DNA of 64,000 nt, taken from contig MHSR01000008.1 in assembly GCA_001822815.1 (NCBI GenBank), forward strand, positions 49,602-113,601, written 5' to 3'. The stretch is from Candidatus Terrybacteria bacterium RIFCSPHIGHO2_01_FULL_43_35 (lineage in GTDB: Bacteria; Patescibacteriota; Minisyncoccia; Terrybacterales; GWB1-40-14). The position numbers were made by a program, and so were the translations under genes. The notes under the pieces are model-generated. The model was not told where the DNA came from and made no database searches. It saw only the letters and a program-made list of their open reading frames with translations. Each line of letters starts with the position of its first letter. Positions within the stretch are counted from its first letter, which is position 1. Below, piece after piece: positions 1 through 64,000 of the stretch.

Positions 1-194
1 TGCCAAGAAGGATGGGCGAGGTTGTGACAAAAAAACAGCTTGTCGCTCCCATTTCTTTATCCGCCTTGGCTCCTAAAAATAATTCTTCCGATTCCAACTC
101 TAAAGAACGCAAACCTCCCGATATAGAAGGTCTGCGGGAATTACTACATGGAGTAATGAGAGAAGAGGATTCAGATAAAAACGAAACCAAATAG
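1..194 (+). CDS. 3' end of a hypothetical protein; the reading frame is open to the window start (partial)
   Basis: No in-frame stop between position 1 and the listed 12..194 ORF. The sequence is low-complexity and Ser/Asp/Glu/Lys-rich with no recognisable domain. Confidence 0.3.
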   Translation, partial: PRRMGEVVTKKQLVAPISLSALAPKNNSSDSNSKERKPPDIEGLRELLHGVMREEDSDKNETK

Positions 195-240
195 CGATTT
201 TGAATCATTCTTAAAAATTCGTTGTCACCAACTATATATC

Positions 241-270
241 AAAAGCCGCTTTAGCGGCTTTTGTGTTTTG
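241..270 (+). terminator. Rho-independent terminator hairpin (aaaagccgctttagcggctttt + T-run)
   Basis: Perfect GC-rich stem 'agccgc ttt gcggct' followed by 'tttgtgtttt', downstream of the partial ORF. Confidence 0.55.
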
Positions 271-343
271 TTTACAAATCAAAATAATTATGATATAGTT
301 TCGGCAAGGAACATTGAAAATCCTGTATTCATAAGGAGAACAG

Positions 344-1717
344 ATGGAAGGTTCTAATTCTGTCAACAAGTCGCGCAAATCAATTTTTCATAAATTGAAG
401 TACAGAATAGCCGGAAGACACCTTTTTTATTTGGGGGGTCCCATAGATTCTAAAAAGGTTACGAATTATGGTTCCGATTGGCGCGAGCAATATTCGACCG
501 ATATAGTAACTTTGGGCGAAGAATTGGGGTTTAATTTTGCGGCTTACGATCCCTCGGAAGAAGAGCCTGATATGCTTGGCTACCCGTTTGAGGATTGGGG
601 CAACTTGAAAACTGCCTTGCGCATGAATAATGATTTTGCAACTTTTCGCAAGATGATGAGTGAGGTAATGAAGCTCGATCTCAAAAGAATATCACAGAGT
701 TGCACTGTGATCATGCGCTGGAAGAATGAAATACCGGCTTTCGGTACCATCCACGAACTTTTTTATGCCAGGCAGATCGGTATACCGGTAGTTCTGATCC
801 TTGAAGACAAACGTGAAGAACTTAATCCTTGGCTGGATTGCTTGACTGCGGATTTGGATATAGATATCTTTTATTCCTGGGCAGAGTTCTTAGCCGACCT
901 TCACGATAAACATAATCGCAGTTTGTGGTTTGCCTTCTTCATGCGTTATGGGCAAGTTATAAGAAGCTTGACCGTCGCATGGCGTAAATTACTATTTAGG
1001 TTGGTTGATATAATTGGTCCGCGCCCGTTTGCGTCATTCCGCGGGCGGCGTTCTTCGCAAGTTTATAAAGACGTTTCATCGCAGCATCAACCCTCGCATC
1101 CTTGGGCGATTATGCTAATAGGCCCTCCGTTAGGCGGCAAAACGACGCAGGCTGAAGAATTGTCCAGATTGCTTAACCTTCGTCATATAGAAACGAGCCA
1201 GCTTATACGTGATGCATTGGGTCTTTTACCAGAGAATTTGCAAGAGAACGAAGATTTCAGGATTGAACTATACGGTCAAAAATATTCACTTGTTGAAGAA
1301 AAACGAAAGTACGACGCGAAGGAATTAAATGATAGTAATTTTGTTTTCAGTCTTATTATTCAAGCCCTGGAAGAAGCTGCGGAGTCGCATAACGGCGTAG
1401 TTTTTAGCGGCTCGCCACGTCGTGTTGAAGAAGCTGAGCGTCTTGTTCCGAAACTTCGCGAAGTTTTACCGGAAGCCGTTACACGCGCCTTCGAGTTTGT
1501 TATTACGGACGATGTCGCTATAGCGCGGGCTTCTGAACGACAGCGCGAAGGGGATTTTGATACTCCTCAAAACGTTATAAAACGCATGCGTATTTACGAA
1601 GAACAGACGTATCCAGTTGTTGAATGGTTAAAGAAACATCGTGTAAGAGTAATACGCCTAGATGCCGGAAAGTCTAAAGCGCATATCACGCGCATGATAT
1701 TGCACAAAATAGACTAA
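344..1717 (+). CDS. Two-domain protein: N-terminal nucleoside 2-deoxyribosyltransferase-like domain fused to a C-terminal adenylate/nucleoside-monophosphate kinase-like P-loop domain
   Basis: N-terminus has 'LFYLGGPI' and '...AFGTIHELFYARQIGIPVV', reminiscent of NDT-family 'YLAGP' and 'GTxxExG...G.PV' motifs. C-terminus has 'MLIGPPLGGKTTQAEEL', resembling the adenylate kinase GxPGxGKGTQ P-loop. AGGAGA RBS 7 nt upstream. Confidence 0.5.
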   Translation: MEGSNSVNKSRKSIFHKLKYRIAGRHLFYLGGPIDSKKVTNYGSDWREQYSTDIVTLGEELGFNFAAYDPSEEEPDMLGYPFEDWGNLKTALRMNNDFATFRKMMSEVMKLDLKRISQSCTVIMRWKNEIPAFGTIHELFYARQIGIPVVLILEDKREELNPWLDCLTADLDIDIFYSWAEFLADLHDKHNRSLWFAFFMRYGQVIRSLTVAWRKLLFRLVDIIGPRPFASFRGRRSSQVYKDVSSQHQPSHPWAIMLIGPPLGGKTTQAEELSRLLNLRHIETSQLIRDALGLLPENLQENEDFRIELYGQKYSLVEEKRKYDAKELNDSNFVFSLIIQALEEAAESHNGVVFSGSPRRVEEAERLVPKLREVLPEAVTRAFEFVITDDVAIARASERQREGDFDTPQNVIKRMRIYEEQTYPVVEWLKKHRVRVIRLDAGKSKAHITRMILHKID

Positions 1718-1725
1718 AAAACACT

Positions 1726-1750
1726 CCGCCATACAGGCGGAGTTTTTAAA
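1726..1750 (+). terminator. Rho-independent terminator (actccgccatacaggcggagt + ttttt)
   Basis: Hairpin immediately after the stop at 1717, followed by a T-run. Confidence 0.55.
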
Positions 1751-1792
1751 TAATATATTGTGCAAATCGTTGATTTATTATAGAAATATCCC

Positions 1793-2881
1793 ATGGACAA
1801 TAAAACCAATAAAAAGATTTATGTGGGTTTGTCTGGAGGAGTAGACAGTTCAGTAGCCGCCGCCTTGCTTAAAGAGCAGGGTTTTGATGTTACGGGTATT
1901 TTCATTAAATGTTGGTCGCCGGAATTTGCCGGATTTTCTTCGGCAGAAGAATGCCCTTGGGAGCAGGATCAGAAAGATGCTGAAGATGTTGCTAAAAAAT
2001 TAGGCGTTCCGTTCAAATCGCTCAATTTGGAAAAGGAGTATTGGGAAAGGGTTTCTAGTCCGACAATTCAAGATTACGCGCGAGGGTTAACTCCAAACCC
2101 GGATGTTCTATGTAATAAAGAAATAAAATTCGGTTTATTTTTGGAATATGCCTTGCGTCAAGGAGCGGATTTGATAGCTACGGGTCATTACGTTAAAAAA
2201 TCAGCTGATAATTCTTTATTGTGCGCTGAAGACATCAATAAAGACCAGTCTTATTTCTTGTGGATGTTGAATAGAGTGCAGTTAGAAAAATGCCTATTTC
2301 CGATAGGAGATTATACAAAACAAGAGGTACGCGATATGGCCAGAAAATATGCTTTGCCTACCGCAGAAAAATCAGACAGTCAGGGCATATGTTTTGTAGG
2401 CAATGTTCCAATACGCCAATTCCTCAAGCATTATATTGAAGAGAGGCCGGGTGAAGTAGTAACCTTAAACGGTAAGGTTGTTGGACGTCATGAAGGCGTT
2501 GCATTCTATACTATCGGTCAACGTCGGGGGATCGGTTCATTCGGAGGCGAAGCACCGTATTATGTTACTAAAAAGGATTTATCCGCAAATACTATTACTG
2601 TTGTCCCGCCCTCGCAAATAGAACAGCTTTATCAAGACAAACTCGTCGCTTCAAATACAAATTGGATCAGTGGACTTCAGCCAGTTTTGCCATTAAAGTG
2701 TTTTTGCAGGATAAGATATAGGCAAGAATTGCAGAAATGTACCATTGTTGATTTTACTGACGGTTATTTGCAAGTTGAATTTAGTAAGCCTCAGAGAGGC
2801 ATAGCTGAGGGGCAATCAATCGTTTTTTATGACAAAGATGTTGTAATAGGCGGAGCAATTATCCACCACAATTTTACTTGA
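1793..2881 (+). CDS. mnmA: tRNA-specific 2-thiouridylase MnmA
   Basis: N-terminal 'KIYVGLSGGVDSSVAA' PP-loop and overall MnmA-like sequence; typical ~360 aa length. Confidence 0.9.
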   Translation: MDNKTNKKIYVGLSGGVDSSVAAALLKEQGFDVTGIFIKCWSPEFAGFSSAEECPWEQDQKDAEDVAKKLGVPFKSLNLEKEYWERVSSPTIQDYARGLTPNPDVLCNKEIKFGLFLEYALRQGADLIATGHYVKKSADNSLLCAEDINKDQSYFLWMLNRVQLEKCLFPIGDYTKQEVRDMARKYALPTAEKSDSQGICFVGNVPIRQFLKHYIEERPGEVVTLNGKVVGRHEGVAFYTIGQRRGIGSFGGEAPYYVTKKDLSANTITVVPPSQIEQLYQDKLVASNTNWISGLQPVLPLKCFCRIRYRQELQKCTIVDFTDGYLQVEFSKPQRGIAEGQSIVFYDKDVVIGGAIIHHNFT

Positions 2882-2896
2882 AGTTTTTAGAAACAT

Positions 2897-4762
2897 ATGA
2901 CTTTCAAAGAAATAAGAGAAAAATTTATAAAATTTTTTGAAAGGCATGGCCATACAGCTGTGCCATCTTCTTCTTTGATTCCCGACGATCCTTCGGTTTT
3001 ATTGACTACGGCAGGTATGCAGCAGTTTAAGCCCTATTGGGGGGAACTTGATCCGGAGCAAACTATACATCCCAGCATAGGCAAACCAGTTGGTAAAAAT
3101 GCCGTTTCTATACAGAAATCCTTTAGGACTTCGGATATAGATGAAGTGGGAGATGAAAGCCACCTTACTTTCTTTGAAATGATGGGCAATTTTAGCTTCG
3201 GCGGCTACTTTAAGAAAGAGGCTATTGCTTATGCGCATGAGTTTCTTACCAAAGAATTGGGTCTTAAAATTTCATATGTAACCGTATTTGAAGGAAATGA
3301 AGCTATGGGCGTTCCTGAAGATAAAGAGTCAGCTGCCATATGGAAAGAGCTTGATCCTGCTATAAGGATTGAAAAACAAGGCATGGAAAACGTTTTTTGG
3401 GGTCCTACAGGCGCTTCTGGTCCTTGTGGTCCCACCACGGAGGTTTATTTTAAAAATGCCCAGGGACAGGATATAGAAACGTGGAATTTAGTTTTTAACG
3501 AATATTTTTATCCTGGTTCACGCGAAGAATTATTAAACAGCGCGCCAGGAAAAAAGTTGGAAAAATTAAAAACACCAGGAGTTGATACGGGTATGGGGCT
3601 TGAACGGATAGCAATGATTGTTCAAGAAAAGAAAAATATTTTTGAAACTGATCTATTTGAACCTATATTAAGAGCCGTTATTGAAATTCAAGGAGATAAG
3701 CCAATTCAGCAGATTAGGTTAATCGCAGATCATTTGAGGGCAGTAACTTTTTTGATTGCCGATGGTCTTGAGCCAGGAATAGATGAGCGTAATTATATTC
3801 CGAGACGTTTAATACGAGATGCTATGACGGCTCATTATTTGTATATAGGGGCAGGTATAGATATCAATTTCTGTGTTGATCCTGTAAATACAATTATTGA
3901 TATATATAGAAAAGATTATCCGTATCTTTTAGAAAAGCGAGAAGAAATTATTTCGATAATACGAAAGGAGACAGAAAATTTTTCTAAGGTTTTAAAATTG
4001 GTTGGTAATGTTTTGGATCTAAAAAAACAATATATTAGTTTTAGTACAGAAAAGAAATGGCCCGAGGTTAGATCGGGAACAGATATAATTGATTTAGACG
4101 GCAAAATTTTATTCGATATACGTCAGTCTATAGGAGTAAGCTGGTCGCAAATGAAAATGGTTATAGAAAAAGAAGGATTTGAATTAGGCGATAAAGTGCT
4201 TACTGAATATGATGAGGCGTATAAAAAACACCAGGAATTGTCTCGTGCCGGTCAGGAAAGAAAATTCGGCGGACACGGGCTTCTTTTAGATACCGGCGAA
4301 CTCAAAGCCGCCAACGAGGAAGAGCTCAAAAAAGTTACCCGTCTTCATACCGCAACGCATATGCTCCAGGCGGCTTTGCGCCAGATTTTGGGTCAGGAGA
4401 TTTATCAGATGGGATCGGATATAACCGTTGAAAGACTTAGATTTGACTTCACTTTCTCAAGAAAAGTCACTCCCGAAGAATTATTACAAGTAGAATCTCT
4501 AGTGCGACGAAAGGTTAGTGAGAATTTGCCGGTTAACAAAACAGAAATGCCAATTGAAGATGCTAAAAATTCAGGAGCCCTTACTGTTGCAACAGCAAAA
4601 TATCCCCCGATGGTTAAAGTTTACTCTATAGATGATTTTTCAAGAGAAGTTTGCGGCGGACCCCATGTTTCCCGCACATCCGAAGTGGGTGAGTTCAAAA
4701 TAATTAAGGAAGAAGCTTCTTCAACCGGAATTCGCAGAATTAGAGCTGTAGTTTCGCCATAA
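2897..4762 (+). CDS. alaS: Alanyl-tRNA synthetase, short form (621 aa)
   Basis: AlaRS class-II N-terminus ('FKEIREKFIKFFERHGH...LLTTAGMQQFKPYW'). Editing-domain motifs 'HTATHML' (HxxxH) and 'CGGPHV' (CxxxH) are present. The C-terminal C-Ala domain appears absent. Confidence 0.85.
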   Translation: MTFKEIREKFIKFFERHGHTAVPSSSLIPDDPSVLLTTAGMQQFKPYWGELDPEQTIHPSIGKPVGKNAVSIQKSFRTSDIDEVGDESHLTFFEMMGNFSFGGYFKKEAIAYAHEFLTKELGLKISYVTVFEGNEAMGVPEDKESAAIWKELDPAIRIEKQGMENVFWGPTGASGPCGPTTEVYFKNAQGQDIETWNLVFNEYFYPGSREELLNSAPGKKLEKLKTPGVDTGMGLERIAMIVQEKKNIFETDLFEPILRAVIEIQGDKPIQQIRLIADHLRAVTFLIADGLEPGIDERNYIPRRLIRDAMTAHYLYIGAGIDINFCVDPVNTIIDIYRKDYPYLLEKREEIISIIRKETENFSKVLKLVGNVLDLKKQYISFSTEKKWPEVRSGTDIIDLDGKILFDIRQSIGVSWSQMKMVIEKEGFELGDKVLTEYDEAYKKHQELSRAGQERKFGGHGLLLDTGELKAANEEELKKVTRLHTATHMLQAALRQILGQEIYQMGSDITVERLRFDFTFSRKVTPEELLQVESLVRRKVSENLPVNKTEMPIEDAKNSGALTVATAKYPPMVKVYSIDDFSREVCGGPHVSRTSEVGEFKIIKEEASSTGIRRIRAVVSP

Positions 4763-4796
4763 ATTTGAGTTATCAACAATTGGTTTAAATGTAAAG

Positions 4797-6032
4797 ATGC
4801 ATTATAATAAGGGAGTAATGCGTTTTCCATTTTTTGATTCTTCAACCAGGAGCAAAAAAATTCTAATTATTCCGGATGGTGTTAAATCCAACGTTTTTGT
4901 TTTAAGTAATGATGGTAAATTGCAGCGTTTTGTGTTTTTGCTTGAAGATAGTGAAGATAGCAAACCAAATATTTTTGCCTTTGCTCCTTGGCTTGAAGCT
5001 CGCGAGCAATTTTTTTATAAAATAAAGTCGCAAATTAAAGATACATCAGACAGTATGTTGACCGTTGCTTTCCCGACGGGCGTATGCCGCCTTGTATCCA
5101 CGTCTTTTCGGCTTAACAGGCATAGACCATCAGATAAAATAGAGGAGCGGGAAATACAAAATCAAGTTTATTCAGTAATGCAGGAGGCGAGAGAAAATCT
5201 GCGCAAAGAACTTATAAACGAAGGTGGGGGAAGTTTTGTTTTGATCGACGTAACAATGGCAGATTTTAAAATAGATGATTTTGCTGTAAATAATCCAGTT
5301 GGCTTGAGGGGTAACGTAGTGGAAGCAAAATTAATAGCCATTTTTGTTTTTGCCGAGGCGGTTAATTTTGCCGAAAACCTTGCCCAAAGTTTAGGAGTAA
5401 AATTTCTGCACCAAACTTCTTTTGCCGCATTGGTTGTCCCATCCATATCTTCTATGTTTAAAAATGATAAAATTGGCTGTGGTATACTTTTTCGCGAACA
5501 GGCAACGGATATATTAATGTTTGTATCGGGAACCTTAAAATCCGTGCACACCATTTCTATGGGACGTAATGATTTCGTTAAGATTATCGCAGAAACTTTT
5601 GCACTACCGTTTATAGAAGCAGACCGAGCATTACTTGCCGATGCTCAAGGATTGTTGAGTCGAAGCATGAGCAATAGGATAAGGAAAGTTTTGAATTCAT
5701 CTACAAAACAATGGCTTTCTGCCCTCGAAATTATTTTGAATGAAAAAATAGTAAAGAATAATATACTTCCCTCCAGACTTGTTTTTTGTGGAAGCGCGTC
5801 ATTCCCTAGGGATATAATTATGAATCTTGGTTTAAGCTCTCCAGAACATGAGTCTTCACGGACAATTATCCAACCCGAAAATCTTTTTTCTTCGATTGCT
5901 CAAAAGGAATTATCACAATTCAATCTTGTCAATTTGGTTTATCCGTGGATAGCAGCAAAAGTCGATAAACAAAAAGCCATTATCGGGCCAGCTTTAATAC
6001 TTAAGGTATTTCCAACCGTAAACAGAGTATGA
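4797..6032 (+). CDS. Actin-fold ATPase, FtsA-like (divergent)
   Basis: 'NNPVGLRGNVVEAKLIAIFV' matches the FtsA 'NPVGLSGVRMQAKVHLI' segment; ~410 aa. The N-terminal phosphate-binding motif is not obvious and no ftsZ is adjacent. Confidence 0.4.
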   Translation: MHYNKGVMRFPFFDSSTRSKKILIIPDGVKSNVFVLSNDGKLQRFVFLLEDSEDSKPNIFAFAPWLEAREQFFYKIKSQIKDTSDSMLTVAFPTGVCRLVSTSFRLNRHRPSDKIEEREIQNQVYSVMQEARENLRKELINEGGGSFVLIDVTMADFKIDDFAVNNPVGLRGNVVEAKLIAIFVFAEAVNFAENLAQSLGVKFLHQTSFAALVVPSISSMFKNDKIGCGILFREQATDILMFVSGTLKSVHTISMGRNDFVKIIAETFALPFIEADRALLADAQGLLSRSMSNRIRKVLNSSTKQWLSALEIILNEKIVKNNILPSRLVFCGSASFPRDIIMNLGLSSPEHESSRTIIQPENLFSSIAQKELSQFNLVNLVYPWIAAKVDKQKAIIGPALILKVFPTVNRV

Positions 6033-7750
6033 TTACGATCAATGTTTTACCGGAAGAAGAGTTATTGTCGGTTATAGACAAAATTGTCACGTCTCAGCAA
6101 CCAGATATCCGTTTGATCATTCCCAACGGCGCTAGAATCCTTGAAAGTGTTGAAAATTTCTCGCTTATCAAGCGTGAAGCCGAGGGTGCGGGTAAAGTAG
6201 TGTCTGTTGCCACAGCCGATCCAAGGGCGCGATCTTTTGCGCAATCGGTCGGTTTGGCGGTTTTTGCTGTTCCGTTATCTTATCAGGATGAAAATTTGAA
6301 TGCCGCGGCTTTCCGGCCAAGCATGTCTGATATTTTGCCGCCGTCATTTTCTGTGCATAGCGTTGTACCTCGTGCAGGTCAAGTTAAACCGATCGCTAAT
6401 ATTAGCTCCGTTCACCCGGCAGAAGAACCAAAAGAAAGGCAGGTAGATAAGAATAAAGACCGCAATTTTATAACCGAAGAATCCAGGGATATTATAGATC
6501 CACTTTTATTTCCTGAATCAGGACACGAATTTACTGATACGAATGATAAGAAAGAATTATCCCAAAGAGATAAAAATATTTTTATCTCGGTAATCAAAAA
6601 ATTCGGCTCCTGGCCTTTTTTGATTACTATTAGCGGTGGATTGGCCGCAGTAATAGTTGCTTACGCGCTTTTTCTTTCACCGCGAGCTGAATTAACCATA
6701 ATTCCCAGAACCGATGATTTTTCTTCAGATTTTTCTTTTGTTGTCGCTACAGATCCTGGTTCAGATGACATATCTGGTCAGATGGTTGAAATACAAAAAG
6801 AAGCCAGCGCAGAAATTTCATCTTCAGGTACAGCTACCGTTGAAGATAAGGCGCATGGCACCGTAAAGATTTTCAATGCTTATAGTTCTTCTCAACAGAC
6901 TTTGGTTGAGACCACGCGGTTAGTTTCTCAGGACGGAAAACTTTTCAGAACAGCCGCAACCGTCGTTATACCAGGCGCTACTATAGATAACGGCGAAATA
7001 ATTCCTTCTTCTATAGATGTGCCCATAATCGCGAATGAAGCTGGGCCAGAATATAACATTGGTCCTTCAACTTTTTCCATTCCAGGTTTCCAGGGCACGC
7101 CAAAGTATACTAAATTTTTCGGACGTTCTTCAGAGGCAATGGTTGGCGGTGCTAAAGGTACGGTTAAAGTTGTTAGCGACACCGACGTAAAGAAAGCTGA
7201 AGACGCGGCCTCTAAAGATGCCTTAGCCCAAGCCGAAGAAGAATTTGCGCAAAAGATACCTGATGGGTTTAAACTTTTAGACAGCGCCCGTTTTTTAAAT
7301 CAAGAAACCTTATCTAATGCCGCCTCTGGCGATAAAATGGACTCGATCAGATCTATCTCTAAGGTTCGCATACGCGCCATGCTTTTCCGCGAAGACGATA
7401 TTTATTCCATGATAAATGTTTTGCTCGAGAAGCAGTTTACGGCTCAAGTTGAACCAGTAGCGGGTAGCATTAAAATCGATTATTCTGTGCCGACTTTGGA
7501 ATTAGACAAAGGTCGTATGAAACTTGAGGTTAAAGTAGATGAAAGGGTGGCATGGAAGGTTGATATTGCGGATATTAAGAACGAGATTGCCGGCAAGAGT
7601 GAAGAAGAAATAAAGCAAATTATCGGCGCCAGAAGTGATATTGCGTCTGGTAAGGCTACATTTAGACCGGCCTGGGTAGATAAGGCTCCAAGCGATGTTT
7701 CTCGTATCACTATTAAACTTATTTTGGATGCAAATACCTCCTCTGAATAA
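6029..7750 (+). CDS. Hypothetical membrane-anchored protein (573 aa), probably co-transcribed with the FtsA-like gene
   Basis: Overlaps the upstream stop by 4 nt. Has one central TM segment ('FLITISGGLAAVIVAYALFL') and a Ser/Thr-rich extracellular region; no recognisable domain. Confidence 0.4.
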   Translation: MITINVLPEEELLSVIDKIVTSQQPDIRLIIPNGARILESVENFSLIKREAEGAGKVVSVATADPRARSFAQSVGLAVFAVPLSYQDENLNAAAFRPSMSDILPPSFSVHSVVPRAGQVKPIANISSVHPAEEPKERQVDKNKDRNFITEESRDIIDPLLFPESGHEFTDTNDKKELSQRDKNIFISVIKKFGSWPFLITISGGLAAVIVAYALFLSPRAELTIIPRTDDFSSDFSFVVATDPGSDDISGQMVEIQKEASAEISSSGTATVEDKAHGTVKIFNAYSSSQQTLVETTRLVSQDGKLFRTAATVVIPGATIDNGEIIPSSIDVPIIANEAGPEYNIGPSTFSIPGFQGTPKYTKFFGRSSEAMVGGAKGTVKVVSDTDVKKAEDAASKDALAQAEEEFAQKIPDGFKLLDSARFLNQETLSNAASGDKMDSIRSISKVRIRAMLFREDDIYSMINVLLEKQFTAQVEPVAGSIKIDYSVPTLELDKGRMKLEVKVDERVAWKVDIADIKNEIAGKSEEEIKQIIGARSDIASGKATFRPAWVDKAPSDVSRITIKLILDANTSSE

Positions 7751-7783
7751 CAAACCAGAGTGGTCTTTTTGTAAATATAAAAC

Positions 7784-7806
7784 GGCTGGGTAACCCAGCC
7801 TTTTCT
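7784..7806 (+). terminator. Rho-independent terminator (ggctgggtaacccagcc + ttttc)
   Basis: Perfect 7-bp GC stem with a 3-nt loop and T-run, 34 nt after the stop at 7750. Confidence 0.65.
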
Positions 7807-7925
7807 TGCTCTCTAGCTTAAACGCGGAGCTTTATGCCTCTACTGCAGAGACCGCGCCCCAGCGCTCGGCGCGTCTAAGGCGTCTAAGGGATCCGTGGGG
7901 CGAGCCTTGTCTCTAACGGGGTTGA

Positions 7926-8054
7926 CCCCGTTAGAAATTTACAGCAGTTATTTACTATTTATTGTAAGCTTTAGCCTTTGTAGCGTATGGCAATGGCGAG
8001 AAAAGGCAAAGGCCTTTTCTCATGGCTAAATATAGCCGTAAACTTCTAACGGGG
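7926..8054. repeat. MITE-like repeat, copy A (~129 bp) with ~19-bp terminal inverted repeats
   Basis: Left end 'ccccgttagaaatttacagcag', right end 'gccgtaaacttctaacgggg' (reverse-complement related). Near-identical to the copy at 13796..13923. Flanked on both sides by 'TTGAC'. Confidence 0.6.
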
Positions 8055-8082
8055 TTGACACATTCGTATTAAACATGATAAT
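8055..8082 (+). promoter_or_regulatory. Putative sigma70-like promoter formed at the right junction of the MITE (TTGACA-16-GATAAT) upstream of infA
   Basis: 'ttgaca' directly follows the repeat end; 'gataat' sits 16 nt downstream; infA ATG is at 8162. Confidence 0.35.
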
Positions 8083-8161
8083 CTCGGTTTTGTTGTGTGG
8101 TTTGCACAAAATCTTAAGTATTAATGCCGATGAAGCATTTTTATTTTGTTTATAACCTATT

Positions 8162-8374
8162 ATGGGCAGTTTAGGAGTGCGTAAGTCCGGAACAGTTACT
8201 GAAGCATTGCCCGCTACCTTATTTAAGGTGCGCCTTGAAGAAGGACAAGAAATTTTGGCCCATCTATCAGGCAAAATGCGAGTAAATTTCATACGGATTT
8301 TACCAGGAGATCGTGTTGTAGTTGAACTGCCAGATGCTAATTCTTCTCGCGGCAGGATTGTTTATCGCGAGTAA
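8162..8374 (+). CDS. infA: Translation initiation factor IF-1
   Basis: S1-like OB fold: '...[47 protein letters not shown]...GRIVYR' matches IF-1 over its full length. Confidence 0.9.
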
Positions 8375-8399
8375 ATTTAGCGTCGCAAGTCTTTATTTT

Positions 8400-8513
8400 A
8401 TGAAAGTTAGGGCCTCTGTTAAAAAAATGTGTCGGGATTGTAAGATAGTCCGAAGACGCGGACGGGTTTCCGTTATCTGCAAAAATCCTAAGCACAAACA
8501 AAGACAAGGTTAA
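8400..8513 (+). CDS. rpmJ: 50S ribosomal protein L36
   Basis: '[37 protein letters not shown]' is canonical L36. It is the internal ATG of listed ORF 8322..8513, whose upstream extension is spurious. Confidence 0.9.
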
Positions 8514-8612
8514 GCGGCCCCCGGTATAAATGAAAAAGTAAAATAAAAGATGGTCGTCTATGGCAATAAACCAAAATTTTAAATTTTCCATTTTTAATTT
8601 TAAATTTGAAAC

Positions 8613-8999
8613 ATGCCGCGTATTGCAGGAATAAATATACCAGAAAATAAAAATATAGAAATTTCCCTCTGTTCCATTTATGGTATCGGACGTAGTCGGG
8701 CGCGTGGGATTTTGAAGGCCGCGCAAGTCAATGCGCAGCGTAAAACTTCGGAATTATCTGCCGTAGAAGTTGCGCGCATCCGCGATTTTATAGAGAAAAA
8801 TTATCGTGTGGAGGGAGAATTGCGTCAGGAAAAATTGGCCAATATTAAGCTTCTAAAAGATATTGCTAGCTACCGTGGTATACGCCATGCTAAACGCCTT
8901 CCAGTTCGCGGTCAGCGCACCAAGACTAATTCACGAACTATACGTGGTAATGTAAGACGCACCGTCGGAAGTGGTAGAAGGAAACTGGAAAAAACATAG
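8613..8999 (+). CDS. rpsM: 30S ribosomal protein S13
   Basis: 'MPRIAGINIPENKNIEISLCSIYGIGRSRA...' is the canonical S13 N-terminus. Confidence 0.95.
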   Translation: MPRIAGINIPENKNIEISLCSIYGIGRSRARGILKAAQVNAQRKTSELSAVEVARIRDFIEKNYRVEGELRQEKLANIKLLKDIASYRGIRHAKRLPVRGQRTKTNSRTIRGNVRRTVGSGRRKLEKT

Positions 9000-9031
9000 T
9001 TTATCATAATTTCGAATGTAGAATTTTTATT

Positions 9032-9490
9032 ATGGGTAAGAAACACATAATTCTAAAAACTGATGAAGAGCTTATTCGCGAAAGAGAGGCGGTGGAAGCT
9101 GGTGTACAGCGTGCTGTCACGGCGATTAAACCTATAGTTAAAAAACTAGCCAACGCACAGGTACACATACTTGCTTCTTATAATAATGTTATAGTTTCAC
9201 TTACTGATGAAGATGGGAATGTTATGGCGTGGTCATCCTCCGGAACATTGGGTTTTAGAGGATCAAAGAAAGCTACCCCCTTTGCGGCCTCGCGAGTTGC
9301 CGAAGCGGTCGCAGAAAAAGGTAAAACTTTAGGCGTCGTGTCCGTTTCAGTTTTCGTAAAGGGCATAGGTAGCGGCAGAGAATCGGCTATACGTTCTCTA
9401 GCTTCTCATGGTCTTGATATACGAGCCATTCAGGACGTTACGCCTATTCCGCATAATGGGCCACGACCACGAAAGCCGCGCAGAGTATAA
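9032..9490 (+). CDS. rpsK: 30S ribosomal protein S11
   Basis: '...HILASYNNVIVSLTDEDGNVMAWSSSGTLGFRGSKKATPFAA...' matches S11; it has a short N-terminal extension. Confidence 0.95.
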   Translation: MGKKHIILKTDEELIREREAVEAGVQRAVTAIKPIVKKLANAQVHILASYNNVIVSLTDEDGNVMAWSSSGTLGFRGSKKATPFAASRVAEAVAEKGKTLGVVSVSVFVKGIGSGRESAIRSLASHGLDIRAIQDVTPIPHNGPRPRKPRRV

Positions 9491-9535
9491 AATATCCTTA
9501 AACAATTATTTAATTATTTTTAAATTTAAATAAAA

Positions 9536-10165
9536 ATGATAGGCGCAAAATGTAAAATTTGCAGAAGGGCTGGTCAAAAATTGTTTTTGAAAGGGGACAG
9601 GTGTTTTAGTCCTAAGTGCGCTATAGTCAGAAGACCATATCCACCGGGGGTTCACGGGCAAAAATCACGGCCTTCCCGTTCCGAATTCGGACTACAGCTT
9701 GCGGAAAAGCGCAAGCTTGAAGCTTCTTATCATATCGATGAACGCGACTTAAAAAGGATAGTCAAAGAAGGCAGTAGCACGCGGCCTCAAAATTTGGATA
9801 TAGCCGATATGATAGTAAACCGTCTCGAATCTCGTTTAGATAACGTAATTTACAGATTAGGTTTTGTCGTATCAAGATCCGTTGCGAGACAGCTGGTTTC
9901 ACACGGCCATTTTTATATAAATGATCGGCGCATGGATATTCCTTCGTATTTACTTCGCATTGGTGATAAGGTTTCTATACGTCCGGCAAGTAAGGATAAG
10001 AGTCCGTTTAAAAATATGGCTTCGCATCTTGAAAAATACACCCCTCCTTCGTGGATTGAATTAGACAAACAAGAATTAAACGGGAAGGTTATTGGCGTTC
10101 CCAACCGTAGTGAAATTGGCTTGCCCGTGGATTTGAGCATGATTGTAGCTTATTATTCTCGTTAA
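9536..10165 (+). CDS. rpsD: 30S ribosomal protein S4
   Basis: 'KCKICRRAGQKLFLKGDRCFSPKCA' zinc-ribbon N-terminus and an S4 domain. Confidence 0.95.
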   Translation: MIGAKCKICRRAGQKLFLKGDRCFSPKCAIVRRPYPPGVHGQKSRPSRSEFGLQLAEKRKLEASYHIDERDLKRIVKEGSSTRPQNLDIADMIVNRLESRLDNVIYRLGFVVSRSVARQLVSHGHFYINDRRMDIPSYLLRIGDKVSIRPASKDKSPFKNMASHLEKYTPPSWIELDKQELNGKVIGVPNRSEIGLPVDLSMIVAYYSR

Positions 10166-10200
10166 TATTTTATCTTTTATTTTGTTAAATCATCAAAATT

Positions 10201-10956
10201 ATGATTTCTTTACCAACCAAACCAGCAATTATTAAACACGAAGGCAATAATGCCGTATTTGAAATAACACAACTTTATCCAGGTTACGGTGTAACATTAG
10301 GCAACGTTTTAAGAAGAATACTGTTATCTTCTTTGCCTGGAGCCGCGGTGACCGAAGTTAAAATAAGGAATATTGACCACGAGTTCACATCTATACCAGG
10401 AGTAAAAGAAAATGTTGTTGATCTTTTACTTAACGTCAAGAAGCTTAGGTTTAGAGTAAACGGTAATGAACCACAGAATGTTAAGCTTGAAGTTAAAGGA
10501 GAAAGAAAAGTTAGTGGAGTGGATCTTGAAGCTCCCGGTCAAGTCGAAGTGGTTTCAACTCAAGAACACATTGCCACTCTTACTGATAAGAAGGCAGAGT
10601 TGTATATGGAGCTGACTGTTGAAAGCGGCGTGGGTTATCTGCCAGTTGAAATGAGAAAAAAGGAAAAGCTTTCTGTCGGCAATATTTCCGTGGACGCCAT
10701 TTTTACTCCAGTCAGGAAGGTCAATTTTTCTGTAGAAAATATGCGCGTTGGCGACAGAACAGATTACAATCGTTTGATTTTAGAAATAGAGACCGATGGA
10801 ACTATTTCTCCTGAAAATGCTTTGATCGGAGCGGCAACAATTTTGGTTGAACAGGCTGCGGCAATAGCCGATTGGTCTCTGCCACCAAGGGAAGGATTGG
10901 AATTGAAAACATTGAGTGACGGCGTAGCAAAAAAGACTAAACGTTCTAAGAAGTAA
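10201..10956 (+). CDS. rpoA: DNA-directed RNA polymerase alpha subunit, N-terminal domain only (251 aa)
   Basis: Alpha-NTD dimerisation/assembly region is recognisable. The protein ends about 80-90 aa short of a typical alpha subunit, so no C-terminal domain is encoded. Confidence 0.85.
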   Translation: MISLPTKPAIIKHEGNNAVFEITQLYPGYGVTLGNVLRRILLSSLPGAAVTEVKIRNIDHEFTSIPGVKENVVDLLLNVKKLRFRVNGNEPQNVKLEVKGERKVSGVDLEAPGQVEVVSTQEHIATLTDKKAELYMELTVESGVGYLPVEMRKKEKLSVGNISVDAIFTPVRKVNFSVENMRVGDRTDYNRLILEIETDGTISPENALIGAATILVEQAAAIADWSLPPREGLELKTLSDGVAKKTKRSKK

Positions 10957-10976
10957 TTTATAAGGATAACCGCGTC

Positions 10977-11324
10977 ATGCGCAAGAGGAAAAGAGGGAGA
11001 AAATTTCATCGCGAGAGTTCACAAAGAAAAGCTATGATGTCTCATTTGACATCAGCTTTATTCATTAACGGAAAAATAAAAACTACCGAAGCCAAGGCAA
11101 AAGAACTGAAGCCTCTAGCCGAGCAGATGATAACACGAGCTAAAAAAGGAACCTTGGCAAATCGCAGGCAACTAGCACAAACACTTCCCAATAAAGTCGT
11201 TAAGGTTTTGGTTGATGAAATAGCGCCGAGACTATCCGCAAGAAACGGCGGCTATACGCGTATTACTAAATTGGCTGCCAGAAAAAGCGATGGCGCGTCA
11301 CAGGCCGTGATAGAAATCATGTAA
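10977..11324 (+). CDS. rplQ: 50S ribosomal protein L17
   Basis: 'MRKRKRGRKFHRESSQRKAMMSHLTSALF...GGYTRITKL' matches L17. Confidence 0.9.
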   Translation: MRKRKRGRKFHRESSQRKAMMSHLTSALFINGKIKTTEAKAKELKPLAEQMITRAKKGTLANRRQLAQTLPNKVVKVLVDEIAPRLSARNGGYTRITKLAARKSDGASQAVIEIM

Positions 11325-11337
11325 ACATTTTCCAAAT

Positions 11338-11703
11338 ATGCAGAGAAAAAATATCACCATTGATGCTTCCGGCAAAAAAGTAGGCCGTTTGGCTGTTCAG
11401 ATAGCAAATATTTTGCGCGGTAAAGACGCGTCTAATTTTGCGCCCAATCTTGATCCCGGCGTCAGTGTCTCGGTTATCAATGTGGGCAGAATGGAATTTT
11501 CCAAACGAAAACAGCGCAGCAAGACATATTGGCGACATTCTGGTTATCTTGGAGGTATTAAATTTACCTCCGCTGAATATCTATGGAAGAAAAACCCCAA
11601 TGAAGTATTACGTCGAGCGATTTGGGGCATGTTGCCGAGTAATCGTTTACGGGCAAGAATGATGAGACATTTGGAAATTTTATCTGGAGAAAAGAATAAA
11701 TAA
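11338..11703 (+). CDS. rplM: 50S ribosomal protein L13
   Basis: '...ASGKKVGRLAVQIANILRGKD...' matches the L13 family. Confidence 0.9.
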   Translation: MQRKNITIDASGKKVGRLAVQIANILRGKDASNFAPNLDPGVSVSVINVGRMEFSKRKQRSKTYWRHSGYLGGIKFTSAEYLWKKNPNEVLRRAIWGMLPSNRLRARMMRHLEILSGEKNK

Positions 11704-11714
11704 AGTTGTAAAAT

Positions 11715-12245
11715 ATGCCCAAAAAGGTTGCTACAACAAAGAAAAAGAAACCTAAAGCTAAAATTACTCATTCCGTATCAAAAACGGCAGAACATTCTGT
11801 TATTGAGGAAATTAAACCAGATTTGAAAAAGACGAGCGAAGATAAAGGGAAAGAAAAATTCTTTTCAGCCGTGGGAAGACGCAAAACCGCTATCGCCAGA
11901 GTCCGTCTCTTTACTAAAGGAGATAAAGGTGCAGTAGTCAACGGTAAATCTTTGGATGACTATTTCCACAATAATCTTGAGTTCGCCACGCTCGCGGCTT
12001 CATCATTAAGTCGCATGAAGGTTACAGATAAATTTCGCGCTATAATCAATGTTTCTGGTGGCGGTCTTCATGCGCAAGCCGAAGCCATAAGGCATGCCAC
12101 AGCGCGAGCCCTTGTTTTGTTTAATCCCGACTTCAGAAAGAGATTAAAGAGAGCCGGATTCTTAACTCGCGATTCACGCATGGTTGAACGCAAGAAATAC
12201 GGATTAAAAAAGGCTCGCCGAGCCCCGCAGTGGCAGAAACGATAG
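11715..12245 (+). CDS. rpsI: 30S ribosomal protein S9 with a Lys-rich N-terminal extension
   Basis: C-terminus '...GGGLHAQAEAIRHATARALV...KKARRAPQWQKR' is canonical S9; the first ~45 aa are low-complexity and basic. Confidence 0.9.
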   Translation: MPKKVATTKKKKPKAKITHSVSKTAEHSVIEEIKPDLKKTSEDKGKEKFFSAVGRRKTAIARVRLFTKGDKGAVVNGKSLDDYFHNNLEFATLAASSLSRMKVTDKFRAIINVSGGGLHAQAEAIRHATARALVLFNPDFRKRLKRAGFLTRDSRMVERKKYGLKKARRAPQWQKR

Positions 12246-12295
12246 CATTGTTGACAGTGTTATTAATTTGTTAGGACTAACAGAAAATAAAAGAT

Positions 12296-12325
12296 TTAAA
12301 AATCACTTGATGATAAGTGGTTTTT
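12296..12325. terminator. Bidirectional terminator hairpin between convergent rpsI (+) and the minus-strand gene
   Basis: 'aaaaatcacttgatgataagtggttttt': stem 'atcactt/aagtggt' with A-run and T-run on both sides. Confidence 0.4.
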
Positions 12326-12335
12326 ATATATGTGT

Positions 12336-13745
12336 CTAAAATCCAAATAAACCTTCAATGCGCGGAACTTCGGTTGAATAAAGTTCCTTACCATCTGTGG
12401 CTAAAAATTCCTGGGTTTGGCGCAGGGCTTGTATTTTAGTCGCGTCATTCAGCAGTATTCCGGTGTTGATATTATCCCTGACATCTATCTCATATATCAG
12501 AAGCCTATTCCCATCTTGAATCATCACATGCTCGTTTTGATGATGCCACCAGACATTGCTTAATTCTGTGCTCAACCTTGCAATAAGATCATGACTTCCG
12601 GTTTTGTGGTCGGGATTAAAAATATCCTTTAGGTAATAGATAAGTATTTCATGATCAGAAGCCAGTAGAACCTTTTTGTTATCTGCAGAGAAAGAAAGAT
12701 GATTTATATTGTCAGCTATCGGCTCAAAGCTCCCGTTTTGTTTGTTTAGAAGCCAAATATGCCCTCCGTTAATTCTTTGTACGGCAACGTTTTCCCCTTG
12801 TTCGTCAACAAAAATTCTAATATCTGCTCCATCTTGGAAGGGTAGCGTATATGGCGAAATTTGTTTAAGTCCAGAACCGTCAGGTTCAATACGCAAAACC
12901 ATATTCGCCTTATCAACAAAAAATATTTCTTTAGACGTTGCAGCAAAAGCTTTTACGTCTTTGGCTATTTCATGTGGTGCGGAAAATATATTTTTATCTC
13001 TTTTATAATCCACACTTGCTAATGAAGGCAGTTTGTCGTTGCGCCTTTCTATTAATCCAGCAACAAAAACGCCATTCGCTGACAAAAGTTCAGGGTTTTT
13101 CAAACCGAAAATTGATGCGGGGTTGTAGGGACTTGTTTTATAAATATCCAGTAGTTCGGTTTTGATCGCACCGGAATTACTTTCATTAATAAGCAGGAAA
13201 TTGCCATCTGGCGACCATTCTTGAGGCAAAGCCTTTAGGGTCCAAGGTAAGAATGCGTCATTGCCTCGATCCCATATTTTTATCTTGCCGGATGAATATT
13301 TTAGCGCCACTGTGTTTCCTTTAGGTGCGGCCGAAAAATCAACAATATTTTCCGGATCTTGAGATGTTAGCAGAATCTTTTTATCTATCTTTTGCGGCAA
13401 CAATAGTATGTTGGCAAACCGCGCTGTTTTTTCTGAATCAATATTTACTTCTTTTTGCCAACTATCAAATCCTTCTTTTTCTACGCGGATTTTTTTTATT
13501 CCAGGTAGCAAGTTTCTTATAAGGACGCTTGAATTAATGGGAGAAACGGTTTTTTCAAGATTATTATCAATAAATATTCTTGCTCCGCGTACATTCATAT
13601 TCAAAAATACCGCTCCTGTTTGAACAAGTTTTCTTTGGTTAATATCTAATCTCCAGCCATTGGCATAAAGCAATAGCGAAGGCGCGGCAACCGCAAATAC
13701 GCATATAAATAGAGCAAATATTACTAAGCGGAGTCTGGACATCAC
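12336..13745 (-). CDS. Membrane-anchored PEGA-domain / beta-propeller (TolB/PD40-like) protein
   Basis: GTG/ATG start and an N-terminal TM helix. A PEGA-like segment ('NMNVRGARIFIDNNLEKTVSP...'), then repeated 'PDG/SPDG' propeller-like motifs. Confidence 0.45.
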   Translation of the reverse strand: MMSRLRLVIFALFICVFAVAAPSLLLYANGWRLDINQRKLVQTGAVFLNMNVRGARIFIDNNLEKTVSPINSSVLIRNLLPGIKKIRVEKEGFDSWQKEVNIDSEKTARFANILLLPQKIDKKILLTSQDPENIVDFSAAPKGNTVALKYSSGKIKIWDRGNDAFLPWTLKALPQEWSPDGNFLLINESNSGAIKTELLDIYKTSPYNPASIFGLKNPELLSANGVFVAGLIERRNDKLPSLASVDYKRDKNIFSAPHEIAKDVKAFAATSKEIFFVDKANMVLRIEPDGSGLKQISPYTLPFQDGADIRIFVDEQGENVAVQRINGGHIWLLNKQNGSFEPIADNINHLSFSADNKKVLLASDHEILIYYLKDIFNPDHKTGSHDLIARLSTELSNVWWHHQNEHVMIQDGNRLLIYEIDVRDNINTGILLNDATKIQALRQTQEFLATDGKELYSTEVPRIEGLFGF

Positions 13746-13795
13746 CTATTAGTATAACCCGCCCAGCCTTAATTTTTAAATTAGAGCTGAGCTTG

Positions 13796-13923
13796 CCCCG
13801 TTAGAAATTTACAGCAGTTATTTCATATTTGTTGTAAATCTAGGCCTTTGTGGCATATGCAACAGTGAGAAAAGGCCGTTGCCTTTTCTCACGGCTAGAT
13901 ATCACCGTAAACTTCTAACGGGG
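13796..13923. repeat. MITE-like repeat, copy B (~128 bp), same family as 7926..8054
   Basis: Ends 'ccccgttagaaatttacagcag' and 'cgtaaacttctaacgggg'; the interior is near-identical to copy A with a few substitutions. Flanked by 'cttg' on both sides and by a 14-bp direct repeat 'gccttaatttttaa' at 13767 and 13965. Confidence 0.6.
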
Positions 13924-14002
13924 CTTGCTATATATGTATAATTGGGTTATTATTTTGTTGGCTGGCCTTAATTTTTAACTATTTTTAAGCGCCTCCAATT
14001 TC

Positions 14003-15271
14003 ATGAACGGCCGTTTCTTAATAAAAGGTGGAAGGGCATTAAATGGCGACGTTTCGGTTTGGGGTTCAAAGAACTCCGCCACGAAGCTTCTTGCCGCTTG
14101 CCTTTTGACTAAAGAACCTTGTTATATAGAAAATGTTCCCAAGATTGCCGACGTTTTTACAATGATAGATATTTTAAGAGGTCTTGGGGCCGATATAGAA
14201 TGGAATAATGAGCGATCATTACATGTTGTCTGTGCCAACATTAATCCTGAAAAACTTAATAGAGAATTAGTCGGTCATTTGCGCTCATCGGTTGTGTTGC
14301 TGGGACCGCTTTTTGCAAGATTCCACGAGGTTAAATCTCCCTATCCCGGTGGTGATCGTATAGGCGCCCGTCCCATAAAAACCCATCTGGACGTTTTTCG
14401 TGCTTTGGGTGCCGAAATTTTAGAGGAATCTGATGGCGTAACTATAAAAAGAGACTCTGTCGTGTCTGGTAGCAAAGTAGTCCTGCGTGAGCTTTCGGTG
14501 ACGGCTACGGAAAACGCTTTAATGGCCGCAAGTCTTGTAACGCATGAAACTAAAATTTATATCGCGGCGGCAGAGCCCAGTATTCATGACTTGATTGCCT
14601 TTTTAAGAAGTATGGGCGTGGATATCAGTGGAGACGGAACCCACACTTTGGTTGTTCGCGGTAAGGAAAAGTTGGGCGGAGGCAGGTTGGCGGTTAGCCC
14701 GGATTATTTAGATGCGGCAACATTTACCATTGCGGCTATCGCGACAAAAGGCCATGTTAAAATCCATGGCTCAAATCCGGATCATTTGCTGTTGGTTTTT
14801 GAAAAATTAAAAGAAATGGGCGCAGACATAAGGCTTAATAAGGACGTTATAGAGATAGTGCCAGTTAGTGCTCCGCTTCGCGCAGTTAATATACAAGCGA
14901 TGGTCTATCCCGGCATACCCACCGATCTGCAGTCTATTTTTGGAGTTTTGGCAACTCAGATGGTAGGCACAACTCTTATACACGACCCTCTTTTTGAAGG
15001 ACGATTCCGTTATATAGAAGAGCTTAACCGCATGGGTGCCAACGCTTTTGTTATAGACCCCCATCGTGCTTTAATAAATGGGCCAACGGCCCTGACCGGT
15101 ATTCCTATAAGTAGTTTGGACATAAGAAGTGGCGCTGCTCTGGTAATAGCGGGGTTGGTTGCAAACGGTGAGACCTTGATTAATGATGTTTATCAGATAG
15201 ATCGCGGCTATGAAGCTATTGATCAGCGTTTAAAGATACTAGGAGCGGACATAATAAGATTGTCGGAATAA
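14003..15271 (+). CDS. murA: UDP-N-acetylglucosamine 1-carboxyvinyltransferase
   Basis: EPSP-synthase fold: 'FLIKGGRALNGDVSVWGSKNSATKLLAACLL' is the MurA N-terminus; ~420 aa. Confidence 0.9.
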   Translation: MNGRFLIKGGRALNGDVSVWGSKNSATKLLAACLLTKEPCYIENVPKIADVFTMIDILRGLGADIEWNNERSLHVVCANINPEKLNRELVGHLRSSVVLLGPLFARFHEVKSPYPGGDRIGARPIKTHLDVFRALGAEILEESDGVTIKRDSVVSGSKVVLRELSVTATENALMAASLVTHETKIYIAAAEPSIHDLIAFLRSMGVDISGDGTHTLVVRGKEKLGGGRLAVSPDYLDAATFTIAAIATKGHVKIHGSNPDHLLLVFEKLKEMGADIRLNKDVIEIVPVSAPLRAVNIQAMVYPGIPTDLQSIFGVLATQMVGTTLIHDPLFEGRFRYIEELNRMGANAFVIDPHRALINGPTALTGIPISSLDIRSGAALVIAGLVANGETLINDVYQIDRGYEAIDQRLKILGADIIRLSE

Positions 15272-15307
15272 AATATACGCTAAAAATATAATTTAATTTT
15301 AAATTCT

Positions 15308-16330
15308 GTGCACATGTCCTTATTTATTAAAAAATTAGGAATAGATCTTGGCACCACCAATTCTTTGGTGTTTGTCCCCGGCAAAGGAATTATTTTAAAC
15401 GAGCCTACGGTCGTAGCCATTTCTACCATCGATAATAAAGTTCTTGCCGTGGGTGCGGAAGCCAAAGAAATGATCGGTCGCACGCCAGAGACAATCGTTG
15501 CTCATCGTCCAATGAAGGACGGTGTTATTTCCGATTACCGCATAACCGAAGCCATGCTGCGCTATTTTATAGGGCGGGCCGTGGGCTCTTTTATGATTCT
15601 AAAGCCGGATGTTATGGTGTCTGTTCCGGCCGGTATCACCTCAACCGAGAGACGGGCGGTAACTGAAGCGACGGTTCGTTCGGGCGCCAAAGCGGCTTAT
15701 GTCGTTAAAGAACCTATTTTAGCGGCTATAGGCGCAGGGTTGCCGATAAATTCCGCTTACGGAAACATGATTGTTAATATAGGCGGCGGCACTAGCGAAG
15801 TTGCCGTAATCGCCCTTGGCGGTATTGTCAGTTGGGCTTCGGTGCGCGTGGCGGGAAATAAAATAGATCAGGCCATCGCCGATTATATAAAGAAAAAGCA
15901 CAATCTTGCTATTGGCGAGCGCACGGCGGAATATATAAAAGTTAACATTGGCAGTGCTGTGGCCGAAAAAGGTAAAGACGAGAGTATGGAAATAAGAGGT
16001 CGCGATCTCTTAAATGGTTTGCCGCGTACCATAGTCGTAAAATCCAGCGAAATCACCGAGGCAATTTACGATCCTTTAAGAGAAATAATTCTTGCTATAA
16101 AGACCGTATTGCGGGAAACGCCTCCGGAATTAGCCGCTGACATAATTGAGCACGGCATGGTTCTGTCTGGCGGCACGGCTTTGTTGCGTAATATTGATCA
16201 ATTTATAAGCACATCCTGTGGTGTTAATGCCAGTGTTGCTGATGAACCGTTGTTATGCGTCGCCAAGGGTACCGGAGTCGCGCTTGAAAATTTAGACGCA
16301 TATAAGAAAAGCATCATTACGCGTAGGTAA
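15308..16330 (+). CDS. mreB: Rod shape-determining protein MreB (paralog 1)
   Basis: 'GIDLGTTNSLVFV...EPTVVA...GRTPE...' are actin-fold MreB signatures; 340 aa. Confidence 0.9.
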   Translation: MHMSLFIKKLGIDLGTTNSLVFVPGKGIILNEPTVVAISTIDNKVLAVGAEAKEMIGRTPETIVAHRPMKDGVISDYRITEAMLRYFIGRAVGSFMILKPDVMVSVPAGITSTERRAVTEATVRSGAKAAYVVKEPILAAIGAGLPINSAYGNMIVNIGGGTSEVAVIALGGIVSWASVRVAGNKIDQAIADYIKKKHNLAIGERTAEYIKVNIGSAVAEKGKDESMEIRGRDLLNGLPRTIVVKSSEITEAIYDPLREIILAIKTVLRETPPELAADIIEHGMVLSGGTALLRNIDQFISTSCGVNASVADEPLLCVAKGTGVALENLDAYKKSIITRR

Positions 16331-16334
16331 ATGT

Positions 16335-17438
16335 ATGATTATCGGAGTACATGCCGGAAGCCAAATAAACGGTTTGCGCACTGGGGTTGAAGAATATATA
16401 TATCAGCTTTCGCGAAGTTTTAGTCAATTGGCAGATGCCAAAAAGCATACATTTATTTTTTATAGCAAGGACGGCAATATTCTAGATCAGTCATTGATCG
16501 CTAAAGATAACGGCCCGGAGGCGGGCCGCTTTGTTTCCAAAAAGTTGCGCTGGCCATTTTTTTGGACGCAAATGCGTCTTTCCGCCGAATGCATACTTAA
16601 TCCGCCGGATGTTTTATTTTCACCTGTTCAGGTTCCACCTCTTTTGACAAAAGTCAAAACAGTTATAACTGTCCATGGTTTAGAATTCTTGTATTTTCCG
16701 GATAAGTATTCCGCATTTAACCATAGCTATCTTTATTGGGGAACGCGAGCAGCATTAAAAAAAGCCGCGCATATAATCGCCGTATCCGAATCCACTAAAG
16801 CTGACTTGATAAATTATTTCAATCAGGATCCGACCAAGATCAGTGTTGTATACCATGGTTTCTCATCTCCAGAAAAAAATACGCCCTCCGCTCATGCTTT
16901 GGATGCGCCGTATTTTATATATATAGGCCGCATTGAAACCAAGAAGAATGTTGACGGCTTAATCCAAGCATTTGATATGTTTAAACAGCGCAAAGGGAGT
17001 GATCACCAATTGATGCTAGTAGGTAAAAATGGGTTTGGGTTTGATTCTATTTTGAAAGCGGCTAAAGAGTCAAAGAGTTTTAAAGACGTCATATTCGCCG
17101 GCTATTTAGATGAAGAGAGTAAATGGCGTTTGCTGCGGTATGCTGAAGCTTTAGTTTTCCCATCGTGGTATGAAGGTTTTGGCTTGCCGATACTTGAGGC
17201 TCAGGCTTTAGGCGTCCCCGTCATTTGCGGCAATAATTCCAGCATGCCGGAAGTTGCCGGCCAAGGCGCAATATTTGTTGATGTGTCGTCCGCTGACCAG
17301 ATAGCTGAAGCTTTGGATAAAATTTCATCGGATAAATATTTACGTCGTGATATAATTGATAAAGGTACAGATAATTCAAGACGTTTCAGTTGGGAACATT
17401 GCGCTCAAAATACGTTACAGATTCTTACGCAAATATGA
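16335..17438 (+). CDS. Glycosyltransferase family 4 (GT-B fold)
   Basis: C-terminal 'EGFGLPILEAQALGVPVI' (the ExFG...E motif typical of GT4). Confidence 0.8.
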   Translation: MIIGVHAGSQINGLRTGVEEYIYQLSRSFSQLADAKKHTFIFYSKDGNILDQSLIAKDNGPEAGRFVSKKLRWPFFWTQMRLSAECILNPPDVLFSPVQVPPLLTKVKTVITVHGLEFLYFPDKYSAFNHSYLYWGTRAALKKAAHIIAVSESTKADLINYFNQDPTKISVVYHGFSSPEKNTPSAHALDAPYFIYIGRIETKKNVDGLIQAFDMFKQRKGSDHQLMLVGKNGFGFDSILKAAKESKSFKDVIFAGYLDEESKWRLLRYAEALVFPSWYEGFGLPILEAQALGVPVICGNNSSMPEVAGQGAIFVDVSSADQIAEALDKISSDKYLRRDIIDKGTDNSRRFSWEHCAQNTLQILTQI

Positions 17439-18562
17439 AAATAGCATTAGTCCACGATTATTTAGTTCGTTTTGGCGGCGCGGAACGCGTGCTTTTTTCC
17501 ATACATAAGATTTTTCCGCGGGCGCCTATTTTCACGTTAGTATGGGATGAAAGGAAAATGCGTCAATATTTTCCGGATGCTAAAATTAAGCCATCTTTTT
17601 TAAATAAGTTTCCTAAATTTTTAAGTTTAAATCCACGCAGGCTGGCCTTTTTGTTGCCCATGGCCGTTGAGTCTATCGATTTCTCCGATTATGACATGGT
17701 GATTTCTTCATCTTCCGCTTTTGTTAAGGGAATTGTAACGCGTACTAATACCGTTCACATATGTTATTGCCATGCGCCATCAAGATTCATGTGGGAATGG
17801 TCTCATAATTATTTAAAGGATAGACGGTTTAATCGATTTTCACGTCCGTTTGCATCGTTTTTTTTGAATTACTTGCGTATATGGGACGTAAACGCTGCAC
17901 AGCGAGTGGATCATTTTCTGGCTAATTCTAATTTTACCGCCTCCCGCATCCATAAGTATTACCGTAAGGATTCTACGGTTCTTTATCCACCAGTGCGCCG
18001 GTCAGAAATCGCAATTGGCGGGGATAATCCTCTTGGTGATAAAAAATTCTTTATCATCGTTTCGCAATTGGCAAACGCCAAGCGTATAGATTTAGCGATT
18101 AATGCTTTCAAGAAGCTTGAAATACCCTTGGTAATAATAGGGGAAGGACCAGAAAAAAGAAGACTTGAAAAAGCAGCCGGTAAAGAAACAATATTTCTTG
18201 GACGTTTATCCGATCAAGAAGTGGATAAATACTTGGCGCACGCTCAGGGCTTTATTTTTCCAGGCGAGGACGATTTTGGTATAGCTCCAGTTGAGGCAAT
18301 GATGCACGGCAAACCGGTGCTGGCTTTGCGCAAAGGCGGGGCCACGGAAACAGTAATTGAAGGAGTGACCGGAGAGTTTTTTGATTCTTTGGACGTTGAG
18401 ACTATTGCCGATGGTGTCAGGCGCATGCGTAAAAATATATCTGAAGGCAAATATGATCCGAGAACCATCAAAAATCACGCCGAGAAATTTTCTGAAGAAC
18501 AATTTAAGCTCGGGTTGCTAGATTTTTTGAAGGAGCTGGAAATAACTAATGCGAGGCAATAA
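17435..18562 (+). CDS. Glycosyltransferase family 4 (GT-B fold); the listed ORF has a TTG-initiated N-terminal overlap
   Basis: 'EDDFGIAPVEAMMHGKPVLA...GGATETV' GT4 C-terminal motif; the ATG at 17435 gives 'MKIALVHDY...'. Confidence 0.8.
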   Translation: MKIALVHDYLVRFGGAERVLFSIHKIFPRAPIFTLVWDERKMRQYFPDAKIKPSFLNKFPKFLSLNPRRLAFLLPMAVESIDFSDYDMVISSSSAFVKGIVTRTNTVHICYCHAPSRFMWEWSHNYLKDRRFNRFSRPFASFFLNYLRIWDVNAAQRVDHFLANSNFTASRIHKYYRKDSTVLYPPVRRSEIAIGGDNPLGDKKFFIIVSQLANAKRIDLAINAFKKLEIPLVIIGEGPEKRRLEKAAGKETIFLGRLSDQEVDKYLAHAQGFIFPGEDDFGIAPVEAMMHGKPVLALRKGGATETVIEGVTGEFFDSLDVETIADGVRRMRKNISEGKYDPRTIKNHAEKFSEEQFKLGLLDFLKELEITNARQ

Positions 18563-18577
18563 GTATTAATTAAAATC

Positions 18578-19501
18578 ATGATGTTTGGACACGAAAAAGT
18601 AATTACTTACCTTGATCGCCTTATCCAAAAAGATAAGCTTGCCCACGCTTATGCTTTTTGCGGACCTGAAAATGTTGGCAAGCGCAGTACGGCTATTTAT
18701 ATTGCCCAAAATATTTTTTGTGCAGATGCCATGGACGTTCTTCACGATAGGATTAAATGTTCAATCTGCTTTGCTATAACCCAAGGGAATCACAAGAATG
18801 TTATTTTGCTGGACCCCGAAGCGGCTGCCGGCAAACTGAATATCTCTATTTCTGTTATACGCAAATTACGTCAAAGCCTTATCTTGAAAGAAATGGAAGG
18901 ACGCAAACGTATAATTATAATTGATGGTGCAGAATATATGAATAACGAAGCCGCAAACGCATTCTTGAAAGTTTTGGAAGAACCAAGGAGTCATATACAT
19001 TTTTTTCTTATGTGCGGCAGTCAATCTGCCCTCATGTCCACCATTGTTTCGCGTCTGCAATGCGTTAGATTCAATACCGTTTCTAATGTTAAAATAGAAA
19101 CAGCTTTGATTGATTACGGTCTTTCCGCTAAAATAGCCAGGGAATATACGCATTTAAGTTACGGTCGTCCCGGACGAGCCATCTCATTTGTGAAAAACCC
19201 AGCTTTATTTATGCGTGCGCAAGAAGAGGCCAAGCATGCTCACTATCTAATATCAGATTTTATAACTGAACGCATGAAATTGATTACTAGTTTATCTGGT
19301 GAAACAAACGATGCTTATGCGCAGCTGAATAGTTGGCTATTGGCCCTTGCAAAAATTCTTGAGGATCAAACAAAAAATGGAGACAGTCGTTCTCAAAGCA
19401 CCGCGCGTCGTATAAAAGATTTATTAGCTGCAGCCCGGTTGCTTAATAGCACAAATATAAATTTGCGTCTTGCGCTTGAGAAGATAATTTTTTCGTTTTA
19501 A
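18578..19501 (+). CDS. holB: DNA polymerase III delta' subunit
   Basis: 'LAHAYAFCGPENVGKRSTA' degenerate AAA+ P-loop and 'IIIDGAEYMNNEAANAFLKVLEEP' box; ~300 aa. Confidence 0.75.
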   Translation: MMFGHEKVITYLDRLIQKDKLAHAYAFCGPENVGKRSTAIYIAQNIFCADAMDVLHDRIKCSICFAITQGNHKNVILLDPEAAAGKLNISISVIRKLRQSLILKEMEGRKRIIIIDGAEYMNNEAANAFLKVLEEPRSHIHFFLMCGSQSALMSTIVSRLQCVRFNTVSNVKIETALIDYGLSAKIAREYTHLSYGRPGRAISFVKNPALFMRAQEEAKHAHYLISDFITERMKLITSLSGETNDAYAQLNSWLLALAKILEDQTKNGDSRSQSTARRIKDLLAAARLLNSTNINLRLALEKIIFSF

Positions 19502-19518
19502 TGCAATTATTTATTTGA

Positions 19519-20631
19519 TTGAATATGCAAACAGCATTCAAGATAATAATTATTTCTTTTTTTATCGCCTTGATAAGCGCTGGTGTTGGTATTGTTTTGA
19601 AAGGCAATAAGCTCACTTCTTCAAGCAGTGGCCCCGGTACCCCAGTTAGCGGTTCGGGCATCCTTTACTCCGAAGACATGGGCAATACTTGGATTCAACG
19701 CTCGCAAGTTTCTCAAGGGCAGAATATATCAAGATTTGATATTACCGATATAGTTATTTATCCAAAAGATACTAGTATTGTTTTTGCCGGCACCAGTGGC
19801 GGCGGCCTTTTTAGATCGCGCGACAGCGGTCAAAACTGGGACAATATATCAGATGCCAACAAAGTTTTGACTAATCGTGCGGTCATTAAATCTATTGCCG
19901 TTGATTCGGAAGACTCCAAAAATCTCTTTGTAGCGGCATATCAAGGCACCCGCGGCAGTATTTTGAGGAGTCAGGATGGCGGAGACAGTTTCACGGAATT
20001 ATTTTTTACTTCCAGATCAAAAGCTGCCGTGAATGCGGTGATTTTTTCTTTTAATGATCATAAACAAGTGTTTGCCGGAACTGATGAAGGCTTGGTTTTG
20101 GAGAGTATTGATAACGGCAACTCTTGGCGGACTATAGGAGAATTTGCATATCCTGTGCGCAAATTAGCGCATACGTCAGCCGGAGTGCTTATAGCCGTGG
20201 TTCAAAATAAGGGCCTGTTGAGAAGTTCGGATTTTGGAGCCAATTGGTTATCGAGTGAAGATACCACGACCGGGAAAAAGCTAGAGTCTTTTGCTTCCGG
20301 AATAAATATAGAGTATATGGCTCTAGACCCGCAAAATCCTAACAACATTTATCTTGGTACCGGTTACGGATTACTTCGTAGTCGTGACGGCGGGATATCG
20401 TTTGACGCGCCGCCAGTAGTAATTCCGCCGCGGTCTCTTCCTGTGATGAGCGTTGGCGTATCTTCTAATGATTCGCGCATTATCTTAGTTGGTGCCGGTC
20501 AAGCCATATATCGTTCTCAAGACGGCGGCGAACATTGGAGTTTGCATGCCGTACCGACAAATAAACGCTTGCGGGTTATGACCGTATTTCCGCACGAGGG
20601 CAGTAAGATATTTTTGGGCTTGAGCAGATAG
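19519..20631 (+). CDS. Secreted BNR/Asp-box repeat protein (beta-propeller)
   Basis: N-terminal TM/signal sequence. Seven 'SxDxGxTW'-type Asp-boxes, e.g. 'SEDMGNTW', 'SRDSGQNW', 'SQDGGDSF', 'SIDNGNSW', 'SSDFGANW', 'SRDGGISF', 'SQDGGEHW'. Confidence 0.6.
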   Translation: MNMQTAFKIIIISFFIALISAGVGIVLKGNKLTSSSSGPGTPVSGSGILYSEDMGNTWIQRSQVSQGQNISRFDITDIVIYPKDTSIVFAGTSGGGLFRSRDSGQNWDNISDANKVLTNRAVIKSIAVDSEDSKNLFVAAYQGTRGSILRSQDGGDSFTELFFTSRSKAAVNAVIFSFNDHKQVFAGTDEGLVLESIDNGNSWRTIGEFAYPVRKLAHTSAGVLIAVVQNKGLLRSSDFGANWLSSEDTTTGKKLESFASGINIEYMALDPQNPNNIYLGTGYGLLRSRDGGISFDAPPVVIPPRSLPVMSVGVSSNDSRIILVGAGQAIYRSQDGGEHWSLHAVPTNKRLRVMTVFPHEGSKIFLGLSR

Positions 20632-20633
20632 TT

Positions 20634-21194
20634 ATGTTGATTCAAAACTTAGTTAAAAATTTAGAATCGCATTTGGCGCTCATAGAGCAGAAGTTTTCAA
20701 ATGATCTGCATGCTTTGCGTACAGATCGGGCTAATCCTGCGCTTGTGGAGGAAATTGTGGTTGATGCCTACCAATCGCGGATGAAAATAAAGGAACTGGC
20801 TTCAGTCACCATTCCAGAAGCCAGGGTTATTGTTATTCAACCTTGGGATAAATCAATCATTTCAGCAGTAAACAAAGCGCTCGAAGTTTCGGACCTGGGC
20901 ACTTCCCCGGTTATCCAAGGCGAAATAATAAGAATAGTTTTGCCGTCGATGAATGAAGAAAGGCGCAAGGAATTGACTAAGTTAGTAGGTAAAAAGATTG
21001 AGGAAGCCAAAATATCAATACGGCAGGCAAGGGAAGGGGCCATCAAGGTCTTAGATGAACAACAAAAAGAAAACATTATTAGTGAAGATGAGAAGTTTAA
21101 AACGCGCGATGTCATACAAAAAAAGGTTGATGCTTGCCAGCAGAGGCTTATTTCTTTGGGCCAGGAAAAAGAGAACGAGATTTTGACTATTTAA
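20634..21194 (+). CDS. frr: Ribosome recycling factor
   Basis: 186 aa; '...LRTDRANPALVEEIVVDAYQSRMKIKELASVTIPEARVIVIQPWDKS...' matches Frr. Confidence 0.9.
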   Translation: MLIQNLVKNLESHLALIEQKFSNDLHALRTDRANPALVEEIVVDAYQSRMKIKELASVTIPEARVIVIQPWDKSIISAVNKALEVSDLGTSPVIQGEIIRIVLPSMNEERRKELTKLVGKKIEEAKISIRQAREGAIKVLDEQQKENIISEDEKFKTRDVIQKKVDACQQRLISLGQEKENEILTI

Positions 21195-21219
21195 AACCAA
21201 CAACTTATAAGTTCATCAA

Positions 21220-22377
21220 ATGGATATTTTTAATACTGCTACTCATATTTTTTACGTTGCCGCGGTTTTTATACCCGTGTTGGCTTTGCTTATATTTGTT
21301 CACGAATTCGGGCATTTTATTGTGGCAAAAAAATCCGGCGTCAAGGTCAACGAATTTGGTTTTGGTTTTCCGCCTCGCATTTGGGGCAAACGCGTCGGCG
21401 AAACTATTTATTCTATAAACCTTTTACCATTGGGCGGATTTGTGAATGTTGAGGGTGAAAACGGTGAAGACCTCGTTGAACAAGGACAAAATCAGGTTAG
21501 CCGCCGGGAAGGTATAAGAGATAATTTTGACCCTGCGCGCAGTTTTGTATCCAAACCACTGCATATAAAATTATCTATACTGTATGCCGGTGTACTTATG
21601 AACATATTTCTGGCCTTCGTTATTTTTTCTTTGCTTCAGGTTATAGGTGTGCCAACCGGCATATCAGATGAGGCCAACGATCCAAACGCCAAGGTATTAA
21701 TCAGTGATGTGGTAAAAGGTAGTCCGGCCTGGATTGCCGGCATCAAGACTAACGATTTGATCAAGGAGATGCGTATAGAAAATAATGTATTTTATCCGAA
21801 TAAACTTACTCAAACCCAGAAATTGATAAAAGATAATGCTGGACGGGAAATAACATTGGTTATCTTAAGAGGAAAGGAAATTAAGGAATTTAATATTATT
21901 CCACGTGTTAACCCCCCGCCAGGGGAAGGCGCTTTGGGCATAGGACTATTACTTGCCGGCAATATTTCTTATCCGTGGTATGAAGCTCCATGGCGCGGCG
22001 CTTGGATCACCGTGGCGACAACGATAACCATGATAAGCGGTGTGGCGCATCTTTTAGGTCAGCTTTTTTACGAGCATACTTTAAGCGGTGATGTGGCCGG
22101 TCCTATAGGCATAGCTAGTTTGACTTGGCAAATCAGCGCTTTGGGACTTTCGCATTTATTGTATTTTGTGGCTATAATTTCTTTGAACCTAGCCGTATTG
22201 AACGCCTTGCCATTACCGGCTCTAGACGGCGGAAGAGCTTTTATTTTGCTTATCGAAAAAATACGTCGCAAGAATTTTTCTTTAAGAACCATGCAATGGG
22301 TTAACGGCATTGTTTTTGCACTGCTCATCCTTTTTGTTCTGTTGGTATCTATACGTGATATAGAGCGAATGTTATGA
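21220..22377 (+). CDS. rseP: RIP metalloprotease RseP (site-2 protease, M50 family) with PDZ domain
   Basis: 'HEFGHFIVAK' HExxH in the first TM, PDZ-like middle segment, 'LNLLPLGG' and C-terminal 'NLAVLNALPLPALDGG'. Confidence 0.85.
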   Translation: MDIFNTATHIFYVAAVFIPVLALLIFVHEFGHFIVAKKSGVKVNEFGFGFPPRIWGKRVGETIYSINLLPLGGFVNVEGENGEDLVEQGQNQVSRREGIRDNFDPARSFVSKPLHIKLSILYAGVLMNIFLAFVIFSLLQVIGVPTGISDEANDPNAKVLISDVVKGSPAWIAGIKTNDLIKEMRIENNVFYPNKLTQTQKLIKDNAGREITLVILRGKEIKEFNIIPRVNPPPGEGALGIGLLLAGNISYPWYEAPWRGAWITVATTITMISGVAHLLGQLFYEHTLSGDVAGPIGIASLTWQISALGLSHLLYFVAIISLNLAVLNALPLPALDGGRAFILLIEKIRRKNFSLRTMQWVNGIVFALLILFVLLVSIRDIERML

Positions 22378-22507
22378 TCCAGTTAGAAGTCTTCGGCATA
22401 AAAATTTATTAAATTTTTATGCGTAGAATTAGCGGGGAATTGTAAAAATAAAAGTCCGCCAAGCCTTAATTGCCACGCAATTATTGTTAATACAGACTTC
22501 TAACGGG

Positions 22508-23770
22508 ATGAAACAAAGTTTATTTTTTGCAAAAACCAGGAAAGAGAGTCCAAAAGACGCCGTTGCGGCAAGCCACAAATTTTTATTGCGCGCAGATTAT
22601 ATAGATCAGCTTGCGGCTGGCATATACACTCTTTTGCCCTTAGGCCAAAAAGCACACCAGAAATTGTTGAAGATCATACGCGAAGAGATGGATGCCATAG
22701 GCGCGCAAGAGTTGCTTATGCCCGCATTGCATCCCAAAGCTATTTGGGAAAGTTCCGGTAGATGGGAAGTATATAAAGGTGAGATGTACCAGTTTCAGGA
22801 TAAATCTAAACATTGGTTTGGACTTGGTCCCACGCACGAAGAGATTATCACTGCCATAGTAGCCAGCCGCGTAAGTTCATTCCGCGATCTGCCCGTTGCT
22901 TTGTATCAGATACAAGGCAAATTTCGTGATGAAGCTAGGCCTAAGGCAGGGTTAATGCGGGGTAAGGAATTTATAATGAAGGATCTTTATAGTTTTCATG
23001 CCACCAAAGAGGATTTTGACGATTTTTATAATAAAGCCAGCGAGGCCTACCTGCGTATTTTTAAACGATGCGGCGTTGAAGCCTTTCCAGTATTGGCTTC
23101 TGGCGGAGCGTTTACCAAGGATATGACCAAAGAATTTATGATTAAGACTAAGGCGGGTGAAGATATAACTTTGATTTGCGAACATTGTGGTTGGGCGGCC
23201 AATAAGGAAATTTCGGCCAATGTCAGTAAGAATTGTCCGGTTTGTAAAGAAAAAGTTAGCGAGCATGTTACTCTCGAAGCGGGCCACATTTTCCATCTTG
23301 GCACGCGCTATTCGGAAAAATTAGGCGCTTTTTTTCTGGATGAAAACGGTAAGCGTCAGCCAATGATAATGGGCTGTTATGGCTTGGGGACCACGCGGCT
23401 TCTTGCGGCAATTGTTGAGGTCCATTACGACAAAAAAGGTATTATGTGGCCGGAAAGTATCGCGCCATTCGATATACATCTCCTGGCTTTAGGCAAGGAT
23501 AATAAGATAAAACAGGAAGCCGAAGCTATTGAAGGACATTTACAAAAAGAAGGAATCGGGGTATTGTATGACGACCGGGACATTTCGGCCGGAGAGAAGT
23601 TCGCTGATGCCGACTTGATCGGTATCCCTTTGAGAGTAGTAATAAGCGAAAAAACACTCGGTCAGGGCATGGTGGAGATAAAATATCGTAAAGAAGATGC
23701 GGCGCGTATGGTTACAAGAGGCGAATTGATTAATATTGCTAAAGCCGATTTAAACCGCGTAAATAATTAG
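22508..23770 (+). CDS. proS: Prolyl-tRNA synthetase, short form without the editing insertion
   Basis: Class-II motifs: 'AAGIYTLLPLGQKAHQKLLKIIREEMDAIGAQEL', 'FRDEARPKAGLMRGKEFIMKDLYSFH', and zinc-like 'CEHCGW...CPVCKE'. The ATG at 22508 gives 'MKQSLFF...'; listed ORF 22484 starts at an upstream TTG. Confidence 0.8.
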   Translation: MKQSLFFAKTRKESPKDAVAASHKFLLRADYIDQLAAGIYTLLPLGQKAHQKLLKIIREEMDAIGAQELLMPALHPKAIWESSGRWEVYKGEMYQFQDKSKHWFGLGPTHEEIITAIVASRVSSFRDLPVALYQIQGKFRDEARPKAGLMRGKEFIMKDLYSFHATKEDFDDFYNKASEAYLRIFKRCGVEAFPVLASGGAFTKDMTKEFMIKTKAGEDITLICEHCGWAANKEISANVSKNCPVCKEKVSEHVTLEAGHIFHLGTRYSEKLGAFFLDENGKRQPMIMGCYGLGTTRLLAAIVEVHYDKKGIMWPESIAPFDIHLLALGKDNKIKQEAEAIEGHLQKEGIGVLYDDRDISAGEKFADADLIGIPLRVVISEKTLGQGMVEIKYRKEDAARMVTRGELINIAKADLNRVNN

Positions 23771-23791
23771 AATCATTATTTTATATAATAT

Positions 23792-23936
23792 ATGCCAGGT
23801 AGTGAAAGTTCGACCGTTCTCCGAAGACGAACAACCGATTTCGTGATACTTGGCTCTACCATTAATTCGTTTAACATTAATCATTAACTAGAAATTCGGC
23901 AGCACATTATAAGTCGAACTTCTACTACCTGGTATG
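23792..23936 (+). promoter_or_regulatory. Structured ~145-nt element immediately upstream of, and overlapping, the mreB-paralog start codon (copy 1 of 2)
   Basis: 5' 'atgccaggtagtgaaag' pairs with 3' 'cttctactacctggtATG'. Inner stem is 'gttcgac/gtcgaac'. A related element lies at 25054..25217. Confidence 0.4.
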
Positions 23937-24989
23937 TTTGGTCTTATACCCAAAAATTTATTTGTTCAAGATATCGGTATAGATTTGGGAACGGCCAACA
24001 CGCTTGTTTATGTTCGCGGCAAAGGCATTCTTATTAATGAGCCTTCGGTAGTTGCCCTGAATAAGAAAACTAATCAGATTTTGGCTATAGGCAATGAAGC
24101 GCGCAAAATGGTTGGTCGCACGCCAGCCCATATTGTTGCTAGTCGTCCCTTAACCAAAGGCGTTATATCTGATTTTGAGATTACCGAACAGATGCTGGCG
24201 CATTTTTTTTCGAGCGTCCGTGAGCATGCTCGTTTTCCATTCAGCAGGCCGCGTGTAGTTATAGGCATTCCTTCAGGCGTGACCGAGGTTGAAAAGCGCG
24301 CGGTTGAAGATGCGTGCAAGAACGCCGGCGCAAAAGAAGTTTATCTTATTGAAGAACCAATGGCCGCGGCCATAGGTGCTCGTCTTCCAGTCCAGGAAGC
24401 TTCTGGAAGCATGATTGTTGATATAGGTGGAGGGACAACAGAAATCGCTGTGATTTCATTGGGCGGCATAGTGGCCTTTCGGTCTTTGCGTATAGCTGGT
24501 GATCGTTTGAATGATGATATCATCAATTTTGCGCATGAAGAAATGAAAATGGTTTTGGGCGAACGCACGGCCGAAGAAATAAAGATTGCCACGGGTTCCG
24601 CAAAAGAGGTCGATGATCCGATAATAAGCCCTATGCGTGGACGCGATGTTTTGACCGGCCTGCCTAAAGAAATAATGGTGAGCGACACGCATATCCGCCG
24701 AGCGATTTCGCATTCAGTTTACACCATCATAGAAGCGATCAAAGCCACTATTGAAGAAACGCCACCAGAACTTGTAGCGGATATCATGAATAGAGGTATC
24801 ACCCTGGCTGGTGGAGGTTCTCTCTTGCGCAATCTGGACAAGTTAATAGCCCAAGAAACGCTCATGCCGGTTCAGGTTACGGAAGATCCATTAACTGCCG
24901 TTGTTCGTGGGACGGGTATAGTACTTGAAAATATAGACGAGCTTCATGAGATTTTGGTTAGTGCCGACAACGCCGCAATACCGCTGTAA
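23934..24989 (+). CDS. mreB: Rod shape-determining protein MreB (paralog 2), first gene of a mreBCD-PBP2 cluster
   Basis: 'GIDLGTANTLVYV...EPSVVA...GRTPAHIVASRPL' MreB signatures; 351 aa. Confidence 0.85.
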   Translation: MFGLIPKNLFVQDIGIDLGTANTLVYVRGKGILINEPSVVALNKKTNQILAIGNEARKMVGRTPAHIVASRPLTKGVISDFEITEQMLAHFFSSVREHARFPFSRPRVVIGIPSGVTEVEKRAVEDACKNAGAKEVYLIEEPMAAAIGARLPVQEASGSMIVDIGGGTTEIAVISLGGIVAFRSLRIAGDRLNDDIINFAHEEMKMVLGERTAEEIKIATGSAKEVDDPIISPMRGRDVLTGLPKEIMVSDTHIRRAISHSVYTIIEAIKATIEETPPELVADIMNRGITLAGGGSLLRNLDKLIAQETLMPVQVTEDPLTAVVRGTGIVLENIDELHEILVSADNAAIPL

Positions 24990-25053
24990 TTTTATGCACG
25001 TTTTTTAAACCAGACTTGCGTTTTGTCGTGTCAATCCTTACTTCTAGTGTGGT

Positions 25054-25217
25054 ATGCCAGGTAGTGAAAACGCGACCATTCGTTTCCGTCAGCTGACGGA
25101 GACGAATAAAAACCATCTGGCCACAATCACCGTCAGTATTAAAATTCAATACGTAATACTTAAGAATAGCGCAATTTTTATCGAAATAATGTAGTCGCAT
25201 TTCTACTACCTGGTATG
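25054..25217 (+). promoter_or_regulatory. Structured ~164-nt element immediately upstream of, and overlapping, the mreC start codon (copy 2 of 2)
   Basis: 5' 'atgccaggtagtgaaaa' pairs with 3' 'tttctactacctggtATG'. Inner stem 'gcgac/gtcgc' is compensatory relative to copy 1. Flanked by 'ggtatg' direct repeats. Confidence 0.4.
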
Positions 25218-25958
25218 CGCAAAAAAAATAGTTTTACTTTAAAAAAATCCTATATTATTATTTGTGCCATAATCCTTTTGGCACTTTTTTACATACTGGG
25301 CGGGCGAGGTTTTATTATCGACAGTCTGAGCGCTATTTTAGGTCCCATGCTTTCACGAATTTCTTATTTGCCCACGCGTGATGATATCTTAGAAAAAGAA
25401 AATGTTAAATTACGTCAAGAAAACGCCATATTGTCTGAAAGAGTCATCGCGCAAGAGGCTTTGTTGAAAGATAAAAATATAGATATTAAATTTCCTGGCC
25501 CAAAGTTATTGACCAGGATTTTATGGTTTAATTTACTGCCGTCAAAACGTGTTGCTCATATAAATAGAGGTTCATCGCAAGGGGTATATTCTGATATGGT
25601 GGCGCTTGATCCGGGCGGCTCATTTTTAGGTAAGGTGATAAACGTCTTTAATGATTCTGCCGATATTTTGTTGCTTGGCGATAAGTCTTTAAGGATTAGC
25701 GTGCGCATAGGCGACACTATAGGCGCTCTTGAAGCCACAAGCGACAATAAGCTTATGGTTAATTTGGTTGGAAGTGATTCTAATATTGAGGTTGGTATGC
25801 CCGTTTACACGGCTGGCCAAGGAGATGCTCTGCCGCAAGGTATTGCTATAGGGCGTGTAAGTGAAGTCTCGCCATCCGGAGTCGAACCATTTTTAACCAT
25901 AAAGGTTAACGCATTTTCTGATGCCAGGGCACAAGAATACATTTTTTTGATCCCATGA
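25215..25958 (+). CDS. mreC: Rod shape-determining protein MreC
   Basis: N-terminal TM and a coiled coil ('ENVKLRQENAILSERVIAQEALLKDKN'), followed by an MreC beta-barrel-like domain; position is directly after mreB. Confidence 0.75.
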   Translation: MRKKNSFTLKKSYIIICAIILLALFYILGGRGFIIDSLSAILGPMLSRISYLPTRDDILEKENVKLRQENAILSERVIAQEALLKDKNIDIKFPGPKLLTRILWFNLLPSKRVAHINRGSSQGVYSDMVALDPGGSFLGKVINVFNDSADILLLGDKSLRISVRIGDTIGALEATSDNKLMVNLVGSDSNIEVGMPVYTAGQGDALPQGIAIGRVSEVSPSGVEPFLTIKVNAFSDARAQEYIFLIP

Positions 25959-26443
25959 CAATTTTTATCGCGGTCCTATTTTCACCTATAGTTGATCTGT
26001 TTTTATCTTCAATCGATTTACACGGACCGTTTTCTATATTCAGATTAACGCCATTGGTTTTGACAATAGTTTACGTTTATAATTATCACCGTTTGTTTTG
26101 GGCGGCGATTATTTCTTCGGTTGTATTTGTGTTTCTGAGCAGTCCAAGCGAACTAGCCGCTGTTTTTATCGTTGTTAGTCCGCTTATCGTTTTCGTATTC
26201 AGGCGAAGGCTGGAATTCTTATCTGAACAGTGGCGCAATGCCGCGGTTTTTATTCTGGTTTTTTTGGTTAGCTATGGCATTTTATCGGCGGAACTTTTCA
26301 TTAACGATTTTGGATTGGTTTATATCGCACCTAGATTTTTATCTAGCGTTATTCTCTCAACCATCATTTCGTTTATTATCCTTTTTATTTTAAAGCTTTT
26401 TAATCCGAGCGCTTCCTATGAAATTTCCAGGAACCGAATTTGA
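25955..26443 (+). CDS. mreD: Rod shape-determining protein MreD (polytopic membrane protein)
   Basis: 162 aa with 4-5 TM helices and a 4-nt overlap with mreC; assignment is by operon position. Confidence 0.5.
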   Translation: MTIFIAVLFSPIVDLFLSSIDLHGPFSIFRLTPLVLTIVYVYNYHRLFWAAIISSVVFVFLSSPSELAAVFIVVSPLIVFVFRRRLEFLSEQWRNAAVFILVFLVSYGILSAELFINDFGLVYIAPRFLSSVILSTIISFIILFILKLFNPSASYEISRNRI

Positions 26444-28298
26444 AGAAATCATTGCAGATGTATCGCGTCAAGACGATTCCAAGGGATTGCAGCTTGAAGT
26501 GCCTATCAATCGCCGCGCGCCACAAGTTTTATTATTAATTATCATAATAGTTTTTTCTTTGTTCTGGATTCGTACCGCGTGGTTGACCGTGTTTAAGGGT
26601 GCGCAATTGGCGGCTATCGCCGTCAAAAATACCGAGCGCATATTCCCAATTATTGCTCCTCGAGGCATAGTTTATGATCGTAATGGCGAAGAGTTGGTTA
26701 AAAATACAGCTTCGTTTCGGGTTATTGTTGACAGGACGCGTTTGCCGCAAGATAAAAGTGTTTTTTCCGCCCAAATTGAAAAAATTGCCGGAATATTGAG
26801 TATGTCGTTAGCGGATCTTGAAGATAAAATAATGCAGGCGCCTCAAGCGCCTTACTTCGTACTTTTACGCGAAATAACACAGGAGAATGCCGTAGCGTTA
26901 TCAGTATTTCAGTCGGAAAACGATATTTTCTGGCTAGACGTTGAGTCGGTTCCAAAACGAAAATATAAAGACGGCAGTTTTTTTTCGCATATTCTAGGTT
27001 ATACCGGTGAAATGACCAAAGATGACTTGGCTTCGCACAGCAACGCATTTTTGACAGAAGAAATAGGCAAGACCGGAGTAGAGTTTTCTTTTGATAATAT
27101 ATTACGAGGCATCACCGGAGAGCATGTATTTGTAGTCAATGCCGATGGTAAAACCAATCGTAATTTTGTAGCTCGTGAAAGCAAAAGCGGGGATAATATT
27201 CGTTTGAAGATAGATGCTAAACTTCAACGTGCTATTTATGCTTCTTTACAAAAAGAAACCAGGCAATCTGGGGCAAAAGCGGCTGCCGCGGTAGCTTTGG
27301 ACCCCAGGGATGGATCTGTCAGGGCTTTGGTTAGTCTGCCTGGTTTTGATAATAATGTTTTTTCGCAAGGAATAAGTAGCGAAGATTACAACAAGCTTAT
27401 ACAGGATAACGCCAAACCATTACTTAATAGGGTAATTAGTGGTCTTTACCCTGTCGGCTCTACAATAAAACCAATGGTCGGTTTGGCGGCTTTAGCCGAA
27501 AATGTTATCAGTCCCACTAAACGTATTTTTGATCCAGGTTTCATTACTGTAAAGAATATTTATAATCCTTCAATAACTTATACGTATAAAGACTGGCGCG
27601 CGCACGGTGGGATTAGTTTCGTGGATGCTATTGCGGAATCCTGTGATGTTTACTTTTATACCATCGGCGGAGGATATGGTGATGTCGTCGGTCTAGGGAT
27701 AGATCGTCTCGCGGCATGGCTAAAAAATTTCAATTTTGATCAGAAAACCGGAATAGATTTGTCGGGCGAATTGAGTGGTACGGTTCCGGATCCGGCCTGG
27801 AAACAGGAAAAAAAGAATGAGTCGTGGGTTTTGGGCGATACTTATCATTTATCCATTGGCCAAGGCGATTTTTTAGCGACGCCGCTTGAACTGGCCGTGG
27901 CAACGGCTGCTGTGGTCAACGACGGCACTATATACAAGCCCAACCTGGTGGACGCTATTATAAAATCCGATGGCACCGAAGACAAAAAAGCCTCTCAAGT
28001 AATCAAGTATATAGATGCGGATAAAGATTATTTTGATTTGGTTAAAAAAGGCATGCGGGGTACAGTGAATTCTCCGGAAGGGACGGCTAAACTTTTAGCG
28101 AATGTGAGCGTTCCGGTTTCAGCAAAAACCGGTACTGCGGAAGTCGGCAGTAAGGTACCGCATGCGTGGGTTACTGCTTTTGCGCCCTCTGATAATCCGG
28201 AGCTTGTAATTGCGATTATAATTGAGCATGCCGGCGAGGGGAGTGCATTTGCAGTACCAGTAGTCAGAGACGCCTTCGACGCTTATTTTACTAAATAA
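26418..28298 (+). CDS. mrdA: Penicillin-binding protein 2 (peptidoglycan D,D-transpeptidase)
   Basis: N-terminal TM. 'STIKP' (SxxK) is present, and 'KTGTAE' is consistent with the KTG triad, with a PBP dimerisation domain upstream. Confidence 0.85.
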   Translation: MKFPGTEFEEIIADVSRQDDSKGLQLEVPINRRAPQVLLLIIIIVFSLFWIRTAWLTVFKGAQLAAIAVKNTERIFPIIAPRGIVYDRNGEELVKNTASFRVIVDRTRLPQDKSVFSAQIEKIAGILSMSLADLEDKIMQAPQAPYFVLLREITQENAVALSVFQSENDIFWLDVESVPKRKYKDGSFFSHILGYTGEMTKDDLASHSNAFLTEEIGKTGVEFSFDNILRGITGEHVFVVNADGKTNRNFVARESKSGDNIRLKIDAKLQRAIYASLQKETRQSGAKAAAAVALDPRDGSVRALVSLPGFDNNVFSQGISSEDYNKLIQDNAKPLLNRVISGLYPVGSTIKPMVGLAALAENVISPTKRIFDPGFITVKNIYNPSITYTYKDWRAHGGISFVDAIAESCDVYFYTIGGGYGDVVGLGIDRLAAWLKNFNFDQKTGIDLSGELSGTVPDPAWKQEKKNESWVLGDTYHLSIGQGDFLATPLELAVATAAVVNDGTIYKPNLVDAIIKSDGTEDKKASQVIKYIDADKDYFDLVKKGMRGTVNSPEGTAKLLANVSVPVSAKTGTAEVGSKVPHAWVTAFAPSDNPELVIAIIIEHAGEGSAFAVPVVRDAFDAYFTK

Positions 28299-28601
28299 TG
28301 ATTTGACAGATCTTTCTTCTAGAAATGACCTTTCCGTTTGTTATCAACTCTTGACACATTTCTTGGTTTAGATACTATTGAGTATTAAGACCGCGCATTA
28401 GCGCGGCATTAAATTTAAATTAAGTTTATCCCTCGCTTTCGCCAGAGTCTTAATGACGTATAAGGACATTCGGCGCGGCTCGTGGGTAATATAAAAGGTA
28501 ATCCTTCGCTTCGCTCAGGTCTTCGACTCTTAAAGAGTCTCAGACTCGAGGAGATGCACGTGGTTGTATCCTCTCGTGTGGCTCGAGGACAACCACGGCA
28601 C

Positions 28602-29075
28602 ATGCCATCAAATTATATTACTAAAGACGGTTTAGAAAAATTGAAGCAGGAGCTTGAGGAACTAAAGACAGTCAAGCGACTAGAAATAGCCGAGAAACTT
28701 CAGAGGTCTATTGCTTTTGGTGATTTGTCTGAAAATGCCGAATATCAGGAAGCTAAAGAAGAGCAGGCTTTTCTTGAAGGCCGCATTGATGAACTTGAGG
28801 CTGCTGTTGAATCAGCTGTCATCATTGAAACAAATCACAATAACGGTTCCAGAGTCGTCTCCATTGGTTCTAAAGTTGTTGTTGAACAAACAAACCCGCC
28901 CGGCCCAAAATCAACTTTCGTTATTGTGGGTTCAGAAGAAGCGTCACCGTCTGAAGGCCGGATCTCTAATGCTTCACCCATAGGCATGATGCTCTTGGGG
29001 CACGGAGTAGAAGAAACCGTTTCGGCCAGAACGCCGGCAGGCGTAAAACAGTATAGGATTGTAAGTATTGAATAA
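28602..29075 (+). CDS. greA: Transcription elongation factor GreA
   Basis: 'ITKDGLEKLKQELEELKTVKRLEIAEKLQRSIAFGDLSENAEYQEAKEEQAFLEGRIDELE' is canonical GreA. Listed ORF 28482 adds an implausible 40-aa N-terminal extension that reads through a GC-rich leader. Confidence 0.85.
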   Translation: MPSNYITKDGLEKLKQELEELKTVKRLEIAEKLQRSIAFGDLSENAEYQEAKEEQAFLEGRIDELEAAVESAVIIETNHNNGSRVVSIGSKVVVEQTNPPGPKSTFVIVGSEEASPSEGRISNASPIGMMLLGHGVEETVSARTPAGVKQYRIVSIE

Positions 29076-29104
29076 CGCGAATACACCCAGCGATTTTTGA
29101 AGTT

Positions 29105-29141
29105 AAACGGTCCAAATAGTTATCGATGGACCGTTTTTGTT
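29105..29141 (+). terminator. Rho-independent terminator after greA (acggtcca...tggaccgt + ttttt)
   Basis: 8-bp stem plus T-run, 30 nt after the stop. Confidence 0.6.
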
Positions 29142-29188
29142 TAAGCCAGGTTTAAGATATAATAGATTTATATTCTAAATCTTAAAAA

Positions 29189-30658
29189 ATGGTTCAGCTC
29201 AACGATATAATTGCCGAACGCAGAAGGAAACGTGATGCCTTGAAATCACTTGGCGTAAATCCTTATCCAGCTGGAATTAAGCGTTCGCATGAAATCAAAA
29301 AAGCTATCGCGGATTTCGACGCGCTCTCAAAAAAGAAAACCAAAATCCGTCTTGCCGGGCGTGTTTTGCTTTTAAGGCCATATGGGGCGATAACTTTCAT
29401 GAAGATAGCCGATGGATCGGATGAAATACAGCTTCTTGTCCGTAGAGCCTCTCTAGACAAAAATCAGACCAAGTTTATGTCTTACGTGGATCTCGGCGAT
29501 TTCGTTGCCGTACGAGGCATTCTCGCTTTAAGCAAAAGCGGCGAAAAAACATTGGAAGTCGAAAATATTGAAATTATAACTAAAGCCCTGCGTTCGTTGC
29601 CCGATAAGTGGCATGGTTTAACGGACGTTGAAGAAAGATTCAGAAGACGGTATCTTGATCTTTTAATGAGTCAAGGAAATAAAAACCGTTTTATTTTGAG
29701 AGCTAAAATTTCAAATATAATCCGTGAACAGTTCATCAAGGACGGTTTTTTGGAAGTTGAAACACCCACCTTACAGAGCGTTCCTGCTGGCGCCGCAGCC
29801 CGGCCCTTTAAAACTCATCTCGCGGCCTTAGATATACCTCTTTACTTGCGTATTGCTCCCGAGCTGTATCTCAAAGAATTGCTGGTCGGAGGATTTGATA
29901 AGGTTTTTGAGATGGGCAGGATGTTCAGGAATGAAGGCATGGACGCCACGCATAATCCAGAATTCACGGCGCTTGAAGGTTATTGGGCTTATCAGGATGC
30001 GCAGGGCCTTATGGATTATCTTGAGAAATTTATAATTAAGGTACTTGATAAAAGCGGCGTTGGCAGAAAAATGATTTTTCGCGATCACAAAATAGAGTGG
30101 AATTTGTCTATCCCTAAAAAAAGTTTTAATGAAATAGTTAAAACCTATGCCAAAATAGATTTGGCAAAGTCAAATATAGAAGAAATTGCCGACGTATTGA
30201 TTAAAAGCGGGCATGATATTCCAAAAATAAAAACAGAGAGCGAGTTCTGTGAAGCTGTTTTCAAGAAGATGTGTTTGCCGCATTTGATACAGCCGATATT
30301 CGTTACCGAACATCCCTTGGCGCTCTCGCCTTTAGCCAAAAAGAAAGCTGGTAGCGATGTTGCTGACCGTTTCCAGCTTGTTGTCGGTGGTTTTGAGCTA
30401 ATCAACGGATATAGTGAATTGAATGACCCAGACGAACAGCGTGAACGTTTTGAAAAATCAGAAGCCGATATTGGCAAGGGTGCCCAGGAAGCCCAGCTTG
30501 GGGATGAAGATTTTGTTGAAGCCTTGGAATATGGCATGCCGCCTGCGGCCGGGTTTGGTATAGGCATGGATCGTTTAGTGATGTTGCTTACCGATTCGGC
30601 TAACATCAGAGAGGTGATTCTTTTCCCAACCATGCGGCCGAAGAAAAATGGAGAGTAG
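29189..30658 (+). CDS. lysS: Lysyl-tRNA synthetase (class II)
   Basis: N-terminal OB-fold anticodon-binding region and class-II core ('FLEVETPTLQ...', 'FRNEGMDATHNPEFT', 'GFGIGMDRLVMLLT'). Confidence 0.9.
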   Translation: MVQLNDIIAERRRKRDALKSLGVNPYPAGIKRSHEIKKAIADFDALSKKKTKIRLAGRVLLLRPYGAITFMKIADGSDEIQLLVRRASLDKNQTKFMSYVDLGDFVAVRGILALSKSGEKTLEVENIEIITKALRSLPDKWHGLTDVEERFRRRYLDLLMSQGNKNRFILRAKISNIIREQFIKDGFLEVETPTLQSVPAGAAARPFKTHLAALDIPLYLRIAPELYLKELLVGGFDKVFEMGRMFRNEGMDATHNPEFTALEGYWAYQDAQGLMDYLEKFIIKVLDKSGVGRKMIFRDHKIEWNLSIPKKSFNEIVKTYAKIDLAKSNIEEIADVLIKSGHDIPKIKTESEFCEAVFKKMCLPHLIQPIFVTEHPLALSPLAKKKAGSDVADRFQLVVGGFELINGYSELNDPDEQRERFEKSEADIGKGAQEAQLGDEDFVEALEYGMPPAAGFGIGMDRLVMLLTDSANIREVILFPTMRPKKNGE

Positions 30659-30790
30659 ATGCAAGCAACAATTCTGTTCGCGTCTACAAGGAATCCCTCC
30701 ATACCGAAAGCCGTTCCAGCAAGAGGTTCGTGGCCTTAATGACGCTCACAGAACAGTTGCTTGAATTAAGATGATCTTAAGGCTTTATAT

Positions 30791-31399
30791 ATGCGTTTGA
30801 TTTTGGCAACCAAAAACCAGGGGAAATTACAGGAGATGAGAGAGGTTATGTCGGGTTTACCGTTTGAGTTGGTTTCGCTTCAAGAGTTGGGTGATATCGA
30901 TAAGGTTGAAGAGGACGGTGCAACATTCCTGGATAACGCGCTTATCAAGGCGCGTTATTTTGCGACGAAATACAAATGTCCCGCGCTGGCCGATGATGGT
31001 GGACTTGAAATTGATGTTTTGGGAGGGGAGCCGGGAGTGCGCACGCGCCGTTGGCCTGGATACGAAGCAAGCGATGAGGAACTTATAGATTATACTTTAG
31101 AAAAACTCAAAGGTGTTCCTTTTGAAAAACGCACTGCGCGGTTAACCACTGTTGTAGCTGTTGCTTTTCTGGATGGTTCTTTTATCTCCGCAACTTCAAG
31201 CAGGGGAGGTATTATTTCCGAAAAACCGCATCCCAAGCGTCAGGAGGGTTATCCGTTCCGGTCTTTGCATATCTTGCCAGAGTTGAACAAGTTTTATATA
31301 GAACTTACCGAAGAAGAAAATCAGAAACTTAATCATCGTCGGGAGGCACTTAATATTTTGCGCATGGAACTGGAAGAAAACCCTCTGCTTGACATATAA
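30791..31399 (+). CDS. rdgB: Non-canonical purine NTP pyrophosphatase (Ham1/RdgB family)
   Basis: 'LILATKNQGKLQEMREV', 'DDGGLEIDVLGGEPGVRTRRW'; ~200 aa. Confidence 0.85.
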   Translation: MRLILATKNQGKLQEMREVMSGLPFELVSLQELGDIDKVEEDGATFLDNALIKARYFATKYKCPALADDGGLEIDVLGGEPGVRTRRWPGYEASDEELIDYTLEKLKGVPFEKRTARLTTVVAVAFLDGSFISATSSRGGIISEKPHPKRQEGYPFRSLHILPELNKFYIELTEEENQKLNHRREALNILRMELEENPLLDI

Positions 31400-31417
31400 T
31401 AAAATATTTGATATAAT
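31389..31417 (+). promoter_or_regulatory. Consensus sigma70-type promoter TTGACA-17-TATAAT overlapping the rdgB stop codon and driving the GC-rich cassette gene
   Basis: 'cTTGACAtataataaaatatttgaTATAATa': perfect -35 and -10 with a 17-nt spacer. Confidence 0.5.
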
Positions 31418-31518
31418 ATAAGCACATGTTAAGTAGCATGTCGCTTGCGGCGTTATGCCGTAGGTTAGAGCCGTTCTGTCTGGGCTAACACGGGCAGAGA
31501 AATCAAGGAGGTGCCGTG

Positions 31519-31998
31519 ATGGCATCAGGCAGCGACGTACTCAGCAGGATCAGAGATCGTGAGGACGGGGTCAACGAGTCCAAACCGTACTTCGCGATCA
31601 CGAACGCTCCCGGTCCTTTCCGTCTCTTGACCACAATGATCGAGATGTACGAGAAGCACGGGAATTCCCACGTCGTGGATCTCACGGTGCGGGCGATCTT
31701 GGACTCAGGTCTAGAATTGCTCGGCCACGATCGGGAATTCAAGATTCCCTTCGAGTTCGTGCTTCAAGGACCGACCACCAGCGTAGGCCACGGTTCTGAT
31801 CAGCCCAGGAACATCCGATTGCTCGGACGGTTCCTGATCACGAACCACGTGCAGAGTGGCTACTCTCCATACGTCGATCCGCGGAAAGCGGCTCCGGTGC
31901 TTGATGAGTGGCAGTGGGAAGCCATCTTCAACCCAGAGACTCGCAAGGGGCTGGTGCTCAGGCTCAAGGAACCTCTTCCTTGGGAATGGACCCTCTAG
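31519..31998 (+). CDS. Hypothetical 160-aa protein with foreign (GC-rich) composition, in a self-contained cassette
   Basis: Strong RBS 'AAGGAGG' 7 nt before the ATG (a GTG 3 nt upstream is also in frame). Codons end mainly in G or C, unlike the neighbours. No TM segment or recognisable motif. Followed by a strong terminator. Confidence 0.6.
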   Translation: MASGSDVLSRIRDREDGVNESKPYFAITNAPGPFRLLTTMIEMYEKHGNSHVVDLTVRAILDSGLELLGHDREFKIPFEFVLQGPTTSVGHGSDQPRNIRLLGRFLITNHVQSGYSPYVDPRKAAPVLDEWQWEAIFNPETRKGLVLRLKEPLPWEWTL

Positions 31999-32038
31999 TT
32001 CGTTCAATTAGGTATAGCTCCTACCTCAAACAGGAGCA

Positions 32039-32070
32039 GGGCGTAACGCTTCGGGCGACGCCCTTTTTCT
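32039..32070 (+). terminator. Rho-independent terminator (gggcgtaacgcttcgggcgacgccc + ttttt)
   Basis: GC-rich hairpin plus T-run ends the GC-rich cassette before serS. Confidence 0.65.
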
Positions 32071-32119
32071 TTGGTCTGGAATTAATATAACAAATTTGAA
32101 AAAATGATATTTTTAGCGT

Positions 32120-33376
32120 ATGCTTTCTATTGTTATGCTTGATATTAAACTAATTCGCGAAAATCCAGAAATAGTCAAAGACGCCATTTTAAAGAAGGGC
32201 GTTAAAGTTGATTTGGACAAAATAATCCTTTTGGACAAGCAGAAACGAGAACTTTTGACTGAAGTTGAACAATTGCGTGCCCGCCAGAAAAAAGAAGGCA
32301 CAGCTTCTGCGCGTCAGGCAATGCAGGAGCTAAAGTCAGAGATTAAAAACAAAGAAGAAGCTCTGTCTAAGATAGAGCCGGAGCTTGAAATGCTCCTGTT
32401 GGAATTGCCCAATATTCCAAATGCTGATGTACCTGAAGGCAAAGACGAAACCGGGAATGTTGTCGTACGCGAAGCCGGCTCCAAAAGAGAATTCTCATTT
32501 AAGCCGCTTTCATATATAGAGTTGGCCCAGAAGCATGAACTTATTGATACCGAGCGCGCCGGCAAAGTTTCTGGAAGCCGCTTTGGTTATCTGCTTCGCG
32601 AGGCCGCGTTAATTGAAATGGCGCTTGTGCGTTATGCTTATGATATTTTGCTTAAAGAAGAATTTATTCCGGTTATTCCTCCGGTGATGATTAAACCCGA
32701 TGTTTACCGCGGTATGGGCCGCTTAACTCGCGCACAGGAAGAGGAAAGGTATTATTTGCCTGCCGATGATTTATATCTTACAGGTAGCTCCGAGCACACC
32801 ATAGGACCGTTTCATGCCGATGAAATATTTAATATTAAAGATTTACCAAAGCGTTATGTGGGTTTCTCCTCGTGTTTTCGAAGGGAGGCCGGTTCATACG
32901 GCAAGGATACCAAGGGCATATTGCGTGTACACCAGTTTGATAAGGTTGAAATGTTCTCTTTTGTCTTGCCGGAAAATTCGTCCGCGGAACTTGAAAATTT
33001 AGTTAGCTTTCAGGAAAAGCTATATTCCGGTCTCAAGATTCCCTACAGAGTTGTTTCTATATGCGCGGGCGATATGGGCTTTACTGACGCCAAACAATAC
33101 GACATAGAGGCCTGGCTTCCTGGACAGGATGACGGACTTGGGCAATACCGCGAAACTCATTCTGCTTCAAATACAACAGATTTTCAAGCCAGAGGCGAAA
33201 ATATAAAATACCGCGCCATCAACGGTAAAACAGATTACGTGCATATGTTAAACGCTACCACTCTGGCGCTAGGCCGCACCATAATTGCCATACTTGAGAA
33301 TTATCAGAATAAGGATGGTTCAGTTGACATGCCGGAAGCGCTCGTGCCGTATCTTGGTTTTGATACGATAAAATAA
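32120..33376 (+). CDS. serS: Seryl-tRNA synthetase
   Basis: N-terminal coiled-coil arm and class-II core ('FRREAGSYGKDTKGILRVHQFDKVE', 'TTLALGRTIIAILENYQ'). Confidence 0.9.
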   Translation: MLSIVMLDIKLIRENPEIVKDAILKKGVKVDLDKIILLDKQKRELLTEVEQLRARQKKEGTASARQAMQELKSEIKNKEEALSKIEPELEMLLLELPNIPNADVPEGKDETGNVVVREAGSKREFSFKPLSYIELAQKHELIDTERAGKVSGSRFGYLLREAALIEMALVRYAYDILLKEEFIPVIPPVMIKPDVYRGMGRLTRAQEEERYYLPADDLYLTGSSEHTIGPFHADEIFNIKDLPKRYVGFSSCFRREAGSYGKDTKGILRVHQFDKVEMFSFVLPENSSAELENLVSFQEKLYSGLKIPYRVVSICAGDMGFTDAKQYDIEAWLPGQDDGLGQYRETHSASNTTDFQARGENIKYRAINGKTDYVHMLNATTLALGRTIIAILENYQNKDGSVDMPEALVPYLGFDTIK

Positions 33377-33386
33377 TTTTAGAATT

Positions 33387-33950
33387 ATGTTGGGACATAC
33401 AGATTTAACCGTGGGAACGGTATTTGTCATGGACGGCGATCCGTGGCAAGTAATGGAAACTCAATTCGTTAAAATGGCTCAGCGCACCGGGCATGTGCAG
33501 GCGAAGATAAAGAATTTACGCACCGGCTCCATGCTTTCGCGTGCCTTCAAGCAGGCAGATCGTTTTGAAGAAGCCGATTTGGAAACCATCAAATCAATGT
33601 TTGTTTTTGCGCATCGCGGCAAATATGTTTTCGCCGAAATCGCTAATCCTAAGAATCGCTTTGAATTTACGGAAGAACAGGTTGGCGATAATAAATATTA
33701 TCTTAAAAACAATCTTGAAGTCGGCGCCATGAAATTTCAAGGACAGTTCATTGGTATAATCGTCCCACCTAAAGTTGATCTTAAAGTTACAGAGGCTGCG
33801 CCTGGCGTTAGAGGTAATAGCGCGCAGGGCGGCACCAAAACCGTAGTTTGTGAGAGCGGTCTTGAACTGACAACTCCTCTGTTTATTGAAGAAGGAGATA
33901 TAATCAGAGTAAATACCAAAACCGGAGAATACGTTGAAAGAGCGAAATAA
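33387..33950 (+). CDS. efp: Elongation factor P
   Basis: 187 aa; KOW-like N-terminus 'GTVFVMDGDPWQVMETQFVKMAQRTGHVQAKIKNLRTG' and EF-P OB domains. Confidence 0.9.
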   Translation: MLGHTDLTVGTVFVMDGDPWQVMETQFVKMAQRTGHVQAKIKNLRTGSMLSRAFKQADRFEEADLETIKSMFVFAHRGKYVFAEIANPKNRFEFTEEQVGDNKYYLKNNLEVGAMKFQGQFIGIIVPPKVDLKVTEAAPGVRGNSAQGGTKTVVCESGLELTTPLFIEEGDIIRVNTKTGEYVERAK

Positions 33951-34021
33951 TCTTCAGATAAAAAACAAAAACCCGTCCAGCTCTAATTTTTTTAAAATTA
34001 GGGCGTGGGCGGGTAATATTT

Positions 34022-34444
34022 TTAGCGGTGAAGGAGGCCCCCGGTCTTTTCAAGTCCGTTTGAGATGAGAGTCACAAGAAGTTTGACCGCGGCTTTCAAG
34101 AGTCGGTAAATCATACGCGGAATAAAGGTAAGTATTTTAACTGCTATAGCTACTGGCTTTTTATTTAGGAAAGCTTCTATAATTAGATATATGGCCGCAT
34201 TAACGGTCCAAAAGAACGTTAACCAGCCCAGTAGCAAACCCAAGGCGAATTTCCTTTTTTGTTCCGGTGTAAGTTCTTGTTCATGTACATACCAAGCAAA
34301 CCGCATACAGCAGAATCCGATCAATGGCCACATTATTGCCAACCATATCCAAAGTTGCAGACCAAAGAATACGGTTTGAGTTAAGGCTTCATAAGCCAAT
34401 GTCATAGCCTTAAGCATCAAGGCGATAATGTCTAAGAAAGACAT
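34022..34444 (-). CDS. Hypothetical small membrane protein (4 TM)
   Basis: Hydrophobic helices throughout; convergent with efp, with a hairpin between them. Confidence 0.35.
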   Translation of the reverse strand: MSFLDIIALMLKAMTLAYEALTQTVFFGLQLWIWLAIMWPLIGFCCMRFAWYVHEQELTPEQKRKFALGLLLGWLTFFWTVNAAIYLIIEAFLNKKPVAIAVKILTFIPRMIYRLLKAAVKLLVTLISNGLEKTGGLLHR

Positions 34445-34524
34445 TTTTGCTCCTTCGTGATATCAATGTGCCCTGTTTAATGTTTTACAATCATAATCGG
34501 ATATAGTCAATAACTAGAGATCGA

Positions 34525-35685
34525 ATGAATGCTAAGGTAAATCACAATTTAAGAAATTGGGTGGAAATATCCAAATCGGCTCTTCTGTCAAGCATATATT
34601 CTTTCCGTTCAATAATCGGTCAAGATATTGCCTTAATGGCCGTGGTTAAGGCCAATGCTTATGGCCACGGTTTAAATATTATTACGCCGCTGGTGCAGGA
34701 AGCAGGTAGCGTATCTTGGTTGGGAGTCGACTCCCTAAGCGAAGCATTGGCATGCAGAGAAAGCGGCGCCTCCTTGCCAATTCTTATTCTTGGCTATACC
34801 ACGCGCGAAGATTTGTCTAATATAGTGAATTATGATTTTCGCCAAGCGGTTTATGATCTGGCCACATTGAACGTTATTTCTTTTGAAGCTAAACGTCTGG
34901 ATAAAAAAGCGTTTGTGCATTTAAAAATAGAAACCGGAACCAATCGTCAGGGCGTAGGGCCGGATGAGCTTGATCCTTTTATAGAGTTTTTTAATGAACA
35001 TCCCGAAGTGATACTTGAGGGTGTTTACACGCATTTTGCCGATGTGGAATCAGAAGATAATTTTGCTTATGCCCAGCAGCAATTGGCCGAATATCAACGC
35101 GCGCTGCAATTTCTCATAGACGGTAGTATTAATATTCCTTTCCGCCATACAGCCTCATCGGCCGCTATACTTCTTGTACCGGAATCGCATCTTAATATGG
35201 TTCGGTTGGGTATTTCATTGTATGGCTTGTGGCCGTCTAAAGACACAAAGGAGAAATTTTTAAACACTGGCCGCAAAATGAATTTATCTCCAGTTTTGCA
35301 ATGGAAGACGGTTATTGCCCAGGTTAAAAACATTAAAAAAGACCAGCCTATAGGTTACGGTCTAACTGAACGCGTAAGCCGTGATTCGGTTATAGCCGTT
35401 TTACCGGTAGGTTATTACGACGGTTATGATCGCAAACTTTCTTCGGTGGGTGAGGTTTTGGTCCATGGCGCTCGCGCCAAAGTTCTGGGCCGAATATGCA
35501 TGAATATGTTTATGATTGATATAACGGATATCGATGGCGTCATGCCCGAAGATGAAGTGGTTTTGCTTGGGTCACAAGGCGCGGAAAACATAACCGCCGA
35601 AGAATTGGCTCAAAAAGTAGATACCATCAATTATGAAATAGTCGCGCGTATAAATCCATTAATTCCGCGTATTATCGTAGATTAG
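34525..35685 (+). CDS. alr: Alanine racemase
   Basis: PLP-binding 'AVVKANAYGHG' motif near the N-terminus; ~386 aa. Confidence 0.85.
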   Translation: MNAKVNHNLRNWVEISKSALLSSIYSFRSIIGQDIALMAVVKANAYGHGLNIITPLVQEAGSVSWLGVDSLSEALACRESGASLPILILGYTTREDLSNIVNYDFRQAVYDLATLNVISFEAKRLDKKAFVHLKIETGTNRQGVGPDELDPFIEFFNEHPEVILEGVYTHFADVESEDNFAYAQQQLAEYQRALQFLIDGSINIPFRHTASSAAILLVPESHLNMVRLGISLYGLWPSKDTKEKFLNTGRKMNLSPVLQWKTVIAQVKNIKKDQPIGYGLTERVSRDSVIAVLPVGYYDGYDRKLSSVGEVLVHGARAKVLGRICMNMFMIDITDIDGVMPEDEVVLLGSQGAENITAEELAQKVDTINYEIVARINPLIPRIIVD

Positions 35686-35689
35686 TATT

Positions 35690-36508
35690 ATGTCTAAATC
35701 CCGCTTGCGCCGTCTGCGCAAAAAAGAACAGGTTGTTTTTAAGTTTTTGTTACGGTTCATTTGGCCGGCTTTTTTTGCTTTTGCCGTGTTTGCTTTTGGA
35801 TTGTTTTTTTGGGGCACATCACGGTTTGACCCTTCGGTCATTAAAATTGAAGGCAATAAAAGAGTAAAGGCCGAAGAAATAGTGGTCGTCGTCAAGCCGT
35901 TCTTTACAGATAAACACATGTTTTTATTTTCCGGCAACGTCTTTATATTTAACCACAAAGGCGCGCGCGCAAGGCTCATGGAATTTTTTCCTAGGATTGC
36001 CGATGCTTCTTTTAAAGTTGACTGGCACATGCGCGAAGTTACGGTTTTGGTTGAGGAACGCACAAAAACCGCCGCTATCTGGTGCGGCTCTCCCGCCGGT
36101 ATAGACGCTTGTTATAACATCGATGAAGACGGAGTCGCTTTTGAAGAAGCATTACCAAGCCAGGGCTTGTTGTTGCTTACGGTTAAAAATGAACGTGACC
36201 AGGATTTGAAACAAATAGGCGAGGCGGTTATAGATAAGGATTTCCTAACTCAATTGATACGTATACGCGACGTTTTGAAAGAAACTTCTCAAGTTGGCGT
36301 CTCGCGTATTATTTTAGAAAAACCCGATGAAGTCGTGGCCGAAACTCTTGAAGGTTGGCGCGTTATTTTCGTGGATTCGCGTCCCATTCAAGATCAAATA
36401 GTCGCCTTGCGCGAGATTTTAAAGGCACAAATACCTAAGGAAAAAAGAGCTGGTCTCGACTACATAGATTTACGCGTGTCTGAAAGAGCTTATTATAAGT
36501 ATAAATGA
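35690..36508 (+). CDS. Cell division protein FtsQ/DivIB-like (POTRA domain)
   Basis: Basic N-terminus, one TM helix, then a POTRA-like segment ('VIKIEGNKRVKAEEIVVVVKP') and a C-terminal beta domain. Confidence 0.5.
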   Translation: MSKSRLRRLRKKEQVVFKFLLRFIWPAFFAFAVFAFGLFFWGTSRFDPSVIKIEGNKRVKAEEIVVVVKPFFTDKHMFLFSGNVFIFNHKGARARLMEFFPRIADASFKVDWHMREVTVLVEERTKTAAIWCGSPAGIDACYNIDEDGVAFEEALPSQGLLLLTVKNERDQDLKQIGEAVIDKDFLTQLIRIRDVLKETSQVGVSRIILEKPDEVVAETLEGWRVIFVDSRPIQDQIVALREILKAQIPKEKRAGLDYIDLRVSERAYYKYK

Positions 36509-36589
36509 TTTTTTACCTTCTCGTAATTTTTTAATGAAAAATCGTCCCGCAACGGTGGGACGATTTTTATTTTACAATTACCTTATATT

Positions 36590-38428
36590 TTACGGCAGGT
36601 TATAAACAAATATTGAGTTGCCAATTATCGCCACTGGCTGGTAATCATTCAGCCAGCAATAGTAATCGGTTGGATGACTCCAGCCCTTGGCTGGAGTCGC
36701 GCAGCCTTCTTGTTTATATGTTGCAGATAGGGCAAACCAGCCGTGCGGTCGGGTTTTTTCTTTCCACCAAGGTTCAAATTTGTCACCCAAATAATATTCC
36801 GGCGGCGCCCAGCCGAAATAATTTACGTTTATTTTTTCTATTTTGTTGTCTTCCACGAATTTGGCAAGATAGCGTAAGTCCTGACCCCAATCTAGGTTAG
36901 AATCAACCGTGATGTTATGGCCGCCGCCTTTCAAGGGCGCAAGTTCATTATACCAGGCTATATAGTGCGGCCAGGCTATAAGCGCTCCGCCGACATACCA
37001 AATAAGCAGCGGCAGAATAAGCATAAGTTTTATGCCCATCCTGGCCATATTTTTGAGAGTATCCAAAAGCTGGGCTAAAGGCGCCATAGATGTCATCTGG
37101 TCGTTTTTTAACCAGTTTATGGCACCAAGAGATATCAACAATATTGTGAATGGGAACACCGGCATTAAGTGTCTGACGCCGATGTTCAAGTTGCTTGATA
37201 TAGAAGTTAGCCAATACATGCCGATATACATCAGTGAGGCCAGAATTATAAAATTTTCAAACGCTATTTTAAATAACCAATTCATGCCAGCTTTAATACT
37301 GGGGACACGCATCATTTTAGCCAAAATATTCTTTATGCCTATGAATATCGTAAGAACGCTTAAAATATGGAATGACAGCGGCACTTTGAACAAATAAACA
37401 ACAGGGAAATATGATTGCCAAGCCGTTGAGGCTACTTGGCCCATGAAGAAAGCGGTATTTCCGCCAGTGGCTCTTTGCAGGACCATAAATAATCCCAGCA
37501 GATATTGAGCCAAGGGTCTCAAAACTGGTATCTGGGTCATCGCTATCACCAGATTCGCGAGGAAAGGTGAACCAAAAGAGCTCAATAACATTTTGGCATC
37601 GTTCATCTGGCGCTCGACAGGATAATTCCACACATGCCATACATATACGATATAAACCACAACGTATCCGATTATGCCTACGGCTATTGTTCCGCCTACG
37701 ATTGTCAGAAAATCTTTGAAGTGTTTTTTAAATGAGCCGTAATCTTCTTTTATCATTTTTAGTATGATCCAGGTAAAAGCCAGAACACCAAAATATGGAA
37801 TGAGCAAGAAATTTGAGAATTTGAATAACTGCGCTATGCCAAACGTGAATCCAGCTGCGAGTAAGGATTTTCTGTCAGGCTTTTTGAAATATTTAAGCAG
37901 GAAATATGTAGCTATAAAACTTCCCGCGGCCGCCGGCACGTCTGTCGTGACCAGTCTTCCGTGCGCCAGGATTACTGGCGAGAAGGCGTATAAGATTATG
38001 GCTATAAGTCCGCCGCCAGCGCCTCCGAGCTCAAAACTTGCACGAAAAACGAACCAACCCAAAGTGATCATTATGGCCAATGGTGCCAGGCGGGCTAAAA
38101 ATACTATTAAGTTGGCGTCATTTCCCGAATAAAAAATAAATTTGCGGCCGAAATCCCACTGTCCATTAATATCCTCTGTCCATGATTTATCATCCGTGGG
38201 CACTTTAAGATTCTTCATGAAAAGCAGGGGTAGGGCTGCCAAGTCTTTCATTAGTGGCGGATGTTCGGGATTGATTCGCATATCTTTTTGCGTGATATAA
38301 GATATGCCCGCGCCTATATGCGGGTCTTCGTCATTGGTCAAGGCATCATTGCGCATGCTTGTTGCGCCCAGGATGATCATCGCAATAAGGCATATTATGG
38401 CTAGGCCTCGTGTTATAGCTGAACTCAT
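36590..38428 (-). CDS. GT-C fold glycosyltransferase (ArnT/PMT/GT39-like), polytopic membrane protein
   Basis: More than 10 TM helices; the N-terminal loop has 'DEDPH' after the first TM, resembling the GT-C catalytic Asp motif; 612 aa. Confidence 0.55.
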   Translation of the reverse strand: MSSAITRGLAIICLIAMIILGATSMRNDALTNDEDPHIGAGISYITQKDMRINPEHPPLMKDLAALPLLFMKNLKVPTDDKSWTEDINGQWDFGRKFIFYSGNDANLIVFLARLAPLAIMITLGWFVFRASFELGGAGGGLIAIILYAFSPVILAHGRLVTTDVPAAAGSFIATYFLLKYFKKPDRKSLLAAGFTFGIAQLFKFSNFLLIPYFGVLAFTWIILKMIKEDYGSFKKHFKDFLTIVGGTIAVGIIGYVVVYIVYVWHVWNYPVERQMNDAKMLLSSFGSPFLANLVIAMTQIPVLRPLAQYLLGLFMVLQRATGGNTAFFMGQVASTAWQSYFPVVYLFKVPLSFHILSVLTIFIGIKNILAKMMRVPSIKAGMNWLFKIAFENFIILASLMYIGMYWLTSISSNLNIGVRHLMPVFPFTILLISLGAINWLKNDQMTSMAPLAQLLDTLKNMARMGIKLMLILPLLIWYVGGALIAWPHYIAWYNELAPLKGGGHNITVDSNLDWGQDLRYLAKFVEDNKIEKINVNYFGWAPPEYYLGDKFEPWWKEKTRPHGWFALSATYKQEGCATPAKGWSHPTDYYCWLNDYQPVAIIGNSIFVYNLP

Positions 38429-38431
38429 AGA

Positions 38432-40045
38432 CTAATTATTTACCTGATAATACGTGAAATCATCGGAATTTTTCTGGATATTGGGAAAAAGATCATAAAT
38501 CTTATTATTTAGTTCGTTGTCATCCTTGTTGGTTAAGACTATTATCGTTTTCTTACCAGACTCTGTTTGAATTTCGTCAAGACGATCGGAGGTCAAATAG
38601 CGTATAGTGTTGTCTTCATTCGTTAAAAAACGTATGGTTGCCGAAGGCATGGGGATGTTGTCCAGGAGCGTTGCGTTTTCGTTCACCACCACGTATTTTA
38701 GCGTATTTTCGTCTTGGTCATTTAAAAATTTAGATATTAATACCAGATCTTGCCGAAAGGCGCCACGGATATTTGGATCATTGGCCCAAGCCACGAAATA
38801 ACGGTTGTAGTTCTCGATTCCCACGGCAAATAGGGCAAGTATAAGCAACGCGGCGGCCAGCTTCACATTTTTTATCTTTAAGTTCCTGCGCCAGAAATCC
38901 CATATCCAGATAAGTCCTATCGTGGCCAGTATTATTACTGGCGGTATAGCTCCGATAGATCTTAGCGCATGGGGCAAGCCTTCGTTGGTCAGCATTGCCG
39001 GCATAAGCATGACAAAGAGCCAGCCGAAAATAAACACAACAGGGAAAGCTCCGGCAATATTTTTTTCTTTGAACGCCAAGAATGTATTTTTGATCAAAAT
39101 CAACGCGCCTATTAGAAATACAGCGCTTACCAGTAAGGTTAGTTGTGGCGCGCCGGCCAGGTTATGCCGCCAGTTCCAGTCTCCGGCGATATTGAACATT
39201 AACGCTGTTTTGGCCGCGCTTTCTAAAAAAGTAAGTATAGGATTTGTTGAAGCGAATACAGATATACCGCTTGAGCGACTGGAAATATCCTGTGGGTGTG
39301 AAAGTAAATATCCCAAAAGCGGTATCATGGTGACCACGGTCGCGATGCCAAGAACAATATAATGCGAGAAAAACGTCTTGAAGCTTTCTGTCTTGCGATG
39401 CACTCGCCACGAAACTGCGTCAAATATAAAAACGGCTAAACCAAGAATGGGGGAGAGTCTGAAGCCGATATATGAATAAAAACCCAGGCCCCACCAAAAT
39501 CCAGAAAGGATATAATTTTTTATTTGCTTTGTGCGCATGCCGCGTAAAAGAAATAACAGGGCCAAGGACAATAAAAAAGAAACCATTATGGCCCGGAAGC
39601 CTATACGTGAAAAGTGTACATGCCACGAGTTTACGGCAAGAAGGAAAGTGGCCGTTGGCACAAAGTATTCATTATTAAAAAACGAAAACGCCTCATTATT
39701 TTTAGTGAGACGTTCTTTAAAGAAACTCAAAAATTCTTTCAAAAGGAAATAGAAGATTAAAACCGTTAACGTGCCTATGGCGGCGCTGGTGGCGCGTAAG
39801 GACCAGGCCGTTGGACCGAATATTTGTACGGAAAGGACCTGCAGGTTTATGAATAGACCTTCCCGCCCGTTGTTTTCAGGGTAAAAAGCCTCGAAATCGG
39901 CGTTATTGAGGGCATGAATAGCATTTACGCCATTCATGGCTTCATCTGGATAAAGGCCCGGCGGTAGCTCATTAAGATGCCAAAAGCGAAAAAATGCCCC
40001 GATGGCAACGATGATTATTAGTGTAAGGGCCGTTTTTCTGTCCAT
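38432..40045 (-). CDS. GT-C fold glycosyltransferase (GT39/ArnT-like), second tandem copy
   Basis: 'LYPDEAMNGVNAIH' DE-motif in the first periplasmic loop and many TM helices; 537 aa. Confidence 0.55.
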   Translation of the reverse strand: MDRKTALTLIIIVAIGAFFRFWHLNELPPGLYPDEAMNGVNAIHALNNADFEAFYPENNGREGLFINLQVLSVQIFGPTAWSLRATSAAIGTLTVLIFYFLLKEFLSFFKERLTKNNEAFSFFNNEYFVPTATFLLAVNSWHVHFSRIGFRAIMVSFLLSLALLFLLRGMRTKQIKNYILSGFWWGLGFYSYIGFRLSPILGLAVFIFDAVSWRVHRKTESFKTFFSHYIVLGIATVVTMIPLLGYLLSHPQDISSRSSGISVFASTNPILTFLESAAKTALMFNIAGDWNWRHNLAGAPQLTLLVSAVFLIGALILIKNTFLAFKEKNIAGAFPVVFIFGWLFVMLMPAMLTNEGLPHALRSIGAIPPVIILATIGLIWIWDFWRRNLKIKNVKLAAALLILALFAVGIENYNRYFVAWANDPNIRGAFRQDLVLISKFLNDQDENTLKYVVVNENATLLDNIPMPSATIRFLTNEDNTIRYLTSDRLDEIQTESGKKTIIVLTNKDDNELNNKIYDLFPNIQKNSDDFTYYQVNN

Positions 40046-40126
40046 AAGATAAATTATAACATTTTTAAACCTTAATCTTTAGATGTTTATGCGACAGGAA
40101 AAGCTTTTGGGGTTATAATATTATTC

Positions 40127-40801
40127 ATGACCAGCGTTTTGGGGCTTCAGCCTCTTAAAATCAAAGATATCGTCATTGTAGCGGTTTTGGGCGAAATAGT
40201 CGGTGCTTTTGGGTTTGCGATAGTAAACAATCAGCCGGCCCTAGAGGGCATTTTCACTAAAATATTGCCACAATTCGTTTTGTTGCCGCTTTTTGTTTTG
40301 GGTGTGCCGATGGCCGCCGTTGTGGCTCTGCTGTTCGCCTATTTTTTAGCCAAGAAAATAAAACCAATATTTTTCCAGATGGGCAAGTTTGCCGCGGTGG
40401 GGTTTTCTAATACCGCAATTGATTGGGGGATCTTCAATCTAATTTTGGCTCCTATCGGTTTTTCCAGCGCCGGACAAGTTATTTATGCTTTAGGCAAGGG
40501 TATTTCTTTTGCCTTTGCAACGCTCAACTCTTTCGTATGGAATAAATTCTGGTCTTTTGAGAAGAAAGAAACCAAGGGAGTCGGCAAGGAGGCCGCAAAA
40601 TTTTACGCCTTTACGGCAGTGGGTCTTGTCATCAATGTTACAGTTGCTCTTATTGTCCGAAACATAGGTCCGCATTCTGATTTATGGGGCGGGGTGGTTT
40701 CTCCAGCCTTGGCCACGGCCGTTTCCATGATTTGGGATTTTTTCGCCTACAAATTTTTCGTTTTTAAATCTGGGCAGCCGGCCGTTGAGCCGGAGAAGTA
40801 A
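40127..40801 (+). CDS. GtrA-family membrane protein (polysaccharide-precursor flippase-like) with an N-terminal extension
   Basis: 'MGKFAAVGFSNTAIDWGIFNLIL' is the canonical GtrA start of the 4-TM domain, located after ~85 extra residues. Confidence 0.65.
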   Translation: MTSVLGLQPLKIKDIVIVAVLGEIVGAFGFAIVNNQPALEGIFTKILPQFVLLPLFVLGVPMAAVVALLFAYFLAKKIKPIFFQMGKFAAVGFSNTAIDWGIFNLILAPIGFSSAGQVIYALGKGISFAFATLNSFVWNKFWSFEKKETKGVGKEAAKFYAFTAVGLVINVTVALIVRNIGPHSDLWGGVVSPALATAVSMIWDFFAYKFFVFKSGQPAVEPEK

Positions 40802-40832
40802 TTTTAAAACCCCGCCTGAAGCGGGGTTTTGG

Positions 40833-41324
40833 TTAGAGTATTTTTTGCGTTAACCACGGCAATATTATTTTATATATTCCTGTCCAGATGAGCAGGCCTT
40901 GCGTCATGGCCATTACTGATCCCAGCATTGCGACCGCAATCGCCCGCCTCTTTTTAATATTCAGCATGAAAGCCGCTGGAATGGCGAACCAAGCCCCTGT
41001 TACCGGCAGAGGGAACGCCATGATGGCTATTACGCCAAGCTCTGGAATTCCCTTGAATCTTTCCAGGTTTATTTTTTGTGCGCGGGAAATGATTTTTTTA
41101 GCAAGAATGTGTTTTTCAGCAAAATCCAGGCCGTGTTTATACAATACGTGTGAAAGGATCAGTATTAGCGTAAAATGCCCGCCAAGCAGCAATACTGCGG
41201 CTGGCAATAGTTCAAGTTTGGCTATTATCAGAGCAAACGGCACGCCCCACGGCATTTCAACAAACGGCATCATTACCACAAATGGCACGAACACTTTTAG
41301 AATTGTTTCAAAGCCAATATCCAT
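40833..41324 (-). CDS. Hypothetical small polytopic membrane protein (COG2426-like)
   Basis: 163 aa with 4-5 TM helices. Preferred over the overlapping + strand ORF 40888..41337, which has odd composition. Confidence 0.35.
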   Translation of the reverse strand: MDIGFETILKVFVPFVVMMPFVEMPWGVPFALIIAKLELLPAAVLLLGGHFTLILILSHVLYKHGLDFAEKHILAKKIISRAQKINLERFKGIPELGVIAIMAFPLPVTGAWFAIPAAFMLNIKKRRAIAVAMLGSVMAMTQGLLIWTGIYKIILPWLTQKIL

Positions 41325-41389
41325 ATCCGAATTGTAATTGATAAGGCGTATTTATTAAAGCCCTTTTCAGCGGCAAAAATTGTGTTAAA

Positions 41390-42562
41390 ATGACGGCGCA
41401 TATGGCGAACCAAGTTTTATATAGGAAATATCGACCTTCGACCTTCGCTGAGATTGTGGGACAGGAGCATGTGGTGCGCACGTTGACCAACGCTTTGTTG
41501 TTGGATAAGGTCGCTCACGCCTATCTCTTCAACGGTCCGCGCGGCACGGGCAAAACCACCACCGCACGCCTTTTGGCAAGGTATTTGAATTGTGCCGTGT
41601 TGTCCGCCAAGCGAAGCGAGGCGATGATAACACGAGCATCCGCCGAGGCTTTTAGCGAAGGCGGATTCCAATCTGTTTGTTCTAAAGAAAACGCCTGTAT
41701 AAATTGTTCCTCTTTTTTTCTGGGCAACCATCCTGATTTAATAGAAATAGATGCCGCTTCAAACCGCGGCATAGACGAGATACGCGCTTTAAAAGAAGGC
41801 ATACGTTTTTCGCCGGTGCAGGCTCCTTTCAAGTTTTTCATTGTGGACGAAGTGCACATGCTCACTAAAGAAGCTTTCAACGCTCTTTTAAAAACTTTGG
41901 AAGAGCCTCCAAAGCATGCAATCTTTGTTTTGGCTACCACCGAAATACATAAAGTTCCCGCAACCGTAATTTCTCGCTGTCAGCGTTTCGATTTCCGGCG
42001 TCTGAATCTGGACGAAATAAAAAATAGGCTCTCATCGATTGCTCAGCAGGAAAAAGTTGCTGCGGACGATGAAGCGCTCGAGCTTATAGCTTCCTACGCC
42101 GATGGTTCTCAACGCGATGCTGAAAGTTTGCTTGATCAGGTTATGGCATTCAATGACCGGCATATAACCTTGGCCGATGTTGCTTCGGTCTTGGGCTTGA
42201 TAGGCTTGCCATTTATACGTTCATTTGTGGATGCTTTAGCCCTAAAAAACGCGCCCAGAGCTCTTTCATTGGTGGGTGAAGCAATTGAAGGCGGCTACGA
42301 CGTTGAGCAATTCCTTAAAGTCCTGATTTCTTATCTGCGCGATGTTTTATTGCTGGCAATTAATCCGCAAGTTATAGAATATATAGCCAAACGCTCTGGA
42401 AACGATTACGCCCAAGCCGCGTTGGCTCATGCGCAAATGCTTCAACCAAATATATTAACCGGTCTAATTGAGCGGTTCCTGGAGGCCGGAAAACAGATAA
42501 AATATTCTCCTTCACCGCAGTTGCCCCTTGAAGTAGCCGTGGTTGAATTACTCAGTTCTTAA
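41390..42562 (+). CDS. dnaX: DNA polymerase III subunit gamma/tau, short form (390 aa)
   Basis: 'YRKYRPSTFAEIVGQEHVV...AHAYLFNGPRGTGKTTTARLLA' AAA+ clamp-loader motifs, a Cys-rich zinc-module region, and 'IVDEVHML'. Confidence 0.85.
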   Translation: MTAHMANQVLYRKYRPSTFAEIVGQEHVVRTLTNALLLDKVAHAYLFNGPRGTGKTTTARLLARYLNCAVLSAKRSEAMITRASAEAFSEGGFQSVCSKENACINCSSFFLGNHPDLIEIDAASNRGIDEIRALKEGIRFSPVQAPFKFFIVDEVHMLTKEAFNALLKTLEEPPKHAIFVLATTEIHKVPATVISRCQRFDFRRLNLDEIKNRLSSIAQQEKVAADDEALELIASYADGSQRDAESLLDQVMAFNDRHITLADVASVLGLIGLPFIRSFVDALALKNAPRALSLVGEAIEGGYDVEQFLKVLISYLRDVLLLAINPQVIEYIAKRSGNDYAQAALAHAQMLQPNILTGLIERFLEAGKQIKYSPSPQLPLEVAVVELLSS

Positions 42563-42725
42563 AACACTCAAAATTTGGTGTCTAAGGCTGCGGGGTCGTC
42601 TAATGGGCTCGAGACAACCGCTTGTCTCGAGCGGGCATTTTAGCAATTTGTCCTCAAATTGCGTTAAGGAATGCCCGGGCAAGACAGAGACTTTGAAGTT
42701 ACATTTAAAAATTTATAGCCAGCGC

Positions 42726-42796
42726 TGCGGGATCGTCTAATGGTAGGACATGAGCCTTTGAAGCTCAGTATCTTGGTTCGAATCCAAGTCCCGCAG
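42726..42796 (+). tRNA. tRNA-Gln (anticodon UUG)
   Basis: Hand-folded cloverleaf. Acceptor 'tgcggga/tcccgca' with a U1:A72 pair, as in bacterial tRNA-Gln. D-stem 'gtct/ggac'. Anticodon stem 'tgagc/gctca' with loop 'ctTTGaa'. T-stem 'cttgg/ccaag' with loop 'ttcgaat'. Discriminator G; no encoded CCA. Confidence 0.8.
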
Positions 42797-42893
42797 CGCT
42801 GGCTATAAAATATATTATTAGTTTTCGGATCCAAGCCCCGCAGTCACTTACATTTTTTATCGACCAATTGAAGACGCGTAATCCGATTGCTAA

Positions 42894-42925
42894 TAAAAAA
42901 AGGCCGTTCATGTCGAACGGTCTAA
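42894..42925 (-). terminator. Rho-independent terminator for the minus-strand gene 42975..43556
   Basis: On the minus strand this reads 'agaccgttcgacatgaacggcct' + 'ttttttt'. Confidence 0.55.
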
Positions 42926-42974
42926 TATTATTTTTTACTGCACTTTATGAACTCGCGCAAAGCGCATTACTTAG

Positions 42975-43556
42975 TTACTTGCGTTGATAATATTTAGTGC
43001 CTTTGTTTGTAGGCGCTACGTCGCTTCCATTGCGCGCGATGGCAACGAGTCGCAATGCCACAGTTAACAGAATTCCCCATACCACCGATAGTACAATCAT
43101 AAGAAGAAGGGCGATATTCAGTCCAGGTATACTAATTCCGTCTTCGGATCTGTATAACTGCGAGGTAGTGTTTGACGTTGAAACTGTTATGGTAATGGTT
43201 TCTGGCTGGGCTTTGTCTTGTGTTTCGTATGTAATGTAGACGATATGTTTGCCTGACGGCATCGGATGAGGTTTTATTACCGCCATGCCGTCTTGGTCAG
43301 TTACCGTCCTTCCGAGTTCAACTTTGCCAGTTACACCTAAAAAAGATTCATCGGCGCGGAGTGTTACAATGGCATTGGCAAGCGGTAAGTTGGTTTTTGC
43401 GGAACGAATCGCAATTTGAAATTCTTCTGCGCCGTTCTGGTTAATTATCGACACCTCTGCCATTGCGTGAGAGGCGTTAACGTTGTTAGCCGGGAAGAAA
43501 ACGGTGGCAGAAATAACTACCGTAATAGCGATCAGTTTAACAGTCGTCTTCATCAT
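42975..43556 (-). CDS. Secreted/membrane-anchored hypothetical protein with a carboxypeptidase-regulatory-like beta-sandwich segment
   Basis: N-terminal signal/TM sequence and C-terminal TM sequence; the 'VTDQDGMAV' region resembles a CarbopepD_reg-like fold. Confidence 0.4.
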   Translation of the reverse strand: MMKTTVKLIAITVVISATVFFPANNVNASHAMAEVSIINQNGAEEFQIAIRSAKTNLPLANAIVTLRADESFLGVTGKVELGRTVTDQDGMAVIKPHPMPSGKHIVYITYETQDKAQPETITITVSTSNTTSQLYRSEDGISIPGLNIALLLMIVLSVVWGILLTVALRLVAIARNGSDVAPTNKGTKYYQRK

Positions 43557-43979
43557 TTCTTCAGTCCTTTTTTCAAAGAATTATCGTACTGTTAGACAAT
43601 AACAGAACTTAGTGTAAGGATCAAGTGATTTATATTTCTGCAAGGGAATAGTCAGATGATGTCTTTTTGTATCTTATCTGCACTAAAAAAGCCACACAAG
43701 AAAGTATCATTTTTGCGGCACTTTTTGTTAGAATAAAATTGCTCGAGACACGTCGTTTGTGATAAGATTTAAATAGCTAAGAATCCTTACCGGGTTTGAC
43801 AGGTTGTCGGTTCTAGCTCGAGGACGCCAGCTGATAGAAAATCTTTCTCGCTCTTAGCGAGATTAGATTTTCATCATCCCGAGGATCCACGCGACGAGGG
43901 GCTACCATTCGTGATAGGCCATTCGGCTCTGAGAGCCTCAGACTCGATGAGTTATCCCGCTCGAGGTGCTTTAAGATTT

Positions 43980-44540
43980 ATGAAAAAAATAATAAGATGC
44001 CAGTGGGTTAGGAGTGGCGATTCCTTGATGGCAAAATACCACGATACAGAGTGGGGCGTGCCGATTAAGGATGATAATAAAATATTTGAATTCCTGGTAC
44101 TGGAGAGTTTTCAGGCCGGTTTAAGCTGGCGAACTATATTGAATAAGAGAGTAAATTTTGAGAAGGCCTTTGCCAGATTTAATCCAAAAAAAGTTGTGGC
44201 GTTCACCGCGCACGACAAAGCCCGTCTTATGAAGAATAAAGGGATTGTCCGCAACCGGGCTAAAATTGAAGCGGCCATCAATAATGCCACCAAGTTTCTG
44301 GAGATCCAAAAGGAATTCGGAACATTCTCAAAATACATGTGGGACTTTGTTGGTGGAAAGCCGATAGTCCATACAATAAAGAAAATGGACGAGTACCCAA
44401 CATCAATCTCCGAAGCGGAAGTGTGGGCAAAAGATTTAAAGAAAAGGGGATTTAAGTTTTTGGGGCCTACCACGCTCTATGCCCACATGCAGGCCGTTGG
44501 GATGGTCAATGACCACATGGTCAGGTGTTTTAAGAGATAA
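43980..44540 (+). CDS. tag: DNA-3-methyladenine glycosylase I
   Basis: 'CQWVRSGDSLMAKYHDTEWGVPIKDDNKIFEFLVLESFQAGLSWRTILNKR' is the canonical Tag start (HhH-GPD with a Zn site). Listed ORF 43911 reads through the GC-rich leader. Confidence 0.85.
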   Translation: MKKIIRCQWVRSGDSLMAKYHDTEWGVPIKDDNKIFEFLVLESFQAGLSWRTILNKRVNFEKAFARFNPKKVVAFTAHDKARLMKNKGIVRNRAKIEAAINNATKFLEIQKEFGTFSKYMWDFVGGKPIVHTIKKMDEYPTSISEAEVWAKDLKKRGFKFLGPTTLYAHMQAVGMVNDHMVRCFKR

Positions 44541-44676
44541 TAGATCTGCGGATGGTTCTAGCCCGAGGTGGTCTGTAATACAGAACACGGTCTGCCCGAC
44601 TACGAAGCATAAAGTCGAAGGGGGTTTCGTGATACAATGAGGTCATGCGACGGCTCGCTTTTTCATTAGAGGCTTC

Positions 44677-44880
44677 ATGGAAGAGCTTATTGAAGACGGC
44701 AAAACGGGTTTTGTTTTAGAGAGTAATATTGATGCCCTGATTGGTGCCATGCAGAAGATTGATACAATTGATAGATCTCAAGTCCGCAGGCCTGTTGAGC
44801 AGAAGTTTAGTAAAGAGAGAATGACCGATGAATATGAGAAATTATATTACGAATTATGCCAAAACGGAGCTCAAAAATAG
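44677..44880 (+). pseudogene. Remnant: C-terminal ~65 aa of a GT4 glycosyltransferase
   Basis: 'EELIEDGKTGFVLESNIDAL...' is the GT4 E..G..G C-terminal motif; no N-terminal domain is encoded upstream. Confidence 0.45.
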
Positions 44881-46019
44881 AAGAGCTCAAATTTAAATTG
44901 CATGACGATATCAAGACCCTAGAGGATCCGCAATTTGGTTATATACGTGCTGGTTTGCCCAGGTTCGGTGCATTATTCGGCAGAGATGCCTGCATAGTTT
45001 CTTGGGAATTGATAAATTATGAATCTTCGATTGCCAGACGCGCCATTGATATACTTGCAAGGATGCAGGGCAAGGAGATTAATATCCTGCGCGAAGAAGA
45101 GCCGGGTAAGATCATCCATGAATGGCATCCTAACCCGGCCGAATATAAAGATCTGCCATGGCCGCTACCGTATTATGGGTCGGTAGATTCGACCCCTATT
45201 TTTATTTTTCTTTGCGGTTTTTATTACAATAAGACTTTAGATATTCAGTGGCTGCATACTTATTGGCCTAATATTATTTCAGCCATTGAATGGTGTGTTA
45301 AATACGGAGATTTCGACGGTGATATTTTGCTTGAATACGAAAGGAAAAATCCCCAAGGCCTCTTAAACCAAGGCTGGAAGGATAGCGATGAAAGCCTAAA
45401 TCTTCAAGCCCCAATCGCGCTTATAGAAGTACAGGGTTATTATTACGCCGCTCTTTACTCGGCGAGTGAACTCGCTTTAAAGTTAAATGATAGATTGCTT
45501 GCGGATAATTTGATAAACCGTGCCGCCAAACTCAAAGCAAACTGCTTAAAAACTTTTTGGATGCCAGACAAGAATTTTTTTGCGACCGCTGTGTCTGCTG
45601 ACAAAAAACCTGCCGATGCCATTACTTCTAATCCGGGCCACCTTCTTTTCTCCGGTATTTTGGACGGAAACGAAGACAAGATAAACGCTTTGGTAAAGCG
45701 GTTGTTTCGTGATGATATGTGGACGCTGTGGGGCATACGCACGCACGCCACATCAAACAAAGATTTTGACCCCATGAGTTATCATCTAGGTTCTGTTTGG
45801 CCGCATGATAACTGGATAATCGCCCAGGGGTTGAAGCGTTATGGATTCAACGAAGAGTACGGCCGCATAAAAAATGCTATGCTGAATGCATACGAAGCCC
45901 TGGGAGGAATACCCGAGCTATATGCCGTATCCGGAAACAATATTGTCAGTATTCCGCGCGCCTGTACGACGCAAGCATGGGCAAGCGGCGCTCTTCTTAA
46001 TTTCATTTTAGAATCATGA
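44856..46019 (+). CDS. (alpha/alpha)6-barrel glycoside hydrolase, GDE_C/GH63-like (amylo-alpha-1,6-glucosidase family)
   Basis: 'FGALFGRDACIVSWEL' resembles the glycogen-debranching GDE_C motif, followed by a helical barrel; 387 aa. The true start may lie downstream of 44856. Confidence 0.5.
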   Translation: MPKRSSKIEELKFKLHDDIKTLEDPQFGYIRAGLPRFGALFGRDACIVSWELINYESSIARRAIDILARMQGKEINILREEEPGKIIHEWHPNPAEYKDLPWPLPYYGSVDSTPIFIFLCGFYYNKTLDIQWLHTYWPNIISAIEWCVKYGDFDGDILLEYERKNPQGLLNQGWKDSDESLNLQAPIALIEVQGYYYAALYSASELALKLNDRLLADNLINRAAKLKANCLKTFWMPDKNFFATAVSADKKPADAITSNPGHLLFSGILDGNEDKINALVKRLFRDDMWTLWGIRTHATSNKDFDPMSYHLGSVWPHDNWIIAQGLKRYGFNEEYGRIKNAMLNAYEALGGIPELYAVSGNNIVSIPRACTTQAWASGALLNFILES

Positions 46020-46180
46020 ACAAAATGCGTATTGCCACAATGGTTACGGGTCATTACACCACTCCACCGCCTTTCGGCGTGATCTATGCCCTTTATGGAT
46101 ATTGCGATTGAAGTAAGTGAAGGTTTGGCCACGCGTGGACACGAAATAACTTTTTTGGGCCGATAGGCCTCGCAACTTAA
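46020..46180 (+). pseudogene. Frameshifted N-terminal fragment of a GT4/GT5-type glycosyltransferase
   Basis: 'MNKMRIATMVTGHYTTPPPFGVIYA' then a frameshift. The next frame reads 'DIAIEVSEGLATRGHEITFLGR*'. This is a typical GT-B N-terminus broken in two. Confidence 0.4.
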
Positions 46181-46389
46181 AGGAGTACATGTAGAATCTG
46201 GCGGTTTGGTGCCCCTACGCAATGACGGCGAATTGCCTATACTAAAAAGCGATAAAGCCGGACCGATTGAGCGCGACAAGATATTCACTTTATGGGATCA
46301 ATATCTGCTTGGACTAGCCTATAAAGGGGCTGCCGAAGGCAGGTTTGATATATATTTTGCCCGATAGCGATACTGGTTACTACTGGACG

Positions 46390-46616
46390 AATGGAATTCT
46401 TCTCGGGAGCACGTTAAAGAAGTAATACTTCTTAACGACAAACACAGTTTCATCCATAAAGCAGTTGGCTGGATGCTGCGCGAAGTGGGGAATAAATCTT
46501 TGCCAGCCGAGAAGAATTTTTTGAAGAAAAATGCGGCCATTATGCCTCGTACAATGTTACGATACGCAATCGAGAAATTCCCCGAGAAAAAGCGCAGAAA
46601 CAAAGAATTTCTATGA
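46390..46616 (+). pseudogene. C-terminal fragment of a DNA alkylation repair (AlkC/AlkD-like HEAT-repeat) protein
   Basis: '...[50 protein letters not shown]' matches the conserved C-terminus of the DNA_alkylation family; no N-terminal part is present. Confidence 0.45.
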
Positions 46617-48071
46617 ATTGCTCATTTTTTCGTATAACTGCGCGTATTTGCCGGCCGAAGCGTTCCAGGAGAAATCTTGCGATGCGGCGCTTGCTTGCAT
46701 CTGGCGCCACGTAGTTTTCTTTTGCTTAAACGTATTTGCGGCGCGAGCTATAGTTTTGACCAAAGCGACGGATGAATAATCTTCAAAAGAAAATCCCATT
46801 TTTCCGTCTTGTACCGTGTCTCTGAGGCCGCCTGTCGCGCGCACTATCGGCAATGTGCCATAACGCATTGCTATCATTTGACCCAAACCGCAGGGTTCAA
46901 AGCGGGATGGCATTAAAAAAGCATCGCTTCCCGCATATATTTTATGGGCGAGAGCGGCATCGAATTTATTAATAAACGATAGTTGTTCCGGAAAACGATT
47001 TTGCAGAGCAGCTAATTGGCCGGCGTATTCTCTATTGCCGGAAGCAAGGATAATAAGTTGTATATTTTTGTCGTTAAACAGTTTATCAATGGCGGCATTT
47101 ATGATATCAAAGCCTTTTTGTTCAGCCAATCTTGAGACCACGCCCATCAAAAACGCATCTTTTTTGTTGGGCAAATGCATCTTTGTTTGCAGGTCCTCTT
47201 TGTTAAGAATCTTTTTATCCAGTGTTTTATTATCGTAGGTAGCGATTATATCTTTATCATTTTGCGGATTCCACTCCGTCGTATTTATACCATTTAAAAT
47301 GCCGCTAAAATTTTCAGCACGTTCTGCAAGGGCCCAATCAAGTCCTGCGCCATATGCGGGTAAAATAATTTCATCGCGATAGCTTGGACTGACGGTGTTT
47401 ATGAAATCAGCATAAAATATCGCATTCAAAAGCAAGTTCACGGTATTATCGGGGCGTACGGCCTCAGGATGCAATCGTGAGAAATTTTCACCGAGCGCGT
47501 CTTTGACCAGGGCGGTTTCATATACGCCTTGATATGCAAGATTATGAATGGTCAATAAAAATTTTGGGGAAGAACCATTTCTTTCAAAACACGAAGGAAT
47601 GAATCCCACGTGCCAATCATTTATATGTATCACGTCCGGGATAAGTTCTAATTTATCAAGAAGTTTTGGCACAAAAAGCGAGAATGAATTGAAGCGACCA
47701 AATTCTGTTTCTGTTCCGCCAGATGACGCGTCAAGTTCAATATATATGCCGCCTGAGCTTATCAGATTTTTTTCTTCTATTAAATAAAGCGGTACATCAG
47801 AATCAGGAAGATGTCCCTCAAATACCGATGCGCTCAACCCATCTTTTTTCCACGGAATTTCGATACTTCCCTCAAGACGTTTTAGGTTCCAGGTTTGTTC
47901 AGAAATAATGGAATACTTTGGCATTATTACGCGGACATCAATACCTAATCTACGTAAGGCTATCGGCAAAGAGCCAGCCACGTCGGCTAAGCCGCCTACC
48001 TTGGCTAACGGTGAAACCTCAGCGGAAACCAATATAACAAGAAGTTTTTTCATAAGCGTTTTATTAGCCAT
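46611..48071 (-). CDS. glgA: Glycogen/starch synthase (GT5)
   Basis: '[32 protein letters not shown]' KxGGL motif and C-terminal '[33 protein letters not shown]'. Confidence 0.85.
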
Positions 48072-49042
48072 TTAATACGCTGCTTATCGTTATATGGATC
48101 GCCCCAGACAAGAAGGTTGGTTATGGCGGCGATGCGGTAATAGTTCTCGATCATCTTTATATTCTCAAGCTCTTTAGCAGATAAGGGTTTTACGTTTTTG
48201 TTCCAGGCAACTAAGATATCATTTTTTATCTTTAGTCGTTGTCGATTAGATATGTTCAGTTTCGGATAACTTTCTATTTGCGATAATAGTCCGGCTAAGT
48301 CCCAATAGCGGGGAGCAAGGGTCGCACGATCAAAATCAATGAGAGTAAGCTGTTCGCAATCAACATAAATATTTTTTGGGTTCATGTCGCCGTGAGCAAA
48401 GTAAAAATTTTTGCGAGCAATGTCAGGCCAAGACTTTTTCCAGACAAGCCACGCATCAATGGCGGGTTTTACCCGAAATCCATATTTCTTTTTGGCAAGA
48501 TCCAGATCACGTTCCAGCCAAAATAAATTATTATTTCTCAGAAAGAACAGATCGCGTTTCGACAATTTTTCAAAATTATGTAACACCAAAATTATTTTCT
48601 TCAACAATTGGGGCGGAATAGTACCATATTTATTTATTGTCTGAACCAAGGAACTGCCTTTTGCGTATGAGGTCAATAAAAAATTCCTGTTTTTGTCCAC
48701 AAGATACGGTTTTGGAATGTTTATATTTAATTTTTTATGCGTAGCAATATATCGTAAGGTCAAATACTCGTGCCAGCTGTTATTATTTGGTCGCGCTAAG
48801 CCAACTAAGCGCACCTTTTTGTTCGATGAAATTATATCGTAGAAAGCCACAAAAGATAACGTTTTCGGATCATGATTATTCTTAATTATTTTTATGCGAA
48901 TGTGCGCCCCATCAACATGAACGCCAGCGCTTTTTAATTCTTGGCGATGACGGATAAAAAAACGTCTTGCCTCGGGCGTTTCAAGCAGGGCAAACATTAA
49001 TGTATGTCGCGGCCTCAAACTGATCTTTCTGTGTTTAGTCAT
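48050..49042 (-). CDS. APH/choline-kinase-fold phosphotransferase (possible sugar kinase or maltokinase-like)
   Basis: 'FAHGDMNPKNIYVD' (HGDxxxxN catalytic loop) and 'LIDFDRA' (DFD/DxD); overlaps the glgA start, so probably co-transcribed. Confidence 0.55.
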   Translation of the reverse strand: MTKHRKISLRPRHTLMFALLETPEARRFFIRHRQELKSAGVHVDGAHIRIKIIKNNHDPKTLSFVAFYDIISSNKKVRLVGLARPNNNSWHEYLTLRYIATHKKLNINIPKPYLVDKNRNFLLTSYAKGSSLVQTINKYGTIPPQLLKKIILVLHNFEKLSKRDLFFLRNNNLFWLERDLDLAKKKYGFRVKPAIDAWLVWKKSWPDIARKNFYFAHGDMNPKNIYVDCEQLTLIDFDRATLAPRYWDLAGLLSQIESYPKLNISNRQRLKIKNDILVAWNKNVKPLSAKELENIKMIENYYRIAAITNLLVWGDPYNDKQRIKWLIKRL

Positions 49043-49046
49043 GTTT

Positions 49047-50537
49047 TTATATATCGCGCTGTTCAGGCTGACCAGGCTTGATTTTTTTGTATTGCTCTTT
49101 GTAGCTATCCATGAGTTCGCGCAATTGCCAGTCGGCTACTTCTGCGCGCAGCAGATCGGTCGCGTGTATGGCATCATAAATGTCATTTTTATTCTCAAGC
49201 TTCCATACCGCATCCCGCCAAAGAACGGCCTTTTCAAATTCTTGGTTTCCGGACGCCTCTTTCATTTTTCGCTTCATCATTTCTATAAAAGCGTCGTAAA
49301 CCTCGGGCCTGCCCGCATCCGCGGTTCTTTCCTTAAAAGGTATTCTTGCGCTTTCACGGTAATCCAGCGCCAGTTTTTTGATATATCCTGTGCGCTGCCA
49401 CTCAAAAGCCGTGTTTATAATATCCTGATAAAATCGTTCGCCGTCTTTAAGGTCGGGTTCGTTTATATCCGGCACTGCTTTTAAGGTTTCAAGCAGGCGC
49501 CATGCGCCCCGTTCAACCATTTCAATTGACCACCACGGTTTCCCCGAAGCCCACCAAAAATGATCGGAAGCTATAGCTTCATCCATTTTTGAACGAGCTT
49601 CTTCACACTTTGTGCCGCGCGCCTCGCAGGTCTCAACGCGCGAGAGGACAAAATTCAAGAATTCCCATTGTAGCGCGTGTATAGCGTTTTCCGGGTCTTT
49701 CCACGAGCGGAATTGTTTTCCTTCTTCAAGATCTTTCTCGGTGGACGACCAGGTTGAGTCGTGGGGAGCGCAAATTTCATTTTGTGGAAAGTATTTTGGT
49801 ATTTCAGAAATAGTAATATGTTTGAAAGATTCATCCCGCCATATTTCGAACAGGAGCCGTTCAAGCCCCGGTCTGTGGTGGCCAAATGTCTCACCATCCA
49901 TAGCCGTCAGAAGGTACCGATTTTTTTGTTCTCCTTTATTTAATGCTTCGGTCAGGGAACTGGCAGAGCGAACTACCGCGCTCATTATTAAATTTGAAGT
50001 TCGGCGTTCGCGGAAAAACAATTTAAGATTGGAATGTTGTTCGTGTATAAAGAAATTATCATACGATAGAGAATCAACTTTTCCATGCGCTGTTATCTCA
50101 TCCAAGAGCATCCACTCATAGCCAAGTTCGGTCACGACTTCGGCTACCTGCTTATTGTAGGCCATTTCGGGCGAAAAAAACCCCTTAGGTTCATAAATAT
50201 CGCCGAATATTCTTTTGTTCGTTTCATGATTAAGCTTGATCTGCCTCACGATCTCTTTCTTAGGTATTAACGGAAGAAAGGCGTGGAATTTAGCACTTTC
50301 AGTGAACTCAATTTGTTTTTCCGCCGCAAGTTTTTTAATGTTCTCTATAACGTCATTGTATTCGTATTTGGCTAAAAGCTCTGCCAAAACAGCGTTTATG
50401 TTCAGTGTTACGCGCGCGCGTTTTATATCAAGCAAGCCGTTAATTATAGGTCGATAACTCTCGTTGACGACACGTTGCAGAATATCTGGCATTTGCTGCG
50501 CCGGCTGGTAAATGTGTAGAAAATTGGCCCAGTACAT
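49047..50537 (-). CDS. Glycoside hydrolase family 57 protein (alpha-glucan branching/amylase-like)
   Basis: N-terminal 'ANFLHIYQP' (GH57 hxHxxQP), 'LTAMDGETFGHH' (DGE motif) and 'HFWWASG'; 496 aa. Confidence 0.7.
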   Translation of the reverse strand: MYWANFLHIYQPAQQMPDILQRVVNESYRPIINGLLDIKRARVTLNINAVLAELLAKYEYNDVIENIKKLAAEKQIEFTESAKFHAFLPLIPKKEIVRQIKLNHETNKRIFGDIYEPKGFFSPEMAYNKQVAEVVTELGYEWMLLDEITAHGKVDSLSYDNFFIHEQHSNLKLFFRERRTSNLIMSAVVRSASSLTEALNKGEQKNRYLLTAMDGETFGHHRPGLERLLFEIWRDESFKHITISEIPKYFPQNEICAPHDSTWSSTEKDLEEGKQFRSWKDPENAIHALQWEFLNFVLSRVETCEARGTKCEEARSKMDEAIASDHFWWASGKPWWSIEMVERGAWRLLETLKAVPDINEPDLKDGERFYQDIINTAFEWQRTGYIKKLALDYRESARIPFKERTADAGRPEVYDAFIEMMKRKMKEASGNQEFEKAVLWRDAVWKLENKNDIYDAIHATDLLRAEVADWQLRELMDSYKEQYKKIKPGQPEQRDI

Positions 50538-50547
50538 AAAAATATGA

Positions 50548-52011
50548 TTACTTTTCGCTTTTGTGTTTCCGTAATGCTCGCTTGAATAATGAAACGTATT
50601 TTTTGGCAGGCAATTCCCAAGAGTAAACTTCGCTCATCGAGGTCTTTATTAAATTATTCCACATAACGCCGTTTCGTTTTAGATTCTCAAGGGCTCGTAC
50701 TATGGCAGTGAGTATAGCGCGAGAGTCATATGAAGTGAATACAAAACCATTACCTTTTCCGGTCTTTGGATTGAAGTCCGTGACCGTATCGGAAAGCCCT
50801 CCCACGCCATGAACTATTGGTATTGAGCCGTATCGTAAGCTTAGTAATTGTCCGAGGCCGCATGGCTCAAAACGGGAAGGCATCAGAAAAAAATTCGAGC
50901 CAGAATAGACCAAGGTTTCATATCTTTGATCATAAGAGCGATAGCCAAATTTTTTAGGATATTTTTTATGCGCTTGGCCGAACGTATCCTCGTATCTTTT
51001 ATCACCGCTGCCCATTATTACCAGTTGAAGATCAAGTTTCATTAGCGCGGGTAATATTTCTATTAGAAGATCAAAGCCCTTTTGTTCGGTTATTCGTGAG
51101 ACCATTCCGATCAGCGGTTTTGTAGGATTACGTTCAATGTCGAAATATTCTTGTAAGGCAAGTTTGTTTTTCCTATTGCGGTCAAAAGTATCGATATTAT
51201 ATTTTATAGGTAAGCCGGGGTCGGTTTCTGGATTATACTCGTTATAATCAATGCCGTTAATTATGCCAAAAATATCACGGCGCCGGTCTTTTAGTTGTCG
51301 TTCAAGATTTTCACCGAAGCGTTTGGTCATTATTTCTTGCGCGTAATGTTCAGAAACGGTCGATATCAGGTCGGCGCATAAAATACCCCTCAAGGTGAAA
51401 TTAAGGTTCTTTATTCTGGCCTCATCGGTAAAATCTGGCAGTGGCGATATGCCGTTGTCGCGTTCCTTTTCGGGAATGAGCCACCAGTCGCTACCAAGCT
51501 GGAAGGCTAAGTTGTGGATGGTAAAAACAGTGGCTGGATTCTTTATATTTTTGCCGGCGTGAATAAGGCATGGCAGAAGGCCGGTATGCCAGTCGTGGCA
51601 TTGTATAATATCCGGATTGAAACCCAATTCTTTTAAAGTTTGAATTACCGCGAAGTTGAAAAACAAAAACCTTTTGTTATCAAAAGGTGAGCCGTAAATT
51701 ACGGGTATTTCAGAAAAAAACGAAGGTTTGTCAATGAAGTAGACTTTAACGCCTTCATTCAATGTGCCTTCGTATACATCCGCAGCTAGTTCGGTTTTTT
51801 GGACGGCGAAAGGCATATTTTTAATGACCAGTTTTAATCCCCGTGTATTTTCCGCTATTTTTTTATAAAAAGGAGTTATAATTATTACATTATGGCCGAG
51901 TTTAGCAAGAGCTTGCGGGAGATTATTCGCAACTATACCAAGCCCTCCGGTCTTTACAAAAGGGGACAGTTCCGCGGTAACGCTTACTATATTTAGATTT
52001 TTTGTGGGCAT
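50548..52011 (-). CDS. glgA: Glycogen/starch synthase (GT5), second paralog
   Basis: 'IVSVTAELSPFVKTGGLGIVANNLPQAL' and '[33 protein letters not shown]'. Confidence 0.85.
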   Translation of the reverse strand: MPTKNLNIVSVTAELSPFVKTGGLGIVANNLPQALAKLGHNVIIITPFYKKIAENTRGLKLVIKNMPFAVQKTELAADVYEGTLNEGVKVYFIDKPSFFSEIPVIYGSPFDNKRFLFFNFAVIQTLKELGFNPDIIQCHDWHTGLLPCLIHAGKNIKNPATVFTIHNLAFQLGSDWWLIPEKERDNGISPLPDFTDEARIKNLNFTLRGILCADLISTVSEHYAQEIMTKRFGENLERQLKDRRRDIFGIINGIDYNEYNPETDPGLPIKYNIDTFDRNRKNKLALQEYFDIERNPTKPLIGMVSRITEQKGFDLLIEILPALMKLDLQLVIMGSGDKRYEDTFGQAHKKYPKKFGYRSYDQRYETLVYSGSNFFLMPSRFEPCGLGQLLSLRYGSIPIVHGVGGLSDTVTDFNPKTGKGNGFVFTSYDSRAILTAIVRALENLKRNGVMWNNLIKTSMSEVYSWELPAKKYVSLFKRALRKHKSEK

Positions 52012-52179
52012 AAAAAAAGCGAACCGTTTTTGTTCATTTTAGTATTATATCACAATCTATAAAAATATTTTTTGCTTGTTTGGCCTGTATGTATTTTATC
52101 GTTGTTGTGTCCGTTTTGCAATTTGCCAAAATGATCCCATTACATAAAAAGCCACACGCATATAAGCTAAACCAAAAAA

Positions 52180-52215
52180 AGAAATAAACCTCCTTATAAC
52201 GGAGGTTTTTGTTCA
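52180..52215. terminator. Bidirectional terminator hairpin (cctccttataacggagg) flanked by A-run and T-run
   Basis: 'aaaaaaagaaataaacctccttataacggaggtttttgttc'. Confidence 0.45.
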
Positions 52216-52595
52216 ATAGTTTCGAATGAGGCGACAGGATGTATTTCTATCCAGCTATGTTTGGTGTTTAAAACGCAGCTCCCGACAACTCTGACGTGCG
52301 ACCCGCGAGGCGGGATATCGATAGTTTGTCTGAAATTCCCGCAGGTATTTTTCGCTTCTTCTTGGTCGGTTTCGCGCTGGCGCATCGGCTCAACTATTAG
52401 CAATCAGTATGGCATTGAAGTGCTATAATGGATGTGCTTGTTGATGTCATGAGCGCATTGGTGGCCATCAAGCGAAGCGATGTCCGCGCGCATGTGGATA
52501 TAAATTTCAGCATGAGTCATATGGTATATGGTTATGAATCAGCGTTTTCTCGTTTGATTGGCGATAAAAAATTAGCCGTATAACCTTTAGTTTTT

Positions 52596-52922
52596 ATGCA
52601 AATGCTCAATAAACTTTCTGTCAAAACAATCGGTTTTCTGCAAGCCACGTGTCTTGTCGTTTATGTTTCTGTTGTTGCGTTGGCTATGCACTATTTATCG
52701 CAAAACACGATTTTTATAAGCCAGATTTTATCAATAATAATTTTTCTGCTGGTTTTTGTTATTTCGGCTCTTATTTCATCTTCAATTATCTTGGGTTATC
52801 CCTTAATAATGTTTTTTAACGGCAAAAAAGAAGAAGCTGTAAGAATTGTTTTATGGAGCATAGTTTGGTTGGTAATTTTTGCGGCTGTTTTTATTCTAAT
52901 AGGATTAATCTGGCTTACATGA
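52596..52922 (+). CDS. Hypothetical small membrane protein (3 TM)
   Basis: 108 aa, hydrophobic throughout; overlaps the start of the downstream methyltransferase. Confidence 0.35.
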   Translation: MQMLNKLSVKTIGFLQATCLVVYVSVVALAMHYLSQNTIFISQILSIIIFLLVFVISALISSSIILGYPLIMFFNGKKEEAVRIVLWSIVWLVIFAAVFILIGLIWLT

Positions 52923-53545
52923 AAAGTCCTCTTTACAGTAATTCGTATATTTATACCCTCGGTTTGATATTGCTGCATAAGGGTACGTTTTTCAGGCGTT
53001 ACAGGCACATGGCTGCTTATGTTCACGATAACGAGAGCGTTTTGGAACCAGGCTGCGGACCGGCGATTTTTGCCAAGTTTTTGCCCAAAAGCGTTGCCTA
53101 TCGCGGTTTCGATGCCAACGGGTCATTTATTGATCATGCCGCCCAAAAAGGGTTAAACGTAGTTTTGGGTAATGCTCTTGACCCAGCAAGTTATAGCCCA
53201 GCCGATGTAGTGATGTTATGCGATGTTTTGCATCATTTACCCCCAAGCGAAAGACAAAAATGCATTGCATTTTGTTGGCAGGCCGCCAAGCGCTTGCTGA
53301 TAATTTGTGAAGAAGGCCGGCCCGATTCTTCGGCCGGGGGACCATTTTACTGGATTAATAAAAAATGGTGTGAATTCATAGAAAAAGATGGCACCAACAA
53401 TCCTAAATTTGAAGAAGTTTGGACTAAAGGAGCCTTGAGGGAGTATATGGAAAAAGGATTTGACGTGGTGCCGTCATCAACCCAAAACAAAATAAAAGAA
53501 GTCGGTGAAGACCTTATCATTACATATTCCAAAGGAAGATGGTAA
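52919..53545 (+). CDS. Class I SAM-dependent methyltransferase
   Basis: 'VLEPGCGPAIFAKF' motif I (GxGxG), 'YRGFDAN' acidic motif II and 'VVMLCDVLHHL' motif III. Internal ATG of listed ORF 52853. Confidence 0.65.
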   Translation: MKSPLYSNSYIYTLGLILLHKGTFFRRYRHMAAYVHDNESVLEPGCGPAIFAKFLPKSVAYRGFDANGSFIDHAAQKGLNVVLGNALDPASYSPADVVMLCDVLHHLPPSERQKCIAFCWQAAKRLLIICEEGRPDSSAGGPFYWINKKWCEFIEKDGTNNPKFEEVWTKGALREYMEKGFDVVPSSTQNKIKEVGEDLIITYSKGRW

Positions 53546-53657
53546 GGTCATATTGTTTCTGCGCTTTTAAAAATAAGTTTATATACTCCGACCCAGTGAT
53601 CGAACTCAATATAGCTATTGATACGGGTATAAGATAATGCTTTTCTTATAAACGATA

Positions 53658-53697
53658 AACGGCTGTTTATAACACCAGCCGTTTTTGTTTACAATAT
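53658..53697 (+). terminator. Rho-independent terminator after the methyltransferase (acggctg...cagccgt + ttttt)
   Basis: 7-bp stem, 10-nt loop and T-run. Confidence 0.5.
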
Positions 53698-53702
53698 GGC
53701 TT

Positions 53703-54149
53703 ATGCGTGATATTGCAAAGATAAGATCATTGAAAACTAGTAAAATGGATGTTGAGATGAGTAAGCCAATAGAGGCAATTCCGGAAGTTCTTTTTCTATC
53801 TACGGGCGAGTTCGGGATTATCACTACATCTTCGGAAGAACTTTTTGTACGACTATTCTTGGTGCCGGTTTCACCTCCTTTTGAAGTTAATAAACTTATA
53901 ACTCTGGCCGCTGATCAAGACGAAAAAGATGATTATGAAGCAGTTGTTAGGGCCGAATATATAGAACAAAATGATAGCGATATGCGCTACGTTTTGCTTG
54001 ATATAAAAATAGATGGCAAATCAACTACTTATTTACTGCCCAAGACGGATCTTATTGATGTTTTAGCGGATAATGAAGATTCGGATTTCGTCTTTGACCG
54101 TGTTCATACTGGCTTTCGCTGGAATTCTGACCAAAAGCAGTTTGAATAA
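53703..54149 (+). CDS. Hypothetical acidic protein
   Basis: The listed ORF's TTG start lies inside the upstream terminator, so the first ATG after it is used here. No motifs seen. Confidence 0.3.
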   Translation: MRDIAKIRSLKTSKMDVEMSKPIEAIPEVLFLSTGEFGIITTSSEELFVRLFLVPVSPPFEVNKLITLAADQDEKDDYEAVVRAEYIEQNDSDMRYVLLDIKIDGKSTTYLLPKTDLIDVLADNEDSDFVFDRVHTGFRWNSDQKQFE

Positions 54150-54181
54150 ATTTAAATAAAAAACAGCTTTCATAGCTGTTT

Positions 54182-54601
54182 TTAGTTTGGAGGTTTATTA
54201 TCGAGAGGCGTAGGCAGACCTAAGGATTCAAGACTATATAAGATTTTTTCCTGAAGCCAAGACGGCAGATTATTTAATCTCATTTTCCAGCACATTATTT
54301 CAAATGATTTTTCAAAACTATAAGCCTGCAATGCTCCGGCGTTTTGATACGAAAATGATCTGTCGGTATTACTGAAATCAAAATAGGCTACAGTAATTCC
54401 TACGTATTCCGTTTCACCCCAATAGCAAAGCAACCAATACTTTTTGTGTTTTAACACAGCGCGTAGGCGTAAAATACCAGTAGCAGTATCGTATTTGTTT
54501 ACTAACGCTATTTTGTTACCATCTTCTGAATACAACTCGGGGCGCAAATTGTCATCTGGAAGCGTGTTTAGAATTTCGTATTCAAAAATATGTTTTTCCA
54601 T
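54182..54601 (-). CDS. Hypothetical protein (139 aa, aromatic-rich)
   Basis: Clean ORF convergent with the upstream gene, with a bidirectional hairpin 'aaaaacagctttcatagctgttttt' between them. Confidence 0.4.
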   Translation of the reverse strand: MEKHIFEYEILNTLPDDNLRPELYSEDGNKIALVNKYDTATGILRLRAVLKHKKYWLLCYWGETEYVGITVAYFDFSNTDRSFSYQNAGALQAYSFEKSFEIMCWKMRLNNLPSWLQEKILYSLESLGLPTPLDNKPPN

Positions 54602-54660
54602 TTATCTCTCAAGGTGCGTTGATGTTATCCTATAATTATTCATTGTTTAGGTCAAAAATT

Positions 54661-55740
54661 ATGCCTAAGATTATAGCCCATCTGGATTTAGATGCCTTTT
54701 TCGCCTCAGTTGAAGAGCGCGACAAGCCGCGTTTGGCCGGTAAGCCTATTGTTGTTGGTGCGGATCCGGAAGGCGGCAAGGGTAGAGGCGTCGTCTCTAC
54801 GGCGAATTATAAAGCCCGTGAATATGGAATACATTCGGCCATGCCAATATCTCACGCTTGGCAGTTGTCGGAAAACGCGCGCAGGCAAGGCAAGCCGCCG
54901 GCGATTTTTATGAGCGGAAACTATGCTAAATATTCGCAGGTATCGCAAAAAATAATGGATATAATCCGTAAGTTTTCACCTCAAGTAGAGCAGGCAAGTG
55001 TGGACGAGGCTTATTTTAATTTGACCCAAGAGGGATCTTTTGAAAAAGCTAAAACCATTTGCCAAAATCTTAAGAAGGATATACAAGTTAAGCAAGGGCT
55101 CAGCGCATCCATAGGCTTGGGGCCAAATAAGCTTATCGCCAAGATAGCTTCAGATATGCAAAAGCCTAATGGCCTAACCATCGTTAAGGATGGAGAGGCG
55201 GCAACGTTTTTAGCGCCTTTATCTTTGCGTAAAATACCAGGCGTCGGTCCAAAAACCGAGGCTCTTTTTAATAAGATGGGCTGGAAATACGTGCGCGATC
55301 TGCAAAAGCTCAAGAAAGATGAGCTTATGGATATCCTTGGCAAGTTGGGTGAAGATATTTATTATAAGGTTCATGGTTTGGATGATTCTCTAATAGTTGA
55401 GGATTACGAAGCAAAATCAATAGGCGAGCAGGAAACTTTTCGGCAAGACGTCCGCAACCCGCAGATTTTATTTGATGCTTTGAAAGTAATGTCGCAGCAT
55501 ATTGCTGTTAGCCTTAAAAAAGATGGATTCAAAAATTTTCGCGCAGTCGTCATCACAGTACGTTTCGGTGATTTTGAAACAAAAACTCGCATGCGTACCA
55601 TAAAATCTTCTGAATCTTCGGCCGGCAAAATATATTCCGAAGGTATGAAGCTTTTAATGTCTTTTTTGGACAAACGAGAGAATCCGAAGAATAAGGCAAT
55701 ACGTTTGATCGGCGTGCGAGTAGAAAAGTTGACAAAATAA
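54661..55740 (+). CDS. dinB: DNA polymerase IV (Y-family translesion polymerase)
   Basis: 'IIAHLDLDAFFASVEERDKPRLAGKPIVVG' is the canonical DinB start; 'SVDEAYFNLT' and the little-finger domain are present. Confidence 0.85.
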   Translation: MPKIIAHLDLDAFFASVEERDKPRLAGKPIVVGADPEGGKGRGVVSTANYKAREYGIHSAMPISHAWQLSENARRQGKPPAIFMSGNYAKYSQVSQKIMDIIRKFSPQVEQASVDEAYFNLTQEGSFEKAKTICQNLKKDIQVKQGLSASIGLGPNKLIAKIASDMQKPNGLTIVKDGEAATFLAPLSLRKIPGVGPKTEALFNKMGWKYVRDLQKLKKDELMDILGKLGEDIYYKVHGLDDSLIVEDYEAKSIGEQETFRQDVRNPQILFDALKVMSQHIAVSLKKDGFKNFRAVVITVRFGDFETKTRMRTIKSSESSAGKIYSEGMKLLMSFLDKRENPKNKAIRLIGVRVEKLTK

Positions 55741-55801
55741 ATTAAATAGTTTATATTGTTAGTTAAAGAAAAAGGCAGTTCTTTTCAAGAGGAGACGGCT
55801 G

Positions 55802-55921
55802 ATGTTCAATACGACTTGGCTTGTCACTGTCTTCGTCTTCGTTGTTTCGAGGGTGACTGGTATGGGTACTATCGCTTCGCCGCCGTCAGCAAGTAGCTCC
55901 AACCTTTTTAGGTTCTTGTAA
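55802..55921 (+). CDS. Unlisted 39-codon sORF with the strongest Shine-Dalgarno seen in the window (AAGAGGAG, 7-nt spacer); hydrophobic peptide
   Basis: 'MFNTTWLVTVFVFVVSRVTGMGTIASPPSASSSNLFRFL' from my own translation. Followed by a terminator at ~55935..55973. Confidence 0.3.
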   Translation: MFNTTWLVTVFVFVVSRVTGMGTIASPPSASSSNLFRFL

Positions 55922-55934
55922 CCTTAGAAACGTA

Positions 55935-55973
55935 CCCCTGCACAGCAAAACTGTGTGGGGGTTTATTCTTTTT
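55935..55973 (+). terminator. Rho-independent terminator (cccctgcacag caaaa ctgtgtggggg + tttattcttttt)
   Basis: 11-bp stem with a G-U pair and a long T-run. Confidence 0.55.
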
Positions 55974-56000
55974 ATATATCGTGATATTTATATTTTGAGC

Positions 56001-57152
56001 ATGATTTCATTTCAAATTATCAAAAAATCAAAACGAAGTCGCGCGAGAATCGGTATACTCGAAACCGAACATGGTTTTGTTGAGACCCCTTCTTTGGTTC
56101 CCGTGGCAACGCAGGCGGCGGTGAAAACCTTATCCAGCCAGGAAGTTCTACAGACAAGAAGCCAGATGCTTATTGCCAACACCTTTCATTTGCATCTCAA
56201 ATCAGGTGAGAAATACGTAAAACAAGCGGGGGGTTTACATAAATTTATGAATTGGACCAGGCCATTAATGACCGATTCAGCCGGTTTCCAGGTATTTAGT
56301 TTGGGGTTTGGGAGTGATCTGCAGGTCGGTAAAGTTACTAAGTATTTCCCAAGAGATAGAAATAAACGCGATGTAATAACCAAAAACTCTCAACCCAAAA
56401 CCGTTAAAATTACTCCAGACGGCGTTTTCTTCCGCTCACCACTGGACGGACGGCAACTATTTATAGGTCCTAAGGAGTCCATGGCTATACAGCAGGCTTT
56501 GGGTGCGGATATTATTTTTGCTTTTGATGAATGCACATCGCCGTTTTCAACGCCTGCTTATGTGAAAGATGCGCTTAAGCGCACGCATAAATGGGCTAAA
56601 ACTTGTCTTGAAAGTAAAAAAAGCAGGCAGGCGCTTTTTGGCATTGTACAGGGCTCAAAATATAAAGAATTGCGAATTCAAAGCGCAAAGTATATCAGCT
56701 CGTTGCCATTTGACGGTTTTGGCATAGGCGGCGATCTTGGCGATAGTAAGGAAACAATGAAGAAAATTTTAAATTGGACCATTCCTTATCTGTCAGACCG
56801 AAAGCCTCGGCATTTGCTGGGTATCGGCTATTTGGAAGACATGGAAAATATCATCAAAGCTGGTATAGATTTATTCGATTGCACAGTTCCGACGCATTAT
56901 GGTCGGCGAGGCATTGCGTTTACATCCGTTGGCAAACTTAACATGAGACAGGTCCGTTTTTTGACGGATAAAAAGCCGCTTGACCCTAAGTGTTCATGCG
57001 TAGTTTGTCAGGAGTATCGTCGCAATTACATCAGTCATCTTTTCCGCGCTGGCGAAATAAGCGGCATGAAATTTCTTACACTGCATAACCTTTATTATTT
57101 CAATACTTTCGTTGAGAACATCCGTGAAAATATAAAAAATGGTAAGATATAA
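56001..57152 (+). CDS. tgt: Queuine tRNA-ribosyltransferase
   Basis: 'RSRARIGILETEHGFVETPSLVPVAT...ANTFHLHL...MTDSAGFQVFSL' and the zinc motif 'CSCVVCQEY...H'. Confidence 0.9.
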   Translation: MISFQIIKKSKRSRARIGILETEHGFVETPSLVPVATQAAVKTLSSQEVLQTRSQMLIANTFHLHLKSGEKYVKQAGGLHKFMNWTRPLMTDSAGFQVFSLGFGSDLQVGKVTKYFPRDRNKRDVITKNSQPKTVKITPDGVFFRSPLDGRQLFIGPKESMAIQQALGADIIFAFDECTSPFSTPAYVKDALKRTHKWAKTCLESKKSRQALFGIVQGSKYKELRIQSAKYISSLPFDGFGIGGDLGDSKETMKKILNWTIPYLSDRKPRHLLGIGYLEDMENIIKAGIDLFDCTVPTHYGRRGIAFTSVGKLNMRQVRFLTDKKPLDPKCSCVVCQEYRRNYISHLFRAGEISGMKFLTLHNLYYFNTFVENIRENIKNGKI

Positions 57153-57154
57153 AT

Positions 57155-57625
57155 ATGTCTTTGGCTTATCAAAAATTAATAAATCCGGTCGTAATGTGGA
57201 TGTTTGTTATCGTCGGAATTGCGGCAAGTTTTATTGTTGTGCCGGCAGGATACATATTTGAGCCCACTTTCAGCCGCCTGTTCATTTTATTCGGTATTAT
57301 CTATTGGCCGTATTTTTATTTGAACGCCGTTTATGTAAATACCGAGGCTATCAAAAGCGCCTCCGCCGTAGAGAAACTTATAACCCACGGCGTATATGGC
57401 ACAGTTCGCCATCCAATGTATTCCGCTGACCTGGTCTTGGCGTGGTCGGCATTCTTCTATGCCCCGGATTTAAGGATGTTATTCAGCGTTTTATGGACTA
57501 CTGGCGTGATTTTTTTATGGATAGAAGTTGAAGAAACGGTTCTTACGGGAAAATTTGGCAATAAATATAAGGAGTACAAATTGCAGGTACCGAAAATTAT
57601 TCCAAGGTTGCACCGCAGAAAATGA
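57155..57625 (+). CDS. Membrane methyltransferase of the ICMT/PEMT-like family
   Basis: 4-5 TM helices and 'GVYGTVRHPMYSADLV' (RHPxY motif of isoprenylcysteine/phospholipid methyltransferases). Confidence 0.55.
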   Translation: MSLAYQKLINPVVMWMFVIVGIAASFIVVPAGYIFEPTFSRLFILFGIIYWPYFYLNAVYVNTEAIKSASAVEKLITHGVYGTVRHPMYSADLVLAWSAFFYAPDLRMLFSVLWTTGVIFLWIEVEETVLTGKFGNKYKEYKLQVPKIIPRLHRRK

Positions 57626-58563
57626 GAAGGCTGATCAATATAATTGAAGTTTTGGTTGTAGCAGGTATTTTAGGCGCCATAATATATTTTTATGGCGACA
57701 AAGTGCAAATAGCCCTGCGTGTGCTAGAGCAGCGTTATTTGCCATGTCAGGCGCCCATACAATATTCACTAGGCGATTTCAGTCCAAAATTTGGTTTAAC
57801 TCAAACAGATTTTATACACGCAATTTCCGAGGCGGAAAACATTTGGGAAGAACCAATAAGCAAAGATCTTTTTGAATACAACGATGGCGGTGCGCTTAAA
57901 ATAAATTTTGTTTATGATTATCGCCAGGAAGCCACAGACCGTCTCAAAAAAATGGGGCTCACCATCAACAGCGATAAGGCCACTTACGATGCGTTGGTGA
58001 TAAGACATGATGCCTTGGTGACCCAATACAACCGGGATAAGGCTCAATATGATAAGGCCGTAAGTTTATTTGAGCAGCGCAAAAAAGCATATGAGAAAGA
58101 GGTTGATTATTGGAACAGCAAGGGCGGTGCGCCAGCGGCAGTATATGATCGTTTGAACCAAGAAAAAATAGAATTAGATATGCAAGCCGCTCAGCTTAAT
58201 CAAACGCAAGATAAAATAAATTCTTTGGTTGATGACATAAATGCGTTAGTGAGCGTTATTAACCGTCTTGTTTCGGAACTTAATCTTGATGTAGATAAAT
58301 ATAATACCGTAAGCGGCCAGCGCGGCGAGGAATTCCAGGAGGGGATATATAAAATTGATGCCACGGGGCAAGAGATCGATATTTATGAGTTTGATAATCA
58401 AACGCAGCTTGTGCGTGTTCTGACTCATGAAATGGGCCACGCTTTGGATTTAGAGCACTCCGATGATCCAACGGCCATAATGTATCGTCTAAATCAGGCT
58501 TCAAACGAGAAACTATCCCAAAGCGACATAGACTCGCTAAAAGCCAAATGCGGAGTTAAATAG
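57622..58563 (+). CDS. Membrane-anchored matrixin-like zinc metalloprotease (metzincin)
   Basis: 'VLTHEMGHALDLEHSDDPTAIMYR' gives the HExxHxxGxxH zinc site (with D for G) plus a Met-turn; N-terminal TM and a coiled-coil middle. Confidence 0.65.
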   Translation: MRRLINIIEVLVVAGILGAIIYFYGDKVQIALRVLEQRYLPCQAPIQYSLGDFSPKFGLTQTDFIHAISEAENIWEEPISKDLFEYNDGGALKINFVYDYRQEATDRLKKMGLTINSDKATYDALVIRHDALVTQYNRDKAQYDKAVSLFEQRKKAYEKEVDYWNSKGGAPAAVYDRLNQEKIELDMQAAQLNQTQDKINSLVDDINALVSVINRLVSELNLDVDKYNTVSGQRGEEFQEGIYKIDATGQEIDIYEFDNQTQLVRVLTHEMGHALDLEHSDDPTAIMYRLNQASNEKLSQSDIDSLKAKCGVK

Positions 58564-58627
58564 ACGAATGGGCGGGTTTTGCGTTCTCGCCGCCACTATT
58601 TTAGTTCCACGGTCAAGCCGTGTTAAT

Positions 58628-58656
58628 TTGACTTTTAGTAAATTTTGTAGTATAAT
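58628..58656 (+). promoter_or_regulatory. Consensus sigma70-type promoter TTGACT-17-TATAAT
   Basis: 'tTTGACTtttagtaaattttgtagTATAATg', directly upstream of a GC-rich segment with no convincing ORF. Confidence 0.5.
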
Positions 58657-58662
58657 GATATT

Positions 58663-59025
58663 ATAGAATATTGAAAAAATTCACGTCCCTCCGGCCGCGT
58701 TTCTTGATGTTTAAAGCAACGCAGCTGGAGGGAAGTGACCACGAAAGCTGGTCAGGTTGCGTAAAGGTCGGCGCAACACCAAGCCTCCCTTCAAGATTCA
58801 CTCATATGCGAATCTTCGGAGCAATAGGGCTGGGCCTGACTATCGTGGTCCTGGAGACTCTCGTGCCGAAGATCTTTGCGGCACTTGAAGAGACCCTCCT
58901 TAAGTTCTTTGTGCTTGCCCAAATGGTCATAGACAATGTCCAGGCAAGTTTAATGCGCGGTGGCCTTTAGGTCACCAGCCCCAAGAAGTAGGTCGCTTAA
59001 CCAAGCGGCCTTTTCTAGTTTTTGC
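58663..59025 (+). ncRNA. Candidate non-coding RNA (~360 nt, GC-rich, highly hairpinned), identity unknown
   Basis: Starts ~7 nt after a perfect -10. Visibly GC-rich against AT-rich flanks. Only a compositionally odd TTG-initiated 99-aa ORF without RBS is present. Ends with hairpin 'ggtggcc ttta ggtcacc' and a T-rich stretch. Confidence 0.3.
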
Positions 59026-59055
59026 ATTTTAAATTCTATTCTTTATAATGAATAT

Positions 59056-59319
59056 ATGTTTCATTTAGTACGTAAACATAAACATAATATATTTCCTCTC
59101 GTGGTTATGGTTTTGCTGGTTCTGTTTTTCTGGATATTGGCCATGTATTGGGCGCTGCACGCCAAAAACTTTTCAGAGACTACGCCGGAAATTGCTTGTG
59201 TTCAAGATTCCGACTGCTTATGCAGGACTTTTTCAGACGGTAAAATATTACCCGGGCAAGGGTTTTCTCCAGGATGCGATTTTCAAATTAACCGCTGTTT
59301 CCCTTGCGAATATTATTAA
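59056..59319 (+). CDS. Hypothetical small membrane-anchored Cys-rich protein (~87 aa)
   Basis: Internal ATG of listed ORF 58960. TM 'IFPLVVMVLLVLFFWILAMYWAL', then a region with 6 Cys. Confidence 0.3.
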   Translation: MFHLVRKHKHNIFPLVVMVLLVLFFWILAMYWALHAKNFSETTPEIACVQDSDCLCRTFSDGKILPGQGFSPGCDFQINRCFPCEYY

Positions 59320-59327
59320 ATTAATTT

Positions 59328-60557
59328 ATGAAAAAAACAAATATTTTTATCGCAAGCATATTTATTTTATCAGCCGGATTTATGCCTTCAACTGCTGTTT
59401 TGGCAGTAGCTAATTGTGACGACCAGGCTAAACCGGCTTTAGCTTGCCCCGAGGGCTACACTATGAGTTGTGTGCCCGTTGGTGGTGATCATTGGGCCTG
59501 CGCCAAATTGATAAACGGCCAATTCGTTATGACGTCAGATAACAGCCATATGCAGGATGTGGGGGTCGTCAGCCACATGACCGTATCTGATCTGGGCATC
59601 CCAAATGTCGGCATGCTGCCAAACAATCCGCTATATTTTTTGAAAGAATGGGGCAGAAAACTCAACCGCTTTTTTATTTTCGATAAAGTAAAAAAGACTG
59701 AATTTGAACTTAAGGTTGCCAACGAAAAAGCCGCAGAACTTTTAGAATTGCACGCAGATAATCCTAACAACTCTGAGGCTATATTCAAAGCCGAACAAAA
59801 TTACCAGCAAGCTATGGATCGTCTGAAAGATAACCTGGAACGGCTTAAAGATAATTCGCAGAACCCCAATGTACAAACACTTATTGATAGATTGGATGAG
59901 CGTATTTCTAAACACCAGGACCTTTTCACAAAATTAGAGGAACGGCATTTTGGCGATACGCAGTTTGAGACTATGGTGATGGGTGCGCGCGATAAGATGG
60001 AGAAAGTTTTATCTTTTGTTGCCGAAAAGAATATCAATATCCAGCAAAAAGCCCAGGAAGCGATTAAGAGTGCTGAGGTAGTCATCACCGAACTTCAAAT
60101 CGCGTTGCCCGTTGGATCAACAAACCGTATCGCTTGCAATGAGAATATAGCTCCGGTCTGCGAAGAACCCAAAATATTAGAATGTCTCAATGGTGAATGG
60201 GTTTGTGTGGGGCCGGCAAGTCCGGGCGGAATAATTGATATGATGTCAAACGTTGCGGGAAGAGAGATAGTAGCCAACAATTTTCTGGAACAGGCACAAA
60301 ACAGACTTGTCCGAGCAAAGGAGAATTATGATGCGCAAAAATACGGTGAAGCATTTGGCCAGGCGCGTTCTGCAGAAGCGTTGGCCCGCGCTGCTTTGCA
60401 TATGTTAGAACAAATGTCCGGTATGCCTTCACCACCGTCTCTGCCGTCATCAGCAACACCGCCGCAGGCTTGCACTCAGGAAGCAATGGTTTGTCCGGAT
60501 GGTTCATATGTTGGCCGCACCGGGCCCAACTGCGAATTCGAGCCTTGCCCCAAGTAA
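59328..60557 (+). CDS. Secreted hypothetical protein with Cys-rich N- and C-terminal modules and a helical core
   Basis: Signal/TM sequence 'MKKTNIFIASIFILSAGFM' and Cys pairs at both ends (e.g. 'ACTQEAMVCPDGSYVGRTGPNCEFEPCPK'). Confidence 0.45.
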   Translation: MKKTNIFIASIFILSAGFMPSTAVLAVANCDDQAKPALACPEGYTMSCVPVGGDHWACAKLINGQFVMTSDNSHMQDVGVVSHMTVSDLGIPNVGMLPNNPLYFLKEWGRKLNRFFIFDKVKKTEFELKVANEKAAELLELHADNPNNSEAIFKAEQNYQQAMDRLKDNLERLKDNSQNPNVQTLIDRLDERISKHQDLFTKLEERHFGDTQFETMVMGARDKMEKVLSFVAEKNINIQQKAQEAIKSAEVVITELQIALPVGSTNRIACNENIAPVCEEPKILECLNGEWVCVGPASPGGIIDMMSNVAGREIVANNFLEQAQNRLVRAKENYDAQKYGEAFGQARSAEALARAALHMLEQMSGMPSPPSLPSSATPPQACTQEAMVCPDGSYVGRTGPNCEFEPCPK

Positions 60558-60678
60558 AATTGACAAGTATATCTTTGCCTGTTATAGTGTCCAGGCAAAG
60601 AGTTGAGTTTTAGAAATATCGTCGAGTTTCATAAATCTACTTGTATTTGCAACTTAATCTTTAAAAGTTTTAAGAACC

Positions 60679-60876
60679 ATGAAAGGTGCAATCAAAAAAC
60701 TTACCGACAAAGGTTACGGCTTTATCACCGTAGAAGGCCAGGAAAAAGACCTCTTTTTCCATAGCAATTCTTTGGTGGATGCCCAATATAGCGATCTTCA
60801 CGAGGGCGACGCAGTCACGTTTGACGTGGAAGAGTCCCCAAAGGGACCGAATGCAGTTAACGTAAAACGCGGTTAA
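60679..60876 (+). CDS. Cold-shock protein (CspA family)
   Basis: 'KGAIKKLTDKGYGFITVEG...DLFFH' contains the RNP1-like 'KGYGFI' and RNP2-like 'DLFFH' cold-shock-domain motifs. Confidence 0.85.
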   Translation: MKGAIKKLTDKGYGFITVEGQEKDLFFHSNSLVDAQYSDLHEGDAVTFDVEESPKGPNAVNVKRG

Positions 60877-60889
60877 TCTTTTGTCTTTT

Positions 60890-60922
60890 AAAAGCCTCCC
60901 CGAAAGGGGAGGCTTTTATTTT
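60890..60922 (+). terminator. Rho-independent terminator (aaagcctccccgaaaggggaggcttt + tattttat)
   Basis: Perfect 9-bp GC stem with a GAAA loop. Confidence 0.7.
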
Positions 60923-60951
60923 ATAGCAAAAATTGTAGTATAATTAAGGCT

Positions 60952-61338
60952 ATGGCAACTATAAATATTAAAACCAGGAAACAAAAACAGGTTATCGATA
61001 TTACAGATTTGGTTTATAAGGAGATTGCAAAGCAAAGTAACGGCGTATGTATTCTGTTTTTGACTCATACTACCGCAGCATTAACCACAGCCGATTTGGA
61101 TCCCGGTTCTGATTTGGATATGCTAGACGCTTTCCAGGTTATGGTGCCGGTAATGAAGTATCGTCATCCGCATAATCCCGATCATATGCCCGACCACATT
61201 TTATCTTCGCTTATCGGTTCATCGCTTTCAATTCCGGTGCGCGACGGGAAACTTGTTTTGGGTCAATGGCAAAAGATTGTCTTGATTGAGCTTGATGGGC
61301 CGCGTGATAGGCAGATCATCCTATCTTTTTTGAGTTGA
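60952..61338 (+). CDS. YjbQ/UPF0047 family protein (secondary thiamine-phosphate synthase-like)
   Basis: '...LTHTTAALTTADLDPGSD...HILSSLIGSSLSIPVRDGKLVLGQWQKIVLIELDGPR' are YjbQ signatures. Confidence 0.8.
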   Translation: MATINIKTRKQKQVIDITDLVYKEIAKQSNGVCILFLTHTTAALTTADLDPGSDLDMLDAFQVMVPVMKYRHPHNPDHMPDHILSSLIGSSLSIPVRDGKLVLGQWQKIVLIELDGPRDRQIILSFLS

Positions 61339-61426
61339 ACCAGTAGTAGGAAGCATAAAAGATTGACAAAATTATTGTATTATGGCATTATGTGAATAAG
61401 CAAACTTTGAAAACAAGGAGCTATAG

Positions 61427-62149
61427 ATGGGCGAAGATGCTCTAAAACAAAAAGTCTTTGAGGCACTTGCTTTTGATCCGCTGGCTACGGCCGAGCATAT
61501 TACCGGTCAGCATTATACTGAAGATCGTGAAACCTCTGGTCTTGGTTTGCGGTTATCAATGCGTAATAATTTTGTTAAAAATGTCATTCTTGGTGAACTT
61601 GGCGATACTCACTATAGGATTTCTTGGAAGAAATTTTTGGAAATTATTGATGATTTGGGTTTTGATATCGTGGAGGACCGGCAGTTTGAATATGTTTTGG
61701 GTCTGGGGACTATAATTTTGTATCCCACGAATTTAATAGCCGCTCATCCAAATCTTAATCTTTTACTTCACGCCACATCGTATCTTACTGAAGGAGCAGA
61801 CGAAGACCAGGAAACTTTAAATAGCGGCAATATTTATGGAACTCTTCGCATAACCGAGCCGGATAGAGAGAAGGTTTGGGAAGCGCTGGGCGCATGTCAT
61901 TGCTCGTTTGCTTTTCATGGCGACGACATAGAGCTTAACATTGATGTTCGCGAGGGCTTAAAGCTTAAGCTTGAGCGTTTGGCGACGCAAGGCCGGTTTG
62001 TTCCTTGGGGCGATACCGAGCGGTCAATGACTGTATGGCTTGCTGATTATGTTGAACATAAACACCCCGAATATTCTTCATCTCTGCGCTGGGAAAGGTT
62101 TTTGGCCGAATCTCCCCCATGGGTACGTGATTTTATAACCAAGCCATAA
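61427..62149 (+). CDS. Hypothetical cytoplasmic protein (240 aa)
   Basis: Clean ORF with an AGGAG RBS and a terminator at 62149..62176; no recognisable motif. Confidence 0.4.
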   Translation: MGEDALKQKVFEALAFDPLATAEHITGQHYTEDRETSGLGLRLSMRNNFVKNVILGELGDTHYRISWKKFLEIIDDLGFDIVEDRQFEYVLGLGTIILYPTNLIAAHPNLNLLLHATSYLTEGADEDQETLNSGNIYGTLRITEPDREKVWEALGACHCSFAFHGDDIELNIDVREGLKLKLERLATQGRFVPWGDTERSMTVWLADYVEHKHPEYSSSLRWERFLAESPPWVRDFITKP

Positions 62150-62176
62150 TCCCGCAAAAACGGGATTTTGTTTTTA
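62149..62176 (+). terminator. Rho-independent terminator (atcccgcaaaaacgggat + tttgttttt)
   Basis: Hairpin plus T-run immediately after the stop. Confidence 0.6.
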
Positions 62177-62571
62177 TTGCATCTGAATGGCTTGCGAGAA
62201 TTCTATCCAAGGGTTGTTTGCGGCGGTAGTTGTTTCGTCTTCAGGTAAGTCGGTAGCATTATCATCACCAAAACTGTGCGTGGCAGTTCTATTTGTTGTT
62301 GAGGTATTGAAGGAGCGTGTTCCGTATTCTATAACTATTCGGTCGCCGGCTTGAGCAGTTACTGAAGTGACGGCTGTAGAAGCAGGGGATTGTCTAGCGC
62401 AAGCCCCTAGTTTTCTTGGATGGCGGCATGGATGTTAAGGTGGGTGAAAAGGTGTTTACTTGCGGTCCGTGTGATAGAATTCTGATACTTGGTAATATCG
62501 AACATTCAGCAAAAGTCGGCCGGTCTGGTTGCAATTTTTTCCGGCAGAGAAAATATAATTATTTTTAAAAT

Positions 62572-62901
62572 ATGACATTTGAAGAATATCAGAAGATCTC
62601 GCGCGAAACCGCGGAATATCCGGATAAGGATAATAATTATATTTATCCTGTTTTGGGTCTGACGGGGGAGGCCGGTGAGGTGGCCGAAAAGGTAAAGAAA
62701 GTTATACGTAATGACGGCGGTAAGATGAGTGAAGATAAAAAGATAGAAATAGCCAAGGAGCTTGGAGACGTTCTTTGGTATTTAGCCCAGATCGCCACAG
62801 AATTGGGATTGAAACTTGAAGACGTGGCAAGAATGAATATTGATAAATTGAAATCGCGTAAGGAAAGAGGAACTATTGCGAGTAGCGGTGATAACAGATA
62901 A
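62572..62901 (+). CDS. MazG-like nucleotide pyrophosphohydrolase (all-alpha NTP-PPase)
   Basis: 'YPVLGLTGEAGEVAEKV' and 'ELGDVLWYLAQIATELG' are the EExxE/D metal-binding helices of MazG-family enzymes. Confidence 0.75.
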   Translation: MTFEEYQKISRETAEYPDKDNNYIYPVLGLTGEAGEVAEKVKKVIRNDGGKMSEDKKIEIAKELGDVLWYLAQIATELGLKLEDVARMNIDKLKSRKERGTIASSGDNR

Positions 62902-62919
62902 AATGACCACCGTTGATTA

Positions 62920-63426
62920 ATGGAAATAAGTATTATGAAGACAAGCAAAAATCTTATTATTGTTGGTGGCGTAGCTGCAGTTGTTGTAGTTATAATTGTC
63001 GTTTATTTGTTGATAGGAAGTTATTCTCCTGCAGGTACTAATTATACTGCGCCGGAGGAAAGCTCATCGCAAAATGTTGCGTCTTCGCCGACGCCAATTC
63101 CACCACCCGAATCTGCTCCAACGCCATCACCCGAGCCGCCGCCAGTTACATTGCCTCCACCGGCGCATTCTTCCGAAACCTTCAATGTGGCCATTTCCAA
63201 TTTTGCTTACGCGCCATCGGAAATACATATTAAAGTTGGAGATAAGATAATTTGGACAAATGAAGATTCTGTCGGACATACGGTAACAAGTGATAGCGGC
63301 AGCGAATTAGACAGCGCTCTTTTTGGCAAAAACGAAACTTATGAGCACGTATTTAATACATCCGGAAATTTCACATATCACTGTACGCCACATAAGTTTA
63401 TGACCGGTAAGGTTATAGTTGAGTAA
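62920..63426 (+). CDS. Membrane-anchored cupredoxin (type-1 blue copper protein, plastocyanin/amicyanin-like)
   Basis: N-terminal TM, Pro-rich linker, then a cupredoxin domain with 'GHTVT' (His ligand) and 'YHCTPHKFM' (the Cys-x-Pro-His-x-x-Met copper-ligand loop). Confidence 0.7.
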   Translation: MEISIMKTSKNLIIVGGVAAVVVVIIVVYLLIGSYSPAGTNYTAPEESSSQNVASSPTPIPPPESAPTPSPEPPPVTLPPPAHSSETFNVAISNFAYAPSEIHIKVGDKIIWTNEDSVGHTVTSDSGSELDSALFGKNETYEHVFNTSGNFTYHCTPHKFMTGKVIVE

Positions 63427-63478
63427 GTTTTTATACGACAAACGGCCCGCCAAATTTATGGCGGGTCTTTAAATTAAT

Positions 63479-64000
63479 ATGAAAAAGAGGATTTTTATTG
63501 CCATTCCGATATCGGCATCTTTGCAGGAAAGGATCTTAAAATGGGAAAAAGGCTTTAAATTTTTGCCCGTAAGATGGCTATCCGGAAAGAATTTGCACCT
63601 AACAATAGTTCCGCCTTGGTATGAGGATGATATTGAAGGTAGTCGTGATAAATTGCGAGATCTTGCTGGAAAATTTAGACAGATGGACTTGAATTTTACC
63701 CAAGTGGAATTTGGACCAACCATGCGCCAGCCGCGTTTGATTTGGGTGCGCGGTGAAGTCAACAAAGAACTTATTGCACTGAAAGAAGCAGTAGATAGGG
63801 CATTTAAGAAAAACTCCCCAAAAAGGCAGTTTATACCGCATTTTACTTTGGCGCGTTTTAGATCAGAAGACTTTGTCGATTTTAAAATTAAAGAATTGGA
63901 CGAAACAGTATTTTGGATAAATAAGGCGTCATCCATCGTAATCATGCAAGCGCATTTGTCGCCAAAAGGCGCAGATTATGAAATAATTGAAGCGATAAAC
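63479..64000 (+). CDS. thpR: RNA 2',3'-cyclic phosphodiesterase (2H family, LigT/ThpR), 3'-truncated by the window end
   Basis: My translation from the ATG at 63479 gives 'MKKRIFIAIPIS...NLHLTIVPPW...FIPHFTLARF', i.e. the two H-x-T/S-x motifs of 2H phosphoesterases. Not in the ORF table because no stop falls within the window. Confidence 0.7.
   Translation, partial: MKKRIFIAIPISASLQERILKWEKGFKFLPVRWLSGKNLHLTIVPPWYEDDIEGSRDKLRDLAGKFRQMDLNFTQVEFGPTMRQPRLIWVRGEVNKELIALKEAVDRAFKKNSPKRQFIPHFTLARFRSEDFVDFKIKELDETVFWINKASSIVIMQAHLSPKGADYEIIEAIN

Follow-up and report, generated by a model that had tools for sequence, protein, structure and literature searches.

Hairpin mobile elements inserted at start codons in Patescibacteria, and a candidate GIY-YIG nuclease for their movement

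Two hairpin elements at the mreB2 and mreC start codons

Two cell-shape genes in the 64-kb window (the whole stretch of DNA analysed), the second mreB paralog (mreB2) and mreC, begin at the right-hand edge of short hairpin elements without an ORF. Each element is framed by a TATG target-site duplication (TSD), the right-hand copy of which contains the ATG of the downstream gene.

23791..23794, plus strand: left TSD (TATG) of element 1; the ATG within it duplicates the mreB2 start codon and is orphaned
23795..23932, plus strand: body of element 1, an ORF-less hairpin element of 138 nt
23795..23814, plus strand: 5' arm of element 1, consisting of P1 CCAGGTAGTG, an unpaired A and P2 AAGTTCGAC
23816..23832, plus strand: small P3 hairpin of element 1 adjoining the 5' arm (predicted fold)
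23913..23932, plus strand: 3' arm of element 1, consisting of P2' GTCGAACTT, an unpaired C and P1' TACTACCTGG
23933..23936, plus strand: right TSD (TATG) of element 1; ATG 23934-23936 is the start of mreB2 (ORF 23934-24989, MreB family)
25053..25056, plus strand: left TSD (TATG) of element 2
25057..25213, plus strand: body of element 2, an ORF-less hairpin element of 157 nt
25057..25076, plus strand: 5' arm of element 2, consisting of P1 CCAGGTAGTG, A and P2 AAACGCGAC
25078..25107, plus strand: P3 hairpin of element 2, ATTCGTTTCCGTCAG/CTGACGGAGACGAAT, 14 bp
25194..25213, plus strand: 3' arm of element 2, consisting of GTCGCATTT, C and TACTACCTGG
25214..25217, plus strand: right TSD (TATG) of element 2; ATG 25215-25217 is the start of mreC (ORF 25215-25958)

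The ends of the two elements are near-identical and reverse-complementary, with the ATG gene starts in their 3' strands, as a sequence-only reading of this DNA had described. That reading drew the elements at 23792..23936 and 25054..25217; both are present, but these intervals include the 4-nt flanks, without which the elements measure 138 and 157 nt. The elements have a 20-bp closing stem in common, and the difference in the inner stem between them is compensatory, as had been proposed, apart from one C-A mismatch in copy 2. Their interiors are unrelated except for a hairpin that directly follows the 5' arm in both; the one reported for copy 2 is present at 25078-25107 and is 14 bp long. The flanking direct repeats also held up, as TATG at both elements and GGTATGC at copy 2. 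Within the 64 kb, the exact 13-mer of the arm occurs at only 2 sites, namely elements 1 and 2, and its reverse complement, searched with 2 mismatches allowed, finds only the two 3' arms. RNA folding gave -45.0 kcal/mol for element 1 (z = -5.1) and -60.8 kcal/mol for element 2 (z = -6.8), and for each element 0 of 200 shuffles were as stable. An 80-aa minus-strand ORF annotated across element 2 is a spurious gene call.

Elements of a sister family also lie in the window:

7926..8054, plus strand: sister-family copy (CCCCGTTAGAAATTTAC...GTAAACTTCTAACGGGG) with TTGA on both flanks
13796..13923, plus strand: sister-family copy with CTTG on both flanks, between divergent genes
22378..22508, plus strand: sister-family element (TCCAGTTAGAAGTCT...AGACTTCTAACGGGA) between the stop codon of an M50 peptidase gene (TGA 22375-77) and the ProRS gene

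The first two are 83-84% identical to each other, and the right flank of the copy at 7926..8054 (TTGACA-N17-ATAATC) is promoter-like. The last base of the element at 22378..22508 is the A of the ProRS ATG (22508-10). We considered a likeness of the sister family to integron attC sites (GTTAGAA/TTCTAAC) and set it aside because the core sites stand in the reverse of the attC order.

A multi-copy family with duplicated target sites

The arm pairs, for which a wider search had been suggested from the window sequence, recur in a large family. Exact two-arm scans matched at least 118 genome stretches and at least 120 metagenome stretches, and the 20-nt arms are common to more than 240 distinct copies located before unrelated housekeeping genes in Patescibacteria genomes and in groundwater and sediment metagenomes. 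Nearly all of the genome matches listed come from Parcubacteria, Microgenomates (Gottesmanbacteria) and Doudna-, Berkel- and Saccharibacteria-labelled MAGs. One genome, Parcubacteria GW2011_GWB1_40_14, contributes at least 17 loci and at least 20 copies among the matches listed, including one at a different gene (L087 2251-2394) that is 83% identical to element 1 over its full length. Copies are 120-160 bp long and have nearly palindromic ends, a conserved 10-bp CCAGGTAGTG / YTACTACCTGG. Next to these comes a 9-bp helix that is conserved in its pairing only. Tandem and nested copies occur. Viral contigs scanned for the family returned 0 matches, and a phage vehicle was rejected on that ground. 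One stretch with distant unpaired arms (L072), considered as a possible transposase-bearing form, proved to hold only separate, diverged copies. We found no prior description of the family in the literature. It is a multi-copy mobile element specific to the Patescibacteria (CPR).

The flanks of the copies record how they arrived. The genome scan used a pattern with a fixed T after CCTGG, which inflates both its sense bias (94:3) and the share of duplications that begin with T, and target sites were therefore counted in a metagenome scan free of this flank bias (no T after CCTGG; 128 copies). In most of these copies the same 4-mer stands on both flanks: TATG in 57 of 128, CATA in 10, AATG in 5, CCTC in 4, GATG in 3, and many others once each. 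Most copies have a 4-bp duplication and a few a 5-bp one, and the two flanks co-vary across more than 20 different 4-mers. Six pairs of filled and empty sites display the insertion itself, with a single (T)ATG at the empty site in four. In the pair L088/L212, whose flanks are 93.5% identical, the filled site reads ..ATCCCTATG|element|TATGCCAGACC and the empty site ..ATCCCTATGCCAGACC; the further pairs are L102/L026, L170/L240, L209/L026, L176/L113 and L017/L091. The ORF-less copies are thus short (under about 500 bp) and non-coding, and the family has shared terminal inverted repeats (TIRs), a fixed-length TSD and many unrelated loci, as expected of miniature inverted-repeat transposable elements (MITEs). 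The suggestion that a MITE insertion supplied the start codon through its target duplication is borne out by the hundreds of copies, the varied 4-bp duplications and the filled/empty pairs, and we regard the mobile identity and insertion geometry as nearly certain.

A single-stranded IS200/IS605-type element (PATE) that inserts 3' of TATG and carries the right-hand TATG itself would account for the strong preference for one tetranucleotide, the hairpin structure and the orientation bias. The flanks, in contrast, co-vary whatever their sequence (CATA, AATG, GATG, CCTC, CACA, TTTG, TCAA and others), so the right-hand copy is not element-borne, and one target copy remains at empty sites. Pairing also runs end to end, not in two separate subterminal hairpins, and no TnpA or TnpB gene is associated nearby. 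We consider such a mechanism scarcely credible.

The favoured target is NATG, for the most part TATG, at the start codon of a gene. In the 128 copies, 72 (about 56%) lie sense at a start codon and 18-19 (15%) antisense at one, about 10 (about 8%) fall within a Shine-Dalgarno GAGG, and a few occupy TTGA|TTGACA sites. The window contains 50 non-start intergenic TATG/CATA sites and 31 TATG start codons, counts that argue for something more than a 4-mer preference; the precision could reflect target choice or survivorship. The presence of start codons within the 3' stem strands of elements 1 and 2 follows from this geometry, because insertion duplicates NATG at the start codon.

The sequence-only reading had offered as an alternative a cis-regulatory leader RNA that sequesters the starts of the cell-shape transcription units (mreB, and mreC-mreD-PBP2). 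A signal or factor would have to melt it for translation. The start codons are indeed paired in strongly stable predicted folds, three consecutive genes in the window (ProRS, mreB2 and mreC) carry such stems, and in a Gottesmanbacteria genome a copy of an ORF-bearing form (see below) also sits at the start of mreB. The genes downstream of 84 copies nevertheless belong to 129 Pfam families, with no association or enrichment of any gene family. In a Yanofskybacteria genome, the gene for an MreB orthologue with 72% identity has no such element before it, against the conservation at mreB that a regulatory role had led one to look for, and presence of the element varies between related genomes. Ten contigs with an identical MreB come from strains about 100% identical and are uninformative for orthologous loci; an MreC homologue search (E <= 1e-10) returned only the self match. 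Since elements 1 and 2 have unrelated interiors, there is no common core that could bind a ligand or factor. An Rfam scan, another of the checks suggested, matched no family to the elements, small ribozymes and group I/II introns included: at gathering thresholds Rfam 15 reported one tRNA only in the whole window, and an E-value scan of 22350-25250 returned nothing relevant. Together these results make a dedicated regulatory leader very improbable.

A conserved closing stem and an ORF-bearing form

Pairing of the arms is conserved across the family. Covariation, which had been proposed as a test of the stem, is strong in P2: pairing reaches 98.0% in 242 distinct copies compared to 80.5% (maximum 81.8%) in 500 shuffles, and most positions use 3-4 Watson-Crick pair types. 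Position 3 of P1 changes from A-T to G-C in ORF-bearing copies, and compensatory changes are seen within one orthologous insertion common to three species. The closing stem is part of the minimum-energy fold in 126 of 128 copies, and the pairing of the start codon noted at mreB2 and mreC extends to the family, with its A or U paired in 74 of 80 predicted folds. With ends and P2 pairing both conserved, either DNA strand, or its transcript, would fold into a long closed hairpin. The interior is less uniform. Many copies have a GC-rich hairpin adjoining the 5' arm, at the position of P3, and no interior motif conserved family-wide was found; AGAAAUUCG, which first looked like a universal 'decoy' motif, is present in only 23 of 167 copies and is subfamily-specific. 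A consensus scan for promoters inside the element gave nothing above shuffle expectation.

A longer form of about 330 bp has an ORF for an 88-aa GIY-YIG nuclease between its arms. We found such copies at 11 independent loci with the same arms and the same duplications, at many unrelated insertion sites. Of these 11, 10 lie sense at the start of a gene, among them the mreB start in the Gottesmanbacteria genome. The ORF occupies the whole interval between the P2 strands at all 11 loci, always in one orientation, and ends with a stop codon embedded in the 3' strand of P2. The protein matches at least 256 clusters, the best 120 of them at 65-100% identity, and has the invariant catalytic residues Y4, Y6, Y16, R26, H30 and E50. 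It matches Pfam GIY-YIG (PF01541) at E 1e-16 to 1e-19 and TIGR01453 weakly. Its nearest solved relatives by sequence are the UPF0213 protein BH0048 and the Slx1 nuclease domain, and fold comparison agrees (model pLDDT 89.6; TM 0.62-0.67, rmsd 1.7-3.2 A). No GIY-YIG gene lies within the 64-kb window, and no remnant of the ORF is detectable in short copies (blastx E >= 0.005), so the arms, duplications and target sites are what link short copies to the ORF-bearing form.

The partner that has the same arms and duplications encodes a GIY-YIG nuclease and not a known transposase class. We hold it at a little better than even odds that this nuclease is the mobility enzyme and the version of about 330 bp the autonomous form. 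The nuclease would recognize the folded stem, whether hairpin or cruciform, and would cleave both its base and the target, leaving host repair or ligation to complete the move. Short ORF-less copies would be mobilized in trans. We know of no strand-transfer activity for the GIY-YIG domain. Known members leave 1-2-nt 3' overhangs, so cleavage alone leaves the 4-bp duplication unexplained.

Alternatively, these could be ordinary MITEs that a conventional transposase, with its gene elsewhere, moves in trans. The GIY-YIG ORF would then be a passenger or a secondary homing invader of the loop of some copies, much as homing-endonuclease genes invade group I introns. Several observations speak for this: DDE elements are marked by 4-bp duplications and terminal inverted repeats, GIY-YIG enzymes are known for homing and not for transposition, ORF-bearing copies are a small minority (about 6 of some 250 pattern matches), and other small GIY-YIG genes in the same genomes adjoin tRNA genes or sit between other inverted repeats. 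Yet 1.7 Mb of flanking DNA contained no transposase gene between or beside arms. A passenger ORF also fits poorly with the single orientation and embedded stop codon at 11 of 11 loci and with arm-linked proteins that form one tight clade (65-100% identity). Finally, P2 needs pairing and not sequence, which suits a structure-selective enzyme better than a TIR-binding transposase. We judge the conventional transposase unlikely, while taking it as a serious contender. That the ORF-bearing form represents a new class of prokaryotic transposon, with a bare 88-aa nuclease of the Slx1/UPF0213 branch as its sole protein driving ORF-less copies across the CPR, is a tentative proposal that we hold at somewhat short of an even chance. 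In this proposal the enzyme would cut the stem base and NATG targets, for instance leaving 4-nt cohesive ends for host ligase to seal, and the ORF-less copies would home in on start codons, Shine-Dalgarno sites and -35 boxes.

Proposed tolerance by the host and comparison with known systems

Insertion leaves the gene with an intact ATG that abuts the right end of the element, and the native leader retains a second ATG. Element lengths are spread evenly over the three residues modulo 3 (28/27/21). The ORF that opens at the left ATG runs for a median of 21 codons and stops inside the element at scattered positions. These properties rule out in-frame read-through or an N-terminal extension, so the gene is preserved by duplication of its start codon; the scattered stops also rule out a positioned termination-reinitiation upstream ORF. 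The element would be co-transcribed with the host operon, its stem closing and the insert looping out. Downstream translation might then proceed by two routes: ribosomes that initiate on the native leader, at its orphaned 5' ATG, could unwind the stem, or RNase III could cut it, and a stem of about 20 bp is predicted to fit an RNase III substrate. Copies with a TATGA duplication read ATG ACC AGG TAG, and together with the scattered stops they indicate that the upstream-ORF route is not universal. Survivors of selection would be only those insertions that regenerate a start codon, a Shine-Dalgarno sequence or a -35 box. For the explanation as a whole, a MITE-like family with start-codon geometry, a nuclease-encoding autonomous form and tolerance at the RNA level, we estimate a probability of about 75%.

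A reading that overlaps with this one is that the hairpin has been co-opted as an intercistronic module for RNA processing or stability, either an RNase III site or a protective 5' stem, with gene-start copies under positive selection. Compensatory changes preserve the stem of the insertion that three species have inherited, 73 of 80 copies still have the orphaned 5' ATG, and the GC hairpin adjoins the arm on the upstream side of the gene in 42 copies versus 13. The interior also keeps the orientation of the gene even where the arm asymmetry is reversed: homologous pairs match on the opposite strand in 8 of 9 comparisons of CATN- with NATG-flanked copies, versus the same strand in 54 of 55 NATG-NATG pairs. 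Correia elements cut by RNase III offer a precedent. Another comes from CPR rRNA genes, where RNase III-type intervening sequences have been proposed (PMC11270868). Against co-option, the same gene lacks the element in related genomes, no family-wide interior motif exists, and the role is inapplicable to copies at -35 boxes and antisense in Shine-Dalgarno sites. Co-option seems improbable to us, and it would be compatible with the preferred explanation.

Patescibacteria have tiny, dense genomes that are usually called poor in mobile DNA apart from rRNA introns, and a selfish element still reaches tens of copies per genome in them. Landing on start codons and regenerating them is an unusual fit to a genome with almost no spare DNA. 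Gene callers already put spurious ORFs across such elements. In hundreds of essential genes (including those for aminoacyl-tRNA synthetases, SecA, ribosomal proteins and MreB) the start codon is predicted to be buried in a stem of about -45 kcal/mol, and how initiation occurs at buried starts in organisms mostly lacking Shine-Dalgarno sequences can be put to the test. Should the 88-aa GIY-YIG protein prove to be the mobility enzyme, a nuclease class would be added to the short list of transposition chemistries, the uncharacterised UPF0213 family would gain a role, and the non-intron GIY-YIG insertions of CPR rRNA genes would be explained.

Among known systems, the Correia or NEMIS elements of Neisseria are MITEs of about 100-150 bp whose RNA hairpins are cut by RNase III, altering the fate of downstream mRNA. 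They and the present family have in common inverted repeats, many copies, a short target duplication, a gene-adjacent position and co-transcription. Correia elements differ in duplicating TA and not NATG, in their unrelated arms, in not being locked onto start codons and in belonging to another phylum; the arms (CCAGGTAGTG...) and NATG duplication of the present family do not match the 26-bp Correia TIR and TA. We know of no ORF-bearing relative of Correia elements. REPIN-RAYT systems likewise consist of short, non-autonomous hairpin repeats served by a small dedicated nuclease-type enzyme that recognises folded DNA, an arrangement that we propose for the present family. RAYT, however, is an HUH/Y1 enzyme present once per genome and flanked by REP sequences, and its repeats show neither target duplication nor start-codon targeting.

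For the 88-aa protein, Slx1 and UPF0213 (BH0048, EF2693) are the closest solved relatives in sequence and fold. Slx1 cuts branched DNA at stem bases and junctions, matching a hairpin or cruciform substrate, but it has the partner Slx4 and a RING domain, whereas the protein of the element is a bare catalytic domain of 88 aa. UPF0213 is without established function, and neither Slx1 nor UPF0213 is known to move DNA. Homing endonucleases of the GIY-YIG class, whether intron-borne or free-standing (I-TevI, Seg proteins), also place this catalytic domain in a selfish element that rides on host transcription, as co-transcription would here. They have a long DNA-binding domain, recognise one long site and move by recombination to the cognate allele with no duplication; the present family, in contrast, occupies many unrelated sites with a 4-bp duplication and encodes no DNA-binding domain. 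Rickettsia palindromic elements and mitochondrial hairpin or 'byp' elements are other cases of palindromic selfish DNA in compact genomes that spares the gene product, and they do so by in-frame read-through or bypass inside coding regions, whereas here the start codon is duplicated.

A parallel from the same clade of organisms is found in CPR rRNA genes. There, GIY-YIG ORFs occur in insertions that are not homing-like and belong neither to group I nor to group II introns, and short ORF-less insertions of <200 bp are proposed to be excised by RNase III (PMC11270868). These insertions were described without arms, duplications, start-codon targeting or copies at protein genes (PMC11270868). Both kinds of insertion may belong to the present family, landed in a different class of gene.

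Hairpin elements at the starts of ProRS, mreB2 and mreC

Re-reading of the DNA confirmed the description that the sequence-only reading had given of two long-stem elements, one before mreB2 and one before mreC:

23795-23932: element 1 body, flanked by TATG at 23791-94 and 23933-36
25057-25213: element 2 body, flanked by TATG at 25053-56 and 25214-17

Element 1 is ordered TATG, CCAGGTAGTG-A-AAGTTCGAC, interior, GTCGAACTT-C-TACTACCTGG, TATG, and element 2 TATG, CCAGGTAGTG-A-AAACGCGAC, interior, GTCGCATTT-C-TACTACCTGG, TATG. Their right-hand ATGs begin ORFs 23934-24989 (MreB family) and 25215-25958 (MreC), respectively. Folding gave -45.0 kcal/mol for element 1 (z -5.1 against shuffles) and -60.8 kcal/mol for element 2 (z -6.8). 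The two interiors do not align except at a hairpin 3' of the 5' arm, the 13-mer and its near-complement do not recur in the window beyond the two elements, and the proposed Rfam scan returned no match at either. The window is from a Rifle groundwater Patescibacterium, and its genes mostly lack a Shine-Dalgarno sequence and have AU-rich upstream regions, and T precedes 31 of the 65 start codons. Public gene calls place a spurious 80-aa ORF over element 2 (24958-25200, minus strand; fetched stretches L002-L010), indicating that such elements create false hypothetical proteins in annotations.

We also identified three long-stem elements of a sister family with the arms CCCGTTAGAA...TTCTAACGGG in the 64 kb:

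22378-22508: arms TCCAGTTAGAAGTCT...AGACTTCTAACGGGA; fills the gap from the M50 peptidase stop (TGA, 22375-77) to the ProRS gene
7926-8054: intergenic; TTGA flanks
13796-13923: between divergent genes; CTTG flanks

The start codon of ProRS is composed of the last A of the first of these elements and TG of the flank so that, together with elements 1 and 2, a hairpin element's 3' end adjoins the start of each of the consecutive genes ProRS, mreB2 and mreC. The same A+TG arrangement was found in 16 sister-family copies in the fetched loci, with TGAA, TTCA or CATA duplications. Identity between the other two window copies (regions 7910-8058 and 13792-13927) is 83-84%. After the copy at 7926-8054 comes a promoter-like TTGACA-N17-ATAATC, and before it lies a solo 3'-arm remnant, CTAACGGGG, at 7913-7921, which makes the copy look like an insertion into an older copy's flank.

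A mobile family that duplicates 4 bp at start codons

The search for further copies in relatives suggested by the sequence-only reading was productive. Scanning species-representative genomes with the exact two-arm pattern, which forced a T after CCTGG and thereby biased the flanks, yielded at least 118 stretches, three of them chance matches, and a second scan of metagenomes without the forced T yielded at least 128 distinct copies. Apart from the chance matches, nearly all first-scan matches listed are from Patescibacteria (Parcubacteria lineages, Gottesman-, Doudna- and Berkelbacteria, and Saccharibacteria-labelled MAGs), with GW2011_GWB1_40_14 alone supplying at least 17 loci; viral contigs scanned for the pattern gave none. 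The element also occurs in MAGs labelled 'uncultured Gammaproteobacteria' or 'Bdellovibrionales' (L026, L044, L048, L095, L126 [CAYHFH01] and similar TPA MAGs). These labels are probably wrong, as one such MAG is syntenic with the Patescibacteria MAG L102 at 77-83% identity; for a Gammaproteobacteria label, flank identity to a Patescibacteria MAG is 82%.

In the flank-unbiased metagenome scan, the 4 nt outside CCAGG...CCTGG are identical on both sides in most copies, whatever their sequence. TATG was duplicated in 57 of the 128 copies listed, CATA in 10, AATG in 5, CCTC in 4, GATG in 3 and CATG in 2, with single cases of CACA, GATA, AATA, TTTG, CAAA, TCAA, CGTG, GAGG, TTGA and TATA. Some copies have 5-bp duplications, such as TATGA, that keep an ATGA stop/start overlap, and tandem copies having one TATG in common, as well as nested copies, occur. 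Comparison of related genomes revealed six filled/empty site pairs, with a single 4-mer at the empty site in four. In the pair L088/L212, the filled site reads ..ATCCCTATG, element, TATGCCAGACC and the empty site ..ATCCCTATGCCAGACC, with flanks 93.5% identical; the remaining pairs are L102/L026, L170/L240, L209/L026, L176/L113 and L017/L091. The family consists of mobile elements with hairpin ends. They duplicate 4 bp and prefer NATG at start codons, where the duplication leaves the gene an ATG on the element's right edge. The varied duplications and filled/empty pairs thus bear out the earlier suggestion of a MITE whose duplication supplies the start codon.

The other earlier suggestion, a leader RNA dedicated to cell-shape genes, fails on gene context. 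For 84 copies, the ORFs beginning at the right-hand ATG matched 129 Pfam families, none of them more than three times, and downstream genes include aminoacyl-tRNA synthetases, SecA, S2, S20, TIM, enolase and RuBisCO. In a Yanofskybacteria genome, the leader of an MreB2 orthologue (72% identical) is ordinary and lacks the element, and element 1 is 83% identical over its full length to a GW2011_GWB1_40_14 copy before a different gene.

Among the metagenome-scan copies, 72 of 128 lie sense at a start codon, with the duplication spanning -1 to +3, and 18-19 lie antisense, by arm asymmetry, at a start codon of the other strand with CATA flanks. About 10 lie within GAGG of a Shine-Dalgarno sequence, with the Shine-Dalgarno, spacer and ATG all kept, and a few at TTGA-TTGACA. 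Some host genomes use GGAGG, and the element is found inside the Shine-Dalgarno sequence there too. NATG-flanked copies are nearly all at real starts, including those of short genes such as L36. As the window holds 50 non-start intergenic TATG/CATA sites versus 31 TATG start codons, a bare 4-mer preference combined with loss of intragenic insertions does not fully account for this precision; the remainder may reflect target choice or survivorship.

Within a genome, sibling copies repeat rare duplications (TGTA in MGJA01; TTGA in JAQUOF01 and in JACOXY01), and siblings at different loci have TGTA or TTGA in common (L078 and L090, L031 and L084, L069 and L075). Such common flanks would be unexpected if each insertion drew a fresh duplication, and hint that the flank travels with, or is specified by, the element. 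An insertion found in three species (L019, L085, L090, also L078) lies 2 nt deeper in the gene, reading ATGTA, element, TGTATAAAGAG; the final G of the element joins TG to give a new GTG start codon, so that the protein still begins M-Y-K-E.

Conserved stems and a GIY-YIG nuclease between the arms

The terminal helix P1 (positions 1-10) is conserved in sequence, though both DNA scans fixed most of it in the pattern, with position 10 partly constrained in the first and position 11 fixed on the 5' side only in the second. It always has a G-T pair at position 10 beside an A/C mismatch at position 11. At P1 position 3, A-T becomes G-C in copies found via their protein, which are free of DNA-pattern bias. 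The inner helix P2 (positions 12-20) is conserved in pairing and not in sequence, as the covariation check proposed earlier established: across 242 distinct copies it is 98.0% paired versus 80.5% (maximum 81.8%) in 500 column shuffles. Sliding the partner by one or two positions lowers pairing to 55% or 30%, and most positions show three to four Watson-Crick pair types. In the three-species insertion, at a gene starting MYKELI, P2 shows two compensatory double changes, and interior helices show further ones. Family-wide, the interiors have no conserved motif, and many copies have a GC-rich hairpin beside the arm upstream of the gene. That P1 keeps its sequence and P2 only its pairing is consistent with an enzyme recognizing the terminal sequence in the context of a folded stem.

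The sole arm asymmetry lies at positions 10-11 (GA left, AG right), and by this measure sense copies outnumber antisense about 4:1. The 'antisense' copies have interiors inverted relative to the arms. Homologous interiors are on opposite strands in 8 of 9 CATN-NATG pairs and on the same strand in 54 of 55 NATG-NATG pairs, and the GC hairpin is beside the gene-upstream arm in 42 copies and the downstream arm in 13, whatever the arm direction. The interior therefore tracks gene direction far more faithfully than the arms do, as in CATA-flanked L151, L165, L204 and L209, where, relative to NATG-flanked L176, L101 and L113, arm asymmetry is reversed and the interior gene-oriented. The arm mismatch dinucleotide flips independently of the interior (flip/flop), and strand-specific selection or a strand-specific mechanism must be at work.

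In copies of about 310-330 bp, the same arms enclose an ORF that starts 25-27 nt from the left end and stops at a TGA within the P2 3' strand (..GCCTGAAGTTC..). A search with the element protein matched at least 256 clusters. Across the best 120, identity is 65-100% and length 86-136 aa, mostly 86-103; these clusters come from Patescibacteria and bear the names 'GIY-YIG nuclease family protein' or 'putative endonuclease'. All six clusters checked for locus lie sense between element arms with a TATG/ATGA/ATG repeat at a gene start, one at mreB in a Gottesmanbacteria genome and another where two glycosyltransferase genes overlap at ATGA. The protein consists of a GIY-YIG domain and nothing more (PF01541, E 1e-16 to 1e-19) with invariant Y4, Y6, Y16, R26, H30 and E50. 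The solved structures closest to it, by sequence and by fold, are those of the UPF0213 proteins BH0048 and EF2693 and of the nuclease domain of Slx1 (model pLDDT 89.6; versus Slx1, TM 0.62-0.67, rmsd 1.7-3.2 A, 27-30% identity), and no I-TevI or UvrC chains were among the 50 fold-search matches listed. Two ORF-bearing copies are decayed (L100, L184), and no ORF remnant was detectable in short copies.

Other small GIY-YIG genes (L042, L054, L062, L111, L014), 35-48% identical to the element protein, adjoin tRNA genes and are flanked by duplicated tRNA 5' parts or unrelated inverted repeats, e.g. CCCCGCCCTCTA/TAGAGGGCGGGG; their sequence context suggests further mobile GIY-YIG cassettes with other ends. 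Within the window, a perfect 21-bp stem (42712-42732/42789-42809) extends the acceptor stem of tRNA-Gln(UUG) at 42726-42797. This tRNA is flanked by a seeming 5' part, GGCTGCGGGGTCGTCTAATGG (42586-42606), and a seeming 3' part, ..TTCGGATCCAAGCCCCGCAGTC (~42823-42845), of a second tRNA-like gene (region 42586-42846), for which ARAGORN made no call.

A proposed mechanism and known systems

We propose as a hypothesis that the GIY-YIG nuclease is the mobility enzyme of the family. Its substrates would be the target and the folded stem, at the base of which both flanks meet, and host functions would perform the joining. A cut leaving 4-nt cohesive ends at donor and target would explain the 4-bp duplication and precise empty sites, the rare flanks recurring in siblings, and the fixed orientation relative to a non-palindromic target. 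We know of no GIY-YIG enzyme that cuts in this way, and cohesive-end cutting is for that reason put forward as hypothetical.

The stem is predicted to close in the transcript: minimum-energy folds contain it in 126 of 128 copies, and they pair the start codon in 74 of 80. Expression would then go on by one of two routes. Of 80 copies, 73 keep the orphaned left ATG, which is still on the native leader and, in one empty/filled pair, lies behind the native Shine-Dalgarno sequence; ribosomes that begin at this ATG could open the arms. In the other route, RNase III might cleave the stem, as happens in Correia elements. Cleavage by RNase III has been proposed for intervening sequences in CPR rRNA genes (PMC11270868).

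Our literature search, whose incomplete coverage makes earlier work possible, found no description of the element family. The nearest report concerns CPR rRNA genes, in which it describes non-intron insertions with GIY-YIG ORFs that 'seem outside the context of homing', as well as short ORF-less insertions (PMC11270868). The window elements are MITE-like palindromic elements, and their autonomous form is possibly a categorically new, nuclease-only transposon.

Follow-up and report, generated by a model that had tools for sequence, protein, structure and literature searches.

The motif common to the leaders of greA and tag in a Parcubacteria genome probably represents a palindromic insertion module of 33-34 nt, present in two diverged copies

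CPR bacteria are genome-reduced and are usually thought to be poor in mobile DNA. Several families of small elements are relevant to the sequence described here. REPs are dispersed, non-coding, imperfect palindromes of 20-40 nt that lack a target-site duplication and often occur in composite repeat clusters. Elements of the IS200/IS605 type insert immediately 3' of a short specific sequence, without target duplication and in a manner that depends on DNA hairpins. RPEs are palindromic repeats found between genes and, in frame, within unrelated and often essential protein genes of Rickettsia, where they add a conserved peptide (PMC10969869). Bacterial MITEs such as Correia, ERIC and Chunjie are in some cases co-transcribed, and modify 5' UTRs or give rise to fusions (PMC10969869). 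Finally, TIGR arrays are Tas-associated tandem repeat-spacer guide RNA arrays next to tas, present in parasitic bacteria and phages and carrying box C/D-like motifs (PMC12045711).

We analysed a 64 kb window of a Parcubacteria (CPR/Patescibacteria) genome with a GC content of ~42%, in which a first-pass annotation had pointed to a pair of boxes shared by the leaders of greA and tag. The shared motif probably represents two diverged copies of a selfish palindromic insertion module, and not an operator. The module is a 33-34 nt hairpin with the consensus GTCRTTCGACTCTGAGAGTCTCAGACTCGAWGA, and the 15-mer CTCAGACTCGAKGAG is its 3' arm. Exactly two full copies were detected in the window with the family HMM (nhmmer), one in the greA leader (match at 28518-28555, E = 3.5e-10) and the other in the tag leader (43916-43953, E = 1e-12).

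In behaviour, RPEs appear to be the closest analogue of the module, and REPs and IS200/IS605 derivatives would stand closer to it in size and anatomy. Like an RPE, the module is a palindromic repeat of reduced-genome, host-dependent bacteria, with in-frame insertions in unrelated essential genes. However, RPEs are ~100-150 bp long and occur in Rickettsia alone, whereas the module measures 33 nt, is found in many classes of Patescibacteria and in a Chloroflexota-like organism, has a defined insertion point (NAG^G, with ^ marking the junction here and below) and nests within itself; the two share no sequence similarity. To our knowledge, no enzyme that mobilises RPEs has been described. The module resembles REPs and REPINs in being a short, imperfect palindrome (33-34 nt) dispersed at >170 loci. 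REPs, in contrast, are extragenic, species-specific and high in copy number, while the module is also intragenic, near-identical across lineages and present at 2 copies per 64 kb; further, the REP head GT[AG]G is recognised by a cognate RAYT, and the module begins GTC[A/G]. Insertion at NAG^G without duplication, seen in four host contexts, is a feature shared with IS200/IS605 elements and PATEs. These carry two different subterminal hairpins and are strongly biased to the lagging strand, but the module is a single 33-nt hairpin whose orientation relative to GC skew (42 vs 28, p = 0.12) is not significantly biased. Like MITEs, it is a small non-autonomous repeat with inverted-repeat arms; MITEs, however, are typically 50-500 bp, IS-derived, and have terminal inverted repeats and target-site duplications, whereas the module is shorter, duplication-free and without a known parent IS. 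The module lacks a trait that defines RPEs, REPs and MITEs, respectively, and departs from the IS200/IS605 type in its single hairpin. A TIGR-Tas array was also considered and rejected, because module copies are single and dispersed, and not tandem beside tas.

The greA gene occupies 28602-29075 and the tag gene, for DNA-3-methyladenine glycosylase I, 43980-44540, both on the plus strand, with start codons assigned from the N-termini of homologues. The nearest named homologue of GreA is from Parcubacteria GW2011_GWA2_40_8 (78% identity). Homologues of GreA are 157-158 aa and those of Tag 186-187 aa in length, and their N-termini match the starts at 28602 and 43980. Since translations from these codons begin like homologues of normal length, the two starts are right, and the extended ORFs at 28482 and 43911, which had been doubted earlier, are indeed too long: both N-termini align with normal-length homologues from 28602 and 43980. 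A public GreA call (P0001, 171 aa, GTG start at 28560) is likewise an over-extension into the leader. Gene callers place the GreA start within a repeat hairpin, and the CGATGAG of the module contains an ATG that may give rise to a false extension of Tag; two over-extended gene calls (greA and tag) are corrected here.

Re-reading of the sequence bore out the arrangement first described, in which both leaders contain CTCAGACTCGAKGAG followed by GCTCGAGG, the latter beginning exactly 21 nt 5' of the ATG. The 15-mer reads CTCAGACTCGAGGAG in the greA leader (28539-28553) and CTCAGACTCGATGAG in the tag leader (43937-43951), with no other match in the window at <3 mismatches. The octamer GCTCGAGG is present at 28581, 43816 and 43959 in the window, the first lying 21 nt from the greA ATG at 28602 and the last 21 nt from the tag ATG at 43980, and CATTCGGC occurs at 28467 (greA leader) and 43920 (tag leader). 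The 15-mer is placed 63 nt before the greA ATG and 43 nt before that of tag, in different frames, so that conservation is at the nucleotide level, as had been proposed. The spacing from 15-mer to octamer is 27 nt in the greA leader and 8 nt in the tag leader.

The homology between the two leaders is far beyond chance. Their best local alignment (AGGTC-TTCGACTCTTAAAGAGTCTCAGACTCGAGGAG with AGGCCATTCGGCTCT--GAGAGCCTCAGACTCGATGAG) scored 33, compared to 16.3 +/- 2.3 for shuffled sequences, and none of 1000 shuffles scored as high. Within the homology, which spans about 32-38 nt, a small hairpin shows a compensatory change (GACTC/GAGTC vs GGCTC/GAGCC). The shorter words, taken alone, were not significant in the window: GCTCGAGG was observed 3 times vs 0.99 expected, a count reached by 10/100 shuffles, CATTCGGC 4 times vs 2.7 expected, and CTCGAG 10 times vs 7.6 expected.

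The module was found at >170 public loci. A block with the consensus GTCRTTCGA-CTCTGAGAGTC-TCAGACTCGA-WGAG is common to almost all of the metagenome matches listed, and in the flank logo of the matches listed cAG stands directly 5' of the insert in 65-76%. Scanning of metagenomes with the hairpin and the 15-mer core gave at least 119 loci, against ~10-20 expected by chance according to a hand estimate that assumes ~500 Gb of sequence. A scan of reference genomes (one genome per species, 185,579 species) yielded 57 loci, with up to 5 copies per genome. Forty-five of the 57 were in named Patescibacteria, the named carriers being Saccharibacteria, Nomura-, Wolfe-, Curtiss-, Doudna-, Niyogi- and Staskawiczbacteria, Paceibacteria and Parcubacteria, and the remaining 12 in MAGs labelled just 'bacterium'. 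Many copies were present in GC-rich contigs from one groundwater sample, and one such contig encodes pyruvate dehydrogenase and Lar proteins whose best named relatives are in Dehalococcoidia/Chloroflexota. Judged from these encoded proteins, the family is not strictly CPR and has at least one Chloroflexota-like carrier. Viral contigs (IMG/VR) gave 0 matches. Searches of the window and 20 carrier loci against Rfam 15, in gathering and E-value modes, returned tRNA as the sole match, and a description of the module family was not found in Rfam or in the searchable literature (DNA strings, encoded peptides, topic). A hammerhead or other self-cleaving ribozyme, considered for the CUGA...GAUGAG...CGAA strings, was rejected, since the core spacing misfits by eye and there was no Rfam ribozyme match.

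Comparison of empty and filled sites in four host contexts showed that 33 nt, or 34 in one of them, had been gained cleanly, with an ambiguity of at most 1 nt. In all four, the insertion point was directly 3' of NAG (usually CAG) and before G, and there was no target-site duplication. A ~110-nt multi-copy element, empty at seven loci (...GAGAACTTCAG^GATTTTTTAAGCTTC...), is filled as ...CTTCAG^GTCGTTCGACTCTGAGAGTCTCAGACTCGAAGA^GATTTTTT..., and in the TCTAACAG repeat 33 nt are added at the same site at which the empty form reads TCTAACAG^GGTGAAC. A type-B element is empty in L157 and filled in L185. The fourth context is the tag leader, where the site that is empty in locus L172 of Parcubacteria RIFCSPLOWO2_01_FULL_48_18 (TCGTGATAGGCTATCCCGCTCGAGGAGC) is filled by 43918-43950 of the window. 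Modules were also nested within the loops of common TTCGACARG^CTCAGG hairpins, and within other module copies in L059, L075, L117, L172 and L194. Complementarity of the flanks showed a weak excess (longest stem, mean 5.1 vs 4.6 bp), but host types recur between test and control sets, which confounds the controls. The module is therefore a discrete insert with a preference of site, dispensable because it is present or absent at homologous sites, and tolerated in any context, including coding sequence. Of the roles first suggested for the motif, the one supported is the last, in which the leaders contain scattered pieces of a single small repeat family.

The position of the module relative to genes was variable. 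With respect to flanking genes, 26 copies were co-directional with both, 21 opposite to both, 15 convergent and 12 divergent, which is unbiased, and the distance from a module to the next co-directional start codon ranged from 29 to 929 nt. Among occurrences outside the window, there is no bias of position or orientation relative to start codons, and many copies are intragenic. About 30 copies lie within long ORFs, several of which are clearly recognisable essential genes with the module in frame, namely those for LepA, ValRS, IleRS, PurL, GyrB, DnaG, GlmS and ArgRS. The copy in LepA corresponds to a 16-aa gap against PDB 2ywe in an otherwise collinear alignment, and in the comparison of GlmS with 3ooj the region bearing the insert is unaligned between two matched stretches. 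At 33 nt the module corresponds to 11 codons, and of the six possible frames four are open (SFDSESLRLDE, RSTLRVSDSM, LIESETLRVER and SSSLRLSESND).

In the greA leader, module copy 1 was delimited by the HMM match, by alignment to the tag copy and by the family logo to 28519-28553 on the plus strand (GTCTTCGACTCTTAAAGAGTCTCAGACTCGAGGA(G)). CAG (28516-28518) lies directly 5' of it, and the 15-mer box at 28539-28553 is its 3' arm. This copy has diverged, with a loop in which TTAAAG replaces TGAG. In a small hairpin, TCCTC-TCGTGTGGCTC-GAGGA (28569-28589), the GCTCGAGG box (28581-28588, plus strand) supplies the 3' arm (GAGGA) together with the end of the loop; this loop, TCG....GCTC, is like the common host loop TTCGACAAGCTCA of the module family. 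This hairpin is nested within a longer one (28556-28599) that ends 2 nt before the greA ATG. Comparison with the leaders of relatives identified a lineage-specific insertion block of ~172 nt on the plus strand (28430-28601), which fills the gap between the ancestral AT-rich spacer and the greA ATG. Besides module copy 1 and the terminal hairpin, the block comprises decayed CCTTCG...CTCAG-type units (28430-28452, 28467-28486 and 28503-28518). The internal duplication reported earlier for this leader is real, and consists of two copies (28430-28452 and 28503-28518) of a CCTTCG-N-CTCAG unit that recurs in other CPR loci as TTCGCTTCGCTCAG. The word CATTCGGC belongs to the 5' arm (RTTCGRC) of the module family, and is located inside the module at 43920 and in a decayed related unit at 28467 (compare L050).

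Upstream of the block, a consensus scan revealed a promoter-like TTGACA-16-TACTAT at 28351-28378, followed by a hairpin at 28391-28406 that has an equivalent, at a conserved position, in relatives. This segment (28351-28406, plus strand) looks like an ancestral part of the greA leader, and given the promoter-like site the insertion block would fall inside the predicted greA 5' UTR. The leader is identical in ten contigs of the source species, all of which contain the module copy, and no strain-level presence/absence polymorphism was seen among these ten. For the tag locus, a look-up of contigs from the same species gave no match. In relatives with a syntenic PBP2-greA-aspS order (GreA 73-79% identical), the greA leaders are 113, 166, 419 and 498 nt long and lack the motifs. 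The shortest of these consist of a promoter, a small hairpin, an AT-rich spacer and the ATG, apparently the ancestral layout; in L020, for example, the order is promoter-hairpin-CATTAATTAAATAAAT-ATG. The module motif was absent from 214 kb of the relatives' loci.

Module copy 2 in the tag leader comprises 33 nt on the plus strand (43918-43950, GCCATTCGGCTCTGAGAGCCTCAGACTCGATGA), as defined by the HMM match and the empty site in L172, and has its insertion point at TAG^G within a host element; the 15-mer box at 43937-43951 is the 3' arm of this copy. The host element (called element X) extends on the plus strand from 43809 to 43917, resumes at 43951-43968 and contains the third GCTCGAGG (43816). 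It is conserved, with 30/30 nt identity to L117 and collinear similarity to L172 and L117. When 43918-43950 were removed, the tag leader was identical to L172 at 26/28 positions across the junction. A MAFFT alignment of the leader with the L172 empty site left the gap ambiguous, because host TCGTGATAG resembles the module end TCGATGAG, and its placement was settled by comparing scores obtained with the 33 nt present and with them removed. The GCTCGAGG box of this leader (43959-43966, plus strand) is host flank outside the module, and TATCCCGCTCGAGG is kept in L172, at a site that contains no module. In a relative, tag starts 8 nt after tRNA-Gln and the motifs are absent. The motif is thus missing upstream of greA and tag in relatives, as judged from the leaders of the GreA orthologues and of one Tag orthologue. 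In the most probable course of events, copy 1 would have entered a block of the greA 5' UTR that is rich in repeats, and copy 2 a conserved element, unrelated to that block, within the 5' UTR of tag.

On these alignments, the GCTCGAGG octamers are flanking host sequence, outside the module. The sequences between octamer and ATG are unrelated (ACAACCACGGCAC vs TGCTTTAAGATTT), and since the spacing between the boxes is also unequal (27 vs 8 nt), the equal distance of 21 nt is best read as a coincidence. The first-pass annotation had proposed a common operator, at which a regulator recognising CTCAGACTCGAKGAG and/or GCTCGAGG would couple the expression of greA and tag, and the identical order of the two boxes in both leaders, with the octamer exactly 21 nt before each ATG, would fit such a site. 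However, the orthologous greA and tag leaders are without the motifs, and the same 34-nt block recurs at >170 loci in any orientation and at any distance from genes, also inside coding regions. The unequal spacing of the boxes is likewise against it, and the palindromes of the two copies are spaced 6-3-6 and 6-1-6, unlike a dimeric operator. The tag octamer, being host sequence, is found without the 15-mer in L172, where the next gene, a gene other than tag, is ~135 nt away, and GCTCGAGG alone is not over-represented. We consider a common operator to be extremely improbable, and the regulatory link that seemed to join greA to tag, attractive as it was, is best regarded as spurious.

Further copies of the motif had been claimed in a palindrome at 42607, beside tRNA-Gln, and at 43806. 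Neither is related to the motif: both form part of other conserved elements, in whose homologues CTCGAG is not retained. Both the 42607 palindrome and the box at 43816 were rejected as relatives of the motif on finding CTCGAG replaced in the homologues in L117, L155 and L172. The 42607 palindrome has the homologues CCAGAGACAACTGCTTGTCTCTGG and CCAAAGACGACTGCTCGTCTTTGG, which indicate covariation in the stem, and the 43816 box reads GACCGGAG in its homologues (L172 and L117).

The RNA of the greA leader (28510-28604) is predicted to fold at -40.4 kcal/mol, far better than shuffled sequences (z = -4.2). Together with the one compensatory change in the inner hairpin, and with the sense orientation of both copies downstream of promoter-like sequence, this would be in keeping with a shared structured 5' UTR, another of the roles first suggested, in which a cis-acting RNA (a riboswitch, a protein-binding leader or a translational hairpin) regulates both mRNAs. 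The corresponding tag segment, however, folds no better than shuffles (z = 0.16), the outer helices differ between the two copies, and a match in Rfam is absent. Moreover, orthologous leaders lack the module, and the family as a whole shows no preference of orientation or position relative to genes. Regulation of both mRNAs by such an RNA is very unlikely. Local exaptation of the window copies may have occurred, as both (n=2) are sense-oriented in 5' UTRs with GCTCGAGG 21 nt before the ATG. If the two copies are selfish insertions, as we favour, any effect on greA or tag expression would be incidental, through the stable hairpins added to the 5' UTR.

The near-invariance of 34 nt in distant lineages leaves room for either horizontal spread or a sequence-specific partner protein, and the block could owe its constancy to a sequence-specific function, such as that of a protein-binding hairpin, instead of recent spread. 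The module might then be functional and not merely selfish, for instance a site bound by a putative protein common to CPR and Chloroflexota, or a signal for RNA stability or processing, copied into many transcripts and tolerated or used where it lands. The extreme conservation of the 34-nt block across distant lineages, its frequent position at the apex of larger covarying hairpin elements and its retention in essential genes are consistent with this. However, both orientations are equally common, which makes a strand-specific RNA signal unlikely; the module is present or absent at homologous sites, its copies are few here (2 per 64 kb), and no partner protein is known. A functional hairpin of this kind is unlikely.

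We return to the selfish insertion module as the preferred reading. It would spread as selfish DNA, probably moving as a single-stranded hairpin that is handled in trans by a putative host- or element-encoded enzyme. By analogy, single-strand transposition of the HUH/Y1 kind, as for IS200/IS605 and REP/RAYT, would be the leading guess for its mobilisation, because insertion occurs 3' of a short target without duplication; the guess is weakened by the lack of a significant replication-strand bias (42 vs 28, p = 0.12). We put forward tentatively, as a possibility short of an even chance, that the module is an exceptionally small (33 nt) form of site-specific mobile DNA, a lone hairpin which joins 3' of NAG without duplication, targets the loops of other repeats and of itself, and settles in frame in essential genes of Patescibacteria and of a Chloroflexota lineage, with a putative HUH-type or new enzyme acting in trans to mobilise it.

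These observations indicate that CPR genomes carry a web of tiny, nested palindromic inserts which alter 5' UTRs and further repeats as well as essential proteins: LepA, several aminoacyl-tRNA synthetases, GlmS, GyrB and DnaG are each extended by 11-16 residues. The peptides encoded by the module, such as SFDSESLRLDE, provide a practical flag for annotation artefacts and insertions in CPR proteins, and the NAG^G rule, together with the many pairs of empty and filled sites, makes the mechanism of mobilisation open to experiment. Should the module indeed be small mobile DNA, CPR would have in it an equivalent of the RPEs of Rickettsia with a tractable insertion rule, and it may serve to trace gene flow, or else common descent, between CPR and Chloroflexota.

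A second family of elements, distinct from the 33-nt palindromic hairpin module, is present in the window and in the greA loci of relatives. These elements are ~130-165 nt long with terminal inverted repeats of roughly 20 nt and have the layout TATG/CCAGGTAGTGAAAGTTCGAC...GTCGAACTTCTACTACCTGG/TATG (slashes mark the element ends), with TATG flanking both ends, and they stop exactly at start codons. Window copies precede proS (22378-22507), mreB (23791-23933) and mreC (25053-25214), and copies before greA were detected in relatives' loci L011-L016 (at about 9867-10000) and L024 (about 3445-3580). The greA start in L020, another relative's locus, is an empty site, and in relatives proS, mreB and mreC were seen abutting, without the elements. 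At the greA start codon, relatives carry an element of this family and the window has its own insertion block at the identical spot. Insertion of the ~130-165-nt elements flush with the ATG appears to be targeted.

A 129-nt repeat occurs twice in the window (7926-8054 and 13796-13923, 83-84% identity), with the ends CCCCGTTAGAAATTTACAG ... GTAAACTTCTAACGGGG. Its word TTCTAACGGGG was also found in other MAGs, where it is the host site of the 33-nt module, inserted at TCTAACAG^G. Multi-copy elements of about 110-170 nt were observed in other CPR genomes, as type A (loci L029, L033, L079, L082, L091, L111, L137, L167, L188, L190, L191 and L197) and type B (L150, L170, L178, L185, L192, L195 and L196). 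Their conserved cores, GGGGTTTCGAG-hairpin-GAGAACTTCAG-G-ATTTTTTAAGCTTCAAAAAAT-CCGTACC or AGGTGTAGTTTTT...AAAAACTATACC, lie inside long outer stems whose sequence varies from copy to copy while complementarity is kept. Neither type had a match in Rfam; they could be structured RNAs, or hairpin repeats nested at a further level.

The window's tRNA-Gln locus (42564-42845) has undergone rearrangement. A 5' fragment of the tRNA, together with a copied tRNA upstream region (42564-42606), and a 3' fragment (GGATCCAAGCCCCGCAGTCA, about 42826-42845) enclose both a conserved structured element (42607-42690) and an intact tRNA-Gln(TTG) (42726-42797). The structured element, whose stem shows covariation, also adjoins tRNA genes in L117 and L155, two loci of other genomes; in one relative tRNA-Gln is followed directly by tag. 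The tag gene and its leader are bracketed by a direct repeat, GGTTCTAGCTCGAGG / GGTTCTAGCCCGAGG (43809-43823 and 44554-44568), and related words, GTTCTAG[AC]CCG[AG]AG, occur in L117, L155 and the Parcubacteria locus L172. This repeat may be the mark of another repeat family or may represent cassette ends. Long 'intergenic' stretches at 44541-44855 and 46020-46318 resemble leftover coding sequence and are probably pseudogene fragments; one apparent remnant is a glycosyltransferase-like C-terminus that ends at 44855.

The 3' arm of the 33-nt module, CGATGAG, supplies an in-frame ATG at 43947, use of which would lengthen Tag by 11 residues (MSYPARGALRF...), and GTG 28560, within the greA leader hairpin, is the start used in public gene calls (P0001, 171 aa). 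Since these two codons lie within the module and the leader hairpin, respectively, the repeats are a source of wrong start-codon calls.

Follow-up and report, generated by a model that had tools for sequence, protein, structure and literature searches.

A self-contained, GC-rich single-gene unit with a covarying leader RNA between rdgB and serS of a Terrybacteria genome

Organization of the unit

In this study, we have examined the stretch that separates rdgB from serS in a 64,000-nucleotide window of a Candidatus Terrybacteria genome. Positions 31389-32073 hold a complete transcription unit, made of a promoter, a 95-nt leader, a Shine-Dalgarno sequence, an ORF of 159 amino acids and a terminator (Table 1), with lysS, rdgB, serS and efp as the flanking genes. 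A first-pass annotation, made from the DNA letters, had described a self-contained single-gene module among housekeeping genes, and this description holds: the unit has its own promoter and terminator, and Pfam identifies the neighbouring products as Ham1/RdgB, SerS and EF-P. The perfect promoter that it had placed over the rdgB stop codon (TAA 31397-31399) scores 12/12, is the sole perfect match within 30500-33500 and carries an extended -10 element (TG at 31409-10, giving TGaTATAAT 31409-17), while its -35 box encodes the last rdgB codons (L-D-I-stop). Near-consensus promoters of the form TTGAC(A)-17/18-TATAAT also stand ahead of most homologous copies with enough upstream sequence. The leader, first estimated at about 100 nt, measures 95 nt, and the strong ribosome-binding site was correctly placed. 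The ORF is present as called, but its length needed correction, as 160 amino acids would require a GTG at 31516 and the family-conserved ATG start ('MA...') gives 159.

The hairpin terminator expected just before serS was recovered by folding, a simple scanner having passed over the stem owing to its loop limit; the promoter and the terminator were assigned solely from consensus matches and are given as predictions. Other family copies also have a hairpin at the position equivalent to H1, ahead of the terminator. The 5' arm of the terminator (GGCGUAACGC) is complementary to the apex of the leader hairpin P2 (GCGUUAUGCC), and one homologous locus, L017, shares both this 3'UTR type and this complementarity. 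Folding of the whole transcript gives z=-4.25, with its 5' and 3' ends closed by a helix. This closing helix led us to consider an Obelisk- or viroid-like RNA replicon, a candidate that we rejected because all copies lie within host DNA and have both a promoter and a terminator.

Table 1. Features of the unit between rdgB and serS (positions in the window)
Feature	Position	Strand	Remarks
Consensus sigma-70 promoter, predicted	31389..31417	+	-35 TTGACA 31389-31394, 17-nt spacer, -10 TATAAT 31412-31417
P1, 5'-terminal stem-loop	31424..31441	+	Starts at the predicted +1, located 7 nt downstream of the -10
P2, 9-bp hairpin	31443..31465	+	Pentaloop GUUAU 31452-56, closed by C-G; double changes in 8/9 pairs
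Tentative pseudoknot	31469..31486	+	AGCC 31469-72 (conserved UAAGAGCC linker) with GGCU 31483-86 (P3 loop)
P3, 9-bp hairpin	31474..31499	+	Conserved loop start GGGCUAA; double changes in 4/5 modelled pairs
Shine-Dalgarno AAGGAGG	31505..31511	+	7 nt before ATG 31519; kept in all copies
P4, start-codon hairpin GGUGCC-GUGAU-GGCAUC	31510..31526	+	From folding; takes in the last two Shine-Dalgarno bases
CDS, 159 aa, OHA47077.1 / UniRef100_A0A1G2PFK9 'hypothetical protein'	31519..31998	+	
3'UTR hairpin H1 (GCUCCU...AGGAGC)	32017..32037	+	Single-sequence fold
Intrinsic terminator, predicted	32038..32073	+	Stem 32038-64, then UUUUUCUUU

Genomic context

The gap between rdgB and serS is 735 nt in the Terrybacteria stretch, against 52, 38 and 24 nt in three relatives (RdgB identity 73%, 71% and 53%, respectively), where the two genes lie inside a conserved PBP-greA-lysS-rdgB-serS(-efp) block. 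A relative with a GreA 81% identical carries the cassette instead at the PBP|greA junction, and the family as a whole occupies at least 12 different junctions, mostly of housekeeping genes. Because rdgB abuts serS in three relatives and the family sits at so many different junctions, the cassette is, as judged by gene order, an insertion relative to conserved synteny. Relatives with an empty junction, which the first-pass annotation had proposed to look for, therefore exist, and the gene is not a conserved component of the rdgB-serS block.

No recurring partner gene was found across these loci, the neighbours differing from one to the next, and we thus rejected a toxin-antitoxin or toxin-immunity pair, the unit being a single gene without a conserved adjacent partner. 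We likewise rejected an insertion sequence or MITE, as there is no Pfam transposase domain and no conserved inverted repeat, and a comparison of filled with empty sites shows no target-site duplication. The ends of the Terrybacteria cassette do form a 20-nt inverted repeat (75%), which is confined to the 3'UTR type shared with L017. An assembly chimera is ruled out by the identical rdgB-cassette-serS arrangement in six independent assemblies (99.96-100% identity).

Composition and codon usage

The sharp turn to GC-rich sequence and the codons ending in G or C, both pointed out in the first-pass annotation, are real and mark the strongest GC island of the window. The ORF has a GC content of 0.571 against a mean of 0.421 for the stretch, the highest of any 480-nt segment in the 64 kb (z=5.0), and its GC3 of 0.713 compares with 0.402±0.049 (range 0.31-0.51) in 56 other genes (z=6.4), so that both values lie outside the normal range. 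Codon adaptation is equally deviant. Relative synonymous codon usage of the ORF correlates at r=-0.46 with that of a ribosomal/rpoA/efp set (this set and the other genes correlate at +0.87), and its CAI is 0.49 against 0.72±0.03. Host translational selection was rejected as the source of the high GC3, given that the host ribosomal genes have a GC3 of 0.37 and prefer NNT codons.

Such a profile had been taken as the signature of a recently acquired module, possibly a phage moron, an anti-defence gene or an orphan toxin or immunity gene. On this view the composition would still reflect a GC-rich donor and would not yet have ameliorated. The insertion into conserved synteny, the codon usage anti-correlated with that of the host, the autonomous promoter and terminator and the patchy distribution over many junctions all agree with this reading, as does one copy (L001) that has a serine recombinase about 4 kb away and small unknown ORFs around it. 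The family, however, tells otherwise. Its GC3 spans 0.49-0.84 and is at least 0.59 in 18 of the 19 copies (the exception being one divergent copy), in hosts of 0.34-0.56 GC and through a cassette dS of 0.65 to more than 2, where silent sites are saturated. In the syntenic pair L006/L015, the cassettes have GC3 values of 0.66 and 0.72 and a pS of 0.44, whereas their AT-biased flanks gatC and ligA have GC3 values of 0.38-0.55 and a pS of 0.72-0.80. Since the high GC3 persists through saturated synonymous divergence and in this syntenic pair, it is not the trace of a GC-rich donor still awaiting amelioration; GC-richness is a trait maintained across the family, with reduced silent-site change.

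The more specific guesses fare no better. All members that we found lie on AT-rich to moderate-GC contigs of Patescibacteria (CPR) type, with no GC-rich reservoir among 5.8 billion proteins; tblastn against phage genomes and plasmids and a scan of viral contigs yielded no homologue, and PHROGs, PADLOC and the viral fold library BFVD were equally empty. The neighbours are mostly housekeeping genes rather than defence islands. We consider recent foreign cargo improbable. Phage morons are autonomous promoter-gene-terminator units lodged between conserved genes and often deviant in composition, and the cassette resembles them in being self-contained, in lying between genes that are adjacent in relatives and in its deviant GC and codon usage. 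It differs from them by its place in a bacterial chromosome amid housekeeping genes, by the lack of phage homologues by sequence or fold, and by a composition that is a maintained family trait and not a donor signature.

The encoded protein

Twelve homologues share 47-66% identity with the protein and others are more distant, in a rare family (about 30 clusters among the 5.8 billion proteins) that was seen only on Patescibacteria or Patescibacteria-like contigs. It is a soluble alpha/beta protein with a near-neutral pI and, in agreement with the first-pass annotation, has no transmembrane segment (maximum Kyte-Doolittle 0.92) and no recognized motif: Pfam, PHROG, PADLOC and NCBIfam gave no match for the 159-aa protein, nor did Pfam and PHROGs for all 26 family members. 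An AlphaFold2 (AF2) model was obtained with a pLDDT of 86.9 and a pTM of 0.80 (a single-sequence model, with a pLDDT of 41, was discarded). The profile and structure searches that had been suggested in the hope of identifying the protein turned up no relative of this confident fold, in the PDB by sequence, profile or structure, or in BFVD by structure; no domain fusion emerged when distant or fused relatives were sought by profile, and we found no description of the protein family or of its leader in the published literature. Core-binding factor beta (CBF-beta) and the small DUF3237/UPF0311 pseudo-barrels are among the closest known systems. The product is a protein without detectable sequence or fold relative.

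That the ORF encodes a protein under purifying selection is indicated by a pS greater than pN in 171/171 pairs and a dN/dS of 0.1-0.2 in the closer ones. These results bear directly on whether the locus could be a structured non-coding RNA with an open frame arising by chance, or else an artefact of assembly. A GC-rich island behind a consensus promoter is often what a CPR non-coding RNA gene looks like, the whole-transcript fold with its closing helix would suit such a gene, and at another locus (L022) a similarly designed GC-rich unit looks non-coding. Against this, replacements in the protein alignment are conservative and its indels stay in frame, the AF2 fold is confident and the coding region has no shared consensus RNA structure (alifold z=-0.85). 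Together with the concordant assemblies, this leaves the non-coding or chimeric reading effectively refuted.

The leader RNA

The most informative feature of the unit, missed in the first-pass annotation, is its conserved, covarying leader. RNAalifold resolves the 95 nt into four helices, P1-P4, and the Terrybacteria leader folds into P1-P4 on its own (z=-3.2). In most homologues P1 reads AAUUCCUG...CAGG, with double changes in 4 of its 6 pairs and 99% of cells paired. The apex of P2 (C-GUUAU-G) includes an AUG and mimics P4, the hairpin of the start codon; most copies have GUUAU or GUAAU in the P2 loop, L031 and L043 being different. P4 itself has the family consensus GCC-GUUAU-GGC, of 3 bp, invariant in 18 leaders, and the start codon (31519-21) spans its loop and the first base of its 3' arm. 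In the most distant member, L043, P4 carries a compensatory change (GUC-GUUAU-GAC). The candidate pseudoknot, read by hand from alignment A4, would pair AGCC with GGCU at 6 loci and AGCU with GGCU at 3, with single instances of GGCC:GGCC (L013), GGCU:GGCC (L011) and AGCU:AGCU (L026), and is absent from L012, L014 and L020. A second leader type (B) has no P3 and alternates with type A within one close protein clade.

Across the alignment, 95.9-96.1% of cells are paired (shuffles give 80-84%, slid controls 30-45%), and double changes occur in 15-16 of the 23 pairs where 6-8 would be expected, values that none of 500 shuffles reached. The covariance model finds one match per locus, always 5' of the family gene, recovers the held-out L032 (87 bits) and also L031 (40 bits), the type-B leaders and L043, and matches nowhere else in about 244 kb scanned. 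No Rfam 15 family was matched, whether the gathering thresholds or a cut-off of E≤10 was applied, the best score being 17.6 bits against a gathering value of 36, on the wrong strand. The comparative evidence therefore presents the leader as a new, covariation-supported four-hairpin RNA element, found only upstream of this gene family.

A multi-helix 5'UTR of this kind, with strong covariation, conserved unpaired UAAGAGCC and GGGCUAA segments, a possible pseudoknot and a strict tie to one gene family, recalls the orphan riboswitch candidates and cis-regulatory motifs of Rfam. The leader might then be a metabolite or ion riboswitch of a new class, and the protein might act on the ligand as an enzyme, bind it or detoxify it, with no part in its own control. 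In many copies the 5' arm of P1 (UUCCUG) is complementary to CAGGAG in the Shine-Dalgarno region, which could serve as an ON/OFF switch. The Terrybacteria P1, however, lacks UUCCUG, and we found neither a leader terminator nor a clear conserved anti-Shine-Dalgarno alternative in all copies, and could identify no canonical expression platform. Furthermore, the P2 loop, P3 and the leader length vary (up to the A/B change of architecture), which is more than aptamers usually tolerate, no Rfam 15 family matches, and the gene family offers no clue to a ligand. We regard a riboswitch as unlikely.

Folding of the messenger RNA

The GC-rich codons have a counterpart in the folding of the coding region. 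When each gene was compared with 24 synonymous shuffles in which GC3 and codon usage were held fixed, the native mRNAs had a median z of -2.5, negative in 17/19 and positive in two members, with no shuffle folding better in 12/19. In control genes this z averages -0.3 (Mann-Whitney p=0.0015 for family against controls). As shuffles of the same GC3 and codon usage fold less stably, composition alone is insufficient to account for this stability.

The same result weighs against the proposal that the GC-richness was produced, instead of by selection on the mRNA, by GC-biased gene conversion or by a cassette that is exchanged horizontally and recombines often, with folding stability as a by-product. 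Neither the high GC3 nor the low pS would require selection on RNA if gene conversion was biased or if lineages had recombined recently, and several observations go in this direction: the many junctions, the UTR modules seemingly exchanged between protein clades (the Terrybacteria copy and L017 share a 3'UTR type despite a protein pN of 0.35, and A and B leaders occur in one clade) and a cassette pS below that of its syntenic flanks. On the other side, besides the shuffles, we saw no multi-copy state and no recombination machinery, each locus having one copy and the 64-kb stretch only one. We hold this proposal to be distinctly unlikely.

Discussion

Based on our results, the reading that we favour, with a probability of about one half, is that of an autonomous single-gene unit specific to Patescibacteria (CPR), which combines a stable mRNA, strong expression and translational control. 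The unit would be built for strong and insulated expression from a long-lived mRNA, a design suggested by the 5'-terminal hairpin, the compact GC-rich body and the double hairpin at the 3' end. Long-lived mRNAs of the ompA, ermC and aprE type carry 5'-terminal stabilizer stem-loops, and our unit resembles them in having P1 at the predicted +1, an unusually structured mRNA and two 3' hairpins. It differs from them in that its transcription start is a predicted one and in that such stabilizers are not normally paired with a GC-recoded coding region.

In the favoured reading, translation would be gated at the start-codon hairpin P4, and the trans-acting factor involved may have a second site in the upstream look-alike P2 (GGC-GUUAU-GCC); this factor could most simply be the encoded protein acting in feedback, by analogy with operator-mimicry leaders. 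Operators that work by mimicry or through a hairpin at the start site include the thrS leader, ribosomal-protein leaders, the replicase start hairpin bound by the MS2 coat protein and the targets of T4 RegA. The likeness to these lies in the tie to one gene, in the start codon placed in a conserved hairpin and in the repeated C-GUUAU-G apex; the differences are that the product is unrelated to known RNA-binding families and that the P2 loop is not universal. Because of this variable loop, and because A and B leaders swap within one clade, the case for strict co-evolution of protein and operator is weakened. Moreover, P4 would be a weak repressor by itself, having only 3 bp in the consensus, and neither the fold nor the near-neutral pI hints at RNA binding. 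A bolder version would see an autonomous RNA-protein module, in which a structure-selected GC-rich transcript and its orphan-fold protein form a ribonucleoprotein, the protein recognizing GUUAU hairpins and linking the 5' and 3' ends, and the whole unit relocating between intergenic sites without a recombinase of its own; we consider this very improbable.

In conclusion, our results pair an uncharacterized cis-acting RNA with an uncharacterized protein fold, both found only in Patescibacteria, in a form that is concrete and testable. Much of the proteome of these bacteria is uncharacterized and, to our knowledge, few regulatory RNAs have been described in them. More broadly, a strong anomaly of GC and codon usage, which is usually taken for recent horizontal transfer, can reflect a trait that selection or biased conversion maintains, here outlasting saturated silent-site divergence and accompanied by extra mRNA stability. 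If GC-recoding does stabilize the mRNA, this unit would represent a compact natural design by which organisms that grow slowly and have reduced genomes could reach high and insulated expression.

Structure and genomic context of the unit

The promoter, ribosome-binding site, ORF and terminator that the first-pass annotation had described as a GC-rich cassette between rdgB and serS are all present in the sequence. The sole correction concerns its 160-aa ORF, which exists but whose family-conserved start is ATG 31519, giving 159 aa. By its sequence design, the cassette reads as an insulated transcription unit, and its -35 box provides the last rdgB codons.

Table. Parts of the cassette and its surroundings (window coordinates).
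Feature	Position	Description	Basis
Promoter	31389-31417	perfect TTGACA-17-TATAAT with extended TG; overlaps rdgB stop codon	sequence match
Leader helix P1		begins at predicted +1	
Leader helix P2		pentaloop cap GUUAU (or GUAAU)	
Leader helix P3		conserved loop GGGCUAA	
Leader helix P4		family consensus GCC-GUUAU-GGC; AUG across loop and 3' arm	
Shine-Dalgarno		AAGGAGG, 7 nt upstream of ATG 31519	
Terminator	32038-64	stem, then U-tract	RNA folding
Flanking genes		lysS, rdgB (Ham1), serS, efp	

The adjacency of rdgB and serS that had been suggested as a check in related genomes was found in three relatives (RdgB 73%, 71% and 53% identical), where the two genes lie 52, 38 and 24 nt apart, respectively, inside a conserved PBP-greA-lysS-rdgB-serS(-efp) block. 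In the window, the distance between the stop codon of rdgB and the conserved start of serS (MLDIK, ATG 32135) is 735 nt, and on this gene order the cassette is an insertion relative to the block of the relatives. The closest homologue (66% identity), from a relative with a GreA 81% identical, sits in the same block at a different junction, between the PBP gene and greA, and a third relative carries the cassette at neither site. The other junctions are gatC/ligA, an aaRS gene with gatB, Zip/HD, UPF0102/DUF218, RNase HII, dcd/CDP-OH transferase, tRNA-Arg/recG, tRNA-Arg/HD, mreC, mreB and enolase. Neither a transposase nor conserved terminal repeats nor a duplicated target site turned up in searches around the cassette. 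An assembly chimera is ruled out by six independent assemblies that carry the window arrangement at 99.96-100% identity.

Several observations were made along these loci. Two copies (L005:2369-2442 and L011:5770-5842) begin close to a tRNA-Arg gene (anticodons CCT and GCG), within about 30-60 nt of its 3' end, which could reflect a preference for integration beside tRNA genes or be coincidence. At L001:6072-7751, about 4 kb downstream of the cassette, a large serine recombinase (Resolvase + Recombinase + Zn_ribbon_recom) is accompanied by several small unknown ORFs, and this copy may lie in a mobile region. In the window itself, the mechanical serS ORF begins at ATG 32120 (MLSIVMLDIK; 32120-32137), three orthologues begin at the equivalent of ATG 32135, and the latter is probably the true start. 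The listed greA ORF begins at a GTG that lies about 40 codons before the start of its orthologues (MP(S/A)NYIT...; 28482-28604), the true start probably being near 28602, and the PBP-greA spacer holds a promoter-like sequence conserved with locus L030. This Terrybacteria genome also encodes a cupredoxin (plastocyanin/azurin-like copper-binding protein, 62920-63426), which is notable in that little respiratory machinery would be expected of such an organism.

A Patescibacteria protein family under purifying selection

Hypothetical proteins from Candidatus Terrybacteria MAGs (OHA47077.1, UniRef100_A0A1G2PFK9) have exactly the sequence of the product. When 5.8 billion and 1.84 billion proteins were searched, the family came to only about 30 clusters, with 12 homologues at 47-66% identity and more distant members down to about 30%, and all named sources are Patescibacteria (Terrybacteria, Sungbacteria, Niyogibacteria and "Patescibacteria group"). 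In codon alignments of 19 copies, pS exceeds pN in 171/171 pairs and dN/dS is 0.1-0.2 among closer pairs; the ORF is therefore translated and subject to purifying selection. The protein is predicted to be soluble, of near-neutral pI and without a TM segment, and over the wider family the only conserved polar residues are E79, R100 and E134. AlphaFold, with a 26-sequence alignment, gave a confident alpha/beta model (pLDDT 86.9, pTM 0.80), for which Foldseek found no relative in the PDB (best E=0.087, TM 0.25) or BFVD (best E=0.24); sequence and profile searches of Pfam, NCBIfam, PHROGs, PADLOC and the PDB gave zero matches. One copy (L020:4022-4408, same as L021) has a complete leader and an ORF that stops after 128 aa, lacks the C-terminal ~20 residues, 3'UTR and terminator, and is probably truncated or decaying.

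GC-richness maintained across the family

Whole-window GC is 42.1% and climbs to 56-58% over 31440-32065, the ORF (31519-31998) being the top 480-nt window of the 64 kb (GC 0.571, z=5.0). Its GC3 is 0.713 vs 0.402±0.049 (maximum 0.505) in 56 other genes (z=6.4). Its CAI is 0.49 vs 0.72±0.03, and its RSCU is anti-correlated with that of a host set of five ribosomal-protein genes, rpoA and efp (r = -0.46), whereas this set correlates with the other genes at r = +0.87; for F, Y, H, N and I, the ORF uses NNC over NNT 28:2 and the host ribosomal genes favour NNT.

Recent acquisition, the reading first given to this composition, did not hold up. GC3 is 0.59-0.84 in 18 of the 19 copies (the divergent L027 has 0.49) despite silent sites that are saturated between copies (dS 0.65 to >2). 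The host flanks range from 34 to 56% GC with no trend of gene GC3 towards host GC, and no members were found on GC-rich contigs, phages, plasmids or viral contigs. The composition is thus not explained by a recent import still awaiting amelioration, and GC-richness is, on these comparisons, a maintained family trait. The cleanest case is a syntenic ortholog pair (L006 and L015, both with the cassette between gatC and ligA), whose flanking genes have pS 0.72 and 0.80 and GC3 0.38-0.55; the cassette has GC3 0.66 and 0.72 and, with pS 0.44, less silent change than its flanks.

When synonymous codons were permuted with protein, codon usage and GC3 held fixed (24 shuffles), the native coding regions were more stably folded (median z -2.5, 17/19 negative), and for 12/19 none of the 24 shuffles folded better; ten control genes of the window had a mean z=-0.3 (Mann-Whitney p=0.0015). 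The coding regions share no common structure (alifold z=-0.85), so the signal is general compactness of each mRNA rather than a conserved fold. GC-biased gene conversion possibly contributes to the high GC.

A structured leader around the start codon

Where enough upstream sequence is available, most copies have a leader of about 100 nt downstream of a near-consensus promoter. Four helices emerge from an alignment of fourteen distinct leaders, with 95.9% of cells paired (shuffles reach 83.6% and slid controls 33-45%) and double changes in 15 pairs vs 6.2 expected, values that 0/500 shuffles match. On the covariance model, 18 leaders gave 96.1% paired, 16 double-change pairs and 70 compensatory cells vs 17 expected. 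P4 is invariant in these 18, and the most divergent member, at 31% protein identity, has GUC-GUUAU-GAC, a compensatory change that fits its different second codon. The model matched once per locus, always directly 5' of the family gene, held-out loci included, and nowhere else in ~244 kb. The window leader by itself folds into P1-P4 (ΔG -41.3, z=-3.2). A short pseudoknot, in which AGCC pairs with GGCU of the P3 loop, shows compensatory variants and is tentative because one subgroup lacks it. Rfam 15 returned no match for this leader. Its main rival reading is a metabolite-sensing riboswitch.

The P2 apex C-GUUAU-G, with an AUG inside, repeats the P4 apex. In five loci (L009, L011, L013, L015 and L017) this AUG is in frame with the main ORF with no stop between, and gene callers give N-terminally extended proteins (e.g. 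MPLLRASSVWAETGR...). At the other loci it is out of frame or, as in the window, stopped after 2 codons, so the extension is not conserved coding sequence.

We also observed complementarity between the two ends of the transcript: the P2 apex GCGUUAUGCC (31440-31459) and the terminator 5'-arm GGCGUAACGC (32040-32059) form a 20-nt inverted repeat, 75% complementary, and this helix closes the MFE fold of the whole transcript. L017, with the same 3'UTR type and a protein from a different clade, has the same complementarity, and in L006 and L015 the 3'UTR hairpin loop (AUAAC/ACAAC) is complementary or nearly so to GUUAU. This may be 5'-3' communication, or chance.

Discussion

Our results show a GC-rich, over-structured mRNA with its start codon inside a conserved hairpin of a structured, family-specific leader. 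The 5'-terminal hairpin, compact body and two 3' hairpins would favour strong expression from a long-lived mRNA. P4 would be the site of translational control and P2 a second site that resembles it; the simplest candidate regulator is the gene product, acting by feedback. The unit resembles a phage moron in layout, but lies outside any phage and has no phage relatives, and it resembles an operator-controlled gene in its leader. It belongs to neither class; the leader matches no Rfam family, and the protein is without family or fold relative. Databases already list the gene product as a "hypothetical protein". What seems not to have been described in the literature is the family, its leader motif and the trait of maintained GC and mRNA stability.

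We rate the unit as a cis-regulated standalone gene. Comparable stretches occur beside other copies. At L022:2052-3060, two further self-contained GC-rich units with consensus promoters directly follow the cassette: a 59-aa ORF (2150-2328) flanked by direct repeats (caaaggcaaagcccgcctaMactcc), and about 450 nt (2600-3060), non-coding in appearance, with its own terminator; neither matches Rfam at gathering score. At L032:770-933, downstream of the cassette, a consensus promoter (cttgacaaataaaatggttatgctataat) precedes a GC-rich, hairpin-rich stretch with no obvious ORF and no Rfam match, inside which the contig ends. These genomes may make recurrent use of standalone GC-rich units with strong promoters.
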